This document shows, piece after piece, positions 1-64,000 of a DNA stretch of 64,000 nt. Positions within the stretch are counted from its first letter, which is position 1; every line of letters starts with the position of its first letter. A program made the position numbers and the translations under genes. The notes under the pieces are model-generated. The model was not told the origin of the DNA, ran no database searches, and worked only from the letters and a program-made list of their open reading frames with translations. Where the stretch lies: contig JBFWLW010000007.1 in the NCBI GenBank assembly GCA_050251945.1, positions 32,001 through 96,000 of the forward strand. Reading direction: 5' to 3'. This stretch comes from Deferribacterales bacterium (GTDB taxonomy: Bacteria > Chrysiogenota > Deferribacteres > Deferribacterales > Geovibrionaceae).

Positions 1-91
1 TTCGCTGACGTATGTCGGGAATATAAATATGATCGCCGCCGACCTTGCCGCTTTTATAAACGACAAGTTCACAATGACAAGAACCGTTTAA
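1..91 (+). CDS. 3' end of a gene entering from the left (…SLTYVGNINMIAADLAAFINDKFTMTRTV*)
   Basis: Open frame from nt 2 to TAA at 89-91; product not identifiable. Confidence 0.4.
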   Translation, partial: SLTYVGNINMIAADLAAFINDKFTMTRTV

Positions 92-149
92 GAAGCTTTC
101 ACTGCCCGAAGGGGCATTGATATAACTTCTCTGCACCGCTCCGGTTGAC

Positions 150-824
150 TCACTCCCATCCGTGTTCCGGTGCAGAGGGGTTTTGTACCGTGAAGTGGTC
201 TGCTATCTCCGAAGGACATCCGAAAACTGCCTCCGCCTCTGCAAACTCATCCTTTTCACCGAATCCGTAAGAGACTCCGTATCCTTTTATCCCGTTGGCA
301 CGTGCACCGGCTATGTCATATATCCTGTCGCCGATCATTACCGTATTTGCAGGGTTGAGTTTTTCAGCGGTCAAAAGATGGGCGATGAGTCCGTCTTTTT
401 CGACATGGGTGCCGTCCAGACTGCTTCCGTATACGCTGTTGAAGAAACCGTCCAGTCTGAAATGCACCAGAATCCTTTCCGCGAAAACCTTCGGTTTTGA
501 TGTACAGACGAAAAGCTCGCAGCCGCCGTTTCTTATCCTTTCAAGTGCTTCCGCTATGCCTTCATATGGCGTGTTCTCGAACAGACCTACGGTTGAGAAA
601 CGTTCGCGGTAAATGCCCACGGCTGCCTGCGCCTCCTCTTTGTCCGACGTGCCGATAAGCTCCGCAAAGCTCTGCCAGAGAGGAGGACCGATATATTTTT
701 TAAGCTGCTGCCTCGGCGGGCAGGGGACATTCAGTTTTTCAAGGGCATATGCTATGCAGGCGGTGATGCCTTCCGACGGGTCTGTGATGGTGCCGTCCAG
801 ATCGAAGAGTATATTCTTTTTCAT
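150..824 (-). CDS. HAD-superfamily hydrolase (phosphoglycolate phosphatase/5'-nucleotidase-like)
   Basis: FDLDGT motif I, TSK, MIGDR motif. Confidence 0.9.
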   Translation of the reverse strand: MKKNILFDLDGTITDPSEGITACIAYALEKLNVPCPPRQQLKKYIGPPLWQSFAELIGTSDKEEAQAAVGIYRERFSTVGLFENTPYEGIAEALERIRNGGCELFVCTSKPKVFAERILVHFRLDGFFNSVYGSSLDGTHVEKDGLIAHLLTAEKLNPANTVMIGDRIYDIAGARANGIKGYGVSYGFGEKDEFAEAEAVFGCPSEIADHFTVQNPSAPEHGWE

Positions 825-863
825 GAGCCTTTATACAACAACGGACACAGGAAACAAGAAAAT

Positions 864-957
864 TGTGCAGATTATGCGCAGGTGTGCAGATTTGACACAG
901 TGGCTTGGGTGTAAGATATTGATTTTTATAGGTACTGTATTTGGCATATAGTTTGCG
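864..957 (+). promoter_or_regulatory. Sigma-54 promoter with IHF site and two tandem palindromic enhancer sites
   Basis: TTGGCATATAGTTTGC at 941-956 (GG/GC 12 bp apart); AATCAATATCTTA on the minus strand at 912-924; TGTGCAGATTATGCGCA (864-880) and TGTGCAGATTTGACACA (883-899). Confidence 0.7.
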
Positions 958-995
958 TGTTATGTATTGAAACAATTTACGAGAGGTTCAAAATC

Positions 996-1859
996 ATGAT
1001 TAAACAGGTTATCAGAAAAACTACATCCATGACGGCACTGTTTTCCTTTATCTGGCTTAGTTTCACAGGCATCATAATGTATTTTATGCCCCCCGGCAGG
1101 ATCGCCTACTGGGTTGACTGGCATATCTTCGGACTGAACAAAGACAACATCGGGCAGGCACACACAACAGTGTCCATGCTGTTTGTCGTTGCTATGGTGC
1201 TTCACGTCTGGCTGAATTTCGGTGCCATTGTCGGCTATATGAGAAGTAAAAGCAGAAAACTCATCGTTTTTACTCCCGAAACGACGGCAGGGCTTGTAAT
1301 CGCCTGCGTTGTCTTTTTCGGAACGCTGTACAGTGTTGCACCGTTTTCAACAGTGAACAATGCCCTCGCCGACTTTAAAGAGGATTATGAATATACCGTC
1401 GGAAACCCGCCGTACGGACATGCGGAACTCAGTACACTGCCTGTTCTTGCAGATCGTATGAAAATGGATATGAGCAAAATAGAGCAGATAATGCAGGAGA
1501 AAGGATTCACTTTTGACAACGAGTCAACTTTCAAAACCATAGCTGCTGAAAACGGTATGAACCCTGCGCAGCTTTATAAGATATTATCGCCTGCAAGGCA
1601 GAAGAAACAGCTTGTCGGCGAAGATGCCGGAAAGGTTGATATGTCTAAATATGAACACCTTCAGGGAAGCGGAATGGGGATGAAAACCATCGCTCAGGCG
1701 GCGGAGAACTGCGGGATAACCGCCGAAGAAGCCGTCTCGCGTCTGGCTGCAAGTTCCGTTCAGGTTTCCCCGTCAGATACGCTTCGGGATGCCGCCGAGA
1801 GAGCATCACTCACACCGATTGAAATATACGCTATCATTGATACCGGAAATAAACCATGA
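996..1859 (+). CDS. DUF4405-type membrane protein with soluble C-terminal domain
   Basis: Three N-terminal TM helices with His (AHTT, LHVWLN), PPYGHAEL motif; ATG 996 follows GAGG. Confidence 0.7.
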   Translation: MIKQVIRKTTSMTALFSFIWLSFTGIIMYFMPPGRIAYWVDWHIFGLNKDNIGQAHTTVSMLFVVAMVLHVWLNFGAIVGYMRSKSRKLIVFTPETTAGLVIACVVFFGTLYSVAPFSTVNNALADFKEDYEYTVGNPPYGHAELSTLPVLADRMKMDMSKIEQIMQEKGFTFDNESTFKTIAAENGMNPAQLYKILSPARQKKQLVGEDAGKVDMSKYEHLQGSGMGMKTIAQAAENCGITAEEAVSRLAASSVQVSPSDTLRDAAERASLTPIEIYAIIDTGNKP

Positions 1860-1977
1860 CAAAATGAAACAAAGAAATGACTTGTTTTATTATTTGAGGG
1901 GTATATTATATTTACAGGCGTAAGTCCTGAATTGAGCAGCAGGGTTTATGCTTTAATCTCACAGTCCCCTTATGTTG

Positions 1978-2011
1978 ATGGCCGCCGGAGCAAGCGGCCA
2001 TTTCCTTTTTT
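1978..2011 (+). terminator. Rho-independent terminator
   Basis: ATGGCCGC-8nt-GCGGCCAT followed by a T tract. Confidence 0.7.
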
Positions 2012-2236
2012 CTGACGCTTATATGCGTCGCTCTACTTTGTCAGCTCTCGCTCGGAACAGCTCACATACTTCTATGTATGCTCGCTGCCCTCTCACTCAT
2101 TCTTCCTCGTATAGCTCGCATCTAAGTGTCAGAATAATTTTTTGCCTTCCGCATCGAACTGCTTGCATCTAAGTGTCAGTAAGATATGGCTTACCGAATT
2201 GTCTCTGCGAGTCTGCAAAGCAGACGCGGCAGTCTC
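2011..2236. repeat. Composite palindromic repeat: family B (2011-2133, extra right end to 2179) plus family A (2201-2236)
   Basis: Terminal inverted TCTGACGCTTATATGCG/CGCATCTAAGTGTCAGA; GTCTCTGCGAG…GCAGTCTC unit. Confidence 0.7.
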
Positions 2237-2246
2237 TCTTTCCGGA

Positions 2247-3935
2247 TCAGTCAAGAACTCTGATGATGATTGATTCTCTTCCGCCTTTGGAATAGTAGAT
2301 TTCGTCGGTGATACGTCGTGAAATCTTTATACCCTTGCCGTCACTTTTTTCGCGGTCATACATCCACGTTTTCAGGATATGCGGGTCAAACCCCGTTCCC
2401 TCATCCTCTATGCGTATCACGATCGCTTTTTTATCCCAGAGCTTCTGTATGCCGATGGTTGTTGTTATCATTTTATCGGAATCGGCGGCGGCAATAAAAT
2501 CATCGTATATTCCCTGATTTATCATCAGGTATTTCTGACGGTTGTCCAGTTCCAGAACCGAGTGTTCAAACGAGTTCATCACCATCTCGGTGAAGGCGAG
2601 GGTGAGCATGTTCATTGTCTCAAAGTCGCTCTGCATAACAGTAAAACACTCTTCCGCCCATTCAATCGCCTTGCCTACGTTTTTAAGGCACGAATTGAAC
2701 CTGAACTGGCGGACGTCTTCAAGCTGTTCGTCTATCTTGAGAATATGGATACACGATATATCGTCTTCCGGTGTTTCCATGAGGCTTCCGACGTATTTGT
2801 GGAAGTCGGTTTTCATAGCACACGCCTGAAATCCTTCTGTGACCTTATCCACCATGGTTTCACCCTCGTGGCTTTTACATTCGTAAAGTCCGTCGGTTAT
2901 CACCATTAAGCCGAGAACGTCCCTTATCCCGTACTCGTCCGTGCGGAAATCGGTCATATATTTTGTCAGCGGCGGGTTGTTGCATTTGATGGTTTCAACC
3001 GTGCCGTCCTTCAGTTTGATATAAACGGGCGGCGAACTGAAACTTGCCACTTCCATATTCTCATTTATAAAATCCACGCGCATAAAAGTAATGGACAGTA
3101 TCTCGTCGTCAAGAAGTATACCTCTGATATAGTTATTGAAAACCTGTACGGAGTTTTTAAGCGGTCCTTTGATAACTTCCCTTTCGGTGTCTATGATGTG
3201 GTTCATGTATGCCGAAGTAAGAATGGACGTGACGGATGCGGACAGTCCCTTTCCCATGGAATCTGCAAGGAATATGAACAGCGAACCGTCGTCCAGCTTT
3301 CGTATGGAGTATATATCGCCGCTGAGGATATCCAGCGGCTTATAAAAGATGTTCAGATATACGCTGTAGTCTTCTCCGTAAACGTTTGACAGACCGAATT
3401 TTTCGAGAAAAAGGTCGTTCTGTATCAGGCTCAGTTCCTTTTTAAAAGCGTTAAGCTCCTGTTGGGAATGGTATTTCTCCTGATATTTCAGAAGTTCCAG
3501 TTCCTGTTTAAGGTTCTTTTCCTGAAGTTTCTGGTTTACGAAGGACTGCATTGATTTTTCAATTGCCTGATTCAGCTTTTTCGTATCAATGGGTTTTGAA
3601 AGGAACTGGGTGACGTTGTTGTTTATGGCTTCAACAAGTGCGTCTTTTTCTGTATATGCGGTAACGAGGATTATCGGAACGTCGGGATTTGTCTTGCGTA
3701 TCTCCTTTATCATGTCGATACCGTCCATAAATCCCATTCTGTTGTCGGTAATTACCAGATCAGGCTGGTATGCAAGGAACATCTCAAGTCCCTCTGTGCC
3801 ATCGGAAGCTTTGATGACGGATTTGAACTTTCTTGCAAGTTTAGCCCCGAGATATTCGAGAGCAAGGGGTTCATCGTCAACGCAGAGAACCACCAGTTCC
3901 CGCATAAGGTCGGTCATAATATTAATTTCGTTCAT
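2247..3935 (-). CDS. Response regulator receiver + PP2C (SpoIIE) phosphatase + anti-sigma-type HATPase kinase
   Basis: VDDEP…ITDNRM…SKP receiver; SGDIY, ADSMGKG, TDG, EDD PP2C motifs; EMVMNSFEH, IEDEGTGFD, GKG kinase motifs. Confidence 0.85.
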   Translation of the reverse strand: MNEINIMTDLMRELVVLCVDDEPLALEYLGAKLARKFKSVIKASDGTEGLEMFLAYQPDLVITDNRMGFMDGIDMIKEIRKTNPDVPIILVTAYTEKDALVEAINNNVTQFLSKPIDTKKLNQAIEKSMQSFVNQKLQEKNLKQELELLKYQEKYHSQQELNAFKKELSLIQNDLFLEKFGLSNVYGEDYSVYLNIFYKPLDILSGDIYSIRKLDDGSLFIFLADSMGKGLSASVTSILTSAYMNHIIDTEREVIKGPLKNSVQVFNNYIRGILLDDEILSITFMRVDFINENMEVASFSSPPVYIKLKDGTVETIKCNNPPLTKYMTDFRTDEYGIRDVLGLMVITDGLYECKSHEGETMVDKVTEGFQACAMKTDFHKYVGSLMETPEDDISCIHILKIDEQLEDVRQFRFNSCLKNVGKAIEWAEECFTVMQSDFETMNMLTLAFTEMVMNSFEHSVLELDNRQKYLMINQGIYDDFIAAADSDKMITTTIGIQKLWDKKAIVIRIEDEGTGFDPHILKTWMYDREKSDGKGIKISRRITDEIYYSKGGRESIIIRVLD

Positions 3936-4046
3936 AAATATCCGTCGGGGTGACAATTTTATTTTGATGAATTTCTGTCAGTTTCAGTTTATAATAACAA
4001 GAAGAAAAAATCAAAATAAAATGGCTTCCAGTTTTCAGGGGCGGAT

Positions 4047-4349
4047 ATGCATATTGAGTTTCCCGGCAAAAATACAATGCGGCTCAGCGGTGAGGTCAAT
4101 ACAATTGAAAACTATACCGAGATCAAAGACAGTATCCTGAAATTCATTACCACGGGCGAAAAGGAACTGATTATGGAGATAACCGATTCTATGACCATAA
4201 CGTCTTCCATAATAGGTTTTTTTACTAAAATAATACACAGGGACGGAATAAATCTGTCACTTTTGGTTCACGATCGTAGGCTTTACAGCCTGCTTGAGGA
4301 TCTTAACCTGATAAAACTGTTTAATGTCAGGCATGTCGACAATATTTAA
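4047..4349 (+). CDS. STAS-like anti-sigma factor antagonist
   Basis: 100 aa, LSGEV…ITSSIIG…LNLIKLF STAS pattern; divergent from the PP2C/kinase gene. Confidence 0.7.
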   Translation: MHIEFPGKNTMRLSGEVNTIENYTEIKDSILKFITTGEKELIMEITDSMTITSSIIGFFTKIIHRDGINLSLLVHDRRLYSLLEDLNLIKLFNVRHVDNI

Positions 4350-4408
4350 TTGGCAGGTTCTCATTTTGTTATTGTTATTGCCGTGATTTTCGGCTAAACC
4401 GAGATGAT

Positions 4409-6016
4409 ATGAAAAACAGAAACGTTATGATAGTGGAGGCGAAATCCGGTTCCACAGGCAATCTTGAAAATGCTTTCAGGGGGCTGATGTACGGTGTCCG
4501 AATCGTAAACTTCAGAACCGACGACCTCAGCGCCGAGGTCAAATCGTACATGCCCGACGCGCTCATAGTTGACATGACCGTCAACGCGGACAAGAACATC
4601 ATAGCCAAAGCATCTCTGGTGCAGGCAGAGCTCGGTGTTCCGGTCATATACTATACCGAAGCCATAAACAGCCGCACTCTGTACCAGACTATGAAAACCA
4701 ACCACTACGGTTATATTTATGCGCCTATTGACGAAACCACTCTCCAAACCACCATCGAACTTGCACTGCATAAATTCAAGAACGACACCTCCGTTAAAGA
4801 AAGCGAGCTTAAATACCGCGAGCTTTTTAATAATATGTCAAGCGGGGTCGCAATTTACGATCTCATTGAGTTCGGAAGCAAATATATTTTCACCGACGTG
4901 AACAACACCGCCTGTAAGCTTCTCAAAAGAGAAAGGACGGATCTTGTGTCGCGACCTATTACTGCCATATATAAAAACGCCCTGAAATACGGGTTCCTTG
5001 AATCCATCAATCAGGTTCAGGAGACGGGGCAGCCGCTTAAAGCGGACAAGATGTATTATGAGGATGATATCATCCGCGGCTGGTTCAACAGCTATCTTTA
5101 CAGACTGCCCTCCGGAAGCATAGTCCACATCTTTCACGACGTGACCGAGAAGATGGAAGCCGAAAAACAGCTGATGGATAAGCAGAAAGAGCTTGAGATA
5201 GTTAACCTTGAGCTTGCCAAGGCGGTTGTTGAGGAAACCGACAAGAGGAAGAAGAACGAGCAGATCATTTTTGAGCAGTCCAGATTCCTCGCCATGGGGC
5301 AGATGATAAGCGCAATCGCACACCAGTGGCGTCAGCCCCTTTCGGCTCTGGGGATAAACATTGAAGACCTTGAGGATGCTTACAACGCGGGCGAGCTTGA
5401 CGAGGACTATATCAAAGACCTTACAAAAGACTCCATGGCACTCATAAAGACCATTTCAAAGACAATGGACGATCTCAGCAGTTTCTTCCGTTCCGGTCAG
5501 GACGAGGAGAATTTCTCTGTGTTCAGGATGCTGGCGGAGGTTATTTCTCTGCAAAGCGCAAGGATTAAAAACAGCAACGTTTCGCTGGCGTTTACCTGTT
5601 TTGCGCAGCAGAAGTCTCTCCATGCGGATGAAACCAATATCGAACAGATGCTGGGTGATAACGACTTCATACATCTGAAAGGCGTTCCCGCAGAGTTCAA
5701 ACAGGTGATAATTAATATTCTGAACAATGCAGTGGATGCTATAATTGAGAAGAATACCAACGACGGCAGAATTTCCATAAAGGTTGAAGAGGCGGGCGAT
5801 ACCCTGAATATATATATAACCGACAACGGGTGCGGAATCGACGGCGGCATAGCCGAAAAGATGTTCGATCCGTATTTCACAACAAAGGCAGGCGGTTCGG
5901 GAATCGGACTTTATATGTCAAAAGTTATAGTTGAACAGCATATGCACGGCAGGCTCACAGCGGCTTCCATGCCCGCAGGAACTGTTATGACAGTCAGTCT
6001 TCCTTACAACCGGTAA
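4409..6016 (+). CDS. Sensor histidine kinase with degenerate N-terminal receiver and PAS domain
   Basis: AIAHQWRQPL H-box, NNAVDA, DNGCG, FDPYFTTK, GIGLY. Confidence 0.9.
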   Translation: MKNRNVMIVEAKSGSTGNLENAFRGLMYGVRIVNFRTDDLSAEVKSYMPDALIVDMTVNADKNIIAKASLVQAELGVPVIYYTEAINSRTLYQTMKTNHYGYIYAPIDETTLQTTIELALHKFKNDTSVKESELKYRELFNNMSSGVAIYDLIEFGSKYIFTDVNNTACKLLKRERTDLVSRPITAIYKNALKYGFLESINQVQETGQPLKADKMYYEDDIIRGWFNSYLYRLPSGSIVHIFHDVTEKMEAEKQLMDKQKELEIVNLELAKAVVEETDKRKKNEQIIFEQSRFLAMGQMISAIAHQWRQPLSALGINIEDLEDAYNAGELDEDYIKDLTKDSMALIKTISKTMDDLSSFFRSGQDEENFSVFRMLAEVISLQSARIKNSNVSLAFTCFAQQKSLHADETNIEQMLGDNDFIHLKGVPAEFKQVIINILNNAVDAIIEKNTNDGRISIKVEEAGDTLNIYITDNGCGIDGGIAEKMFDPYFTTKAGGSGIGLYMSKVIVEQHMHGRLTAASMPAGTVMTVSLPYNR

Positions 6017-6716
6017 TTATCAGACCGGCCTTTCCCATATCCATGTAACAGCTTACGGAGCTGTCTGAAATAATCTCTCTCCATGCCTGTTTCATTCCGT
6101 CCGACCATGAGATATCGTCGAAAATGATGTGCGCACCAGCCGCATAGGGCTTTATGGTGCGGAAATAGTTCACCGTCGGTTCGTATGCGTGATGTCCGTC
6201 TATGAAGACCAGATCGAAATGACCGTATTTTGAGAGAACGTCACCCAGAACGTCGGAAAATCTCCCGACGACCCGCTCAATATTTGATATGTCGAGAGTT
6301 TTGTGAACCTCTGCGGCAACTGCCGATATTTCCGGCGCACCTTCTATGGTGACTATACTGCTCTGTGGATTGCCGAGAGCCATATATGCCGATGAAAAAC
6401 CGCAGCATGTGCCTAGCTCCAGCACTTTCGCAGGTTTATAATATCCGGTCATCCCATACATGAAAGCTGCCCATGAGCCTTTCATACCCCAGCCGCACAC
6501 CTCGTTCAGTTCCTTTTCAACCGTGCGCCCTTCGTACATCTGCTCTGCGGAAAGCTGCATCTGCGGCTGTCCGGCGCCGTAATCTTTATAACTCAGAACT
6601 CTGCCGGATGCCCGCAATGAAGTGCGGATATCTTCTATCCTTTTAAAATCGGCTTCATCGGTTGTTATGCCGAAATGGGCAATCGCCTCTTCCGGTGTTG
6701 AAAAAGGTATGTTCAT
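5994..6716 (-). CDS. Class I SAM-dependent methyltransferase
   Basis: VLELGTCCGFS, FIDGHH, FDDI motifs. Confidence 0.85.
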   Translation of the reverse strand: MNIPFSTPEEAIAHFGITTDEADFKRIEDIRTSLRASGRVLSYKDYGAGQPQMQLSAEQMYEGRTVEKELNEVCGWGMKGSWAAFMYGMTGYYKPAKVLELGTCCGFSSAYMALGNPQSSIVTIEGAPEISAVAAEVHKTLDISNIERVVGRFSDVLGDVLSKYGHFDLVFIDGHHAYEPTVNYFRTIKPYAAGAHIIFDDISWSDGMKQAWREIISDSSVSCYMDMGKAGLIITGCKED

Positions 6717-8356
6717 CAGGAAGTAAGCTCTTCCAGAACCCTGAGTATTTCCGGCAGAAGCTGTTTCTTTCTGGAAAGAACGTCGGGAAGGAAAAACCTT
6801 TTGGGTTCTGTGGGCTTATATGCAAGAAGCTTCTCTGCGGCTTCGTGTCCGCTGGTGAGAAGCACTGATTCCTCTTTTATGATGTCGGTCACAAGGAGCA
6901 TGCACCAGTTAAGTCCTTTCTCCTTTTTGACCTCGTCAATAATTTTAAACAGTGCATCCTGCGTATCGTCGAGTTCCTCAAGGTTAACGACCTCAACCTG
7001 ACCGATGCCAACTGTCATTCCGTATTCATTGAATACTTTGAAGTCTGTACCGAGGATGTCTCTGGGTTCTCTTGCTTTCAGACTGTCTGTGGAGGAGAAC
7101 ATTTCCACGCCGTATTGTTTATAGTCAAGTTCCGCCAGTTCCGCTAGTTCCTGAACAGCCTGTTCGTCCTGAGGCGTTGTTGTGGGTGATTTAAGAATGA
7201 CCGTGTCGGAAAGTATCCCAGAAAGCAGGACGGATGCAGTCAGCTTGTCGGGAGTTTCGCCGCTTATCTTGAAAAGCTGATAGACAAGAGTGCAGGTGCT
7301 TCCCACCGGTTTCGCGAAGAAATGTATCGGAGTTTTTGTTTTTATGGTACCGAGCCTGTGGTGATCGACTATCTCTACTATGCGGGCTGATTCAGCGCCG
7401 TCGACAGCCTGTGTCAGCTCGTTGTGATCCATAAGTATCAGTTCTTTCTGTGCTTTTTTAATGATATCCGAACGGGTGAGGATACCTATCAGTCTGCCGT
7501 CGTTTGTAACGGGAAGCCCTTTGTGGTCAACGCCCATGAGAGTGTTGCTCGCCGCATCCAGATAATCTTCTGCGGAAAGCTCCGGCATATCGGTTGTCAT
7601 GAACGCCTTTGCGGGTATGCTCAACTGGAGGTTGCGCAGTGTTTCCGCCGTGTCCAGTTCAGAAACGTATACCCAGCCGTTGAAGGCTGAAAAATCGAAA
7701 TCTATATCATGTTCGCCGCGTATGCCTGTAAGCACAATGGCGGGAAGTCCGTTCTGGACGGCATATTCTATTATGTCGCGGCGTTTGCCAACGATGAGTA
7801 TGGTGTGCCGTTTGTCAACAGCCTCCATGCGCTCCACAAAGCGCTCATAGGGCATGGCACCCACCATGAATCCGGCGCGGAACTCGTCTTTTTCGCCGCG
7901 TATATGTGTATAGCCTTTGACTGATTTTTCAAAGTTGGAACCGCGGAATATGTATTCGGGACGCTTTGCAGGGTCTTCCGGTGTGAAGAAATGTGCGATC
8001 TCAAGGATGCTTATAACTCCGCAGAGTTTCACGCCGCCTGTTGTTACGGGTGTGATGCGTATCTTAAGTTCCTCGATATTGCGCAGAACCCCTTTAATGG
8101 GGTCGTTCTCGTCGATAGCGATAACTTTGTGGGTCATGACGTCTTTAACCTTCGTATAGACATCGCTGATGAATTTCGGGACTTCCGCGCCGAAACGCTC
8201 GAAAATGAATCTTGTCTGTTTGTTGATGTTTCCGCAGCGCGCGGGGGTATATCTCGTGCCGTCGTTCTGGCGGTTTTTGAGCTGTGCGTATGCGTATGCG
8301 GAGCAAACGGAGTCGCTGTCGGGGTTTTTGTGTCCGACGATGATTACTTCTGACAT
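6716..8356 (-). CDS. ppaC: Mn-dependent family II inorganic pyrophosphatase with CBS/DRTGG insert
   Basis: GHKNPDSD, DHN, DHH, SRKKQ motifs; CBS-like segments; start MSEVII at 8356. Confidence 0.9.
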   Translation of the reverse strand: MSEVIIVGHKNPDSDSVCSAYAYAQLKNRQNDGTRYTPARCGNINKQTRFIFERFGAEVPKFISDVYTKVKDVMTHKVIAIDENDPIKGVLRNIEELKIRITPVTTGGVKLCGVISILEIAHFFTPEDPAKRPEYIFRGSNFEKSVKGYTHIRGEKDEFRAGFMVGAMPYERFVERMEAVDKRHTILIVGKRRDIIEYAVQNGLPAIVLTGIRGEHDIDFDFSAFNGWVYVSELDTAETLRNLQLSIPAKAFMTTDMPELSAEDYLDAASNTLMGVDHKGLPVTNDGRLIGILTRSDIIKKAQKELILMDHNELTQAVDGAESARIVEIVDHHRLGTIKTKTPIHFFAKPVGSTCTLVYQLFKISGETPDKLTASVLLSGILSDTVILKSPTTTPQDEQAVQELAELAELDYKQYGVEMFSSTDSLKAREPRDILGTDFKVFNEYGMTVGIGQVEVVNLEELDDTQDALFKIIDEVKKEKGLNWCMLLVTDIIKEESVLLTSGHEAAEKLLAYKPTEPKRFFLPDVLSRKKQLLPEILRVLEELTS

Positions 8357-8436
8357 ATTGACCTCATGGAAAACGGATACCGGATTGGTGTGATTTATAG
8401 GATGAACAGCCGCGGATGTCAAGGGGGCGCGTTCAA

Positions 8437-10275
8437 CTAAAGAGGATTTATTGCATGTTTCAGCAGCATGTTTATACGGGTATCCACTTTTGTATCTGAA
8501 CCGAGGTCGATAAAAGCTGTTTTGGATATTGCTTTTTTCGCTTCCTTTTTAAGCAGTGCAAGGGTATTGCTCAAATCGTCTGACGTGTAGTCCCTTTTTC
8601 CTTCGGGAAGCCTGATTATGGCGGCGCTGACGGAGAGCAGAGGAAACTGCCTGTCGTTGCCGTCCCTGTCCTTTGCCGTGTAGCATTTTGCGATCACCTC
8701 TTTAGGATCGTAAAATGATGCAGCGGTTTCAGTGAAGTCCTGAATAACTCTGTTTATCACCGCCATGACGTTAATCCCGCTTTCAGGGTCGCTGTTGTTG
8801 AAAGAAACCGCGCAGAAGAAATCGTCTCCCCCTATGTGTCCGATAAAGGTATTGGGTTCGGTTATTCTTTCACGCATTACTTCCGTGAACATCATGATGG
8901 CGCGGTCGCCCTGACGGAAACCGAAGCGGTCGTTGAACGGTTTGAAGTTATCAAAGTCGAAATATATGAAGACGTATGAGCTGTCCTCGTCCTTATAAGC
9001 TTTGTTCAGATAGTTGTTTATCAGGCTGTTGCCGGGCAGTTTCGTCAGCGGGTTCATATCTCTGGCAAACGCAAGGTTCTTTTCGTTAAGGGTGTTCAGA
9101 AGCGACTGAGCCGTCATGAAACCGTGATATTTCAGGTCTTTCGTGATCACGATGCCTTCGGATTCGGGGTTTGCCACATATATTTCAAGCATCTGTTCCA
9201 GCGGGATGGTTATCTCGATTATCGGGCATTTTTTCATGAATTTTTTTATGGACGGCGTGTGGCTTCTGTTGAAAAGAAGCTCTTTGCCGAACGGTTTGTA
9301 AAGGTACTGCTTCAGGTTTGTTTCGCTTATGATGCCCACAGGGATATTGTTTGCGTCCACAACCGGAACGAGATTAAGGTCGGGCTTAAGGCTTATCTTA
9401 TGCAGAAGCTCTTCCACGGAACCGTGTACGTCTATGGGGTCTATGTACACCATTTCGTTGCTGACGAGGTGCGCATCCTGTGTATCCAGCCTTCTGTTGT
9501 TGGCGAAGAGAGATTCGATGTGTCCGAAGACAGGGAGCATATCAGAAGTGTTCAGCGAGGGACGGGCGACGAAGTAGCCCTGAATGAGGTCAACGCCCAT
9601 GTCTCTGCATGAAAGGAACTCCCGTTCCGTCTCAATGCCCTCGGCGATGATGCTGATACCGAAGAAATGTGCAAGGTTTATTATATGCGTGCAGAACTTG
9701 CGCTTGCGCACATCCTTATGAATGTCCGAAACGAGGAAACGGTCGAGTTTTATAAAATCCGGTTCGCTGAAATAAAACAGTTCAAAGTTTGCGAAACCGG
9801 AGCCGAAGTCGTCGATGGCAATGCGGCAGCCGGAGGTTTTCGCACTGTTCAGCAGGCAGTTCATATTCTTGTCGTTCATCTTGTGGCGTTCGCTTATCTC
9901 GAAACAGAAAACGCCGGGGTCAAGCCCTATATCCTGCATTATGCGTCCTGACATGCCGGGTACGTATTCGTCCATGTCGGTGATACGAACGTCGAAATTA
10001 TAGAAGAGCTTTATCTTTTTATGATGAGGTATTAGCGTGAATTTTTCCACCGCTTTGCGCCTGAGTTCCAGATCCACAGGGAGAAGCACCCCGTCTTCAA
10101 ACGCCGCGTCGAAAAGATCAAATATGCCGTCAAATCCCGCTTTGTCCCATCCCCGAAGGAGTGCCTCCACAGCGAAAAGCCGTCCGCTCAGAGGGTTTAT
10201 GATGGGCTGAAAAGCGTGCTCAAGGTGAATAAGCCTTTTTTGCCAAGCTATCGGCAATTCCATTGTTTTTATCAT
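8437..10275 (-). CDS. EAL-CBS-GGDEF c-di-GMP metabolism protein
   Basis: VEALLR, DDFGSG, EGIE, QGY; NPLTKLPG, DNFKPFND, HIGGDDF. Confidence 0.9.
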   Translation of the reverse strand: MIKTMELPIAWQKRLIHLEHAFQPIINPLSGRLFAVEALLRGWDKAGFDGIFDLFDAAFEDGVLLPVDLELRRKAVEKFTLIPHHKKIKLFYNFDVRITDMDEYVPGMSGRIMQDIGLDPGVFCFEISERHKMNDKNMNCLLNSAKTSGCRIAIDDFGSGFANFELFYFSEPDFIKLDRFLVSDIHKDVRKRKFCTHIINLAHFFGISIIAEGIETEREFLSCRDMGVDLIQGYFVARPSLNTSDMLPVFGHIESLFANNRRLDTQDAHLVSNEMVYIDPIDVHGSVEELLHKISLKPDLNLVPVVDANNIPVGIISETNLKQYLYKPFGKELLFNRSHTPSIKKFMKKCPIIEITIPLEQMLEIYVANPESEGIVITKDLKYHGFMTAQSLLNTLNEKNLAFARDMNPLTKLPGNSLINNYLNKAYKDEDSSYVFIYFDFDNFKPFNDRFGFRQGDRAIMMFTEVMRERITEPNTFIGHIGGDDFFCAVSFNNSDPESGINVMAVINRVIQDFTETAASFYDPKEVIAKCYTAKDRDGNDRQFPLLSVSAAIIRLPEGKRDYTSDDLSNTLALLKKEAKKAISKTAFIDLGSDTKVDTRINMLLKHAINPL

Positions 10276-10329
10276 ACCACTGTTAATAGTAGGTAGATGT
10301 CACAAAATTGTCAGACAATGTTAATTAAA

Positions 10330-10806
10330 TTATAAAAACAGATGTTTAAGCTTTTTCGCTCTGTAATTAAAAACGGCGTCCAGCTTACGGGCGACGTATC
10401 TGCCGATGAAAGGCCGGGAAAGGGCGGAGAGCGGCAGTATGTAATGGACGATATCCGTCATGAGGACACCGCCGCCTTGTTCCTTGAAGTGGTGTTCGTG
10501 GTGCCAGAGAGTATAAGGTCCTTTGCGCTGTTCGTCCACAAAGAAATACGGCTCGTTCACATGTGTTATCTCCGTCACCCACCAAACGGGCATCTTTGCG
10601 AATGGGTGGACTTTATATTGCACCATCATACCTTCGTACATCTTTTCCGGTACTTCGGACATTACCCGAAAATCAAGCCACGGCGGTGTGATGTCCGCCA
10701 GATTCATCGGGGATGAGAAGAAGCTCCATGCTTTTTCAATGGATATATTGAGCCGTTGCTCTCTTTTGAGTTGGTGTGCTTTCACAGATATAACCTTTTT
10801 TATCAA
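10330..10806 (-). CDS. SRPBCC/START-like family protein
   Basis: FFSSPMNLADITPP, FVDEQRKGPY..WHHEH. Confidence 0.85.
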   Translation of the reverse strand: MIKKVISVKAHQLKREQRLNISIEKAWSFFSSPMNLADITPPWLDFRVMSEVPEKMYEGMMVQYKVHPFAKMPVWWVTEITHVNEPYFFVDEQRKGPYTLWHHEHHFKEQGGGVLMTDIVHYILPLSALSRPFIGRYVARKLDAVFNYRAKKLKHLFL

Positions 10807-10882
10807 ACTTATTTTATTTGTTTGCGTCTTGGGAATATAATAGTAAAATTATATATACTTGCCGAAAAAAACAAGGAGACGA

Positions 10883-13531
10883 ATGATGAACAGAGAGCAA
10901 TTCAGAAGTCATTTTGAATTTGGCGGTCAGACATACGCCTATTACGACCTGAAAAAAGTTCGGGACGCAGGGATTGCGGATATACAGAAACTGCCTTTTT
11001 CTCTCAGGGTTTTATTGGAGAACCTTGTCAGGAATTTTGACGGAAAGATAGTTAAAGAGGACGCTGTTAAGGAGCTTGGAAAATGGAAAAAGTCCTATGC
11101 AGTGCCTTATGAGATACCATATCACCCTGCAAGAGTCATCATGCAGGATTATACCGGCGTTCCCGGTGTTGTTGACCTTGCCGCCATGCGCGATGCACTG
11201 GTTGAAAAGGGCAAAGACGCCTCATTCATCAACCCCCTTGTCCCTGTCGACCTCATCGTTGACCATTCGGTTCAGGTGGACTATTACGGAACATCTGATT
11301 CACTCGACAAGAACGTTAAAAGAGAATACGAGCGCAATGGCGAACGCTACGCTTTCCTGAAATGGGCGCAGGCAAGCTTTAACAATATGCGCATAGTACC
11401 ACCGAAATCAGGTATCTGCCATCAGGTGAATCTTGAATATCTCGGTCAGGTTGTTCTGAAAGGGGATGTTAACGGAGAAAAGACCGCATACTGCGACACT
11501 CTCGTCGGAACGGATTCACACACCACCATGATCAATGCCATCGGCGTTCTCGGCTGGGGTGTGGGCGGAATCGAGGCGGAAGCGGTAATGCTCGGTCAGC
11601 CTTATTATATGCCTATCCCCGAAGTTATCGGTCTGAGACTCACAGGGGAAATAGCTGAAGGGATCACCGGCACCGACGTGGTTCTTTCCATCACAGAGCT
11701 TCTGCGCAAGGCTAAAGTTGTGGAGAAATTCGTTGAGGTTTACGGACCCGGACTTAAATCACTCACTCTGCCGGACAGAGCCACCATATCAAACATGTCT
11801 CCCGAATTCGGTTCAACAATGGGCTTCTTCGCTGTTGACGACGAAACACTGCGTTATCTGCGCAATACGAACAGAAGCGACGTTGCCGGTTTCGTTGAGA
11901 ACTATACGAAAGCGAACCTGCTGTTTAACGACTATTCGCAGGAACCGGAATATACTCAGGTGCTGGAACTTGACCTCTCCACTGTCAAAAAGTGTATCGC
12001 AGGTCCCAAAAAGCCCCACCAGCACATTTCGCTGGACGCTGTTAAAGCGGCAGTTGCAAACGAGGTCGCGGCTCCCCGTTCATTTGACGTTGAGATGGAC
12101 GGCAAAAAATTCGCCCTTAGAGAGAGCGACGTGGTCATTGCCGCCATCACCTCCTGCACAAACACCTCAAACCCTTATGTTATGATAGGAGCGGGTCTTG
12201 TTGCTAAAAAAGCGGTAGAACTCGGTCTCACCATCAAGCCCTATGTGAAGACCAGCCTTGCTCCCGGTTCTAAAGTTGTCACAGACTATCTCCGCGAAGC
12301 GGGTGTTGACGTATTTTTCAATCAGCTCGGTTTTAACCTCGCCGCTTACGGATGCACAACATGTATCGGCAACGCCGGACCTCTTAAACCGGAGCTTGAA
12401 AAGGTTATCAAAGAGAACAAGCTGAACGTGGCATCAGTGCTTTCCGGCAACAGAAACTTTGAAGCAAGAATCCACCCCCTCGTTCGTCAGAACTACCTCG
12501 CGTCACCGATGCTGGTTGTTGTTTACGCACTTGCGGGAACAATGGATATTGACCTCTATAAAGACCCCATCGGAAAGTCGAAAGACGGTGAAGACGTTTA
12601 TATGAAAGACGTTTTCCCTTCAAACGACGAAATCTGGGCGCTGGTGAACAAATGCGTTACCAACGAGCAGTATAAACAACGCTACAGCGAGATTCTGGAC
12701 GGCGACGAGAACTGGAGAGCGCTCCCTACTGTCAAAGGCAGTATCTACGACTGGGACGCAAAATCGACATACATCAGAAGACCCCCGTTTTTCGAGGATT
12801 TCAGCCTGACACCCGTTATTCCGGGCGATATCAAAGGCGCGAAACCTCTGTGTATGCTTGGCGACACCATCACAACCGACCACATTTCACCAGCCGGCAG
12901 TATCCCTGCGGATTATCCGGCAGGAAAATACCTTCAGGATAATGGAGTTACGCCGTTTGATTTCAACTCGTACGGTGCAAGACGCGGCAACCATGAGGTC
13001 ATGATGCGCGGAACGCTTGCGAACGTACGCATTGCGAACAAGCTTGCCGAACCGAAAGAGGGCGGTTTCACACGCCATATGCCCGACGGCGAAGAGATGT
13101 ATATCTATGATGCCGCCATGAAATATATAAAAGAGAGTGTGCCTTCGATAATCCTCGGCGGAAAGGAATACGGTTCCGGTTCGTCACGTGACTGGGCGGC
13201 TAAAGGAACTGTTCTGCTCGGCGTTAAAGGCGTTATAGCTGAAAGCTTTGAGCGTATCCACAGAAGCAACCTTGCGGGTATGGGCGTTCTTCCCATGGTG
13301 TTCACAAACGGAGACGGCTGGAAAACACTGGGATTGGACGGCACAGAGACCTATGACGTTGCCGGTGTTGACAAGGTATCACCCAGATGCACACTGAAAG
13401 TGACCGCCAAAAAAGCGGACGGCAAAGAGATCAAATTTGACGTCATGTGCCGTCTGGATACTGAGATTGAGATTGAATATTTCAGACACGGCGGTATTTT
13501 GCCCTATGTTCTCAGGAACATGGCGAAATAA
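10883..13531 (+). CDS. acnA: Aconitate hydratase A
   Basis: DHSVQVD, GTDSHT, ITSCTNTSNP, GCTTCIGN, GSSRDWAAK. Confidence 0.97.
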   Translation: MMNREQFRSHFEFGGQTYAYYDLKKVRDAGIADIQKLPFSLRVLLENLVRNFDGKIVKEDAVKELGKWKKSYAVPYEIPYHPARVIMQDYTGVPGVVDLAAMRDALVEKGKDASFINPLVPVDLIVDHSVQVDYYGTSDSLDKNVKREYERNGERYAFLKWAQASFNNMRIVPPKSGICHQVNLEYLGQVVLKGDVNGEKTAYCDTLVGTDSHTTMINAIGVLGWGVGGIEAEAVMLGQPYYMPIPEVIGLRLTGEIAEGITGTDVVLSITELLRKAKVVEKFVEVYGPGLKSLTLPDRATISNMSPEFGSTMGFFAVDDETLRYLRNTNRSDVAGFVENYTKANLLFNDYSQEPEYTQVLELDLSTVKKCIAGPKKPHQHISLDAVKAAVANEVAAPRSFDVEMDGKKFALRESDVVIAAITSCTNTSNPYVMIGAGLVAKKAVELGLTIKPYVKTSLAPGSKVVTDYLREAGVDVFFNQLGFNLAAYGCTTCIGNAGPLKPELEKVIKENKLNVASVLSGNRNFEARIHPLVRQNYLASPMLVVVYALAGTMDIDLYKDPIGKSKDGEDVYMKDVFPSNDEIWALVNKCVTNEQYKQRYSEILDGDENWRALPTVKGSIYDWDAKSTYIRRPPFFEDFSLTPVIPGDIKGAKPLCMLGDTITTDHISPAGSIPADYPAGKYLQDNGVTPFDFNSYGARRGNHEVMMRGTLANVRIANKLAEPKEGGFTRHMPDGEEMYIYDAAMKYIKESVPSIILGGKEYGSGSSRDWAAKGTVLLGVKGVIAESFERIHRSNLAGMGVLPMVFTNGDGWKTLGLDGTETYDVAGVDKVSPRCTLKVTAKKADGKEIKFDVMCRLDTEIEIEYFRHGGILPYVLRNMAK

Positions 13532-13551
13532 CCGTTATCGGATACAAACTT

Positions 13552-13739
13552 TTAAGGCAGGGGAAACCCTGCCTTCTGATCGTTGACGAACTTGTTAAAA
13601 GTTAATGAGATTGCCGCGTCAGCCTACAGCTTCCTCGCAATGACAGCAATTTACGTCTTCGCGAGGAGTGCATGCGACGACGCGATCTCGCATTTTACTG
13701 ACTTTGTCATCAGTCTTAAGGCATGGGAAACCCTGCCTT
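13552..13739. mobile_element. 140-bp MITE-like element (13576-13715) between two copies of a 24-bp terminator hairpin
   Basis: TTAAGGCAGGGGAAACCCTGCCTT at 13552 and TTAAGGCATGGGAAACCCTGCCTT at 13716; imperfect inverted ends; near-identical copy at 27337. Confidence 0.7.
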
Positions 13740-13803
13740 TTCTGTTTTATTTTGCCAGAAAAGGTCTATACTGTTCTGATATACTGATATCGAGGATATT
13801 AAT

Positions 13804-14496
13804 ATGTTCCTTTTGATAAAGACCGGCAGCACCATGAGAGACCTTTCAATACATTACGGTGATTTTGAAGACTGGATGATAAGGTACATGGCGGTAATGA
13901 GGCAGCAGGTAAAAATTGTTGACGTACAAAAGAGTACGCTGCCGAAGCCGGATGATTTCGACGGGATACTCATAACAGGCGCCCACGAGATGGTCACAGA
14001 CCGCCACGAGTGGAGCGAAATGACAGCAAAATGGCTGAAAGAAGCAGTTGCAAAGGAGATCCCCATAATGGGCGTTTGCTATGGACACCAGCTTCTTGCT
14101 CATGCCATGGGCGGCATTGTGGGTGATCACCCTAAGGGACCGGAGATAGGAACTGTTGATATCAATCTTACACCGGAAGCAAAGAAAGATCCGGTTTTCA
14201 AATCCATGCCAAAATCTTTCAAAGCGCACGTTACACACACTCAGTCTGTTCTGACACTGCCCGAAGGTGCTGTTCTTCTTGCCGAAAACGATTACGAACC
14301 CCATCATGCTTTCAGAATCGGAAAAAACGCATGGGGAGTACAGTTTCACCCGGAATATGATTCAATCATCAGCAGGGAATATGCCCTGTTTCAGAAAAAT
14401 AAGCTGGTTAACCCTGAGTCAATATTGTGTTCAATTAGCGAAACTCTTGAAGCAAATGCACTTTTAAGTAAATTTATTGAGTATTGTTCCGAATAA
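13804..14496 (+). CDS. Class I glutamine amidotransferase
   Basis: GVCYGHQ and QFHPE catalytic motifs. Confidence 0.9.
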   Translation: MFLLIKTGSTMRDLSIHYGDFEDWMIRYMAVMRQQVKIVDVQKSTLPKPDDFDGILITGAHEMVTDRHEWSEMTAKWLKEAVAKEIPIMGVCYGHQLLAHAMGGIVGDHPKGPEIGTVDINLTPEAKKDPVFKSMPKSFKAHVTHTQSVLTLPEGAVLLAENDYEPHHAFRIGKNAWGVQFHPEYDSIISREYALFQKNKLVNPESILCSISETLEANALLSKFIEYCSE

Positions 14497-14598
14497 TACT
14501 GTATAATTATGTAAATTAATTTTATCGTTGACGAACGGAAAAATAATCTCATATTGAAAAGTACACAATTAAAGTCTCTTTATTATTTGAGGTGTGTT

Positions 14599-16413
14599 AT
14601 GCTGAACAACATGAAGCTTTCTCTTAAGCTTACACTCGGATTCGGAATCGTTCTGGCGTTTCTCGTGATTATGGGGGTAATAAGTTATTTCAAGATCACG
14701 GGAATAGCAAACCAATCTAAAAAAATGGATACTATCTCTAATGTGCAGAATGCAATATATGAAGCACGTCTTGCCAGATATATGTATTCAAACACGGATG
14801 ATGCGGTATATGCCGCAAAAACAATTGATAACCTGAAACTCGCCCGCAAACTTATCGAGGACGGGTACAGTGAGTTCCCTGAAATGAAGGATGACGAGAG
14901 TATCCAGAAGATACTTGCTTCTGTGGATATTTATAATTCAGATTTTGAGAGGTTCTCCAAAGCAGAAGAACTGAAAATGCAGCTTCTGGAAGAAATGACA
15001 AATGTAGGTCATGACGCTATGAACGCTGCTACAGCATCCGGAGCGGACAATGTGTATAAACAGCTTCTGCTTATGCGTATTGAAGTTCTGAGGTTTATGA
15101 CCAGCAAAAAACCCACAGCAGGGGAAGTGGAAAAACAGTCTAAAATAGCAAAAACATCTGCAGACTCAATGCCCAAGGTTGCCGAGTTGGTGGATGAATA
15201 CAAAGAGGCTTTCGACAAATGGGCAGCAGCTAACGATGAACAGAGAAACATACAAAATGAAATGGGAAAAGCTGCAACGGAAGCACAGGATATGACAGTC
15301 GTGGTTGTTAACCATGAAAAAGAAGCTATGAACTCAAGTATCACTTTTGCGGTTATCGTGATCGCGGTATTTTCTCTGGCGTCACTTGGTCTCGGACTTT
15401 TGATCTCGGTGCTGATAACCCGTTCGCTTGTCGTTCCCATGGGCAAGGCAATGGATTTCGCCTCTAACCTTTCAAAAGGCGATTTCTCCAAACCCCTCGA
15501 CATCCGTCAGACCGACGAGATAGGTCATCTTGCAACGGCTATGGAGGACATGAGACTGAAACTGAAAGAGATCATAGAGGGTATCATACTTTCGGCAAAC
15601 TCTCTGGCATCCGGCAGTACAGAGCTTGCAAGCACTACTGAGGAACTGGCAAGTACGTTCTCCGAACAGTCACAGCAGGTTTCATCAGTTGCCTCCGCAG
15701 TGGAGGAGATAAGCACCTCTTCGGCACTTGTGATGCAGTCGATACATGAGGTTTCAGACAAGTCGTCCGCTGCAAAAGACCTCACAGCCGAAGGACAGAA
15801 GCATATAGTATCTGCTAACGACGTTATGGGCGACATACGTAAAAACGTTTCAGAACTCAGCACAACCGTTGCCGGACTGGCAAAGTCTTCTGAGGACATA
15901 GGCAGCATCCTGCTTGTTATAAACGACATAGCAGATCAGACAAACCTGCTGGCGCTCAACGCGGCTATCGAAGCGGCAAGAGCTGGCGAGCATGGACGCG
16001 GTTTCGCAGTTGTTGCGGACGAAGTCCGTAAGCTTGCCGAGCGTACTCAACAGTCAACAGAGGAGATTCGTTCGATCATCTCCCTGTTTGTAAAAGAGAC
16101 TGCCAGAACCAACACAGAGATGATAGCGGCAGGTAAAAAGGTTGAAACCGGCGCAGAAAAACTGAACGTGGTTGACCAGATATTTGAAAAGATAGTGGAA
16201 TCAGTTAATGATATATCAACCTCAAGCTCTATGATAACAACCGCTGTTGGTGAACAGGCGCAGGCAATAACCAACATAAACGACAATACGCAGGTAATTT
16301 CAAGCGGTCTGGAGCAGAGTACGGCTGCTATTACACAGGTTTCTCATACTGTTGCGGATCTGCAGAAACAGGCGGATGAGCAGATGGATGGAACCAGAAT
16401 ATTTAAGATATAA
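14599..16413 (+). CDS. Methyl-accepting chemotaxis protein (2 TM, HAMP)
   Basis: [38 protein letters not shown]. Confidence 0.95.
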
Positions 16414-16450
16414 TACGGCGCTTATAACGCTTCGCATCCCGGCGTTGTCT

Positions 16451-16540
16451 GTTTCAGGATGAAACACGCTTGCGTGAGTGAAGGGAGGCTTTGCCGACCG
16501 GAGAGTTGGCGAAATTTTTCCAAGGATGGATAAAATTTCG
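16451..16540. repeat. Family C intergenic repeat
   Basis: Near-identical to the reverse complement of 22788-22878. Confidence 0.75.
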
Positions 16541-16552
16541 GAAATAAATAGG

Positions 16553-16583
16553 AAAGGCGACCAATCGGTCGCCTTTATTTTTG
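16553..16583. terminator. Bidirectional terminator between convergent genes
   Basis: AAAGGCGACC-AATC-GGTCGCCTTT. Confidence 0.8.
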
Positions 16584-16584
16584 T

Positions 16585-17310
16585 TTAAAGTACCTGACTT
16601 AAAAAGAGCTTCAATCTGTCGCTCTTCGGGTTGTTGAACACTTCAGCGGGTGTTCCTTCCTCAACCTTGAGTCCGTCGTCCATAAAGATAACTCTGTCCG
16701 CCATTTCGCGGGCAAACCCCATCTCGTGTGTTACGACGACCATTGTCATTCCCTCTTTTGCGAGGGTTTTCATAACATCCAGAACCTCGCCGATCATTTC
16801 GGGGTCAAGAGCCGACGTGGGTTCGTCAAAGAGCATGACCTTCGGACGCATAGCAAGTGCGCGCGCAATGGCAACCCTTTGCTGCTGACCGCCGGAAAGC
16901 TGGCTGGGGTAGCAGTCGCGTTTATCCGACAGACCGACCTTTTTAAGAAGTTCGGCGGCGATTGTTTCTGCCTCGTTTTTTTTCAGCTTTTTAACCTTGA
17001 TAGGCGCAAGGGTGATGTTCTGAAGAACAGTTTTATGCGGGAACAGGTTGAACGCCTGAAACACCATACCCACGTTTTCGCGCAGGTTGTTTATATTCGT
17101 TTTGGGGTGTGTGAGCGACTGACCGTCGATGGCTATTTCGCCCTCCTGCACTTCCTCAAGAAGGTTCAGGGTGCGAAGCATGGTGGACTTACCGGAACCT
17201 GAAGGTCCGATTATAACCAGAACCTCGCTCTTTGTCACGTCCAGAGAAACGCCTTTCAGCGCCTTAACACCGTTGGGATATATCTTGACTACGTTTTCAG
17301 CTTTAATCAT
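16585..17310 (-). CDS. Polar amino acid ABC transporter ATP-binding protein (GlnQ-like)
   Basis: [27 protein letters not shown]. Confidence 0.95.
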
Positions 17311-17322
17311 GTTACCGCCTCC

Positions 17323-18270
17323 TTACCTGTCCTGCGCAGCCATTCTCTTTTCCAGAAGCTGGACAAAGAATGACAGACCGGATGTCAGAATGAGATAGAG
17401 TGCCGCAACTGTAAACCAGACCTCGAAGGGGCTGAAAGTTGAGGCGACGACCTCTCTTCCCGCTTTGGTAAGATCGGTGATGGATATAACGGATACCAGC
17501 GATGAATCTTTGATAAGAGATATAAACTGACCCGCCATGGGTGGAAGCGTCCTTTTGAACGCCTGCGGCAGGATCACCAGTGCCATTGCCTGTGTATAGC
17601 TCATACCAAGGCTTCGTGCCGCTTCCATCTGACCGCGTGAAATGGACTGTATGCCCGCGCGGACTATCTCGGCTATGTATGCCCCCGTGAATACCGACAG
17701 AGCGGCGATACCCGCCGTAACCCTGTCAAGGTTCAGAATGGTTCCGATAAAGAAATAGAATATGAATATCTGCACCAGAAGGGGGGTGCCTCTGATGAGC
17801 TCGATGTAAAGCACGGAAAGTTTCTTAAAGAACGGGTTGCCCGAAACCCTTGCAAGCCCCGTTACGATACCCAAAATTATCGCAAAAATTATAGCGAAGA
17901 AGGAGATGTAAAGTGTAGTAAACAGGCCCACCACGAGCGGGCCTGCTTTTGTTGAACTTGTTTCAGCAAGGGTGCTTCCTTTTGTGACAGTGTCGCCGTT
18001 TTTGACCTTTATACCGTCAAGACCTTCAAAACTGACTGCATCACCTCTTTCTGCGGGAACAATACTGAGTTTTGAACCCTCTATTGTAACGGTTCCGTCA
18101 ACAGGTGCGGCTGTGGTCTGGCTGTCCGTATAGAAAATATACTTCGGAAGCCTCTCCCATCGCCATGTGTAATCAATCTTAACGGATGCGCCGTAAATTC
18201 CGAATCCCAGAAGGAATAGGAAAACGACCAGCAGTCCGTTCCAAATTAGGTTTTTAGTTTTCGATGTCAC
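17323..18270 (-). CDS. Polar amino acid ABC transporter permease
   Basis: RGTPLLVQ, EAARSLG, IKDSSL; GTG start. Confidence 0.93.
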   Translation of the reverse strand: MTSKTKNLIWNGLLVVFLFLLGFGIYGASVKIDYTWRWERLPKYIFYTDSQTTAAPVDGTVTIEGSKLSIVPAERGDAVSFEGLDGIKVKNGDTVTKGSTLAETSSTKAGPLVVGLFTTLYISFFAIIFAIILGIVTGLARVSGNPFFKKLSVLYIELIRGTPLLVQIFIFYFFIGTILNLDRVTAGIAALSVFTGAYIAEIVRAGIQSISRGQMEAARSLGMSYTQAMALVILPQAFKRTLPPMAGQFISLIKDSSLVSVISITDLTKAGREVVASTFSPFEVWFTVAALYLILTSGLSFFVQLLEKRMAAQDR

Positions 18271-18293
18271 TTGAAAGCACTCCTGAATTTTAA

Positions 18294-19163
18294 TTACTGG
18301 ATATCAGCCAGCCAGTCTGTGGAGCCGAACCACTTGTCATAAGCGACCTGATATCTGCCGTCGCCTTTGATCTGAGCAAGGTAGTTGTTCAGGAAGTTAA
18401 CGAAGTCGGGATCACCTTTGCGAACAGCCCAAGCCAGAGGTTCAAAAGTGAAGGGCTGGTCAAGGAAAACGAGTTTATCTTTGTTCTGAGCATAGAAAAT
18501 AGCGTTGTAGGGCAGGTCATAAACGAAAGCGTCAGCTTTGCCGTTCAGAACTTCCATAGCGCCTTCCTGCTCTGTTTCATAAAGCTTGATGTTTGCTTTG
18601 CCCATGTATTTTTTAGATGCATAGTCAGCAGTTACACCGAGCTTTGTTGCGATGTTGTATTTGGGGTCGTCAAGGTCTTTGTAAGACTTAACTTTGCCTT
18701 CAAGGTCCTTTCTGATGAAGATAGTCTGACCGACCACGATGTAGGGGTCGCAGAAGTTAACCTGAAGGTTTCTCTGGGGAGTGATGGTCATTCCTGACAT
18801 GATGATGTCGTATTTGTCGGTGAGCAGAGCGGGGATGATACCGTCCCATGCAGTGTTGACAAGCTCAAGCTTTACGCCCATATCTTCAGCCATCATTTTT
18901 GCGATCTCAACATCGAAACCGACGATGTCGCCGTTTTTGCTTTTCAGCTCGAAGGGCATGTAGCCGGCTTCAAGACCGACCCTGAGAACTTTGTTCTTAA
19001 GGATTTTGTTGAGAGTGGACTTTTCCCAGATTCCTGATGAAGCAGCGCCGTCAGCGGGAGCGGCTGTTGCACCGGACTCTTTTTTTTCGGAACCGCAACC
19101 GGCAAGCAGCAGAGCCAGCGTAAGCACGGCAGCGTAAAACACTGATACGATGAATTTCTTCAT
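18294..19163 (-). CDS. Amino acid ABC transporter substrate-binding lipoprotein
   Basis: LAGC lipobox, GFDVE, SGMTITPQR; ATG 19163 after GGAGG. Confidence 0.92.
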   Translation of the reverse strand: MKKFIVSVFYAAVLTLALLLAGCGSEKKESGATAAPADGAASSGIWEKSTLNKILKNKVLRVGLEAGYMPFELKSKNGDIVGFDVEIAKMMAEDMGVKLELVNTAWDGIIPALLTDKYDIIMSGMTITPQRNLQVNFCDPYIVVGQTIFIRKDLEGKVKSYKDLDDPKYNIATKLGVTADYASKKYMGKANIKLYETEQEGAMEVLNGKADAFVYDLPYNAIFYAQNKDKLVFLDQPFTFEPLAWAVRKGDPDFVNFLNNYLAQIKGDGRYQVAYDKWFGSTDWLADIQ

Positions 19164-19173
19164 ATATGCCTCC

Positions 19174-19332
19174 TTAGCATGATTTTCCTTCTTCAAGCAA
19201 TTCTTTTATGATCATTTTCTTCTTATGTATCGGACAGAGGGGGATCTCCTCTTTCGGGATGTAGACTATCTGGGTATGATCGCAAAGCGGGCATTTGACT
19301 TCAACGGTTGTTACCTTTTCTTTTTCCGCCAT
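19174..19332 (-). CDS. 52-aa Zn-ribbon-like small protein (CPLC…CPIH), absent from the ORF track
   Basis: MAEKEKVTTVEVKCPLCDHTQIVYIPKEEIPLCPIHKKKMIIKELLEEGKSC; GGAGG RBS; stop overlaps the RBS of the next gene. Confidence 0.75.
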   Translation of the reverse strand: MAEKEKVTTVEVKCPLCDHTQIVYIPKEEIPLCPIHKKKMIIKELLEEGKSC

Positions 19333-19425
19333 TACTGCCTCCTTAAATATGCGTCCTAAACTTTAATTATACAAAAAAAACAGTAAAAAAATAAAGTAAA
19401 AATGTCTGTGCCGGGGACAGGTCGG

Positions 19426-20427
19426 TTAAAGCAGCGCCAAAACACCGTCTGCATCCCGTTCTTCCGCCGTATAGGGGCAGACAAATCTGCAGAGGTTTTC
19501 CGTTTCATCCCACACATAAAACACATATTTCTCCGAGAGCTTTTTTATCTGTGTGTCTGAGAGGTGCGCGAAAACCGCGTTGCCTTTTACAGGATATTTT
19601 ATTGATATGCCTCTGTCCGTGAAACCGTCTGCAAGTCTGCTGGCGATAGTGTTTGCGCGGTCTGCGTTTTCGAGCCATATTCCGTCTTTAAGATAGGGGA
19701 TAAACTGTGCGGAGACGTATCGCATCTTGGAAAACAGCTGTCCGTATTGCTTTCGGACATATTTTGCGCTTTCGGCGAGGGCAGGGTTAAGGAATATTAC
19801 CGCTTCGCCCATCATAAGCCCGTTCTTTGTTCCGCCGAAGCTCAATATGTCGGCGCCCGCGCATGCCTGTTTCAGGCTGAGCGACATGCCTGCGGCCGCG
19901 TTGGCTATCCTTGATCCGTCTATATGCAGTATGAGGTTATTTTGTTTTGTGAAATCTGAGAGTTCTTTGAGTTCGTCAGGTGTGTACGCTGTGCCTGTTT
20001 CCGTTGTCTGGCTGATGGAAACTGCTTTCGGCTGGCTCTGGTGTTCAAAGCCGGTGTGTGCCAGACAGGGCTTCAGCATCTCAGGCTTAAGCTTGCCGTC
20101 GGCTGTTTTGATCGGGACAAGCTTGCTAGCTGTGAACCGTTCCACCGCGCCGCATTCGTCGCATGCAATGTGTGCCGTTTCCGCGCATAAAATGGATTGA
20201 TAGGGCAAAAGGACGCTTGCCAGCGAAATGACGTTCGCGCCTGTTCCCGTGAGCACGGGAAAATAAAGCGCCTGTTCGCCGAACTCCTTTCTGAAAAGAG
20301 TTTCGGCTTCCTCCGTCCACCTGTCGCTACCGTACGATTTTGCATATCCAATGCCAGCGTCAGCCACTGCCTGAATGATCCTTGGGTCGGCAGGCGCCGT
20401 GTTGTCGCTTAAGAATAAAATATCCAT
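19426..20427 (-). CDS. Low-specificity L-threonine aldolase family PLP enzyme
   Basis: SDN, GTGAN, HIDGSR, SFGGTKNG. Confidence 0.88.
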   Translation of the reverse strand: MDILFLSDNTAPADPRIIQAVADAGIGYAKSYGSDRWTEEAETLFRKEFGEQALYFPVLTGTGANVISLASVLLPYQSILCAETAHIACDECGAVERFTASKLVPIKTADGKLKPEMLKPCLAHTGFEHQSQPKAVSISQTTETGTAYTPDELKELSDFTKQNNLILHIDGSRIANAAAGMSLSLKQACAGADILSFGGTKNGLMMGEAVIFLNPALAESAKYVRKQYGQLFSKMRYVSAQFIPYLKDGIWLENADRANTIASRLADGFTDRGISIKYPVKGNAVFAHLSDTQIKKLSEKYVFYVWDETENLCRFVCPYTAEERDADGVLALL

Positions 20428-20613
20428 TTAAAATGCCTTAAGTTTCTTTATAAAAAAATAATGATAGCATTAACCGTTCATCTTCGCAATGTATTAGTTT
20501 GGTTATAAAAAGACCTTATTTGTCAACATCTTGACCTGTATTGTTTTGGCTTTACATCCATATCAAAAACCTTTAAACTAGATTGTTTTGAATGAAAATC
20601 TCGGAGGGTTTTT

Positions 20614-21843
20614 ATGGAAGAAAGCAAACTGAAAACCGGTCTTATCGGTATCCAGATGCTGTTCGTTGCTTTCGGAGCGCTGGTTCTTGTTCCTCTGCTT
20701 ACGGGACTTGATCCTTCGATAGCTCTGTTTACGGCGGGAGCAGGCACGCTTCTGTTTCAGGTTATAACAAAACGGATGGTTCCCGTTTTTCTCGCAAGTT
20801 CTTTCGCGTTCATCGCTCCCATACAGTTCGGTATCAAGCAGTTCGGTGTAGCCGCCACCCTCGGCGGTCTTGCATGTGCCGGTCTTGCATACCTTGTTTT
20901 CAGCGCCATGGTGAAGGTCGGCGGCGTTGAAGCCATCGAAAAATACCTGCCTGCCATTGTAACAGGTCCTGTTATTATGGTAATCGGTCTTAACCTCGCT
21001 CCTGTTGCGGTTAATATGGCGAAGAGTTTCGACGGTTCCGGCAACTATGACGGCAAAGCGATGCTGATTGCAATGATATCTCTGCTTACTGCCATTCTTA
21101 CGGTTGTTTACGGTAAAAAACTTCTCAGCCTGATACCTGTTCTGATGGGTATCATAGTGGGCTACGTTGTTTCGCTTATAATGGGAGTTGTCAGCTTTCA
21201 GCCCATTGCAGATGCCGCATGGCTTGCAAACCCATGGTCTGCGGCACTGGCAAACGGTTCATTCGCTATACCGGTTTTTGACATATCGGCTATCCTCTAT
21301 ATAGTTCCCGTGGCGATAGCACCCGCTATTGAACACGTCGGCGACGTTCTTGCCATTTCAAACGTTGCGGGCAAGAATTACCTGAAAAATCCCGGTCTTC
21401 ACAGGACGCTTCTGGGCGACGGTCTTGCGACCACCTTTGCAAGCCTTCTCGGCGGACCTCCCAACACAACTTATTCCGAAGTTACAGGAGCCGTGGCTCT
21501 CACAAAATCATACAGAGTTGTCTATATGACCATCGCCGCATGCACAGCCATCGTACTTGCTTTTGTGGGCAAGCTCGGTGCAGTGCTTAAGACCATCCCC
21601 GTTCCCGTTATGGGCGGGATCATGATACTGCTGTTCGGCATGATAGCCGCTATCGGTATCGGAACCGTTGTCCGTGAGCGCGTGGATATGTCAAAAGCGC
21701 GCAATCTTATCATCGCCTCCGTTATCCTTGTTGTCGGAATAGGCAACCTGAGCATAACAATGGGCAAGATTACTCTCGGCGGTATCGGTCTTGCGGGCAT
21801 AGTCGGCGTTATCCTTAACTTAATACTTCCCAAGGATAAATGA
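20614..21843 (+). CDS. uraA: Uracil/xanthine permease (NCS2)
   Basis: [14 protein letters not shown]; coupled to upp. Confidence 0.88.
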
Positions 21844-22478
21844 TGAACTACCCGAATTTTCAAGTTATCAGTCACCCGCTCATAGAGCATAAACTAACCT
21901 TTATTCGCGACCTGACCACCCCGAAAAAGGGTTTTAAGGAACTGGTGGACGAAGTTGCAATGCTTATGGCGTATGAGATCACAAAGGATTTCCCGCTGGA
22001 AGAAGTTGAGATAGAAACACCTATCTGTAAAACGAAAACCAAGATAGTTTCCGGCAAAAAGGTTGTTCTAGTGCCTATCCTGCGTGCGGGTCTTGGTATG
22101 GTTGACGGTATATTAAAGCTTATCCCGTCCGCCCGTGTGGGGCATATTGGTCTTTACAGAGACCATGAAACGCTTCAGCCTGTTTCGTATTACTTTAAAA
22201 TTCCGCCTCAGAGCGAGGACAGGGATTTCATACTGATCGACCCGATGCTCGCCACGGGAGGCTCTGCAATTGCCGCAGTGGACAAGCTGAAAGAGGTCGG
22301 TGTTAAGAATATCAAGTTTATGTGCCTGATAGCCGCTCCGGAAGGGGTTAAGGCTTTCTGCGATGCGCACCCAGACGTTAAGGTGTTTGCCGCAGGGCTT
22401 GACGAGTGTCTGAACGGGAACGGGTACATAGTGCCCGGGCTTGGAGACGCAGGCGACAGGTTATTTGGAACTAAGTAG
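21840..22478 (+). CDS. upp: Uracil phosphoribosyltransferase
   Basis: [32 protein letters not shown]. Confidence 0.97.
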
Positions 22479-22481
22479 ACA

Positions 22482-22512
22482 GGGCGGGTTAAAAACCCGC
22501 CCATTTGTTTTA
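22482..22512 (+). terminator. Terminator of uraA-upp
   Basis: GGGCGGGTT-AAA-AACCCGCCC followed by T-rich sequence. Confidence 0.75.
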
Positions 22513-22520
22513 TTATCGCT

Positions 22521-22913
22521 TCTAAACTTCTCATTTCTTCGTTGAAGTCTAAAAAATATTGCTCATGTACCTTCGTTGCGTACACTGCGCATATTTTTTA
22601 TCCTTCGCCTTGAACTGCTCGTTTATAACCGATAAGTTCAAGACGTTTGCCGTCACTGCGAGGGCGTAGCCCGCAGCAGTCTGATTTCTAAAGCTGACGT
22701 TTTAGTTTGCTTCGTCATTTCATTCCTCGCAAAGACGCAGGGATGTCTCTGCGAGGAGCAGCGCGACGAAGCAGTCTCAATTCACTACGTAATTTCTTCC
22801 ATCCATGGAGAAATTATGCCAACTCTTCGGTCGGCAGAAGCCTTCCTTCGCTCACGCAAGCGTGTTTCATCCTGAAACCAATTTCGTCTCTGCGAGCAGA
22901 GCGAAGCAGTCTC
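22521..22913. repeat. Stack of palindromic repeats: B (22521-22643), A (22652-22682, 22707-22736 inverted, 22745-22778, 22886-22913), C (22788-22878)
   Basis: Recurrent GTCwCTGCGAG…GCAGTCT units and homology to 16451-16540. Confidence 0.75.
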
Positions 22914-22917
22914 TTTC

Positions 22918-24015
22918 TTACAAGCCTAAAAATCGTCCTTCGCTGTATATCAGTTTTCCGTCCGCGTATGCCTTTCCGTCATGCATGGACTTTATCATAT
23001 CCCAGTGGATGCCTGACTTGTTCTTTCCGCCCGCTTCGGGATAGCTTGCGCCCACAGCCATGTGGATTGTGCGTCCTATCTTCTCGTCGAAAAGAATGTT
23101 CTTTGTCGGCTTGTCGATATTGTCGTTAAGACCGAAGGCGCACTCGCCGATGAACCTTGAGCCTTCGTCTGTTTCCAGAACGCTTTGCAGGAAATCGTTA
23201 CCTTTCTCTGCGGATGCCTCAACAATACGTCCCTTTTCAATTTTCAGCAGAATGCCGCCCGCTTCCACACCCATGTATGATGTGGGCAGGTCGAAATATA
23301 TCTGACCGTTCACGCCGTCTTCAACCGGACTGGTGTATACCTCGCCATCCGGCATGTTGTGGTGTCCGTTACAGTTCAGCCATTTACGCCCTTCAACATT
23401 ATAGGTCAGGTCGGTCTTTTCGCCCACAACGCGCAGTTCCTTTGTTCCGGTAAGAATATTCACTACTTTTTGTTGGAACTCGTCAACTTTGCGCCATGCG
23501 GCAACCGGATCCGCTTCGTTCAGCTTGCATGCGTTGAAAACGAACTCTGTGTATTCATCCAGAGACATTTCGGCATCCTGTGCCATTGCCTGCGAAGGGT
23601 AGGGGCAGAGTGACCAGCGGAATTCGCCATTCTGTTCGCGTTCCATAAGAACGTCGCGTACCTGACGCATTGTCTTGCTGGCGAGAGCTATTTTAGATTT
23701 GTCAGCCCTTGTGAGCTGTTTTGTGTTGCTTGTGCTGTCAATGTACACCTGCGCGGTGATATTGTGTGCGTCCGCCATGACACTGGGCGCTATGAACTCA
23801 AGCTGTTTTGCGCTTGCGTTGCTGTAAAAAGCCGCCTGCTGTTCGGCGATAGCCATACGCAGAATGGGGTGAGCACCCATTTGGAGAGCTTTCACCATCA
23901 GTGCTTTAACAAGCGGTTCTGATACTGTTTCAGCGCGGATAAGAAATATGTCATCCTCTTTCAGATTGAGGGAGTATTCGCATATAAGGTCTGCCATCTT
24001 CTTTTCTAATTGCAT
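22918..24015 (-). CDS. Aminopeptidase, M29 (thermophilic metalloprotease) family
   Basis: NMPDGEVYTSP, GECAFG, LFDEKIG, IHMAVG, IHWDM. Confidence 0.9.
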   Translation of the reverse strand: MQLEKKMADLICEYSLNLKEDDIFLIRAETVSEPLVKALMVKALQMGAHPILRMAIAEQQAAFYSNASAKQLEFIAPSVMADAHNITAQVYIDSTSNTKQLTRADKSKIALASKTMRQVRDVLMEREQNGEFRWSLCPYPSQAMAQDAEMSLDEYTEFVFNACKLNEADPVAAWRKVDEFQQKVVNILTGTKELRVVGEKTDLTYNVEGRKWLNCNGHHNMPDGEVYTSPVEDGVNGQIYFDLPTSYMGVEAGGILLKIEKGRIVEASAEKGNDFLQSVLETDEGSRFIGECAFGLNDNIDKPTKNILFDEKIGRTIHMAVGASYPEAGGKNKSGIHWDMIKSMHDGKAYADGKLIYSEGRFLGL

Positions 24016-24111
24016 GATATGCTCCTGTTTTCATTCAATAATGCTATAATAATATGAACTCGTTATTAATCAACAAGTCTTTACAATATAACTAAATCTA
24101 TCAGGTGATAA

Positions 24112-25407
24112 ATGCAGAAGAGAGTTAACAGACTTATTTTATACACACTCGACCCGTTCGGAAGGTTTTTGAAGCTTGAATCATCCAGCAGCATCCTGAT
24201 GATAGGCTCGATGGTTCTGGCACTGATATTTGCGAATTCAGCGCTTTCAGACGGTTATTTCTCATTCTTTCAGCAGAGGCTCGGCGTTACAATGGGGGCT
24301 TTCTCGCTGTATAAACCCCTTATCCTATGGATAAATGACGGTCTGATGGCACTGTTCTTCCTCCTTGTGGGGTTGGAAGTGAAACGGGAGTTCATACACG
24401 GCGAACTTTCCACACCTGCGCAGGCGATTCTGCCTGCTGTGGGAGCCATCGGAGGCGCTGTTGTCCCCGCCGCCATATATGCACTTTTAAACGTAAAGGG
24501 TGTTATGAGCGGGTGGGGCGTTCCCATGGCTACTGACATTGCTTTTGCCATAGGACTTCTGACACTGCTGGGAAGCGGTGTGCCTTCCGGTCTGAAAGTT
24601 TTTCTTGCGTCGCTGGCAGTTGTTGACGACCTACTGGCAGTGCTTGTGATAGCTCTTTTTTATACTGAATCCATCGTCATGTCATATATGATGTGGGGTG
24701 CTGTGGCTGTTGCGGCTCTGTTCGTGCTGAACAGGATGAAGGTTGCGGCTATCACTCCCTATATGGCTGTTGGCGGGATACTCTGGTATTGTCTGCTGAA
24801 AGCGGGAATACACGCCACTGCGGCGGGTGTCATAACGGCAATGTTTGTTCCGTCTGCACCTGCGATACCGCTTAACGTATTCAGCCGCCTGACAAAAGCG
24901 TCAATATCAAAAATTGACAACGACGATAATAAAGAACTTACAAAAGAGAACGAGCATGAACTGAACAGGGTGGTTCATATGGCTACCTATGCCTCAAGTC
25001 CGCTTTCAAGGCTTGAGGAGAGTCTGCACAGCTTCACGGCATATATAATCATGCCTGTGTTTGCGTTCTCGAACATGGGACTGCTGTTTGATGTCGGAAA
25101 TGTCGGTGCAGAGGGTGTTGCTGTGTCTGCAGGTATAGCCGCCGGGCTTGTCATCGGCAAACCGCTCGGCATTGTGGGCAGTGTGGCGCTTCTCATGAAA
25201 TTCGGAAAGGTAGCTTTGCCGGAAGGCGTTAATATGAAACATATAATAGGAGCCGGTATGCTTGCCGGCGTCGGTCTCACCATGTCGATTTTCATTTCCA
25301 CCATGGCGTTTCCCGAAGAGATGCAGAACGTTGCGAAGCTTTCCATTCTGGGTGCTTCCGCCTTGTCTGCCGTTTTTGGATTATTCTACCTGAAAAGGCA
25401 TATATAG
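24112..25407 (+). CDS. nhaA: Na+/H+ antiporter NhaA
   Basis: WINDGLM, GLEVKRE, ATDIAFA, LAVVDDL, GKPLG. Confidence 0.93.
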   Translation: MQKRVNRLILYTLDPFGRFLKLESSSSILMIGSMVLALIFANSALSDGYFSFFQQRLGVTMGAFSLYKPLILWINDGLMALFFLLVGLEVKREFIHGELSTPAQAILPAVGAIGGAVVPAAIYALLNVKGVMSGWGVPMATDIAFAIGLLTLLGSGVPSGLKVFLASLAVVDDLLAVLVIALFYTESIVMSYMMWGAVAVAALFVLNRMKVAAITPYMAVGGILWYCLLKAGIHATAAGVITAMFVPSAPAIPLNVFSRLTKASISKIDNDDNKELTKENEHELNRVVHMATYASSPLSRLEESLHSFTAYIIMPVFAFSNMGLLFDVGNVGAEGVAVSAGIAAGLVIGKPLGIVGSVALLMKFGKVALPEGVNMKHIIGAGMLAGVGLTMSIFISTMAFPEEMQNVAKLSILGASALSAVFGLFYLKRHI

Positions 25408-25457
25408 ATTCCGCGGCGCCGGATGTTCTCCGGCGTCATGTTTTTCAACCCCGTTAT

Positions 25458-25576
25458 TGTCTCATCTACATTGATACACCCTGTCTCACGGTGCAGTCAC
25501 ACAGCTCCGTAAATCATCATTCAAATATGTTTTATCAGTAACTTATCTTTAAAAATCCCTTGGTGTCAATTTTGCT
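25458..25576 (+). promoter_or_regulatory. Probable sigma-54 promoter with IHF-like site and palindromic enhancer
   Basis: TTGGTGTCAATTTTGC at 25560-25575; TATCAGTAACTTA at 25533-25545; TGTCTCA-N7-TGATACA at 25458-25478. Confidence 0.5.
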
Positions 25577-25638
25577 TGCTATTTGTGTCCACAAAAAATG
25601 TCTCAGATCAATATTATTAATTATGCGGAGGCTTTTGA

Positions 25639-27306
25639 ATGTTCAGATCCATTAATGGCAAAATACTGATGCTGGTAACTGTTCCTGTGTTATGCGTGGC
25701 TGCTATCATTCTTATGTCAGTGATAATCGAAATGAATATCAGTGCGTCGGATGAGATTGAAGAGACACGCGAAAATCTTATTCTCGCCAAAAAGAATGAG
25801 CTGAAAAAACTGATCGACGAATACATAACGTCCGTTACTCCGATATTGGATAACAACAGTATGTCCGTTGATGAGCGGAGGCAGATGATTATAAGTATGC
25901 TGGATAAGGTTACGTTTGATAACGTCGGCAGTAAGGACGGATATCTCGTCGGTTATTCATATGAAGGGATCGCGTTGTCGATCAGAACCGCTCCGGATCT
26001 GGTTGGTAAGAACCTTTATGAAAGAGTTAAAAATTCGATTAACGCCGCAAGAAACGGCGGAGGTTATGACGAGTATATGTGGCAGCTGCCCGGAACAAAT
26101 CAGGAAGTTCTTAAGATCAGCTATGCCAGAGGGATTGACAGTTTGGGCATGATGGTCGGAACAGCCGCCAGTACGGAGGATATCAGTAAAGCAGTGGAGA
26201 AAATTGAAGCTTCGACACATCGAAAAATAATGAAAACTGTGGCTCTGGTCTTTTTTATATCATTAGGTGTGATCGTGGTGACGCTTATCATCGCAAAATA
26301 TTTTGCAAAAATGCTCACTGCAGGAATAATCAATGCGTCGGCGACGCTAAAGGAGATATCATCGGGCAGAGGGGATCTCACCAAAAGACTTGACGTTAAA
26401 TCCAATGACGAAGTCGGCAAGCTGGCGGAATATTTCAACAGCTTTATTGACAAGCTTCGGGAAATAATCGCAACATTGCAGCACAGCGCCCATTCAGTCG
26501 CTTCCGGCAGTACGGAACTTGCCGCTGCAACTGAAGAGCTGTCGGCAACAGTGAACGATCAGTCGGCACAGATACTCAGCGTTGCCGGAGCCACTAACCA
26601 GATGAATACAGCGTCAGCCGCTATGACGGATGATCTGGCAGCAAGCAGTAAAATTGCCAATGAAACCTCGGCAACCACCACAGAGGGAAGAAACAAGATT
26701 CAGACTGCAATGGATGAAGTTAACGGTATTAAAACAAGCGTGGATCAGCTCAACGGAACAATACAAAAACTTGTAAACTCGTCTCAGGAGATAAATGAAA
26801 TTCTTGATGTCATAAGCGATATCGCCGATCAGACAAACCTTCTTGCGCTTAATGCCGCTATTGAGGCGGCAAGGGCAGGCGACCACGGAAGAGGATTTGC
26901 GGTTGTGGCAGATGAAGTGCGCAAACTTGCGGAGAGAACGCAGAGTTCAACAGGTGAAATAGGCGGCATCATAAATAACCTCAGGACAGATTCGCTGAAA
27001 GCTTCGAGCGATATGTCGGTTGCAAGGAATCAGGTGGAATCAGGAGTAAATATTATGCTTGAGACCGCCGGTTTTTTTGACAAAATAGTAAGTTCTGTTG
27101 ATGAAATGAAGCAAATGAACGCTTCTATTAAAGCATCCATGTCGAACCAGAAAGACGGGATGCACGAAATAAACGATAAAGCACAAGCTATTTCCACCGG
27201 AGTTGAGCAAAGTTCAAGCGCTCTCCTGGAGATAAGCAGAACGGTTTCGGATCTGGAAAAACAATCGGAAGAACTGCAGGACGTTATAAAACAGTTCAGG
27301 ATATAG
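25639..27306 (+). CDS. Methyl-accepting chemotaxis protein with Cache-like sensor
   Basis: GGGYDEYMW…KISYA sensor motif, HAMP, MCP signalling signature. Confidence 0.93.
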
Positions 27307-27308
27307 AT

Positions 27309-27336
27309 GAAAAAAGGCGGGCTGAAAACCCGCCTT
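27309..27336. terminator. Terminator hairpin
   Basis: AAGGCGGG-7nt-CCCGCCTT preceded by an A tract. Confidence 0.7.
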
Positions 27337-27447
27337 CAGGTTGTTGACAAACTTGTTAAAAGTTAATGAGATTGCCGCGTCAGCCTGCAGCTTCCTCGCA
27401 ATGACAGCAATCTACATCTTCGCGAGGTGTGCATGCGACGACGCGAT

Positions 27448-27476
<29 letters not shown>
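27337..27476. mobile_element. Second copy of the MITE-like element at 13576
   Basis: GTTGACAAACTTGTTAAAAGTTAATGAGATTGCCGCGTCAGCC…GCGATCTC nearly identical to 13582-13689. Confidence 0.75.
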
Positions 27477-29013
<1,537 letters not shown>

Positions 29014-29201
29014 TTATGGGTAATGAACTATATGTCACCCTGCATTTAACCATAAATTATAGCCACAAATTAAGAAAAATAACAACATCAAATCAGATTC
29101 GACCAATAGTTTGCTTATTTCTCCATTAAAAAACCGTTTATATCACCTTGACTTTGCAACGCGGGATAACTATTATTTTCAAAACTACGGAGCTTCAATT
29201 A

Positions 29202-30497
29202 ATGTATGCAATTCCGAATCTTCTCTTTGCCGACAGGCAGGGCAACATATATGATCACCCACATCTGAAAATGACTGTCAGGAGCGAGAACTATAATTTC
29301 GTTCCCTATGAGGTGGAACTTATCGAACTTCCGCCCTGTTCAAGGCTTTATTTCGTTCCCAACAGCCACCCTGTGGCTTATAACCCCCAGACGGCAGGCA
29401 TGGAGACGTTCACAGGCGGTCATGCCGTCAGTGCATTCCTTGATCCCGGTTTTCTGAGGCTTTTCCTTCCGGCATATGTCAAAAACACGGAAGAGGTGCT
29501 TCCGCTTTACGCTTACACCGCCGTGGGCTGGCTGAATGACAAGTTCGTTGTTCCCGCCATTAAAGTCGACGACGACAGCAAGTGGAACCCCGCAAACTTC
29601 GACTATACCGACGCTTTCAAACCCACCGTGGACAGGATGCTTGAAAAATATCCCGACAACAGACTTTATAAACAGCTCTCCACCTGCGCGCTGGAATACC
29701 ACTGCACGGCGGCGAAGAACGCATTCATCGGAAGATGGGAATGTCCCTTGCCGACAGCTCCCACCTGCAACAGCAGATGCATGGGCTGTATATCCAAACA
29801 GGACGATAAACGCGTAACCGCTCCGCAGGACAGGATAAAATTCACACCCACTCCTGAGGAGATAGCTCAGGTTGCTCTGAACCACTATGAGGTTGCGGAA
29901 GAGCCCATAGTAAGTTTCGGACAGGGCTGCGAAGGCGACCCCATCACAGTTGCTGACACCATCGCGAAGGCTATTAAAATTATCAAGGCGCAGGCGCCGG
30001 AACTTACGGTGAATTTCAACTCGAACTGCTCCAGTCCCGAAAAAATGAAGATGATTTTCGACGCTGGTGTAGATAGCATTAGGGTCAGCCTCAATTCAAT
30101 GGTACAATCCACATATGACGCGTATTACAACCCTGTTGGCTATACCCTTGACGACGTTCTGAAAAGTATAGAGCTTGCCAACAGATATAATGTATATACT
30201 TCGCTTAACTTCCTTACCATGCCGGGCATTAACGACAGAGAGAGCGAAGCGAACACTCTGATAGATTTTCTGGATGCGTATAAGATTGACCTGATTCAGC
30301 TCCGCAATCTGAACATCGACCCTGACTTTCTTTTTGCGGGAATGAAGTTTAAGAAAGAGGAGATTCTGGGACTTAAGAACCTCCTTAAGCTTATAAAAAA
30401 GAAGCACAAGAATATGAAATTCGGCTATTTCAACAGAACCCGTGAGAATTTTCAAAAAGATTTCGGGCTGCCGGATCTGAAAAGGAGGACTAAATGA
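29202..30497 (+). CDS. Radical SAM protein of unknown function
   Basis: CNSRCMGC (CxxxCxxC), SFGQGCEGDP. Confidence 0.85.
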   Translation: MYAIPNLLFADRQGNIYDHPHLKMTVRSENYNFVPYEVELIELPPCSRLYFVPNSHPVAYNPQTAGMETFTGGHAVSAFLDPGFLRLFLPAYVKNTEEVLPLYAYTAVGWLNDKFVVPAIKVDDDSKWNPANFDYTDAFKPTVDRMLEKYPDNRLYKQLSTCALEYHCTAAKNAFIGRWECPLPTAPTCNSRCMGCISKQDDKRVTAPQDRIKFTPTPEEIAQVALNHYEVAEEPIVSFGQGCEGDPITVADTIAKAIKIIKAQAPELTVNFNSNCSSPEKMKMIFDAGVDSIRVSLNSMVQSTYDAYYNPVGYTLDDVLKSIELANRYNVYTSLNFLTMPGINDRESEANTLIDFLDAYKIDLIQLRNLNIDPDFLFAGMKFKKEEILGLKNLLKLIKKKHKNMKFGYFNRTRENFQKDFGLPDLKRRTK

Positions 30498-31216
30498 AAA
30501 AGATTTTGGTTATTGTCACAATGCTTTTCTGCGCGACGGCATTCGCAGGGGATTTTAAACTGTCGAACAGTCTTACGCAGGATGAGTTCAGCGATCTGGT
30601 ACAGGATATCGGTCTTGCCGTTACCCCCACACCCAACAGCCCTGCAGAACCTCTCGGCACTCTCGGTTTTGACATAGCGCTGGAATCTCAGTTCACCACC
30701 ATTGACGACGGTTCCGCCAGATGGAAACACGCATGGGACGACGGCGACCCTGACAGCGGTATACTGGCAAACAGAGTGCACATTCAGAAAGGACTTCCTT
30801 TCGGTCTTGACCTCGGCGCCAGCATCACAAAAGGCGGTAACATCGACTTCACAGCTGTCACCATCGAAGCTAAATACGCAATTCTTGAAGGCTCCGTTGT
30901 CACTCCAGCTATAAGCGCAAAAGCCGCTTATACAAAAGTGATGGACATGGACGACATTGACCTTCAGTCAGGTCTTGTGGGACTCTATATCAGCAAAGGA
31001 TTCCTTATGCTTACGCCCTATGCAGGTATCGAGGACGTTTATACAATGGCAAGCACTGATTCCGACACTGTGGATCTTGACGACGAAAACGTAAACGCTG
31101 TCAGAGGCATGGTCGGTCTTCAGATATGTCCTTTCCCCTTCATCGTTCTTAACGTTGAAGCAGCGAGAGGCGGCGATGTTAACCAGTATGCCCTTAAGGC
31201 GGCAATCAGGTTCTAA
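30494..31216 (+). CDS. Exported protein, probable outer-membrane beta-barrel
   Basis: Signal peptide ending AFA; alternating beta-strand pattern; C-terminal Phe. Confidence 0.65.
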   Translation: MKKILVIVTMLFCATAFAGDFKLSNSLTQDEFSDLVQDIGLAVTPTPNSPAEPLGTLGFDIALESQFTTIDDGSARWKHAWDDGDPDSGILANRVHIQKGLPFGLDLGASITKGGNIDFTAVTIEAKYAILEGSVVTPAISAKAAYTKVMDMDDIDLQSGLVGLYISKGFLMLTPYAGIEDVYTMASTDSDTVDLDDENVNAVRGMVGLQICPFPFIVLNVEAARGGDVNQYALKAAIRF

Positions 31217-32779
31217 ATGAAAAACTTTTTTTACGATTACATAGTTCTTGGCAGCGGTGTCGCCGGACTTAGGGCGGCGATAGAGCTTGCCGAATACGGC
31301 AGTGTTGCTGTTGTGACTAAATGTTTTCTGGGGGAAAGTTCCTCCGAGTATGCTCAGGGCGGCGTTGCAGTCGCCCTTTCTGATGACGACGACATAACTC
31401 TGCACATAGAGGACACTTTGCGCGCAGGAGACGGGCTTTGCGACCTTAAAGCCGTTTCAACTCTCGTTGAAGAGGGACCGAAATACATCAAACAGCTTAT
31501 TTCATGGGGCGCGAAGTTCGATATGCACGGCGGTGTGCTGGAATTTTCGAGAGAGGCGGCGCACAGCGTCAACCGCATCATCCATGCGAAGGGAGACGCC
31601 ACCGGACATGAGATTGTCCGTACACTGAAAGAATATTCCAAAAACTTCGATAATATTGAGAAAATTGAATTCACATACGCTATAGATTTTATCAAAGATG
31701 CACCGGACAGCGTTTGCGGTGTTTTCGCTCTGGATGAAAAGACTCTGGAGTTCAAAAGCTATTACGCAAAAGCAGTCATCGTCGCCACAGGCGGCGCGGG
31801 CAGGCTTTTCAGACGCACTACAAACCCTGCTGTAGTCACTGGCGACGGAATGGCAATGGCTTTCCGCGCGGGTGCTGATATGCGCGATATGGAATTTTAT
31901 CAGTTCCACCCCACCGGGCTTTCCGTTAAAGGTGCGCCGGCGTTCCTTCTCAGCGAAGCGATGAGAGGTGAGGGCGGTATTCTGCGCAATGTAAATATGG
32001 AGCGGTTCGCGGCGAAATATCACCCCGACGGCGAACTTGCACCCAGAGACGTGGTCAGCCGCGCAATATTTTTCGAGATGAAACAGACCGGCGCAGACCA
32101 TGTTCTGCTTGATCTGACCCATCTGGAAAAGGACTTTGTGCGCAACAGATTCCCTAAAATTTACAATACCTGTCTGGAATATGACATAGATATAACCGTT
32201 AATCCGATACCGGTAAGCCCTGCGGCTCATTATTACATGGGCGGCATATACACCGACGAGTTCGGACGCTCCAGCCTGAAAGGGCTTTATGCATGCGGCG
32301 AGGCGGCATGCAACGGCGTTCACGGGGCAAACAGACTCGCCAGCAACTCACTGCTTGAAGGCGTGGTATATGGCGGCAGAAGTGCCGAAGCAGCCGCGGC
32401 GGATAACAAAGACAGAGTTGTTAAGGCGATGGAAATGCCTGAATTTGAAACCGTCAGCGAAGAGCGCGGCGAAATGATGATTGAAGACATTCAGGAATGT
32501 ATGTGGGATTGCGTGAGCGTTTCACGAAACGCGGCGGGACTTATCCGCGCGAAGGACTATCTTGGCGGCAATCTGGCGAAATATAAAAACTACGTTCCCA
32601 GAGACAGAACCACAGCCGAGATACGCAATATGCTGACAGTCGGACTTTTGATGGCGACCGCCGCAGACGAACGCAAAGGCAGCAGAGGCGGACACTACAG
32701 GGACGACTATCCCGACAGGATATCCGATAACTGGCACATCTATTTTCATAATGCCGAATTTAATCCCGTTAAAAACTAA
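31217..32779 (+). CDS. nadB: L-aspartate oxidase
   Basis: GSGVAG, AQGG, QFHPT, LAPRDVV, AHYYMGG, GANRLASNSL. Confidence 0.93.
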   Translation: MKNFFYDYIVLGSGVAGLRAAIELAEYGSVAVVTKCFLGESSSEYAQGGVAVALSDDDDITLHIEDTLRAGDGLCDLKAVSTLVEEGPKYIKQLISWGAKFDMHGGVLEFSREAAHSVNRIIHAKGDATGHEIVRTLKEYSKNFDNIEKIEFTYAIDFIKDAPDSVCGVFALDEKTLEFKSYYAKAVIVATGGAGRLFRRTTNPAVVTGDGMAMAFRAGADMRDMEFYQFHPTGLSVKGAPAFLLSEAMRGEGGILRNVNMERFAAKYHPDGELAPRDVVSRAIFFEMKQTGADHVLLDLTHLEKDFVRNRFPKIYNTCLEYDIDITVNPIPVSPAAHYYMGGIYTDEFGRSSLKGLYACGEAACNGVHGANRLASNSLLEGVVYGGRSAEAAAADNKDRVVKAMEMPEFETVSEERGEMMIEDIQECMWDCVSVSRNAAGLIRAKDYLGGNLAKYKNYVPRDRTTAEIRNMLTVGLLMATAADERKGSRGGHYRDDYPDRISDNWHIYFHNAEFNPVKN

Positions 32780-33434
32780 GAACAAACCATTAATAACAGC
32801 CGACGGCTCTATATCCCTCTATAGTATGGACTATAACGAGGGGTATAGAGCCAAAAGCGTAGGCGCGTTTACTGAAAGCCTGCATAAGTTCTATACCGCG
32901 AGCGGCATAGAACAGCTTTTGCAGGTGCAGGATGTGCGCCTGCTGGATATATGTCTGGGCGGCGGAAGCAACCTTGCCGTTACCCTTGACAGGATAATGA
33001 CCATGAAGCATCGCTACATGCTCCATATTGTCACCGTAGAGCGTCAGTCGTCGCTGTTTGACACTATCAGACAGAACAGATTTATGTGGCCCTACGGGGG
33101 CTATGAGCTTCTGAGAAAGCTTATAGTCGAAGGGCAGGCGGAGAACGTCCGGCTTGACATAGCCATTGGTGATGCGCGGAATATCATACGCGATATGCCG
33201 CTTAAATTTGATGTGGTGTATTTCGACCCGTTCGGCAAACGGAAGAATCCGGAGATGTGGACGGAGGCGGTTTTCAGAGACGTTTACAGGCTATGCACTG
33301 ATGTTGGCAGGGCGGCGACATACTCTTCCGGTCGGGAGATTCGGGAGGATTTTGTGCGCGCCGGATTCAGGTATACTGTGACGTCGAAGCCAGAGGGCGC
33401 TTTTCAGGAGGGTACGGTTTTTTATAAGTTCTGA
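32751..33434 (+). CDS. MnmD/MnmC-N-like tRNA methyltransferase
   Basis: TADGS, DICLGGG, YFDPF, KNPEMW, ATYS. Confidence 0.75.
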   Translation: MPNLIPLKTKNKPLITADGSISLYSMDYNEGYRAKSVGAFTESLHKFYTASGIEQLLQVQDVRLLDICLGGGSNLAVTLDRIMTMKHRYMLHIVTVERQSSLFDTIRQNRFMWPYGGYELLRKLIVEGQAENVRLDIAIGDARNIIRDMPLKFDVVYFDPFGKRKNPEMWTEAVFRDVYRLCTDVGRAATYSSGREIREDFVRAGFRYTVTSKPEGAFQEGTVFYKF

Positions 33435-33481
33435 CCGTGCTTTATGTTCTGACAAAAATAAAGAAAATTTGAAATAAGATG

Positions 33482-33510
33482 TTGACAACAGATTCGTGAT
33501 AAGCTATAAA
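33482..33510 (+). promoter_or_regulatory. Sigma-70 promoter of the first tRNA-Gly
   Basis: TTGACA-17-TATAAA. Confidence 0.75.
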
Positions 33511-33521
33511 AGCTACCTCAC

Positions 33522-33594
33522 GCGGGTATAGCTCAGTTGGTAGAGCGCGACCTTGCCAAGGTTGAGGTCACCGGTTCGAGTCCGGCTACCCGCT
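33522..33594 (+). tRNA. tRNA-Gly(GCC), CCA not encoded
   Basis: Cloverleaf; anticodon loop TTGCCAA; GGTTCGAGTCC T arm. Confidence 0.95.
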
Positions 33595-33641
33595 TTTTCA
33601 TAAGAGACCGGTTCTTTTTTACCGGTCTTTTTTTCCTTTAA

Positions 33642-33715
33642 GGCGACGTGGCCGAGTGGTTAGGCATCGGACTGCAAATCCGCGTACCCCAGTTCGATTC
33701 TGGGCGTCGCCTCCA
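33642..33715 (+). tRNA. tRNA-Cys(GCA) with encoded CCA
   Basis: GGCGACG/CGTCGCC acceptor stem; CTGCAAA anticodon loop; U73. Confidence 0.95.
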
Positions 33716-33847
33716 AACTTCTATTTTATAAATCATCTAAATGTCGTCATCTTAATACCCATAATTTATGTAGTTTTAATTCTTCTTATTTGTTAATCTA
33801 TAAGAATAATGTGATTATTTTCACATAATATGCATTTAGTATGATTT

Positions 33848-36172
33848 ATGGAGAGTGTTATGACACGTTCTGAGTGGCTTGGAATAATTACTACAGATAT
33901 CAGTAAGTTAAAAAATGAAGCTAACGAGAGAAAAAAAACGTGGAAAGAACTTTCAATATCAAGGATGGCTTTAGAAGAGTATCAAGGAAGAGGATGGTCG
34001 ATCGTTAGAGAACTTAAAAGAATCGTTAGAGTGAGAAAACTATGGGAACATGATGAAAGACTTGAAAATCGTGTTTGGTATTTACTTTTTTTGCTTGGTT
34101 TTTCAGAAATGAGTTTGGGAAGAAATTTTGAAGTAACAATTAAAAAAAGAGACGCTGAAAGCTATAGGAAACAAATCGACGTGTTAGCTAAAGATGATGA
34201 GACCGTTGTTATTGCAGAATGTAAGTCTTCAGATTCTATATCAAAAAATAGTCTTCAAAAAGACATTGAAGAATATGAAAATTTAAAAGGAGCCATTGCT
34301 AATGCTGTGAATAAGCATTATGGAAATACAAAAAAACTGAAAATATTATGGCTGTTTGTAACTAATAATTTTGCTTGGTCAGATACAGACAAAAAGAGGG
34401 CAAATGATGCGAATATTCATGTCGTCACAGAAAAAGAACTCAGATACTATTTACAAATTGCAGATCATTTAAAGAACGCAGCACGTTTTCAATTTTTAGC
34501 TGAGTTTTTAAAAAATCAGAAAATACCCGAAATGGAGAATATTACCGTTCCTGCTGTAAAGGGAAAATTAGGAGGAAAAACTTATTATTCTTTTGTTTCG
34601 ACTCCGCGTCAGATGTTAAAAATAGTTTTTGTTAATCATCGATCCTTAAATGATCCATCTGGAGCTCCAGCTTATCAACGACTTGTAAGCAAAACGAGAC
34701 TTAAAGAAGTTGCAAAATTTATTGTTTCAGGAGGATTCTTTCCAACTAATATATTAGTTAACTTCGAAAAGAAATGTAGATTTGATGGCATAGCAAAAGA
34801 TGAAAAAACTAATGTTATATTTGGCAATTTATACTTGCCTAATCGATATAAATCAGCATGGATTATTGATGGACAGCATAGGTTGTATGGCTTTTCTCCT
34901 TTGGAAGATAAATATCTTGATCAAAATATTATGGTAATTGCATTCGAGGAGCTTAGGAAAGAAGAAGAAGCTAACTTATTTGTAACGATAAACCATGAGC
35001 AGAAATCAGTTCCAAAAACATTATTAGACGATTTAGAAGGTGAGCTTAAATGGGGATCGGATAAAGCACATGAAAGAATTGGTGCAATATGCGCTAGACT
35101 CATCGGCCTACTTAACACAGATATTGGTGAACCTTTATACGGTTGTGTTACTCAACAAGGGATGGTTCCTACAGAGAAAACTTGTTTAACTGTACCTGCT
35201 TTAAAAGAGGGACTAATTAAATCTGGACTAGTAGGTACTGTTGAAGTTAAAACGAAGGAATATCTTAAAGGTCCTTTGAGTGGTAGTGATGATAATGAAA
35301 CTCTTGATAATGCAAGAAGTTTTATAAATTCCTATTTCCAAATATTCGTCGAGGCAAACCCCAATATGTGGGAATTAGGGCGAAAAGGTTATATTTGTTC
35401 AAATGTGTCTTTACAAGCACATTTTTTATTAATCAAAGAATCTATATCTTATATTAAAGATAAGGATAATCCAAACATTGATGATGTATCTGTTGAAGAA
35501 TTATTTGATAAGTTAGTCAAATTTATATCACCAATTCTAGAATGGTTTCATTTAGCTGATTTAAAAATGTTAGAATCAAATTTTAAGGTACAGTATGGAG
35601 CAGGAGGTCCAAAAGAGTATTTTTATAGATTGTCAGAAATATTACGCAAAACACACCACAATTTTAATCCATGCGGTTTTGATGAGTGGTTAGAAGAACA
35701 ATCAGAAGAGTTAGTTAGCGAAGCTAACAGAAAGATAAAAGAATTGAATATAAAAGTTCAAAAAACCATATTTGATATTCTCAGAGAAACTTATGGCGAT
35801 GAAAATGACGCTTATTGGGATAAAGGTATCAAAGATAAAGAAATTAAAGCTGGTGCCTATAAAAAATCTCTTGAGGATTCAATGGAAGAGAGATTACCAC
35901 TTGAAAATTATCTAGAATTTATTGAGTATAAGAAAATTGTTGAAAATAAAGACCATTGGTTACTATTCAAACAATACTTTAATATTCCAGAAAAAGGAGA
36001 AAAAGGAATATCGAAAAATTTAAAATGGATGGATAGAATCAATGAACTCCGAAGAATTCCAGCTCATCCTACTGAAAAAAGGCAGTACAAATCTAAAGAT
36101 TTTGAATATATCAATTACATATACACAAATTTTATGAGAATGATATCAGAACGAGAGAAGATTAATGATTAA
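33848..36172 (+). CDS. DGQHR-domain protein with N-terminal PD-(D/E)xK nuclease-like and C-terminal HEPN-like domains
   Basis: QIDVLA…IAECK; YQRL, IIDGQHRL, FVTINHEQK; NELRRIPAH (Rx4H); AT-rich. Confidence 0.8.
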   Translation: MESVMTRSEWLGIITTDISKLKNEANERKKTWKELSISRMALEEYQGRGWSIVRELKRIVRVRKLWEHDERLENRVWYLLFLLGFSEMSLGRNFEVTIKKRDAESYRKQIDVLAKDDETVVIAECKSSDSISKNSLQKDIEEYENLKGAIANAVNKHYGNTKKLKILWLFVTNNFAWSDTDKKRANDANIHVVTEKELRYYLQIADHLKNAARFQFLAEFLKNQKIPEMENITVPAVKGKLGGKTYYSFVSTPRQMLKIVFVNHRSLNDPSGAPAYQRLVSKTRLKEVAKFIVSGGFFPTNILVNFEKKCRFDGIAKDEKTNVIFGNLYLPNRYKSAWIIDGQHRLYGFSPLEDKYLDQNIMVIAFEELRKEEEANLFVTINHEQKSVPKTLLDDLEGELKWGSDKAHERIGAICARLIGLLNTDIGEPLYGCVTQQGMVPTEKTCLTVPALKEGLIKSGLVGTVEVKTKEYLKGPLSGSDDNETLDNARSFINSYFQIFVEANPNMWELGRKGYICSNVSLQAHFLLIKESISYIKDKDNPNIDDVSVEELFDKLVKFISPILEWFHLADLKMLESNFKVQYGAGGPKEYFYRLSEILRKTHHNFNPCGFDEWLEEQSEELVSEANRKIKELNIKVQKTIFDILRETYGDENDAYWDKGIKDKEIKAGAYKKSLEDSMEERLPLENYLEFIEYKKIVENKDHWLLFKQYFNIPEKGEKGISKNLKWMDRINELRRIPAHPTEKRQYKSKDFEYINYIYTNFMRMISEREKIND

Positions 36173-36986
36173 TAATAAAGATGTTTCTCCTTTTCTCCGT
36201 TGGGCAGGAGGGAAGCGTTGGTTGGTATTCAATAATTCAAGTATATTTAATATAAATTACAAAAAATATATCGAACCTTTTTTAGGTAGTGCTTCTGTCT
36301 TCTTTTTTTGTAATCCTATGCAATCAGTATTGTCTGACAAAAATAAAGATCTAATTGATGTTTACAGGGCAATAAAGCAAGATTGGAAAAAAGTTATTTC
36401 TCTATTAAATTATTATAATATAAAACATTCAAAAGATTTTTATTATACGGAAAGATCTGTTGATTACAAAGATTTGTTTTTAAAAGCGGCTCAATTTATT
36501 TATTTGAATCGGACTTGCTGGAATGGTTTATATCGTGTTAATAATGCTGGAAAGTTTAATGTTCCTATTGGAACAAAACAAACAGTTATAACTAAAGGGG
36601 ATAAGTTTGAGCTTATTTCACAGCGTTTAGCCAACGCATTGCTGATTGATGGAGATTTTGAGAGTGTCATTGATAATGCAGAAGAAGACGATTTGATTTT
36701 CATTGATCCGCCATATACTGTCAATCATAACAAAAATGGTTTTCTAAAATATAATGAAAAAATATTCAGTTGGCAGGATCAATTGAGATTATCAAATTGT
36801 GTTAAAAGAGCAAAAGAAAGGGGGGTGAAAATTATTTTGACAAACGCCAACCATTCTTCAATTGTTGAGTTATATGAAGTAGGCTTTTCCTTGAGAGAAG
36901 TAAGCAGAGCAAGTGTTTTGGCTGGCAATGCAAAATATCGTGGAAAAGTTACAGAGCTGATTATAACAGCTAATATCAATGTCTAG
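36165..36986 (+). CDS. Dam/D12-class N6-adenine DNA methyltransferase
   Basis: WAGGKRW, EPFLGSASV, NGLYRVN, FNVPIG, DPPY. Confidence 0.92.
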   Translation: MINNKDVSPFLRWAGGKRWLVFNNSSIFNINYKKYIEPFLGSASVFFFCNPMQSVLSDKNKDLIDVYRAIKQDWKKVISLLNYYNIKHSKDFYYTERSVDYKDLFLKAAQFIYLNRTCWNGLYRVNNAGKFNVPIGTKQTVITKGDKFELISQRLANALLIDGDFESVIDNAEEDDLIFIDPPYTVNHNKNGFLKYNEKIFSWQDQLRLSNCVKRAKERGVKIILTNANHSSIVELYEVGFSLREVSRASVLAGNAKYRGKVTELIITANINV

Positions 36987-36990
36987 CTTT

Positions 36991-38166
36991 TTACCGCTCC
37001 ATCGTCACCACACCGTCGGAAAAGTGAATATATTCCGGTATGAAAGTAACGGGTTTATCCGGTGTTTCGGGTATTAAGCCCTGATCTTCCAACGCATTTC
37101 TTACCTTCGCCGCGTTTGCGTAAAGTTCGTCATTTTCATTATTGGAAATGAACGTGATACTTCCGCTGCCGTCCTTCATAGTAACTGTCAGTTCTTTGTA
37201 TCCTGTGTTTTCATTAACTGATTCAAGGATATCCACCTCGTCTTTGGAAATGCTTCGCATGTCTAGGATAGTGTCCTGATTTGCAATGTTCACTATGTCG
37301 TGTCCGTCGCCTTTTTCGTATTGAATGATGTTTGCGCTTCCGCTGTAATCATCAAGCCGCAAAGTTGATATCATATTTATTATGTCGTTGCCTGTGCCGC
37401 CTGAAATTATGCCTGCACCGTTTATTATATCGTTGCCTTCGTCGCCCTTAATGAGACCGGAACCCCTGATTATATCATCCCCGGTGCCGCCGGATATCGT
37501 TCCGTATCCGCTTATGGTGTCGTCTCCTTCACCTCCGCGTACAATACCGGAACCATTAATTATGTCGTCTCCGTCTCCGCCGTCGATAATTCCTGCGCCT
37601 CTTATTATGTCGTCGCCTGTACCTCCGTCAATAATGGACTGTTGGCTCCTCATGATTATTGTGTCATTGCCCTCTCCGCCATCTACATATGATTTCGGTG
37701 TATTATCATGCAAAGGCACTTCCCAAGGTTCCAGAACACGAAGATTAAAGCTCATATTATTGATGATTATCTCGTCGTTTCCGTCGCCGCCGTTTACCGT
37801 AACGTTCTTTGCATGAACAATATTTATAGTATCGTCTCCCTCGCCGCCGTCCACGGACGAGTTGCGGATGTTGGAGAGATAAAAGCCGTCGTCACCCTTA
37901 CCGCCGTTCAGCTTTGAATCAATAAGGTCCTTTGCGCGTATCTCGTCGTTTCCGTCGCTGCCATCAACAACAATAGTTTCGTAATTTGCTTTCATCTTCT
38001 GCATTGCGGCTATCTCAACCTTGTCCACAATCTCACGTACAGTGCGCATCATATCGGTTTCAATACCCACAGACTGCATCAGGTTGGCAGATATCTTCCT
38101 GTTGTTTGTCTGCTGGATTTCCGGTTGATTCACATGGTTGAAGATTTCAGAACCTGATATTTTCAT
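36991..38166 (-). CDS. Ca2+-binding GGxGxD (RTX-like) repeat protein
   Basis: About 10 GGxGxD repeats; C-terminal GDGHDIV…IHFSDG; start MKISG at 38166. Confidence 0.8.
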   Translation of the reverse strand: MKISGSEIFNHVNQPEIQQTNNRKISANLMQSVGIETDMMRTVREIVDKVEIAAMQKMKANYETIVVDGSDGNDEIRAKDLIDSKLNGGKGDDGFYLSNIRNSSVDGGEGDDTINIVHAKNVTVNGGDGNDEIIINNMSFNLRVLEPWEVPLHDNTPKSYVDGGEGNDTIIMRSQQSIIDGGTGDDIIRGAGIIDGGDGDDIINGSGIVRGGEGDDTISGYGTISGGTGDDIIRGSGLIKGDEGNDIINGAGIISGGTGNDIINMISTLRLDDYSGSANIIQYEKGDGHDIVNIANQDTILDMRSISKDEVDILESVNENTGYKELTVTMKDGSGSITFISNNENDELYANAAKVRNALEDQGLIPETPDKPVTFIPEYIHFSDGVVTMER

Positions 38167-38373
38167 AGGAAGCCTCAATGTGTAGAAATTGTGAAGATAT
38201 AATGGATGTATCGAACACATGTTGGTTTCCTTAAGATAAATCAGTATGAGGACTGCAATCAATTATACAGTGTTACAGGTTTGGGAACGGTTGATATGTC
38301 AGGGTAAGAGCCGCGCGGTTTTTTGCTTCATAAGCGGGAGTTTAAGAATCTGATGAAATAATTAAAAATGTTG

Positions 38374-38402
38374 TTGACACACGGGGAAGATTCTAATATA
38401 AA
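38374..38402 (+). promoter_or_regulatory. Sigma-70 promoter of the second tRNA-Gly
   Basis: TTGACA-17-TATAAA. Confidence 0.7.
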
Positions 38403-38414
38403 AATACCTCGCCC

Positions 38415-38487
38415 GCGGGTATAGCTCAGTTGGTAGAGCGCGACCTTGCCAAGGTTGAGGTCACCGGTTCGAGTCCGGCTACCCGCT
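38415..38487 (+). tRNA. tRNA-Gly(GCC), identical to 33522-33594
   Basis: 73/73 identity to the first copy. Confidence 0.95.
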
Positions 38488-38492
38488 CTTTC

Positions 38493-38894
38493 TTAAAACC
38501 TGTCTTTATGGCAGGTTTTTTTTGTCTCATCTTCACAATCAAACGCATCTGCAATAGCTTTCACAACGTTATGGTGAATCGGTCTGTCTCTTTCTTTCAT
38601 ATGTCGATGGTTAATTATCAATCTTTTTATCTGATCGTTGAAATTGTCATTGTCAATTGTCGATATTTCTGGAAAAAAAGAAATGATAGAGCAATTAAGT
38701 GCGTGCGCAATACGTTCAAGACTGATTATTGTCAGGTTGCTTTTGCCGCATTCAATCTCAGATATTGTCGTTGTGTGCAGGTCTGCCATTTCTGCAAGCT
38801 TTTCCTGTGAATACCCTTTGCGTTTTCTGAGCATTCTGACAGTCTCCCCGATTGACGTTAAAAGAGTTGAGTTTTGTATATTTTGTTTGCTCAT
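38493..38894 (-). CDS. XRE-family HTH regulator (resembles RM controller proteins)
   Basis: LRKRKGYSQEKLAEMADLHTTTISEIECGKSN. Confidence 0.85.
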   Translation of the reverse strand: MSKQNIQNSTLLTSIGETVRMLRKRKGYSQEKLAEMADLHTTTISEIECGKSNLTIISLERIAHALNCSIISFFPEISTIDNDNFNDQIKRLIINHRHMKERDRPIHHNVVKAIADAFDCEDETKKTCHKDRF

Positions 38895-39294
38895 GACACT
38901 ATGTATAAGCGTTATCTGGGATATATCCAATAGGATAAAATAAGTCATATTTGGTTTGACATAGGCTTTAACCTATGATAATAACTTAATTACGCAAAAT
39001 AATTCCCTATACGTTTATAGACGTCGTATATCCGTTTTGAGTGCTTTGCGTTAGATATTTTACTAATAATTAATTATTTTTTACTGAAATATGTTGATAT
39101 ACGCTCATGTTTTTTATTGATATTTATATCATAACGTTGAGATAAAGTAAATCTTGTTTTGTTTAGCGGAGCAGGTTCACTTGGGGGTATTATATTTGCT
39201 ATGTGTAAAAAAATGCTGACTATATTTTGTGTCTTATTATTTAACAGTAGATCAAAATGTATGCATTATGTGCATATGCTCTTAGGGGGTGCAT

Positions 39295-41145
39295 ATGTTG
39301 AAGAATGTGAATCTTTCAAAAAAGCTGTTCATTGGTTTCGGTATTGTTTTGGCACTGCTCACGGTCATAAGCCTGCTGAGTTTCAACAGGATGTTGTTTA
39401 TTTCCAAATTAGTTGAGAAAAGAGATATGTTTACGCATATTGAAAAACTCATATACGATGCTAGACTTAATCAGGTGAAATTTACCATTTTTAACGATGA
39501 ACAATATATTGGTGTCGTTCAGAAAAATCTGAGTGACGCTGTTGAGGTTGCCCAGCTTGACCTCACAAAATACGCAACTTCCGACGATCTTGAAAAACTT
39601 AAAGAGATAACAACCCGTATCAACGAATATAAGGACAGTTTTGACAAGTACGTCGGCGAGGCGCAAGAGCAGGAGAGGCTAAAAGAACAGTTAAATTCTT
39701 CTGCTGAAAATGTTTTTGCTCTGGCAGACAAAATAGGCTCTGACGATATAATAAAAAATCTTCTGCAGATGCGGCTTTATGCGTTCCGCTATCTTATGTC
39801 TCAAAGTCAGGATCTTTTCGACGGACAGCAGAAAAGCTATGCAAAGGTTTTAGCAATAGCGTCTGCAAACCCTATGTCGAATGATGCGTCAACTGACATT
39901 GGAAAACTTACGGCATCGCTTAAAAGCTATGATCACGATTTTCATAACATTGCGGAAAGCCTTAAAAAGCGTTCCGGGTTTCAGACCTTAATGATGGAAA
40001 GCGCCATGGCGGCACAGAAGATATGCGGAGATGCGTCCGCACAGGAGCGCACAGCAATGGATTCGTCCATAAACGTAGCTCTTATGTTTGTCGGTGTGTT
40101 TTCGGTGATAGCGATTGTTTGCGGAATAATCATAGGTATTATCATTACAAAATCCGTAACGGTTCCAATGACAAAGGCTGTGAATTTTGCCAACACACTT
40201 TCGGACGGCGATTTTACAGTTAAGCTGGACATCAACCAGAAGGACGAGATAGGTCAGTTTGCCAGCGCGCTTGAAAATATGAAGATAAAACTCCACGATG
40301 TAATAGAGGGTATTGTGCATTCATCAAATACACTTGCTTCGGGCAGCACTGAGCTTGCAAGCACCACAGAGGAACTGGCAAGTACATTCACCGAGCAGAC
40401 CGGACAGGTCAACGGTGTCGCATCCGCAGTGGAGCAGATAAGCACTTCATCATCACAGGTTTTAAGCTCCATAAACGACGTGACTTCAAAGTCCGAGGCG
40501 GCGAGAAATCTTACGAATGAAGGAAAGGGATGCATAGACATGGCGAACCGTGTCATGGGTGACATACAGCAGAATGTCACCGCGCTTAGCCGGACTGTAG
40601 ACGGGCTTTCGCAGTCATCAAAGGAGATAAGCAGTATTCTGCTTGTTATAAACGATATAGCCGACCAGACCAACCTGCTGGCGCTTAACGCGGCTATTGA
40701 AGCGGCGAGGGCAGGGGAACACGGCAGAGGTTTCGCCGTTGTTGCCGACGAGGTGAGGAAACTTGCCGAGCGCACACAGCAGTCCATATCGGAGATTGAA
40801 AGAATTATTTCGTCCTTCGTTGTTGAGACAAACAGAACAAACGAGGACATGCAGCTTGCGGGAACACGGGTGAACGAGGGCGTTGAGACGCTTGCCTCCA
40901 CGGATAAGATATTTGAAAAGATAGTCCGTGCGGTTGAGGAGATTAACAGCTCAAGCCTTATGATAACAACAGCCGTGCAGGAACAGACTTCTGCAATTAA
41001 CAATATAAACGACAATACGCAGGTGATATCATCAGGTCTCGAACAGAGTTCTGCGGCACTGACACAGGTGTCCGCCACAGTTGCCGACCTGCAGAAGCAG
41101 GCGGACGACCAGATGAGCGTAACAAAGATGTTCAGGATAAATTGA
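39295..41145 (+). CDS. Methyl-accepting chemotaxis protein, close paralog of 14599-16413
   Basis: 2 TM, HAMP, MCP signature. Confidence 0.95.
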
Positions 41146-41194
41146 GACTGTGCCTTATATTAAACACACAAAAATGGTACAGTTCTCCGGTGCG

Positions 41195-41219
41195 GACCCC
41201 GCTTCGGCGGGGTCTTTTT
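41195..41219 (+). terminator. Terminator
   Basis: GACCCCGC-TTCG-GCGGGGTC-TTTTT. Confidence 0.85.
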
Positions 41220-41421
41220 ACTTAGACATTTTGCGCCGTTCCGTAACGGCTATTCCGCCGATACCCCAGTTGTCGGTTTCGACCTCGTCAATGACCACAA
41301 CCGTTGTCTCAGGGTTCTTGTTCAGGACGTCCACAAGCATTTGAGTGGCGCGCTTAATAAGCTCGTCTTTCTGCTCTTTCGTCACGCCTTCTTTGGTTAT
41401 CTTAATGTTTACATACGGCAT
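41218..41421 (-). CDS. 4-oxalocrotonate tautomerase family protein
   Basis: N-terminal Pro, 67 aa, WGIGG. Confidence 0.88.
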   Translation of the reverse strand: MPYVNIKITKEGVTKEQKDELIKRATQMLVDVLNKNPETTVVVIDEVETDNWGIGGIAVTERRKMSK

Positions 41422-42563
41422 ACCGACCTCCGTCTGTTAAAATAGCATCCTGCCAATAATATCAATATCGCCGCGGCGCATAGAACCGACGCCGCCATAA
41501 GCGAGTATGAGAAATTCCCCGTCTTTTCCGCCGACCAGCCTGCCGCCGCTGGACCGATCATCTGACCCACGCTGAAAGCCACTGTGACAAGCCCTATGGC
41601 ATATGCGGTGTGCGAGCCTGCAAGTTTTTTGGCGAAGCCCACCGTAAGCGCCACAATGCCCAGAAAAGTTGCACCGTACATACCCGCCGCAAGAAACAGT
41701 GCGGGTGCGGAGCCTGACATTGCGGGCAAAGCACAGCTTATCCCCAGAAAAACGTATGCGGGGATAAGGTTTTTCATAAACCCTGTGCGTCCGGCGTTAA
41801 GTGTGAAATATACGATGCCTGGTACGGCGCATAGACCTGTTATCATCCATGCCCAGTATCCGCTGAAACCTGCGCGCCCGATGATAAGCACCAGAAACGT
41901 GCCGGAAACGATGTATGCGGTTCCCATGAGGAAATATGCGGCTGAAAGAAAATAGATGAACGGATGCATCGGCTCATCAGGTGCGGATGCCGCCTGTGCA
42001 TGCGTGTGGCTCTCTGCAGGGCGAAACCAGCATAAGGGAGCCGTGAGCACCATGCCGATGAAAAAAACGACCCAAAGCCCCTTCCAGCCCATGTACTGAC
42101 CGAAGACCAGCACTGTGAATCCTGAAATGAGGATTCCGATGCCTATCCCCGTGTAGATAAGCCCAACGAAGCGAAGCTGTCCTTTCTTGGTCAGCGCCTC
42201 GGAAACAATGACCGACATCAGCAGGAACATTCCGGCGCTTGCGAAGCCTGAAACCGTTCGCAGAACCGACCATGCATAGATATTCTGTGTGAGAGCGAAG
42301 AGACCGAGGGATAGGGCGTTTATGAAATACATCACGGCAAACCATGTGTATTTGCGTCTGACGGGTTTAACCATAAAGAAGACGGAACCTGCGAGATAGC
42401 CCAGATAGTTAAGCGAGGCGATACCGCCCGCCTGTGCAACGGTGAGCACGCCGCTTTCCGTCATTATCTGAATCATGGGGGTGTAAGCAAATCGTGCGAT
42501 GCCCATTGCCATCGCCATGGACGCTATCCCCGCTGTTATTATGCGAATAAGTTCCATATTCAA
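41409..42563 (-). CDS. YbfB/YjiJ-family MFS transporter
   Basis: MGIARFAYTP, NYLGYLAG, GQMIGP; about 12 TM. Confidence 0.85.
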   Translation of the reverse strand: MNMELIRIITAGIASMAMAMGIARFAYTPMIQIMTESGVLTVAQAGGIASLNYLGYLAGSVFFMVKPVRRKYTWFAVMYFINALSLGLFALTQNIYAWSVLRTVSGFASAGMFLLMSVIVSEALTKKGQLRFVGLIYTGIGIGILISGFTVLVFGQYMGWKGLWVVFFIGMVLTAPLCWFRPAESHTHAQAASAPDEPMHPFIYFLSAAYFLMGTAYIVSGTFLVLIIGRAGFSGYWAWMITGLCAVPGIVYFTLNAGRTGFMKNLIPAYVFLGISCALPAMSGSAPALFLAAGMYGATFLGIVALTVGFAKKLAGSHTAYAIGLVTVAFSVGQMIGPAAAGWSAEKTGNFSYSLMAASVLCAAAILILLAGCYFNRRRSVCRM

Positions 42564-42661
42564 TTATACGGGAAACTGGAAATAATGGAAGAAATTTTGA
42601 AATTGAATTTGTATGCAAAATAAAAATAATATAAACTAAATAGAAACTAGAGGGATAATGT

Positions 42662-45217
42662 ATGGGACATAAAATTTTAAGTGAATTAAAAAATAAAAAA
42701 AGAAGTGTAAATGATTTAGCTCGTTTTATCAAAACTCGTACTGATGATAATCCAAACTATAGTATTCTTTTAGGTGCAGGTTGTTCGGTTAGTTCAGGTA
42801 TCAACCCTGCCAGCAATTTAATATCAAGCTGGAGGAGTGATATTTATTTGGAATTAAGTCTGGCAAATAAATATTTTGAGGTTGATGCTATTAAATATTT
42901 GCAAGAAAATGAATCTAGTTGGTACGATAAAAGATATGAATATTCATCATTGTTTGAAAAAAAATATGATTTACCTCGCCAGCGAAGAATGTTCATTGAA
43001 TCTCAAGTTGAAGATAAAGCACCTGCTTTAGGTTATGCTTACTTAATAAGTTTAGTTGATTCAGGTTATTTTAAGACACTTTTTACAACAAATTTCGATG
43101 ATTTAATTAATGAAGCATTTTATAAGTTTTCTGACAAACGACCAATTGTTTGTGCTCATGATTCATCAGTAAATAGTATTACTGTTACATCTTCGAGACC
43201 TAAAGTTATTAAACTTCATGGTGATTATCTATTTGATGATATAAAGAGTACTGTTCGTGAAACTGAATCATTAGAAGAAAATATGAAAAATAAATTTACA
43301 GAGTTCTGTAAAGATTATGGATTGATTATTATTGGTTATAGTGGGAATGATCGTTCAATAATGGATGTATTGCAGTATTTATTGAAGCAGGATGAATATT
43401 TCAAACACGGTATATATTGGTGCTTTCGTGAAAATGACGAAATAAATGAAGATGTGCGTAAATTATTGTGGAAAGAAAAAGTTTATTATGTAGAAATTGA
43501 TGGGTTCGATGAATTAATGGCTGAATTACATAGTTTGTTAAAACCAAAAATCTTACCAATTGATACAAGTATGCTCTCTGATAAATCAACAAAAATGATA
43601 CAAGTGTTGTCTGCTAATGAACAATTGTTAGCTTCTGGTTCGAGAATAATAAAAGAAGATATTAAAAAATTAAAAGCTCTAAATGTTGATAGGGCTTTTA
43701 GTGACATTATAGCGATTTTTTCAGATAACGAATCTGAAACATCTTATAAAAGGCAAAATAAAGTTGGAAAGATGAGTGCTTTCAGATTATTTAAAATTCA
43801 AGAAAAGATTAGTAGTGGATTTTACGATGACGCATTATCAGAAATCGACAACGAATTGACAAAAGCTGGGAATGACAGACAGTTTATAAAAGAGCTGAAT
43901 GTGCAAAAAGCTAAATGTTTTAATCTTATGGGGAAGAGTGATGAAGCGATTAAATGTTATAATTCGTTGATAAGTTCTGATAAGAATGATGTTTCAAATT
44001 ACTTGTCAATTATTAACCTTAAAGATAATATTTTAGATAAGAGGGATTATATTGATAGGCTAATAGAGGTTGCTCCATACAATGCAAATGCATATGAAAT
44101 TAAGGCAACAATCGAAGATGAAATAAGAGAAGATACTTTTTTTGATACGAAACTAAATGAAGAACAGATTATCGCTCTATATGATAGAAGTTTAGAAATA
44201 GAACCCTCTTTGGACAACATTTCTTGGGAAAAGAAATATTTTATTTTAGAAAAACATGAAAATAAGAATTCTGAAAAACTTAAAGAATACATTGAGGATA
44301 TGAAAAAAAAGAATCCTTACCACATAAGTGTCATAATTTTAAATTTGAATTTATTGAAAAAGAATGAAGCAAACTTTTTTGATATTTCTGATTATGTCAA
44401 AAATGTTATCAAATATCACAAATATATAGACCAGTATTATATTTATCTAAAGTTTTCCGAACTCCTTTTGTCAATTAATAAAGAAAATGAAGTGTTTCGC
44501 ATTTTAACATATATTGAAGAGAATTTTGATTTAGATGATAGTTACTATTTACTTAACGCTAGAGCTATTTTTAATGTAAGAGGAGATATATACGATGCGG
44601 AAGTGCAATTTAAAAGAGCAATAGAATATAATAATTCTTTAAATAATAATCGAATGTTGCTAGAATTTTATTTTAATATTGATGCGCTCAAGAAAATAGA
44701 AGAGTTATTAGCATCTAACCCAAAACTATTGGATGAGGCTGTAAAGTATGATTTAGCAATGTTGAAAACTGAATACGATGAAGCAATTAAGATAGTTGAT
44801 TCGTTAATTATTAAATTTCCATACGATTTAAGTTATGTCATAAAGAAATCATACACATTATTGAAAGCAGAAAAATACAAAGAAACTGAAGAATATTTGA
44901 AGCCATATATCAATAATTCATCGATTAAAGAAATAGGTGTTTTTGTAAACTACTCCTATGCTAAAAAGAAGCAAAGTGATTCATATAATAAAAAGAGAGT
45001 TGAGATGGAAATCACTAATCACTCTGAGTATGATACTAAGGCTGCACTTTACGCATTATTAGACAGGCGAAGTGATGCAATTGACATGTTAGAAAAACTT
45101 TATTTAAATAAACCATTTACAATATGTTACAATGCATTTGATTGGGTTATATTTAAGGATTATATATCTGATAAACGATTTGTTGAGTTAAAAAATAAAC
45201 TAAAATATTTTGATTAA
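42662..45217 (+). CDS. SIR2-like (SIR2_2) domain protein with long TPR-like C-terminus; putative anti-phage protein
   Basis: LLGAGCS, TTNFDDL, KLHGD, IGYSGND; helical repeats; very AT-rich. Confidence 0.82.
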   Translation: MGHKILSELKNKKRSVNDLARFIKTRTDDNPNYSILLGAGCSVSSGINPASNLISSWRSDIYLELSLANKYFEVDAIKYLQENESSWYDKRYEYSSLFEKKYDLPRQRRMFIESQVEDKAPALGYAYLISLVDSGYFKTLFTTNFDDLINEAFYKFSDKRPIVCAHDSSVNSITVTSSRPKVIKLHGDYLFDDIKSTVRETESLEENMKNKFTEFCKDYGLIIIGYSGNDRSIMDVLQYLLKQDEYFKHGIYWCFRENDEINEDVRKLLWKEKVYYVEIDGFDELMAELHSLLKPKILPIDTSMLSDKSTKMIQVLSANEQLLASGSRIIKEDIKKLKALNVDRAFSDIIAIFSDNESETSYKRQNKVGKMSAFRLFKIQEKISSGFYDDALSEIDNELTKAGNDRQFIKELNVQKAKCFNLMGKSDEAIKCYNSLISSDKNDVSNYLSIINLKDNILDKRDYIDRLIEVAPYNANAYEIKATIEDEIREDTFFDTKLNEEQIIALYDRSLEIEPSLDNISWEKKYFILEKHENKNSEKLKEYIEDMKKKNPYHISVIILNLNLLKKNEANFFDISDYVKNVIKYHKYIDQYYIYLKFSELLLSINKENEVFRILTYIEENFDLDDSYYLLNARAIFNVRGDIYDAEVQFKRAIEYNNSLNNNRMLLEFYFNIDALKKIEELLASNPKLLDEAVKYDLAMLKTEYDEAIKIVDSLIIKFPYDLSYVIKKSYTLLKAEKYKETEEYLKPYINNSSIKEIGVFVNYSYAKKKQSDSYNKKRVEMEITNHSEYDTKAALYALLDRRSDAIDMLEKLYLNKPFTICYNAFDWVIFKDYISDKRFVELKNKLKYFD

Positions 45218-45220
45218 TTT

Positions 45221-45964
45221 CTAATACCAAAGACACCCGAAACAGCCGTTGAACTGCGGGTTTTTGATAACCTGAATTTCGCTCTCCGCCATACCGGAAA
45301 GCAGACGGATAAGTCCTCTGTTTTCCGCGACGCCGCCCGCCGCATAAAGCTTTTTGTGGCGGTATTTGCGTATCAGCGGGAACAGCCTTCTGGCGATGCT
45401 TTCGTTCACTCCCGCGCCTATCTGCTCTGTCGGTACGCCTTCGGCTATTTTGCCCACGAGTTCGCTTTCGGAGAATACTGCACAGGTGGAGTTCAGCTTA
45501 ACGGGGTTTTCTGTCATGCCCGACAGTTCATCAAGCGTGATGTCCAGTATGCGGCATGCGTTCTCAAGGAATCTTCCGGTGCTGGCGGCGCATTTGTCGT
45601 TCATAACGAAATCTTCAATATAGCCGTCTTTCACATAGATGACCTTGCTGTCCTGCCCGCCCACGTCCACAAGGATGAACTCATCCTCGCCTGTTGCGCG
45701 CAGAGCGCCCTGATAGTGTGCCTTTATCTCGGAGACCACGTTTGCGTTTGCGAAGCTCAGCATGTTCCGTCCGTATCCGGTGGCGGTTATGACAGTGTTG
45801 TCGTCCGCTCCGTATGCCGAAAGGTCGATGTTGACAGTTCCGTTTTCACGTTTTACGCGGTTTTTATAGAAAAACACCGTGTCTTCACGGTGAAATTGGA
45901 TGTTTTCATTGTCTTGTACTGCAATTTTTACGAATCTGCTGCCAAGGTCTATGCCGAGTTTCAT
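45221..45964 (-). CDS. Acyl-CoA dehydratase activase (BadF/HgdC-type ASKHA ATPase)
   Basis: GIDLGS, TGYGR, DVGGQDSK, MNDKCAASTGRFLE, TCAVF. Confidence 0.9.
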   Translation of the reverse strand: MKLGIDLGSRFVKIAVQDNENIQFHREDTVFFYKNRVKRENGTVNIDLSAYGADDNTVITATGYGRNMLSFANANVVSEIKAHYQGALRATGEDEFILVDVGGQDSKVIYVKDGYIEDFVMNDKCAASTGRFLENACRILDITLDELSGMTENPVKLNSTCAVFSESELVGKIAEGVPTEQIGAGVNESIARRLFPLIRKYRHKKLYAAGGVAENRGLIRLLSGMAESEIQVIKNPQFNGCFGCLWY

Positions 45965-46950
45965 TGTTTCCTCGCCGCGAGCATCTCAAGGAAAGATTCG
46001 ATGCGTATTTTTGTGCGCGCGTCTATGCCGCCCGGTGCGTCGCCCTCAATGGTGAGAATAGGGCATTTTATGTTCTTGCGGATGGTGATGTCCTGCATCT
46101 GGCGATAGCAGAACGACTGAACATAGTGGATGATGCCGTCCAGTCTGCGTTCCTCAACAGCTTTCTTTATATCTGCCACCCTGCCGAAAACGTCGTATGG
46201 GTAGGTGTAATCGACGTAGCGCTGAACGTAGTCCGGATCGTTAGACGGTATCGCGAACTGACGCTGGATCTCGTTGAAAACCACCCGTGCGCCTTTGGAT
46301 TCGACAAACTGGTATATGTCGGAGAATATCGTCGGAACGCCGATGAAGCCGATTCGCAGTCCTTCCTGCTCAAGAAACCTGCTTTCGGTCATTGACAGAA
46401 AATCGTCGAGGTCTTTGTCGTATGTTGAAAGGCTGGAGTTAAAATCCGTTGAGCTTACCAGCCAGAGGTGGTTCTCGAAACCGGAAACATGTCCTTCGAC
46501 TGTCATTTTGTCCAGTTTGCGCAGTTTCTCTCTCACCGGGTCAGTATATTTTGAATATTCCACTGCATCTTCCAGAGTGGTTCCGACAGATTTTGAAAAG
46601 CGTTTCATCTCTGCCTTAAGCTGATCGTATCTGCTCTCTTTTTCAAATGGATAGCTGAACGAGTGAACCTTTATGCCTGCGGATATGAAAAGTTCCGCCA
46701 GCGCGTGTGAATTGCTGCAATCCCCCTGCGTAACGGCGACAACCTCGTCAATTTCCGCCTTTTTAACGGCGGTGTAGATGCCTTTTATCCATGCGCAGAG
46801 GTTGCGCGGCAAACCTTCATCCTCGGCTTCCTCCGCCATTTTTATGGGGTCGTGGTCTGTGATGAAAACATTGTTCAGGTCAACGGGTGTTTTGCCCGCC
46901 GCCAGAACTATTTCCACCGGAATTGTTGTTGTGAATCCAACTTTCGACAT
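45961..46950 (-). CDS. 2-hydroxyacyl-CoA dehydratase (HgdB/D-component) family protein
   Basis: NLCAWIKG, GDCSN, QSFCYRQ, RIESFLEML; coupled to the activase. Confidence 0.8.
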   Translation of the reverse strand: MSKVGFTTTIPVEIVLAAGKTPVDLNNVFITDHDPIKMAEEAEDEGLPRNLCAWIKGIYTAVKKAEIDEVVAVTQGDCSNSHALAELFISAGIKVHSFSYPFEKESRYDQLKAEMKRFSKSVGTTLEDAVEYSKYTDPVREKLRKLDKMTVEGHVSGFENHLWLVSSTDFNSSLSTYDKDLDDFLSMTESRFLEQEGLRIGFIGVPTIFSDIYQFVESKGARVVFNEIQRQFAIPSNDPDYVQRYVDYTYPYDVFGRVADIKKAVEERRLDGIIHYVQSFCYRQMQDITIRKNIKCPILTIEGDAPGGIDARTKIRIESFLEMLAARKQ

Positions 46951-47252
46951 TATTTAAGACTGAAATCTATGTATCTGCGCACTTCTCTGTGCAGACCCTG
47001 TCTGTTTTTAAAGATAACCATATTCTGTTCAAAGAACCTGTCCATTTCGTTGAAGTCCACAAGGTCTATTGTGTCGCCGCTCATTCTGTCCTGAAGGCGG
47101 ATAACTTTTGTAAATTCGTTCTCTTTCATCTTTTTAGTTTTTATTTTCTGTTTTTTATTATAGATATACAGTTCGCATGCCTCGCCTTCGCAGTCAAGTT
47201 TTGCATCGTACCATGTCATATCTTCAAAAACAGCCATCCATCTTTCACTCAT
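46950..47252 (-). CDS. Hypothetical protein
   Basis: 100-aa ORF tightly packed in the operon. Confidence 0.6.
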   Translation of the reverse strand: MSERWMAVFEDMTWYDAKLDCEGEACELYIYNKKQKIKTKKMKENEFTKVIRLQDRMSGDTIDLVDFNEMDRFFEQNMVIFKNRQGLHREVRRYIDFSLK

Positions 47253-47253
47253 G

Positions 47254-47562
47254 TTATATCAGACCCTTTGCCCTTTTTATGTCTGTACGGCGCTGTTCCG
47301 AAAAGTCCTGTATGTCTTTCATAAATCTGTAGTTATAGAGATGCTGAAGGTCTTCTGCGGATTTAACGCCCATCACAAGGTCGAACAGATCGTTGTCAAA
47401 CATCTTCACCAGCATTTCAATGAAGTTTTCAAGGTCTTGTTCTGTGTAGCTTTCGGGAAGGTAATTTGTAACATAATCACGAAGGAACATCTCATTTTCC
47501 AGTATTGCGCGGCGCGCCGCCTGAAAAATAGCTTTTTTCCTGAGTGCTTCCATTCTTTCCAT
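47254..47562 (-). CDS. SdhE/Sdh5-like flavinylation factor homolog
   Basis: RKKAIFQAARRAILENEMFL…DNDLFDLVMG resembles the SdhE pattern. Confidence 0.6.
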   Translation of the reverse strand: MERMEALRKKAIFQAARRAILENEMFLRDYVTNYLPESYTEQDLENFIEMLVKMFDNDLFDLVMGVKSAEDLQHLYNYRFMKDIQDFSEQRRTDIKRAKGLI

Positions 47563-47587
47563 GTGTGTCTCCGTTTAGCAATATATA

Positions 47588-49141
47588 TCAATCAGTTTTT
47601 TCGTCAATATGAACGGGTGTAACTGTCACCGACCGGAATCTGTGGTATATAACAAAGCCGGGCGGCGTGTTCTTAGGCTTTTTTACGTTTTTTTTCTGTG
47701 TATAGTCAACGGTAACTTTAAGATTCAGTTTCGCCTTGCTCATTCCGGCGACAATTGCGGCGCACTGTTCTGCTTCATCATGTGTCATGCTGCCGCTTTT
47801 GCGGAATATAAGATGCGCCGACGGTATTTTCTGCGCGTGGAACCATATGTCGTCCGGATTTGCGAACTGGAACACCAGCCTGTGATTGCTCACCGAATTC
47901 CGCCCTATGTATGCCGTTCCACCGCATATTTCAAGCCGTATGAACTGTTTCTCTTTTATCTGTCTTTTCTGTTTCGGTTCGGATTTTTTCATTTCGAGGG
48001 CAAGCTCGCGAAGCTCGTCCTCCTTCGCCGATATCTCTATGTAGTAAAGCTGTTCCAGAGCGGAATCTATCATGTTGTCGACTTCGCCCATGCGCGATGT
48101 AAGAAGCGCCACCGAGCGCTCCAGCTTGTCCGCGCGTCTATACAGCCTGTTCACCTCTTTGTTGGCGTCAAAAAGTTCGGGTATGTCAAACGGCACCGTT
48201 TCGATGCCGTCTTCTGTGTAGTTCACAAGTTCGATTCGACCTTTTCCGCCTTTCAGAAGATGCAGATTGCTTTTCAGCAAATCAGCCTTTGTGCGCACCA
48301 TCGGAAAAGTTTCCGCCTCGGCGTATTCCTCTTTCAGCTTGTCTTTCAGCGTAAGATACTTTTCCGCCTGTTTTTCAAAAAAACGCGTCAGGCGCAGGCG
48401 GATGCTGTCGTCTTTTTTAACAGCAGGCTTGTACAGCCTGTCTTTCAGGCTGTCTATATCGGCTGTTGTGCTGTCCTCAAACGGCTTGAACGGGATTACC
48501 CGCCCCTGTGCATCAATGTGGAAAATGCCGTCTGTCAGGCTTTCGTTTATGAGCGTAGCGGTCTCCGCAAAGCTGTACCCGTTTGCAAGATACGTTTCCG
48601 CGTGCTTCACTGTAACGGGGTAAAAACCAAGAAGGTCTGCAAAATTTGCGGTGGCATATTTTTCAAGTGTGTCGCGCTTGTTGAGCCTCGGTGCGGAGTA
48701 TCTTTCGCCCACGGAAAAGCTTCTGTCGGGGTCTGCGTTGTTCTTCGCGAACAGCCAGATGATATTTCCGTTCTCGTTCACAAGTGCGGCGTTAGCCATC
48801 TTGCCTATCAGCTCGAATATCAGCCTGTGGGTCTCCATCTTTCCGCTGGGTCTGCGCTTTTCAATGTTCAGCCAGAAAAGACGGTCGTATCTTCTTCCGC
48901 CTATTTCTACAATCTTTCCGCCGGAGAGCCTGTCCAGAAAAGGATCAGGAACACCTTCCTGCACGTCTGACGTGAAGAGAGCGGGAGCGCCGCCTGTAAT
49001 GCGTACGTGCAGGCTCTTTCTGTCAGGCGCGAAAAGTCCTATGGTGAGACTGTCTTCGGTGACGTTTATCTTTGTCGCCTGAATGCCTTCGTACCGCTGC
49101 TTTATAGTATTCACCGCTTTGGTGAGTGTGAGTCCGTCCAG
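47588..49141 (-). CDS. rqcH: RqcH/FbpA (NFACT) ribosome quality-control family protein
   Basis: N-terminal (M)DG, ELIGKMAN, GRNS..N, WFHA, VDYT, VKKPK…PGFV; start is CTG 49141 or ATG 49171. Confidence 0.8.
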   Translation of the reverse strand: MDGLTLTKAVNTIKQRYEGIQATKINVTEDSLTIGLFAPDRKSLHVRITGGAPALFTSDVQEGVPDPFLDRLSGGKIVEIGGRRYDRLFWLNIEKRRPSGKMETHRLIFELIGKMANAALVNENGNIIWLFAKNNADPDRSFSVGERYSAPRLNKRDTLEKYATANFADLLGFYPVTVKHAETYLANGYSFAETATLINESLTDGIFHIDAQGRVIPFKPFEDSTTADIDSLKDRLYKPAVKKDDSIRLRLTRFFEKQAEKYLTLKDKLKEEYAEAETFPMVRTKADLLKSNLHLLKGGKGRIELVNYTEDGIETVPFDIPELFDANKEVNRLYRRADKLERSVALLTSRMGEVDNMIDSALEQLYYIEISAKEDELRELALEMKKSEPKQKRQIKEKQFIRLEICGGTAYIGRNSVSNHRLVFQFANPDDIWFHAQKIPSAHLIFRKSGSMTHDEAEQCAAIVAGMSKAKLNLKVTVDYTQKKNVKKPKNTPPGFVIYHRFRSVTVTPVHIDEKTD

Positions 49142-49236
49142 AGTCTTTCTCCTTTCATACGAAGCACACATACTACACTAATTTTTCGCATAAAACAAAT
49201 CATTGACACAGAAAAGACCGGGCTTATATTTAGACT

Positions 49237-49323
49237 TAGCAATAACCGGCAGTAAAACATAACCCTCCTCCCTCCTTAACACGGAGGAACTCAGGCTCGA
49301 CTAACCACCGAGCCTGTTTGTTT
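49237..49323 (+). ncRNA. Candidate small RNA with C-rich anti-SD motif
   Basis: TTGACA-16-TATATT upstream; CCCTCCTCCCTCC; terminator CAGGCTCG/CGAGCCTG-TTTGTTT. Confidence 0.45.
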
Positions 49324-49325
49324 AT

Positions 49326-49499
49326 AAGGCTTCCAACATGCGGCGTATTACTTCGTCAGTTTGTTGTTTCCTTGGGTCATGTACCGGTGTGTACACTCCC
49401 CTGCGGAAGCAAAAACTTCCTTGTACTACTTGCATTTTGAAAACCTTAGGCTAAGCTTGCATTTCACGTCTCTGCGGGGAGCGTGCGACGAAGCAGTCT
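49326..49499. repeat. Family B (49326-49447) plus family A (49468-49499) repeats
   Basis: Inverted ends; central CATGTAC…GTACAC; GTCTCTGCG…GAAGCAGTCT. Confidence 0.65.
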
Positions 49500-49681
49500 A
49501 ATGCCTGCCGCACTGCCGTCAGTTCCGGCAGAAGGACTATAAAATTCTTGTTCAGCTTTGCGTCTATAAACATATCCCCCTCTCTCTTTGATATTGCGCC
49601 TGTTTTCTTTTGAAACTTGATTTTTTTGGTAAAAAACATAATATTCATTTGCGTAAAAAATTATTATCAGGAGGTTTTCAT

Positions 49682-51550
49682 ATGTCACAGGAGAGAATGC
49701 AGTTCAAAACCGAGGTGAACAAACTTCTTGAGCTGATGATTCATTCACTGTACTCGCACAAGGAGATATTCTTAAGAGAACTTATCTCCAACGCGTCCGA
49801 TGCAATCGACAAGCTGCGCTTTCATGCCCTGACCAACGACACACTTATCGAGGGTGATGCTGATTACAAAATTAAGCTTATCCCCGACAAAGAAAAGAAC
49901 ACCCTGACCATCGTTGACAACGGCATAGGCATGACAAAGGACGAGGCTGTTAAAGCGCTTGGCACGATTGCCCATTCCGGTACGAAAGAGTTCATGCAGC
50001 TGCTTGAAAAGAAAGAGAACAGCCCTGAGCTGATAGGTCAGTTCGGCGTGGGTTTCTACTCTTCGTTCATGGTTGCCGACCGCGTTACCGTCTGTTCAAG
50101 GAAAGCGGGTGAGGATGCCAGCGTCGGTATAAAATGGGAATCCACCGCCGATGGCTCATTCACCGTCGAACCTTATGAAATGAGCGAACGCGGGACACGC
50201 ATTGTTCTGTACCTGAAAGACGACAGCAAAGAATACACGGATCAGTGGGAAATAAAAGATATCGTAAAAAAATATTCCGATTACATAAGCTATCCGGTTG
50301 TTATGGACACAACTAAGAAAGAGGAAGAGAAGGACATAGTTGAGGAAGAGACGCTGAACTCCATGAAAGCTATCTGGCTGAAAGACAAAAACGAAGTTCA
50401 GCCGGACGAGTATAACCAGTTCTACCGTCATATCTCCCACGATTTCAAAGATGCTGCTTCAACAATTCATTTTAAGGCGGAGGGAACTTCCGAGTTCGCG
50501 GCTCTGCTGTTTATCCCTTCAAAAGCGCCGATGAACATCCTCTATGCCGATTTCAAATCAGGTCCCGCGCTCTATGTGCGCCGCGTACAGATCATGGAAC
50601 ACTGCGGCGAACTGATACCCAGCTGGCTGCGTTTTCTCGTCGGTGTTGTGGATTCGTCAGACCTGCCGCTGAACGTTTCCCGCGAGATTCTGCAAAACAA
50701 CAGACAGGTTGAGACAATCAAAAACAACATCACCAAAAAGGTTCTGGAAACGTTGGTAAAAATGAAGGCTTCCGAACCGGAAAAGTACCTTGAATTTTTC
50801 AACGAATTCGGCAGAGTGCTGAAAGAAGGCGTACATTTTGACTTTAAACGCAAAGAGGAGATAGCTTCCCTTATGGTGATGCAGTCAACAGCAACAGAGA
50901 GCGGAAAGATTACTTGTCTGGACGATTATCTTGCCCGTATGAAAACGGAGCAGGACGAAATATATTATATAACAGGTAAAAGCCGCGCCGAACTGGAAAA
51001 ATCGCCCTATCTGGAAGCTCTGAAAGAGAAAGAGCTTGAAGTGCTTTTCATGACCGACGACGTGGACGATATAATCATCTCAGGTCTTATGGAATACAAG
51101 GGCAAGAAATTCAAATCCATCCTTAAAGGTGATATCAGCCTTGGCAAAGAGGATGAGAAGAAAGAGGCGAAAGAGCATTTCGCTAAACTTACCGAAAAGG
51201 TGAAAGCGGTTCTGGGTGACAGCGTGAGCGAGGTCAGGCTTTCTTCAAGGCTTAAGAACTCACCCTGTGTTCTGGTGTCCGGCGATTCCGACATAGACCC
51301 CAACCTTGAGGCGATGCTTAAACAGATGGGACAGGAAGTACCCAAAAGAAGCAAAATACTGGAACTTAATCCTGACCATGCGCTGATTGAAAAGTTAAAC
51401 GCGGAGTTTGAAAACAACCCCGACGGCGATAAGGTGGCGGATATAAGTGAATTGCTTTACGATCAGGCACTTATCCTCGAGGGGAGCATGCCCGCGGACA
51501 CAGCGAAATTTGCTTCACTTTTAACGAAGGTAATGACTGAAACAGTTTAA
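49682..51550 (+). CDS. htpG: Chaperone HtpG (Hsp90)
   Basis: FLRELISNASDA, IGQFGVGFYS, DLPLNVSRE. Confidence 0.97.
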   Translation: MSQERMQFKTEVNKLLELMIHSLYSHKEIFLRELISNASDAIDKLRFHALTNDTLIEGDADYKIKLIPDKEKNTLTIVDNGIGMTKDEAVKALGTIAHSGTKEFMQLLEKKENSPELIGQFGVGFYSSFMVADRVTVCSRKAGEDASVGIKWESTADGSFTVEPYEMSERGTRIVLYLKDDSKEYTDQWEIKDIVKKYSDYISYPVVMDTTKKEEEKDIVEEETLNSMKAIWLKDKNEVQPDEYNQFYRHISHDFKDAASTIHFKAEGTSEFAALLFIPSKAPMNILYADFKSGPALYVRRVQIMEHCGELIPSWLRFLVGVVDSSDLPLNVSREILQNNRQVETIKNNITKKVLETLVKMKASEPEKYLEFFNEFGRVLKEGVHFDFKRKEEIASLMVMQSTATESGKITCLDDYLARMKTEQDEIYYITGKSRAELEKSPYLEALKEKELEVLFMTDDVDDIIISGLMEYKGKKFKSILKGDISLGKEDEKKEAKEHFAKLTEKVKAVLGDSVSEVRLSSRLKNSPCVLVSGDSDIDPNLEAMLKQMGQEVPKRSKILELNPDHALIEKLNAEFENNPDGDKVADISELLYDQALILEGSMPADTAKFASLLTKVMTETV

Positions 51551-51561
51551 TGTATAACCGG

Positions 51562-51589
51562 AAAGTGGGGCATTTGCCCCACTTTTTTT
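51562..51589 (+). terminator. Terminator of htpG
   Basis: AAAGTGGGGCA/TGCCCCACTTT plus T tract. Confidence 0.85.
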
Positions 51590-51622
51590 AGGTATGGATT
51601 AAAACAAATATTTAGGTATAAT

Positions 51623-51964
51623 ATGCGAAATAGTGCGTTGTTCGTTGGGATGCTTACAATGTCGAACGTTTTTATGACGTTCGCATGGTACGGGCATCTG
51701 AAACATCAGGCGGACAGAAGCTGGCTTTGGGCTGTTTTTATAAGCTGGGGAATAGCATTTTTTGAATATCTCATTCAGGTTCCTGCAAACCGGTTTGGAT
51801 ATCAGACGCTTTCTCTCGGTCAGCTTAAGATAACACAGGAGGTTATAACCCTTCTGGTGTTCATTCCGTTTTCGGTTGTTTTCATGAAAGAGCCGCTGAA
51901 GCTGAATTATCTTTGGGCGGCGCTCTGCATGACGGGGGCAGTGTATTTTATATTTAAGGGGTAA
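51623..51964 (+). CDS. Small DMT-family membrane protein (DUF486-like)
   Basis: SNVFMTFAWYGHLK, QVPANR, QEVITL. Confidence 0.85.
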   Translation: MRNSALFVGMLTMSNVFMTFAWYGHLKHQADRSWLWAVFISWGIAFFEYLIQVPANRFGYQTLSLGQLKITQEVITLLVFIPFSVVFMKEPLKLNYLWAALCMTGAVYFIFKG

Positions 51965-51967
51965 AAA

Positions 51968-52312
51968 ATGACAGAGTTGGATTCAGCGGTTGAGATTATC
52001 AAATCAATTGCCGACAGAAACAGGCTCCGAATGGTGCTTATGCTGAACAAACGCCCGATGTGCGTTTGTGAACTGGACACAGTGCTGGGCATAGCGCTTT
52101 CAACTATTTCCGCACACCTGAAGCAGATGCGTTCCGCAGGGGTTATAACCTCTGAAAAGGACGGACGCTGGGTGATCTATCGCGTTTCTGACGATTCCTC
52201 AATCCGTATGATCGTAAATTCGTTGGCACTGCAATTAGCTGATGATAAACAGATTATACAGGATTATGACGCGATATCGGATATCACGCGTGAGGTATGT
52301 TCTAAAAAATAG
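51968..52312 (+). CDS. ArsR/SmtB-family regulator
   Basis: MCVCEL, STISAHLKQM, KDGRWVIY. Confidence 0.9.
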   Translation: MTELDSAVEIIKSIADRNRLRMVLMLNKRPMCVCELDTVLGIALSTISAHLKQMRSAGVITSEKDGRWVIYRVSDDSSIRMIVNSLALQLADDKQIIQDYDAISDITREVCSKK

Positions 52313-52396
52313 TAAATTTGTCTGAATTTCCGCTTGAAATTGAGATAAAACTAGTATACTTTAACGTTGAGTATTTGATCATTCAGGCGGTGTAAC

Positions 52397-52831
52397 ATGA
52401 ATAATAAAATGGTTGAGCAGGATCTCGACACAATGGAAGCTTTTTCAAAGCTCGTGCAGACGGCGGAGACAGTATCCGCTTGCGCTTATGCGCATCTTAA
52501 GGATTTCGGTCTTACAGTGAGCCAGTTCGGCGTTCTTGAAGCTCTTTACACAAAAGGAGCTATGTGCCAGAAAGACATTGCGGAGATAATCCGCAAGACC
52601 ACAGGCAACATGACCACTGTTATAGACAATCTTGAAAAGAGCGGACTTGCAGAAAGACGCAAAGACCAGAGCGACAGACGTTTTTTTACCGTGTCCATCA
52701 CAGAAAAGGGCATGGATCTGCTTAACATGGTCTACGACCGTTATAAAAGCAACGTTGAGCGCGTAATTGGCAGACTTTCAGCGGAAGACAGACAGACACT
52801 TGAGACTATTCTCCGCAAATTAAGCTGTTAA
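52397..52831 (+). CDS. MarR-family regulator (MhqR-like)
   Basis: LTVSQFGVLEAL, GNMTTVIDNLEK, DRR. Confidence 0.9.
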   Translation: MNNKMVEQDLDTMEAFSKLVQTAETVSACAYAHLKDFGLTVSQFGVLEALYTKGAMCQKDIAEIIRKTTGNMTTVIDNLEKSGLAERRKDQSDRRFFTVSITEKGMDLLNMVYDRYKSNVERVIGRLSAEDRQTLETILRKLSC

Positions 52832-52939
52832 ATTTTTTTACCCGTAAAGGGAAAAGATTTATCTGAAGCTAATATATGTCTTGAAACGCAGATATTTGTA
52901 GTCTATCCTTGTTCTATCATATGATACAGGGAGACTGTC

Positions 52940-53455
52940 ATGCATGAAAAGAGTATAGAGCTTCTGAACAAAGCTATTGCGGATGAGGTGGCAACGCTCC
53001 ACCAGTACATGTATTTCCATTTCCACTGCGACGATCAGGGGTATGACCTGCTTGCCGCACTGTTTAAGAGAACTGCCATTGAAGAGATGATCCACGTTGA
53101 GCGTCTTTCAGACAGGATTCTGTTCCTTAACGGTGAAATAGAGCTTAAAGCAGGATGGGATGTTTTTAAACAGAAAGACGTCTCTAAAATGCTTGATATG
53201 GCACGGAAGATGGAAGAAAAGAGTGCGATGGATTATAACAGATGGGCAAATGAGTGCTCTGCTAACGCGGATTCTGTTTCCAAGAAACTTTTTGAGGATC
53301 TTGTTAACGATGAAGAGCGCCACTATGACCAGTTTGACGACGAAAGGGAAAACATGAGCCGTTTCGGAGAAAATTATCTCGCACTTCAGTCTATGGAAAG
53401 AAGCAAAACCCGCTCTAATTTGCCCCCAGTGGGCAGCGGCGGAGCAGACGCTTAA
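52940..53455 (+). CDS. bfr: Bacterioferritin
   Basis: E…QY..H, EEMIHVE (Met heme ligand), DEERH ferroxidase motifs. Confidence 0.85.
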   Translation: MHEKSIELLNKAIADEVATLHQYMYFHFHCDDQGYDLLAALFKRTAIEEMIHVERLSDRILFLNGEIELKAGWDVFKQKDVSKMLDMARKMEEKSAMDYNRWANECSANADSVSKKLFEDLVNDEERHYDQFDDERENMSRFGENYLALQSMERSKTRSNLPPVGSGGADA

Positions 53456-53478
53456 CTTTGGCATCACAAAAAAAACAC

Positions 53479-53513
53479 AACCCGCATGTTCCTGAATATG
53501 CGGGTTTTTTCTT
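53479..53513 (+). terminator. Terminator of bfr
   Basis: AACCCGCAT/ATGCGGGTT plus T tract. Confidence 0.75.
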
Positions 53514-53567
53514 GTCTTTTCTGTTTTAAACATGTATTCTCCATAAGTTTTTACCGGCAGGTCAAAA

Positions 53568-55562
53568 GTGAAATACAGAAAAGATATCGACGGATTGCGA
53601 TCCATTGCGATTTTGCCTGTTATCCTGTATCATGCGGGGATATCCGCATTTTCAGGTGGTTTTATCGGTGTCGACGTTTTTTTTGTCATTTCCGGCTACC
53701 TCATTACATCAATCATCCACAAAGAGCTTGTTTCAGGAACGTTTACCATTGCTAATTTTTATGTCAGGCGTGTGAAGCGTATATTTCCCGCACTGTTCGC
53801 AATGATCGCCGTAACGGGGCTGCTTTCATATTTTTTCCTTCTTCCTTCCCATTTTGAAAAATTCGGAAAAAGCGCCGCTGCCGCGGTGTTTTTTTGTGCA
53901 AATATTGTTTTCTGGGGCGACAGCGGCTATTTTGAGACAGCCGCAGAGAGCAAGCCGCTTCTGCATACATGGTCGCTGGGGGTTGAGGAACAGTTTTATA
54001 TCTTTTTCCCTCTGATGCTCATGTTTTTTGCTAAGCGGGGTTTCAGACATCTTAAAACAATAATCATTTCAATTTTTATAATCTCTTTCCTGCTCAATGT
54101 CATATGTATTAAAATGTTTCCGTCTACCGTTTTTTTTAACCTGCCTTTCCGCGCATGGGAAATGATGCTCGGCGCCATGCTCGCGCTGGGTTTTTTTCCT
54201 TCTGCCGAAGGGGTCAAACGCGAGATTTCGGGCGTTTCCGGATTATTGCTTATAGCCGCAGGCATATTTTTGATAGACGAGAATACTCTTTTCCCGGGTT
54301 ATGCCGCGCTTCTTCCGTGTATCGGGACGGCGCTGGTAATACATGCCGAGGGTTCTGCGGTTAACAGATTTCTCTCGCTGAAACCGCTTGTGTGGGTTGG
54401 GCTTCTGTCCTATTCCCTTTATATCTGGCACTGGCCGCTTTTCGCTTTCAGAAACTATATCTCCGCAGTTGAGTTCGACTCTTTTTTCCTGACCAATACG
54501 TTTCTTATACCTGCTGTTTTTGCTATGGCGGTCTTTTCTTATTATGTGGTCGAAAAACCTCTGCGCACTATGAAAGTGTATAATAAAAGACAGCTTTTTG
54601 CATACGCCGCCGCCTGTATGGGAGTCTTGTGTCTGCCCGCCATATACGTTGAGCATACCAACGGTATGGGTGCAAGATTCTCCAAAAATGTAATTGAAGC
54701 AAGCACGGCAAAGATGGGTGGGCTTGACCCGAAAAAGTGCTTCGATATTGAATACGAGGATATAACAAAAGACAGGCTCTGCCGCATCGGAGGCAAAGCC
54801 GAGCCGACCTTCGCACTGGTAGGCGATTCGCATGCTCTTGCCATGAGCGGCGGTATGGATGCCCTGCTTAAAAAAACCGATACCGCAGGTCTGCTGTTCG
54901 CGCGCTCCACATGCGCACCTGCAGACGGTACGGACGTTTTGAACGGCGCAAGATATCTGGACTGCAGTAAATACATAGATAAGGCGCTTGACGTTATCAT
55001 AAGCGGATCCAGCGTAAAGACAGTATTTCTGACGGCAAGATGGGGCATGTATGCCAATAATAAGCGCTATCAGGGTACGACAAAACTTTATGTGGTGAAA
55101 GACGGCGAGGATAAGGGCAGTCCCTATGCAAGCGACGGACTGCTTTATAAAGGACTTAAAAGTACGATAGCCAGACTTAACGCCGCCGGAATAAATGCGG
55201 TTGTGATACTGGACGTGCCTGATATCGGTTTTGACGTGCCTGTTGAGGCGGGCAAATATGCCATGATGAAGCAGATGTTTGGCGACAGGGTGGCGAAACT
55301 GGACTATGATTTCAGCTCGTCCACTCACTATGCATGGGCAAAAGATTTCAACGATATGATCAAATCCCTTTCAAAAGAGGTTCGGTTTTCTGTTATAGAC
55401 CCTTCGGAATTCCTTTGCAAAAACGGAGAATGTGAGCTTTTCGACGGAATGTCTCCGCTTTATTTTGATTCCAACCACTTGTCAGTTCAAGGCTCTTTGT
55501 TCGTTGCCGGTCGAATGGCACCAAAGATCAGAGCAGCGATAAAAAATTCAGACAAATTTTGA
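53568..55562 (+). CDS. Acyltransferase-3 + SGNH O-acetyltransferase (OafA/OatA-like)
   Basis: DGLR, GVDVFFVISG, HTWSLGVEEQFY, GDSH, DSNHL; GTG start. Confidence 0.92.
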   Translation: MKYRKDIDGLRSIAILPVILYHAGISAFSGGFIGVDVFFVISGYLITSIIHKELVSGTFTIANFYVRRVKRIFPALFAMIAVTGLLSYFFLLPSHFEKFGKSAAAAVFFCANIVFWGDSGYFETAAESKPLLHTWSLGVEEQFYIFFPLMLMFFAKRGFRHLKTIIISIFIISFLLNVICIKMFPSTVFFNLPFRAWEMMLGAMLALGFFPSAEGVKREISGVSGLLLIAAGIFLIDENTLFPGYAALLPCIGTALVIHAEGSAVNRFLSLKPLVWVGLLSYSLYIWHWPLFAFRNYISAVEFDSFFLTNTFLIPAVFAMAVFSYYVVEKPLRTMKVYNKRQLFAYAAACMGVLCLPAIYVEHTNGMGARFSKNVIEASTAKMGGLDPKKCFDIEYEDITKDRLCRIGGKAEPTFALVGDSHALAMSGGMDALLKKTDTAGLLFARSTCAPADGTDVLNGARYLDCSKYIDKALDVIISGSSVKTVFLTARWGMYANNKRYQGTTKLYVVKDGEDKGSPYASDGLLYKGLKSTIARLNAAGINAVVILDVPDIGFDVPVEAGKYAMMKQMFGDRVAKLDYDFSSSTHYAWAKDFNDMIKSLSKEVRFSVIDPSEFLCKNGECELFDGMSPLYFDSNHLSVQGSLFVAGRMAPKIRAAIKNSDKF

Positions 55563-55599
55563 CATCAATCAAGTTATTCCCGTACAATATGTTTATATT
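55559..55599 (+). promoter_or_regulatory. FNR/CRP-family box with downstream -10
   Basis: TTGAC-ATCA-ATCAA at 55559-55572; TATATT at 55594-55599. Confidence 0.6.
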
Positions 55600-55633
55600 G
55601 GCTTTCATAAGATGAAAGACTAAGGAGATTACA

Positions 55634-56836
55634 ATGATAAACGCCAATATAACAGTTTACGAACTTTCCAAACAGCACCCAGCGGCATTCAGCCTGTTTG
55701 TCAGCAAGGGTTTCGATAGCTTTAAAGACGAAAAAGTGCTTTCTGCCGCAGGAAAATTCCTTAAACTGGAAACAGCGATAAAACAGAAAAATTATGACGT
55801 TCAGACATTTCTGAACAGCCTTGCAGAGATAGAGAAAAACAACGACGCATCAGTGGACGTTACCCTTAAAGAGCGGAAGACGGATGGGGATATAACCCTT
55901 AAAGGACTTCTGCCATGTCCGGTACGCCTGCCTCTGCTTGAAAAGATAGACGCTTTCGCAGAGAGCGTTAAAGAGCAGACGGGGCTGACAGTGGCATACG
56001 ATCTCATCGCCGCCGCACAGGGGCAGGGATGGCTTGAGGAGAACGTTGTGGGCATCAAAGCGGAGAACGTTCCCGATCTGTTCGTTTCTGCGGGATTCGA
56101 CGTTTTCTTCGATGAGCGTTCATTCGGAAAACATGTGAAAAACGGTATGTTCGAGGATATGACTGGCGAGTGCCACGATTATCTTGCGCAGATGAAAGAC
56201 CCCAAAGGCAACTACGGCATGGTTGGGGTTGTCCCCGCTGTGTTCATGGTGAACCTCGATGCGCTTGGTGCAAGACAAGTCCCCAGAGGCTGGGCTGATC
56301 TGCTTTCACCTGAATTTGAAAAGAGCGTTTCCCTTCCCGTCGGTGACTTTGACCTGTTCAACTCCCTTTTGGTGCACATCCACCACATGTTCGGTGACTC
56401 AGGGGTTAAGAAGCTGGCAAAGAGCATGATACAGTCCATGCACCCCGCGCAGATGGTTAAGAATGCAGGCAGAAAGACAGAGGCGAAACCCGCCGTGACC
56501 ATTATGCCTTACTTCTTTACAAAGATGCTGTTCGGAAGCAAATCCGTTGAGATAGTATGGCCTTCTGAGGGCAGTATCATAAGCCCCGTGTTCATGCTTA
56601 CCCGCAAAGACAGAAAAGAAATTATCAAACCCGCCGCCGACTTCCTTTACGGAAAAGAGACAGGCGAGATAATGGCTCACAAAGGACTTTTTCCCGTACT
56701 GAACAAAGAGGTGGACAACAGACTTCCCGAAGGCGCCAGGTTCTACTGGGTCGGCTGGGACTATATATACAAAACAGATATGGGCAGTCTGCTTGAAAGA
56801 CTGAACAGCATGTTCAACGAAAGACTGGAGGCGTAA
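55634..56836 (+). CDS. Signal-less substrate-binding-fold protein with DUF1858-like N-terminus
   Basis: No signal peptide; GLLPCPVR, PRGWADLL, WPSEG SBP-like motifs. Confidence 0.7.
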   Translation: MINANITVYELSKQHPAAFSLFVSKGFDSFKDEKVLSAAGKFLKLETAIKQKNYDVQTFLNSLAEIEKNNDASVDVTLKERKTDGDITLKGLLPCPVRLPLLEKIDAFAESVKEQTGLTVAYDLIAAAQGQGWLEENVVGIKAENVPDLFVSAGFDVFFDERSFGKHVKNGMFEDMTGECHDYLAQMKDPKGNYGMVGVVPAVFMVNLDALGARQVPRGWADLLSPEFEKSVSLPVGDFDLFNSLLVHIHHMFGDSGVKKLAKSMIQSMHPAQMVKNAGRKTEAKPAVTIMPYFFTKMLFGSKSVEIVWPSEGSIISPVFMLTRKDRKEIIKPAADFLYGKETGEIMAHKGLFPVLNKEVDNRLPEGARFYWVGWDYIYKTDMGSLLERLNSMFNERLEA

Positions 56837-56838
56837 CA

Positions 56839-57534
56839 ATGAGATTCGTAACCGTAAGCGGCCCACCGTCATCAGGTAAGACCGCCGTGATACTTAAAAC
56901 CGTTGAAAGCCTCCGCCAGCGCGGCATAAAGGCAGGCGTGGTCAAATTTGACTGCCTCTATACAGACGACGATAAGCTGTACGAACAGAAGGGAATACCT
57001 GTTAAAAAAGGACTTTCCGGCGCACTCTGCCCCGACCACTACTTCGTGAGCAACGTATCCGAAAGTTTTGAATGGGGCAAAAAGCAGGGCGTTGATATCC
57101 TCATCAGCGAAAGCGCCGGGCTTTGCAACAGATGCAGTCCGCATATTAAAGAAATTCTGGCTGTCTGCGTTATAGACAACCTTTCAGGCATAAACACGCC
57201 AAAAAAGATAGGACCGATGCTGAAATCCGCCGACGTGGTTGTCATAACCAAAGGCGACATAGTTTCGCAGGCGGAGCGTGAGGTGTTCGCGTCGAGGGTT
57301 GCAACCGTTAACCCCACGGCGAGCATAATGCATGTTAACGGTATCACAGGTCAGGGTGCTTTCGAGCTTTCGACGCTTTTTGCCGACGAAAAGACCGAAA
57401 CCGACACACTGAACGGAAAAAGCCTTAGATTTTCAATGCCATCGGCACTCTGCTCATACTGCCTCGGCGAAAAGAGAATCGGCGCTGAATATCAGATGGG
57501 CAACGTAAGAAAGATGGATGTGGACAATGGATAG
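56839..57534 (+). CDS. HypB/UreG/CobW-like GTP-binding protein, Cys-rich
   Basis: GPPSSGKT, LCPDH, ESAGLCNRC, TKGD, CSYC. Confidence 0.85.
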   Translation: MRFVTVSGPPSSGKTAVILKTVESLRQRGIKAGVVKFDCLYTDDDKLYEQKGIPVKKGLSGALCPDHYFVSNVSESFEWGKKQGVDILISESAGLCNRCSPHIKEILAVCVIDNLSGINTPKKIGPMLKSADVVVITKGDIVSQAEREVFASRVATVNPTASIMHVNGITGQGAFELSTLFADEKTETDTLNGKSLRFSMPSALCSYCLGEKRIGAEYQMGNVRKMDVDNG

Positions 57535-58519
57535 ACAGCAGATTTTACATAAACCTTTTGCGGAACTTCTGGCTGAAATGCCCTTTGCAGGCGACTTCTT
57601 CGAGTCTCAGGGACTCGAGGATCCGACGGCATCGGTGAAGAATTTTATCGACAATCTGACCGACACACAGCTTGAAGACATGGGCATTGAGCCTGCGGAG
57701 TTTCTGAACAGCTTCTTTACGTTCCTTGAAGCTGTCGGTTCGATGACCGAGAGAACGTCAGTGATCAGCAGTCTTACCATCACAGGCGGCATCAATAAGA
57801 AGGGCGAGGATGAAAACTTTGAGCTTGAGATAAAAGCGGGCGAGATAATCTGTATCGTGGGTCCCACAGGTTCAGGTAAAAGCCGTCTGCTGGCAGATAT
57901 CGAGTGGATGGCGATGGGTGATACGCCCACTAATCGCCGCATTAAGATTAACGGTGCGGATCCCGACAAAAGCTGGAGATTTTCGCCGGAACACAAGCCG
58001 GTCGCTCAGCTGTCCCAGAACATGAACTTCGTAATGGATCTCACCGCCAGAGAGTTTGTGCGCATACACGCGGAGAGCCGCTTTGTGCAGAACCCTGACG
58101 AAAAGGTCGAAATCATCATAGAGAAGGCGAACGAGCTTGCAGGAGAAAAATTCGACGGCGACACGCCTGTGACATCCCTCTCCGGCGGACAGTCCAGAGC
58201 GCTTATGATTGCGGATACAGCTTTTCTCAGCAAGTCTCCCATCGTTCTTATAGATGAGATTGAGAACGCAGGTATAGACCGCAAAAAAGCGTTAGACCTT
58301 CTTGTAGGTGAGGAAAAGATAGTGCTGATGTCAACCCACGACCCGATTCTGGCGCTGATGGGCGACAAAAGGCTGGTTATTAAGAACGGCGGCGTTGCGA
58401 AGATAATCACAACCTCTGACAAGGAACGCAAGAACCTCGAACAGCTTCAGGAGCTTGATAAAAAACTGCTGGAACTGCGCAACAGAGTTAGAACAGGCGA
58501 CACACTGGAAGAGATATGA
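57527..58519 (+). CDS. ABC-type ATPase with extra N-terminal domain
   Basis: GPTGSGKS, LSGGQ, LIDE, STHD. Confidence 0.88.
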   Translation: MDRQQILHKPFAELLAEMPFAGDFFESQGLEDPTASVKNFIDNLTDTQLEDMGIEPAEFLNSFFTFLEAVGSMTERTSVISSLTITGGINKKGEDENFELEIKAGEIICIVGPTGSGKSRLLADIEWMAMGDTPTNRRIKINGADPDKSWRFSPEHKPVAQLSQNMNFVMDLTAREFVRIHAESRFVQNPDEKVEIIIEKANELAGEKFDGDTPVTSLSGGQSRALMIADTAFLSKSPIVLIDEIENAGIDRKKALDLLVGEEKIVLMSTHDPILALMGDKRLVIKNGGVAKIITTSDKERKNLEQLQELDKKLLELRNRVRTGDTLEEI

Positions 58520-58812
58520 GAAAAGAGAAAAGGGTGGTCAGAGACGCAAAGGTTCTGACCGCCTTTACAGGCGTTTACTGCCGCGAAAACCATAAAACAG
58601 AAAGACTTTGCGAGGACTGCAAGGCTGTTCTGGAATATGCCCTGCGTCGCAACGATAAATGTCCGCTCGACCCGAAACCCAAATGCAAAGACTGCAAAAT
58701 TCACTGCTATAAGCCTGAAATGCGCGCCAAAATTCGCGAAATCATGAAATTCAGCGGCATTTATTTTATCAAGCGCGGACGCATCGACTGGCTCTTCCAC
58801 TATTTTTTATAG
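58516..58812 (+). CDS. YgbA-like Cys-rich protein (nitrous oxide-stimulated promoter family)
   Basis: YCRENH, LCEDC, CPLDPKPKCKDCKIHCY. Confidence 0.8.
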   Translation: MRKEKRVVRDAKVLTAFTGVYCRENHKTERLCEDCKAVLEYALRRNDKCPLDPKPKCKDCKIHCYKPEMRAKIREIMKFSGIYFIKRGRIDWLFHYFL

Positions 58813-58936
58813 GTTATCAGCCTCCCTCTGATAAAAGATTTGCACTGTTTATGCAAGTGTTTCTGCTCCAAACCTGTTGAACAGGAGGGAGAAAATACTT
58901 TGTAAACTTTCTTCTATGGGCGTATAATCCCGCACT

Positions 58937-59836
58937 ATGTCTGCAAATCAAACTCCTAAATACGACAATGAGACGATGGGAATCGTGATGATGCTTGGCG
59001 CATCCGTATGTTTTTCGTCCATGGGTTATTTCATAAAGAAGCTGACAGAGGATTTCTCCACCATGGAGATAATCTTCATGCGCAACCTGATAACCATGCT
59101 TATCATATGGAGCGCTATGGTTATTGTACGTCCTGTGAGCCGCGGCGGGAAGCCCGTGCTTCTCATTATGCGCGGGGTGTACGGTGTTACGGCGATGATA
59201 GCTTTTTTCTATGCCATAAGTGTTATGCACCTTGCCACCGCCGCCACGTTCTCAAAAACTTCGCCGCTTTTTACGGCGCTGATAGCAGTTTTTGTTATGA
59301 AGGAAAAAGCGGACTGGCGTGTCTGGACGGCTATAGGCGTTGGCTTTTTCGGTGTTCTTTTTATCCTTAAGCCGGGCGGGAACGTGCCGCCTGCGGGGTA
59401 TGCGGCGGGTATCCTATGCGGAGTTCTCGCGGCGTTCGCGTATACCACGGTGCGCGGTCTTGCGGACTATTACGATGCTCGTGTGGTCGTGTTCGTTTTT
59501 TCTCTGGTGGGTGTTATCGGCTCGCTGGTATATTTTATAGTGCTTTATTTTTCAGGCGACCCACGCTACGCAAACTGGGATTTTCTTCCACACGGTCTGC
59601 ATCTATGGTATTTCATAATTTCAGGCGCACTGGCATCCGCCGCACAGTTTCTCATGTCCAAGTCTTATTACTACGGTCGTGCGTCGCTCATGGGAGCGAT
59701 AAGCTATTCAGAACTTGTTTTCAGTGTGTTTACCGGTTTTCTGGCGGGCGACAGACTGCCGGATTTCGTGTCTTTCGCCGGTATGTTTCTGGTGTTTCTC
59801 AGCGGCATTCTCATTGTCCGCGCCAGAAAGAAGTAA
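58937..59836 (+). CDS. EamA/DMT-family transporter
   Basis: About 10 TM, TSPLFTALIA, EKAD. Confidence 0.85.
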   Translation: MSANQTPKYDNETMGIVMMLGASVCFSSMGYFIKKLTEDFSTMEIIFMRNLITMLIIWSAMVIVRPVSRGGKPVLLIMRGVYGVTAMIAFFYAISVMHLATAATFSKTSPLFTALIAVFVMKEKADWRVWTAIGVGFFGVLFILKPGGNVPPAGYAAGILCGVLAAFAYTTVRGLADYYDARVVVFVFSLVGVIGSLVYFIVLYFSGDPRYANWDFLPHGLHLWYFIISGALASAAQFLMSKSYYYGRASLMGAISYSELVFSVFTGFLAGDRLPDFVSFAGMFLVFLSGILIVRARKK

Positions 59837-59944
59837 AACAGGACAAAATTAATATTTTTTACACCGTTCTTTCTTGACATTCAAGCACATAGCGTTAAAC
59901 TTAGAACATAAAATTTTGTGTTTTATTTTATCGGAGTAAGACAT

Positions 59945-61264
59945 ATGCACCGAAAAATCAAAAAAGGACTCGATCTGCCGATAAAGGGGCGTCCATCCGG
60001 CGAAATAGCCGATATGACGACAGTAGGCAGAGTTGGTATTCTGGGGGATGATTACCCCGGTCTGCGACCTTCTATTAAGGTACGGGTCGGGGACAGAGTG
60101 AAAAAAGGACAGCTTCTTTTCACCGACCGCAAGAATCCATCACTTTATTTCACAGCGTTTGCATCAGGAACAGTTGCGGAGATAAACCGCGGGGAGAAAA
60201 GGAAATTTCTTTCTCTTGTCATTGAAAAGGACGGAAGCGAACCTGAACGGTTCGACACTGACGTTTCGGACAGAGCGAAGGTTCTGGAACTTTTAAAGGT
60301 TTCGGGTCTGCTCACAAAATTCCGTAAACGCCCGTTTTCAGTGTGCGTACGCGAAGAGGAACAGCCGGAGGCGGTGTTTGTAAACTGTATGGACACCAGA
60401 CCGCTTGCACCGGATGCCTCTTTGATATTATCTCATTACAAAGACTATTTTTACGAGGGTCTTAAGGCAGTCGCCAAGCTATCGGGCAAAACCTATGCCT
60501 GCTGCGGAAACGGAGTGAGCATTAACGCTGTCGAAGGCGTCGAGGTCGCAGTTTTCGACGGTGTACACCCTGCCGGACTGACAGGCACACACGTCCACTT
60601 CCTGCGCCCTGTCGCACAGGGAAAAATTGTCTGGACGGTTGACATGCAGACGGTCATAGACCTCGGATATCTCATTAAAAATAAAGAGCTTAACGAAGAG
60701 CGCATAATTGCAACAGGCGGTACGATGGTGGAAAATCCATGCCATATCCGCACTGTGCACGGTGCCTGCATAACATGGCTCACCAGAGGAAGAATAAAGA
60801 CCGGAGAGGTGCGCATGATAAACGGTTCGGTGCTGTACGGATTTTCCGTAACACCCGAAACGGCGTATCTGTCTGAAAACTTCGCTCAGATTTCCGCCGT
60901 TGCGGAGCAGACCGACCGTCCGTTCATGGGCTGGCTGCTCCCCGGATTCAGGATGCATTCAGTAGTGAATATCTTTGCCTCTAAGGTCTTCGGAGAAAAG
61001 GACATAAAATTTGACACTTCTCTGAACGGCAGTTTCAGGGCTATGATTCCCGTCGGCACATATGAAAAGGTGATGCCGCTGGATATCCTGCCCACGCACC
61101 TTCTGAGAGCCTTGCAGATGAAAGATTACGAAGGGGCGGAAAAACTCGGCGCTCTGGAACTTTCCGAGGAAGACCTGAGCCTCTGTACCTACGTCTGTCC
61201 GGGCAAAACGGACTATGCGCCTCTGCTGCGCGATGCCCTCACAACCATTGAGAAGGAGGGCTGA
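59945..61264 (+). CDS. nqrA: Na+-translocating NADH:quinone reductase subunit A
   Basis: IKKGLDLPI, DTRPLA, HPAG, CTYVCPGK. Confidence 0.92.
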   Translation: MHRKIKKGLDLPIKGRPSGEIADMTTVGRVGILGDDYPGLRPSIKVRVGDRVKKGQLLFTDRKNPSLYFTAFASGTVAEINRGEKRKFLSLVIEKDGSEPERFDTDVSDRAKVLELLKVSGLLTKFRKRPFSVCVREEEQPEAVFVNCMDTRPLAPDASLILSHYKDYFYEGLKAVAKLSGKTYACCGNGVSINAVEGVEVAVFDGVHPAGLTGTHVHFLRPVAQGKIVWTVDMQTVIDLGYLIKNKELNEERIIATGGTMVENPCHIRTVHGACITWLTRGRIKTGEVRMINGSVLYGFSVTPETAYLSENFAQISAVAEQTDRPFMGWLLPGFRMHSVVNIFASKVFGEKDIKFDTSLNGSFRAMIPVGTYEKVMPLDILPTHLLRALQMKDYEGAEKLGALELSEEDLSLCTYVCPGKTDYAPLLRDALTTIEKEG

Positions 61265-61266
61265 CA

Positions 61267-62457
61267 ATGAGAAAATTCTTTGAAAAACATAAGCATCTTT
61301 TCGAGAAGGGCGGAAAATATGAAATGTGGTACCCCGTTTTTGAAATGGCGGACACCTTTTTATATAACCCGCTACATAGAACTAAAGGGACAACCCACCT
61401 GCGCGACGGTATCGACCTTAAGAGGATAATGATAACTGTCGTTGTGGCGCTGATCCCCTGCGTGCTGATGGCGCTTTACAACACAGGGTTACAAGCGAAC
61501 ATTGCTATTGCGGCATCCGGTGCCGAAAACCTTGAGGGCTGGCGTCATGTGCTGATACGCGCCATGGGTGTCGGTTATGACCCGAACAGCATCGGCGCGA
61601 ATTTCTTCCACGGCGCTTTGTACTTTTTGCCGCTGTATATAGTGACACTTGCCGTGGGCGGTTTCTGGGAACTTCTGTTCTCCGTTATCCGCAAACATGA
61701 GATAGGCGAGGCGTTCCTTGTTACAAGCCTGCTCTATCCGCTGATCCTGCCGCCCACCGTCCCGATATGGGAAGCGATGGTTGCTCTTTCGGTGGGGCTT
61801 GTGCTGGGTAAGGAAGTTTTCGGCGGAACGGGACGCAACTTTGTAAACCCCGCGCTGTTTGCCCGCGCGATACTCTTTTTCTCATATCCCGCCGGTATCT
61901 CAGGTGACACTACGTGGGTTGCCGTTGACGGGTACAGCTATGCTACACCGCTGGCATCGCAGTCATTTGCCGGACACATAAACGTCACATGGATGGACGC
62001 TTTTCTGGGGTTTATCCCCGGTTCAATGGGTGAAACGTCCGCTCTGGCGTGCCTGTTCGGTGCGGCAGTGCTTATCTACACAGGGATAGGTTCATGGCGT
62101 ATCATGGTTTCTTCCGTGGCGGGACTGGTTATCATAACCGGACTGTTCAACGTTATAGGTTCCGATACGAATTATATGTTTTCGCTTACCCCCGACTGGC
62201 ACCTTGTCATAGGCGGGTTTGCGTTCGCAACGGTGTTTATGGCGACCGATCCTGTTTCGGCGGCATACACCGATAAAGGAAAGTATTATTACGGATTTCT
62301 GATAGGAGCCATGACCGCTCTGGTGCGGGTTGTCAACCCTGCATATCCTGAAGGAGCGATGCTTGCGGTACTTTTCGCAAACATTTTCGCCCCGCTTATG
62401 GATTATCTGGTCATGAGAGCGAATGTAGCAAGGAGGGCGAAGAGATATGCGGCGTGA
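61267..62457 (+). CDS. nqrB: NQR subunit B
   Basis: KEVFGGTG, GSMGETS, FMATDPVS. Confidence 0.93.
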   Translation: MRKFFEKHKHLFEKGGKYEMWYPVFEMADTFLYNPLHRTKGTTHLRDGIDLKRIMITVVVALIPCVLMALYNTGLQANIAIAASGAENLEGWRHVLIRAMGVGYDPNSIGANFFHGALYFLPLYIVTLAVGGFWELLFSVIRKHEIGEAFLVTSLLYPLILPPTVPIWEAMVALSVGLVLGKEVFGGTGRNFVNPALFARAILFFSYPAGISGDTTWVAVDGYSYATPLASQSFAGHINVTWMDAFLGFIPGSMGETSALACLFGAAVLIYTGIGSWRIMVSSVAGLVIITGLFNVIGSDTNYMFSLTPDWHLVIGGFAFATVFMATDPVSAAYTDKGKYYYGFLIGAMTALVRVVNPAYPEGAMLAVLFANIFAPLMDYLVMRANVARRAKRYAA

Positions 62458-63205
62458 AAGCGATCTTAGAACGTTTCTGATAGCCCTCGTGCTGGCTGTC
62501 ATCTGTTCATTCTTTGTTGCGGGGGCAAATGTGCTTCTGAAACCCAGACAGGACATGAACAAGGAACTGGAAAGGAAAAAGAATATCCTGCTTGCCGCGG
62601 GAATTCTGAAATCAGACACGGACATCAACAAGGAATTCGGTTCAGTTGAGACGTACCTTGTTGATATGAAGACGGGCAAGTCCGAAAAGGGCGACGCAGG
62701 CAAATATTTTGAAAGCATCAGAAAGCTTGCTGCGGCGAAAGATGCTGTGCATCTGACAAAACAGCAGGATATTGCCGTTATAAAGAGCATACCTGCTAAG
62801 ATTCCCGTTTTCATTCTGCGCGACGGGGACGGAAAGATAGCGAAGGTGGTAATGCCCGTTTACGGTTCGGGGCTTTGGAGTACGATGTACGGCTTTATGG
62901 CGCTGAACAGTGATCTTAACTCCGTGAGCGGCATAACTTTCTATGAACATGGCGAAACCCCGGGGCTTGGCGGCGAGATAGACAATCCGCTGTGGAAGGC
63001 TCAATGGGTTGACAAAAAAATATACGGAAACGACGGTTCGGTGGCGCTTTCAGTTGTTAAAGGCGGAGCGAAAGGCGAAAGTCAGGTGGATTCACTCAGC
63101 GGCGCGACAATGACAAGCCGCGGCGTTGAAAACACAGTGCGTTTCTGGATGGGTCAGGACGGGTTCGGAAAATATCTGAACTCGCTGAAACAGGGGGGTG
63201 CTTAA
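62447..63205 (+). CDS. nqrC: NQR subunit C
   Basis: [20 protein letters not shown]. Confidence 0.93.
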
Positions 63206-63816
63206 TGTCGGCTATGAAGGTCTTCACAGACCCCATCATAAAAAATAACCCCATCGCCGTGCAGGTGCTGGGCATCTGTTCCACACTGGCTGTCACAACC
63301 AAACTGGAAGTGACCCTTGTTATGGCGATATCCGTTATGACCGTTGTGGCGCTTTCAAACCTGTTCCTCTCTATGATGCGCAACCTCATGCCATCAAGCA
63401 TCAGGCTCATCATCGAAATGACGGTTGTCGCAACACTGGTCATCATCGCAGATCAGATAATCAAGGCATACATGTTCGACATAAGCAAACAGCTTTCGGT
63501 GTTCATGGGGCTTATCATCACCAACTGTATCATTATGGGACGTGCGGAGGCGTATGCTATCAGCAACCCGCCTTTCAAAAGTTTTCTTGACGGTCTGGGC
63601 AACGGCGCGGGCTACGGTCTGGTGCTTATCATAATTGCCACCATCAGGGAGCTTGTTGGTTCCGGCAAACTGCTTGGATTTACCATACTGCCCTCTGTGA
63701 ATTCCGGCGGATGGTATCAGCCGAACGGTCTGTTCCTCCTTGCGCCCAGCGCGTTTTTCCTGATCGGCATCCTGATATGGATAGCCAGACTTACAGTTGT
63801 TAAGGCGGAGGACTGA
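63205..63816 (+). CDS. nqrD: NQR subunit D
   Basis: [23 protein letters not shown]. Confidence 0.93.
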
Positions 63817-63817
63817 T

Positions 63818-64000
63818 ATGGAAGCATACCTTTCGCTGTTCATAAAATCAATTTTCATCGAGAATATGGCACTGTCCTTCTTCCTGGGCATGTGTACCTT
63901 TATCGCCGTTTCAAAGAAGGTTGAGACCGCTTTCGGGCTTGGCGTTGCTGTCGTCGTCGTTCAGGCGATAACTGTTCCCGCGAATAACCTGCTTTACAGG
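63818..64000 (+). CDS. nqrE: NQR subunit E (partial, runs off the window)
   Basis: [35 protein letters not shown]. Confidence 0.9.

Follow-up and report, generated by a model that had tools for sequence, protein, structure and literature searches.

In Table 1 of Anantharaman et al. (2013; PMC3710099), the protein Saro_3948 was listed as a Swt1-like HEPN-ParB fusion. HEPN domains of this type were called mostly active in that study, and PrrC-like back-up roles were predicted for HEPN proteins linked to restriction-modification (R-M) systems. In the available text of the paper, the Saro_3948 entry is given without an N-terminal nuclease, a partner gene or an experiment, and the entry "ParB nuclease plus DNA methylase operon" refers to a different HEPN family (MAE_28990). 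For SspE, gating of the fused nuclease by the DNA mark was described, through a DGQQR domain that bears a Y30-Q31-R32 patch (PMC9646914). In the literature searched, as far as its available text extends, the family of gene 1 analyzed here was found only as the one-line HEPN-ParB entry Saro_3948 from 2013, and no description of the pair of methylase and gene 1 was found. In PADLOC-DB 2.0.0 and NCBIfam 20.0, no system-level match for gene 1 was obtained. The original prediction of an undescribed system thus stands insofar as no named system matches gene 1, whereas the family itself had already been listed (PMC3710099).

The window, i.e., the whole stretch of 64,000 nucleotides that was analyzed, contains a 3.3-kb AT-rich insert of two genes behind tRNA-Cys (Table 1). 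The GC content is 31.2% over positions 33720-36986 compared to 46.6% genome-wide and falls to 27-34% across 34000-36999, and the insert begins at the nucleotide following the tRNA end, which is consistent with the abrupt transition that had been predicted. The 8-nt overlap of the two genes (ATGATTAA) was found as expected between the ORFs 33848-36172 and 36165-36986, both on the + strand. A near-identical copy of tRNA-Gly(GCC) is located at 38415-38488. In other genomes of the genus, the site 3′ of tRNA-Cys carries differing cargo, which in most cases is defense-like (relatives have OLD/TOPRIM, Mrr, Type IIG, SduA_C, PIN and Schlafen genes there). No integrase gene was found in the insert, and a search at its right border for an attR-like repeat or a second tRNA-Cys end found none.

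Table 1. Features of the tRNA-Cys locus, in positions of the window; residues of gene 1 are counted from 33848.
Feature	Position	Strand	Description
tRNA-Gly(GCC)	33522..33594	+	First of the tRNA pair, left border
tRNA-Cys(GCA)	33642..33715	+	3′ end is the edge of the variable site
Two-gene insert	33716..36990		31% GC
Gene 1	33860..36172	+	Nuclease-ParB/DGQHR-helical-HEPN fusion, 770 aa from the likely start
PD-(D/E)xK nuclease domain	34043..34507	+	About residues 66-220; E73, Q109, D111, E124, K126
ParB/Srx-fold DGQHR (DndB-like) domain	34535..35047	+	About residues 230-400; H264, YQR, DGQHR, FxxINxxQ
Helical middle region	35060..35677	+	About residues 405-610; partly covered by DGQHR/DpdB profiles
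Swt1/AbiF-like HEPN domain	35690..36169	+	About residues 615-774; R735-x4-H740
Gene 2	36165..36986	+	273-aa D12/Dam-family N6-adenine methyltransferase, DpnM-like; 8-nt overlap with gene 1

The cassette is horizontally mobile. It is patchily distributed among genomes, a search of 67 further genomes from the phylum found gene 1 in none, and 83 of 87 loci show a GC content of the cassette below that of the distal flanks. A tRNA or tmRNA was located within 1.5 kb in only 10 of 105 pair loci, so tRNA adjacency is not general. The promoter scan remained at chance level (20 vs 17.5 ± 4.2), and a search for an RNA holder listed none. With blastn, a weak test at the DNA level only, no match was found in E. 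coli genomes.

The ORF of 774 aa assigned to gene 1 in the original prediction is real and opens at 33848. The start at 33860, resulting in 770 aa, is probably the correct one, since it is preceded by a GGAG at a distance of 6 nt and agrees in length with the database copy. The predicted ID-x11-ECK motif is present with a spacing of x12 (D111..E124-C-K126), and YQR (276-278), DGQHR (341-345), FxxIN (378-382) and RRIPAH (735-740) were all recovered. For the analysis of the fold, the predicted structure of gene 1 was compared with known structures using VIA-align Z scores. The nuclease domain aligned with AF1548 (Z 12.1, rmsd 2.1, 114 aligned), Card1 (Z 9.7), Can2 (Z 9.3) and NucS-type 2vld (Z 8.1), the DGQHR domain with PadC (Z 8.0, rmsd 2.5, 99 aligned) and the HEPN domain with AbiF (Z 8.2, rmsd 3.6, 133 aligned) and the Swt1 C-terminal domain (Z 6.5). 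The TIGR03187 profile matched gene 1 with 145.5 bits (cut-off 58.85), and the HEPN_Swt1 profile gave sub-cut-off matches in 10 of 53 relatives. Predicted structure and profile matches therefore support the three domain calls made originally. No P-loop family was matched in the profile searches, a classical target-recognition domain for DNA was not found in gene 1, and a relative in the PDB was not found at the sequence level.

Motif conservation was determined in 127 anchors, which are full-length representatives of 50%-identity clusters (127 of 150 listed) and 24-48% identical. YQR and DGQHR are present in 100% of them, and the motifs of the DGQHR domain (H264, YQR, DGQHR, FxxINxxQ) are invariant or nearly so. 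The nuclease residues were found with frequencies of 96% (D111), 87% (E124) and 74% (K126), and the HEPN residues R735 and H740 with 79% and 75%. The motifs are not a product of chance, and their conservation in homologs had been anticipated. In the 80 methylase-linked anchors, D111 is kept in 75, E124 and K126 in 73 each, and the HEPN pair R735/H740 in 79. In the 39 radical-SAM-linked anchors, K126 is replaced by T in 32 cases and R735/H740 is kept in all 39, which identifies the RNase, not the DNase, as the constant part.

Loci were found by alignment-led scans, whereas a single-sequence scan gave no matches. Among the close loci (the best 80 of 438, with four at a contig edge excluded), 71 of 76 evaluable loci have an adjacent methylase on the same strand. 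A predicted SAM-dependent enzyme adjoins 122 of 125 evaluable full-length members, and the pairing of the family with such an enzyme is near-obligate. The partner is a gene 2-type methylase for 80 of the 127 anchors and a B12-type radical-SAM/GHKL module for 39; the rarer cases are another D12 methylase (2), MT-A70 (1), a contig end (2) and three intact solo anchors with no adjoining modifier (L058, L079, L175). Methylase and radical SAM were never found at one locus among the 125 evaluable members. The tree distances of anchors and methylases correlate (Spearman 0.67, a value reached in 0 of 999 permutations), and in 65 of 105 pairs the anchor's nearest neighbor is within the top 3 of the methylase. 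This co-phylogeny is the shared descent of one cassette and no proof of binding. The complex prediction for residues 48-770 of gene 1 with the methylase (score 0.00) counts neither way on binding. Co-occurrence and co-phylogeny rule out a chance neighborhood of the two genes, and the pair is conserved across many phyla, in agreement with the original prediction.

The partner is exchangeable, as one third of the full-length members adjoin the radical-SAM/GHKL module instead. A fusion of the gene 1 type is present at only 37 of 80 methylase-led loci, and the methylase subfamily also adjoins unrelated effector sets. Both modifier modules recur with other effectors, namely HerA plus a 450-aa protein, SNF2/ParB-HTH, PIN and phosphoesterase/ORC-CDC6. 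No regulator or two-component genes were found beside the pair.

By homology, gene 2 is an adenine methylase (PF02086, 1e-42; TIGR00571, 215 bits) with DpnM as the nearest solved relative (151 bits). The DPPY motif is intact, as described before (residues 181-184), and the subfamily motif was determined to be DPPYTVxHNxNGFxKY. A GATC-like target site is suggested, since the hairpin residues of the DpnM/Dam type are conserved in the methylase. In a synonymous-codon shuffle of 105 cassettes, GATC was not under-represented (1239 observed, 1205 expected), with observed/expected ratios of 1.03 for the anchors and 1.00 for the methylases, and no palindrome was avoided in a way distinct from the flanks. 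The Zymomonas methylome paper gives no target site for this methylase subfamily. With the domains supported, the pair conserved and no named match, the original prediction thus withstood those grounds for refutation that could be checked.

On balance, we lean toward a mobile two-gene RM-like system against invaders, combining a methylase mark with a nuclease gated by nucleotide and an RNase as back-up. The methylase would mark adenine in a GATC-like site of the host DNA. By analogy to SspE, the DGQHR domain may be a nucleotide-binding switch which reads the state of bound DNA and would license the PD-(D/E)xK domain to cut DNA without the mark. The HEPN domain may be a second-line RNase, which would arrest the cell if restriction fails or if the mark or the SAM supply is attacked. 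The pairing, the co-phylogeny, the kept nuclease set, the low GC content, the defense genes at the tRNA-Cys site and the SspE precedent argue for this reading. It is disfavored by the lack of an identified classical target-recognition domain, by the GATC counts, and by the modeled nuclease, which resembles weakly specific domains of the Card1/Can2/NucS type more closely than site-specific Type II enzymes. The RNase as the constant part, the exchangeable methylase surroundings and the three solo anchors also count against it.

The main rival, which we regard as rather unlikely, is abortive infection held by the methylase (a dead-man's switch or guard) with the HEPN RNase as main effector. HEPN would be off while the partner is active, with host DNA marked and SAM or NTP pools normal, and would be triggered by a phage that blocks the modifier or depletes SAM or nucleotides, or by a flood of unmarked DNA. 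The nuclease-fold domain would then sense DNA or act as a non-specific co-effector, infected cells would die, and methylation would give the phage no escape. The retention of R735/H740 (79/80 and 39/39), in contrast to the loss of K126 from most copies linked to radical SAM, points in this direction. The same is true for the four partner types, all predicted SAM users, since for partners of differing chemistry an effector that monitors the partner or its state is an easier explanation than one bound to a particular base. The recurrence of both modifier modules with several other effectors fits as well. In the lactococcal AbiR system, the LlaKR2I methylase is reportedly needed for host protection, which was counted on this side. 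PrrC is the precedent for a HEPN protein guarding an R-M system (PMC12707154; PMC3632139). However, the methylase-linked clade, this copy included, retains the full catalytic set of the nuclease, and the cassette is without a separate R-M system to guard.

Improbable in our view is a mark-activated system of the SspE type, in which the DGQHR NTPase responds to methylated host DNA with increased activity and frees the nuclease to nick invader DNA regardless of sequence, so that the methylase is required for defense itself. The invariant YQR and DGQHR match, by motif and not by superposition, the mark-sensing patch and the NTPase motif described for SspE, and the nuclease is of a weakly specific kind; however, YQR is common to DGQHR proteins generally, and a single pocket would have to read both N6-methyladenine and the radical-SAM product. 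A selfish addiction module, or an Ambrosia-like targeting of the cell's own methylated DNA, in either case restricting invaders directly to little or no extent, is very unlikely. In Ambrosia, a Type IV nuclease goes with an N6 methylase (10.1101/2025.09.30.679545), and a patchy, mobile distribution would suit any addictive cassette, whereas the pair here lacks regulator genes and the occupied site carries other defense genes in relatives.

A wider reading is offered tentatively as a possibility. The locus may be the methylase-paired form of an undescribed defense family. In this family, one ParB-switched DNase/RNase effector would have acquired unrelated SAM-dependent writers as partners on several occasions and would sense the loss of the mark or of SAM-dependent writing, not a particular base; the mark written in DNA by the radical-SAM version would be chemically new (C-methylation or methylthiolation). 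The writers comprise two D12 methylase subfamilies, MT-A70 and a radical-SAM enzyme of the B12 type together with a GHKL ATPase. If the RM-like reading is true, a widespread class of RM-like immunity would have restriction joined in one chain to a nucleotide switch and to a suicide RNase, and the long-standing idea of a coupling of immunity and dormancy could be tested by point mutation in a system of two genes. For the sister systems with a radical-SAM enzyme instead, the methylase-paired copy is a simple control, and comparing the two directs attention to a DNA modification that may be new.

Compared to known systems, the DGQHR domain family is common to gene 1, DndB and DpdB. Membership in Dnd or Dpd was rejected, since gene 1 scores far below the equivalog cut-offs (27 vs 328 for DndB; 61 vs 300 for DpdB) and the core genes are absent: none of dndC, dndD and dpdA is over the cut-off in the 99.97% complete genome, which extends the predicted absence of dnd and dpd genes nearby to the whole genome. 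Only one gene of the DGQHR family was found there. With PrrC and RloC, gene 1 shares the coupling of a HEPN RNase, putatively under NTP control in gene 1, to a modification system, including Rx4H. Their switch is an ABC ATPase, whereas the putative switch of gene 1 is ParB-like, and the Type Ic R-M system guarded by PrrC is a separate one, while gene 1 has the DNase domain in the same chain. Membership in PrrC/RloC was rejected, as no ABC ATPase domain is present and the middle domain is ParB-like.

SspE (SspABCD-SspE) and GmrSD/BrxU share with gene 1 the fusion of a ParB-fold DGQ(H/Q)R NTPase with a DNase, tied to DNA modification (PMC9646914). Their HNH nuclease is C-terminal to the NTPase and their marks are phosphorothioate or phage-made, whereas gene 1 has an N-terminal PD-(D/E)xK domain plus HEPN and a methylase as partner. 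Membership was rejected, since the C-terminal domain aligns with HEPN folds, carries Rx4H and contains no HNH. With DpnII-type Type II R-M systems, the locus shares the two-gene layout, the PD-(D/E)xK nuclease and the DpnM-like methylase, and the adjacent methylase with intact SAM-binding and DPPY motifs and the catalytic residues of the nuclease correspond to a Type II system. The DpnII-type endonuclease is simple, whereas gene 1 adds the nucleotide-binding DGQHR domain and HEPN; in addition, the methylase carries a subfamily motif of its own and is replaceable by non-homologous enzymes. At the level of the protein family, the closest description is that of Saro_3948 (locus tag confirmed), a distant member of the gene 1 family with 31% identity over 94% coverage (E 4e-105), which adjoins radical SAM/GHKL genes, whereas gene 1 adjoins the methylase.

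The AT-rich insert, its two open reading frames with their 8-nt overlap and all motifs of the original prediction are present in the window sequence. Judged from sequence, the cassette is real and intact and was acquired recently. It belongs to a widespread but unnamed family, putatively restriction-modification-like, in which the writer, the predicted SAM-dependent partner beside gene 1 (the anchor), can be exchanged. The GC content of the insert was 31.2%, compared to 46.6% for the genome. Gene 1 is the only DGQHR-family gene of this genome, and dndC, dndD and dpdA were all below the cut-off across the whole genome, in line with the predicted lack of dnd and dpd genes. The reading frame of gene 1 is real, but its likely start at 33860, with GGAG 6 nt upstream, gives 770 instead of 774 amino acids; residue numbering starts from 33848. 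The nuclease motif was found as well, although with the spacing ID-x12-ECK and not x11.

No significant Pfam match was obtained for the gene 1 protein of the window. In NCBIfam it was assigned to DGQHR TIGR03187 with 145.5 bits (cut-off 58.85), and it scored far under the cut-offs of the DndB, DpdB and DGQHR_dnd_1 equivalogs; PADLOC returned DpdB at 66 bits and nothing else. The AlphaFold2 model (mean pLDDT 84.4), aligned to 48,161 solved chains, was resolved into three regions, recovering the expected nuclease, ParB and HEPN parts. Since the Z-scores of the ParB and HEPN regions are middling, both calls lean on profiles as well. The profile scan of relatives covered 53 of 106 anchors and identified PF14072 in 51 and HEPN_Swt1, below the cut-off, in 10 of the 53. 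Look-alike clusters of gene 1 in the ESM Atlas bear the domains DndB, NERD and HEPN_Swt1.

Features of the window, regions of the gene 1 protein and content of the tRNA-Cys site in same-genus genomes
Feature	Location	Strand	Assignment or closest matches
tRNA-Cys	33642..33715
AT-rich insert	33716..36990
Gene 1	33860..36172	+	nuclease-ParB/DGQHR-HEPN fusion
Gene 2	36165..36986	+	D12/Dam-family adenine methyltransferase
PD-(D/E)xK nuclease region	gene 1, residues 68-220		AF1548 Z 12.1, Card1 9.7, Can2 9.3, 2vld 8.1
ParB-like region	gene 1, residues 239-386		PadC Z 8.0
HEPN region	gene 1, residues 619-774		AbiF Z 8.2, Swt1 C-terminal domain 6.5
tRNA-Gly(GCC) copies	33521-33603 / 38414-38496
RTX-repeat gene	36991-38262	-	423 aa, RTX-type calcium-binding repeats, 45-nt period
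SIR2-like/TPR gene	42662-45217	+	851 aa, SIR2-like (PF13289, 1e-17) + TPR, in second AT-rich insert (26-31% GC)
G001	tRNA-Cys site		integrase element with Type IIG, Mrr, SduA_C, PIN genes
G002	tRNA-Cys site		OLD-like ATPase/TOPRIM gene
G003	tRNA-Cys site		apparently metabolic genes
G004	tRNA-Cys site		Schlafen gene
G005	tRNA-Cys site		weak PD-(D/E)xK match
G006	tRNA-Cys site		Mrr

Gene 2, predicted to be a DPPY adenine methyltransferase, belongs to the D12/Dam family by profile, with DpnM as the closest solved relative (151 bits). R124, N126, N132, V133, P134 and D181-P182 were invariant in 90 linked methylases, in which the subfamily motif DPPYTVxHNxNGFxKY sits after the catalytic site. GATC is read in EcoDam by K9, L122, R124 and P134. 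Because the equivalent positions are retained in gene 2 (R12, L122, R124, P134), a GATC-like target site is suggested. A site-avoidance test by synonymous-codon shuffling of 105 cassettes showed no depletion of GATC (1239 observed, 1205 expected), and no palindrome differed clearly from the flanks.

Among 7,999 scored candidates 1,730 matched gene 1, and the family comprises 749 clusters at 50% identity (E <= 1e-30, fragments counted in). From 438 genome loci the best 80 were evaluated, and the pair co-occurred in 71 of them, the methylase lying immediately downstream in 69 and upstream in 2; the rest were contig edges (4), methylase-less loci (4) and one locus in which the anchor is truncated and a methylase fragment lies inverted. 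A second scan with distant members covered the best 80 of at least 530 loci. The combined set contained 147 bacterial and archaeal loci after duplicate contigs were dropped, and 127 full-length anchors remained for the tree, which omits 20 short or frameshifted ones. For these, the methylase was located downstream in 67 and upstream in 13 cases, radical-SAM and/or GHKL genes in 39 and neither in 8 (contig end 2, another D12 methylase 2, MT-A70 1, solo 3), while both writers together occurred in none of the 127. A predicted SAM-dependent partner thus stands beside 122 of 125 evaluable anchors. The radical-SAM label changed at least four times on well-supported branches of the anchor tree, a quick tree with SH-aLRT support only and an untested root, which implies repeated swaps of the partner, whichever way they ran. 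Anchor and methylase tree distances correlated at 0.67 over 105 pairs (methylase-led loci included).

The model of the radical-SAM partner (pLDDT 83.3) resembles MtaB/MiaB methylthiotransferases and also cobalamin-dependent methyltransferases, e.g., TsrM and MgmA (E 4e-11 to 2e-9). The CxxxCxxC motif is retained, and the neighboring gene encodes a GHKL ATPase. In the anchors linked to it, the nuclease residue K126 is replaced by T in 32 of 39, copies that probably correspond to a 33-row clade and thus to one event; the HEPN residues R735 and H740 were kept in 39 of 39. The B12-type radical SAM and GHKL pair (L180-L258) is very widespread (at least 584 relatives). Its recurrent company includes an SNF2/ParB-HTH/small-protein module in 38-41 loci, PIN+GHKL in 21 loci, and sets with HerA/DUF5131. 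None of the PADLOC models matched the radical SAM or GHKL protein of these loci.

Reciprocal searches count partly against exclusive pairing. The fusion was present in 37 of 80 methylase-led loci, another DGQHR protein in 22 and no DGQHR by the profiles used in 21; of 80 radical-SAM-led loci, 15 carried the fusion, 12 a different DGQHR protein and 53 none of these, with SNF2/ParB-HTH, PIN and HerA as recurring modules. The same methylase subfamily was followed by a HerA-like ATPase of ~665 aa and by a 450-aa protein without classification in six loci (L259, L262, L273, L275, L277, L282), and a phosphoesterase, an ORC-CDC6-like ATPase and a CARF-like protein occurred together in six others (L169, L298, L307, L308, L311, L320), adjoined by the methylase in five. 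This recurrence indicates that both writer modules are common to several effector sets. The asymmetry between such sharing and the near-constant writer beside the fusion is what one would predict for a fusion that harms the cell when its partner is missing.

Two further arrangements were observed. The methylase stands with a DGQHR protein of 500 aa and a second protein, 450 aa long, that fits no known family in L267, L270, L293, L297, L301, L314 and L418, a set also carried by a Zymomonas mobilis CP4 plasmid. After the methylase come an ORF of 160-215 aa with poor conservation and a DGQHR protein of 385 aa in L260, L264, L265, L268, L269 and L274 and likewise in L281, L288, L300, L303, L319, L329 and L419.

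The left flank through tRNA-Cys is common to six same-genus genomes (G001-G006), alignment across the cassette was found in none of 20 relatives, and a survey of 67 further genomes from this phylum detected gene 1 in none (E <= 1e-30). Genus-wide, the 3′ site of tRNA-Cys is a hotspot of defence cargo (L095-L100; G001, G002, G004, G005, G006). G004 and G005 carry an additional small two-gene pair, presumably resembling a nucleotidyltransferase and HEPN, and tRNA-Cys-site ORFs in L097 and L100 had no family match. Of 87 related loci with the pair, 83 had a cassette with a lower GC content than its distal flanks (median -9.6 points), and the whole pair was found in 3 of 80 methylase-led loci on viral contigs.

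The twin tRNA-Gly(GCC) copies, 98% identical and 4.9 kb apart, enclose the cassette together with tRNA-Cys and the RTX-repeat gene. The latter lies between the cassette and the second copy and is also found in G002, G005 and partly G004. The SIR2-like/TPR gene is likely a stand-alone NADase-type defence gene by its domains; its PADLOC matches were confined to the SIR2 portions of two kinds of model, pAgo-associated and PDC-S65. Genome site ratios versus the Markov expectation were 0.09 for GGCC (almost absent), 0.27 for CTAG and 0.53 for GATC, and contig C12 encodes two further D12 methylases.

A Swt1-like HEPN fused to ParB is listed in Table 1 of PMC3710099 as Saro_3948, a full-length relative of gene 1 (31% identical) with radical SAM/GHKL neighbors. 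Fusions of DGQHR domains to HNH, PD-(D/E)xK and HEPN domains are described in general terms in a section of PMC3632139. No description of the pair was found in passages of PMC10853773, PMC12839542, PMC3506569, 10.1101/2025.09.30.679545 and 10.64898/2026.05.05.722872 (no term matches) or in parts 1-2 of 4 of PMC2292703. No account of it emerged from literature searches, which covered few subscription papers and some of the supplements; with named systems compared through PADLOC and NCBIfam and not DefenseFinder or REBASE, it may well have been described in silico before.

For the mechanism, we lean slightly toward a reading in which methylation would mark self, the DGQHR domain would gate the nuclease and the HEPN would serve as a back-up. 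The main rival, abortive infection driven by the HEPN and restrained by the writer, appears less likely; it draws support from the unvarying HEPN and the chemically diverse writers. Another effector-HSP90-radical SAM trio is read as toxin-antitoxin-like in a portion of the ParA preprint (10.64898/2026.10.19.760177), which does not imply homology to the present module. Mark-activated nicking seems improbable, and addiction or self-targeting about equally so. In the self-marking reading, the gating step is taken from SspE, whose fused nickase is coupled to recognition of the mark by the DGQQR domain and a Y30/Q31 patch (PMC9646914, in part), and the putative HEPN back-up is modeled on PrrC, as outlined in passages of PMC12707154 and PMC3632139.
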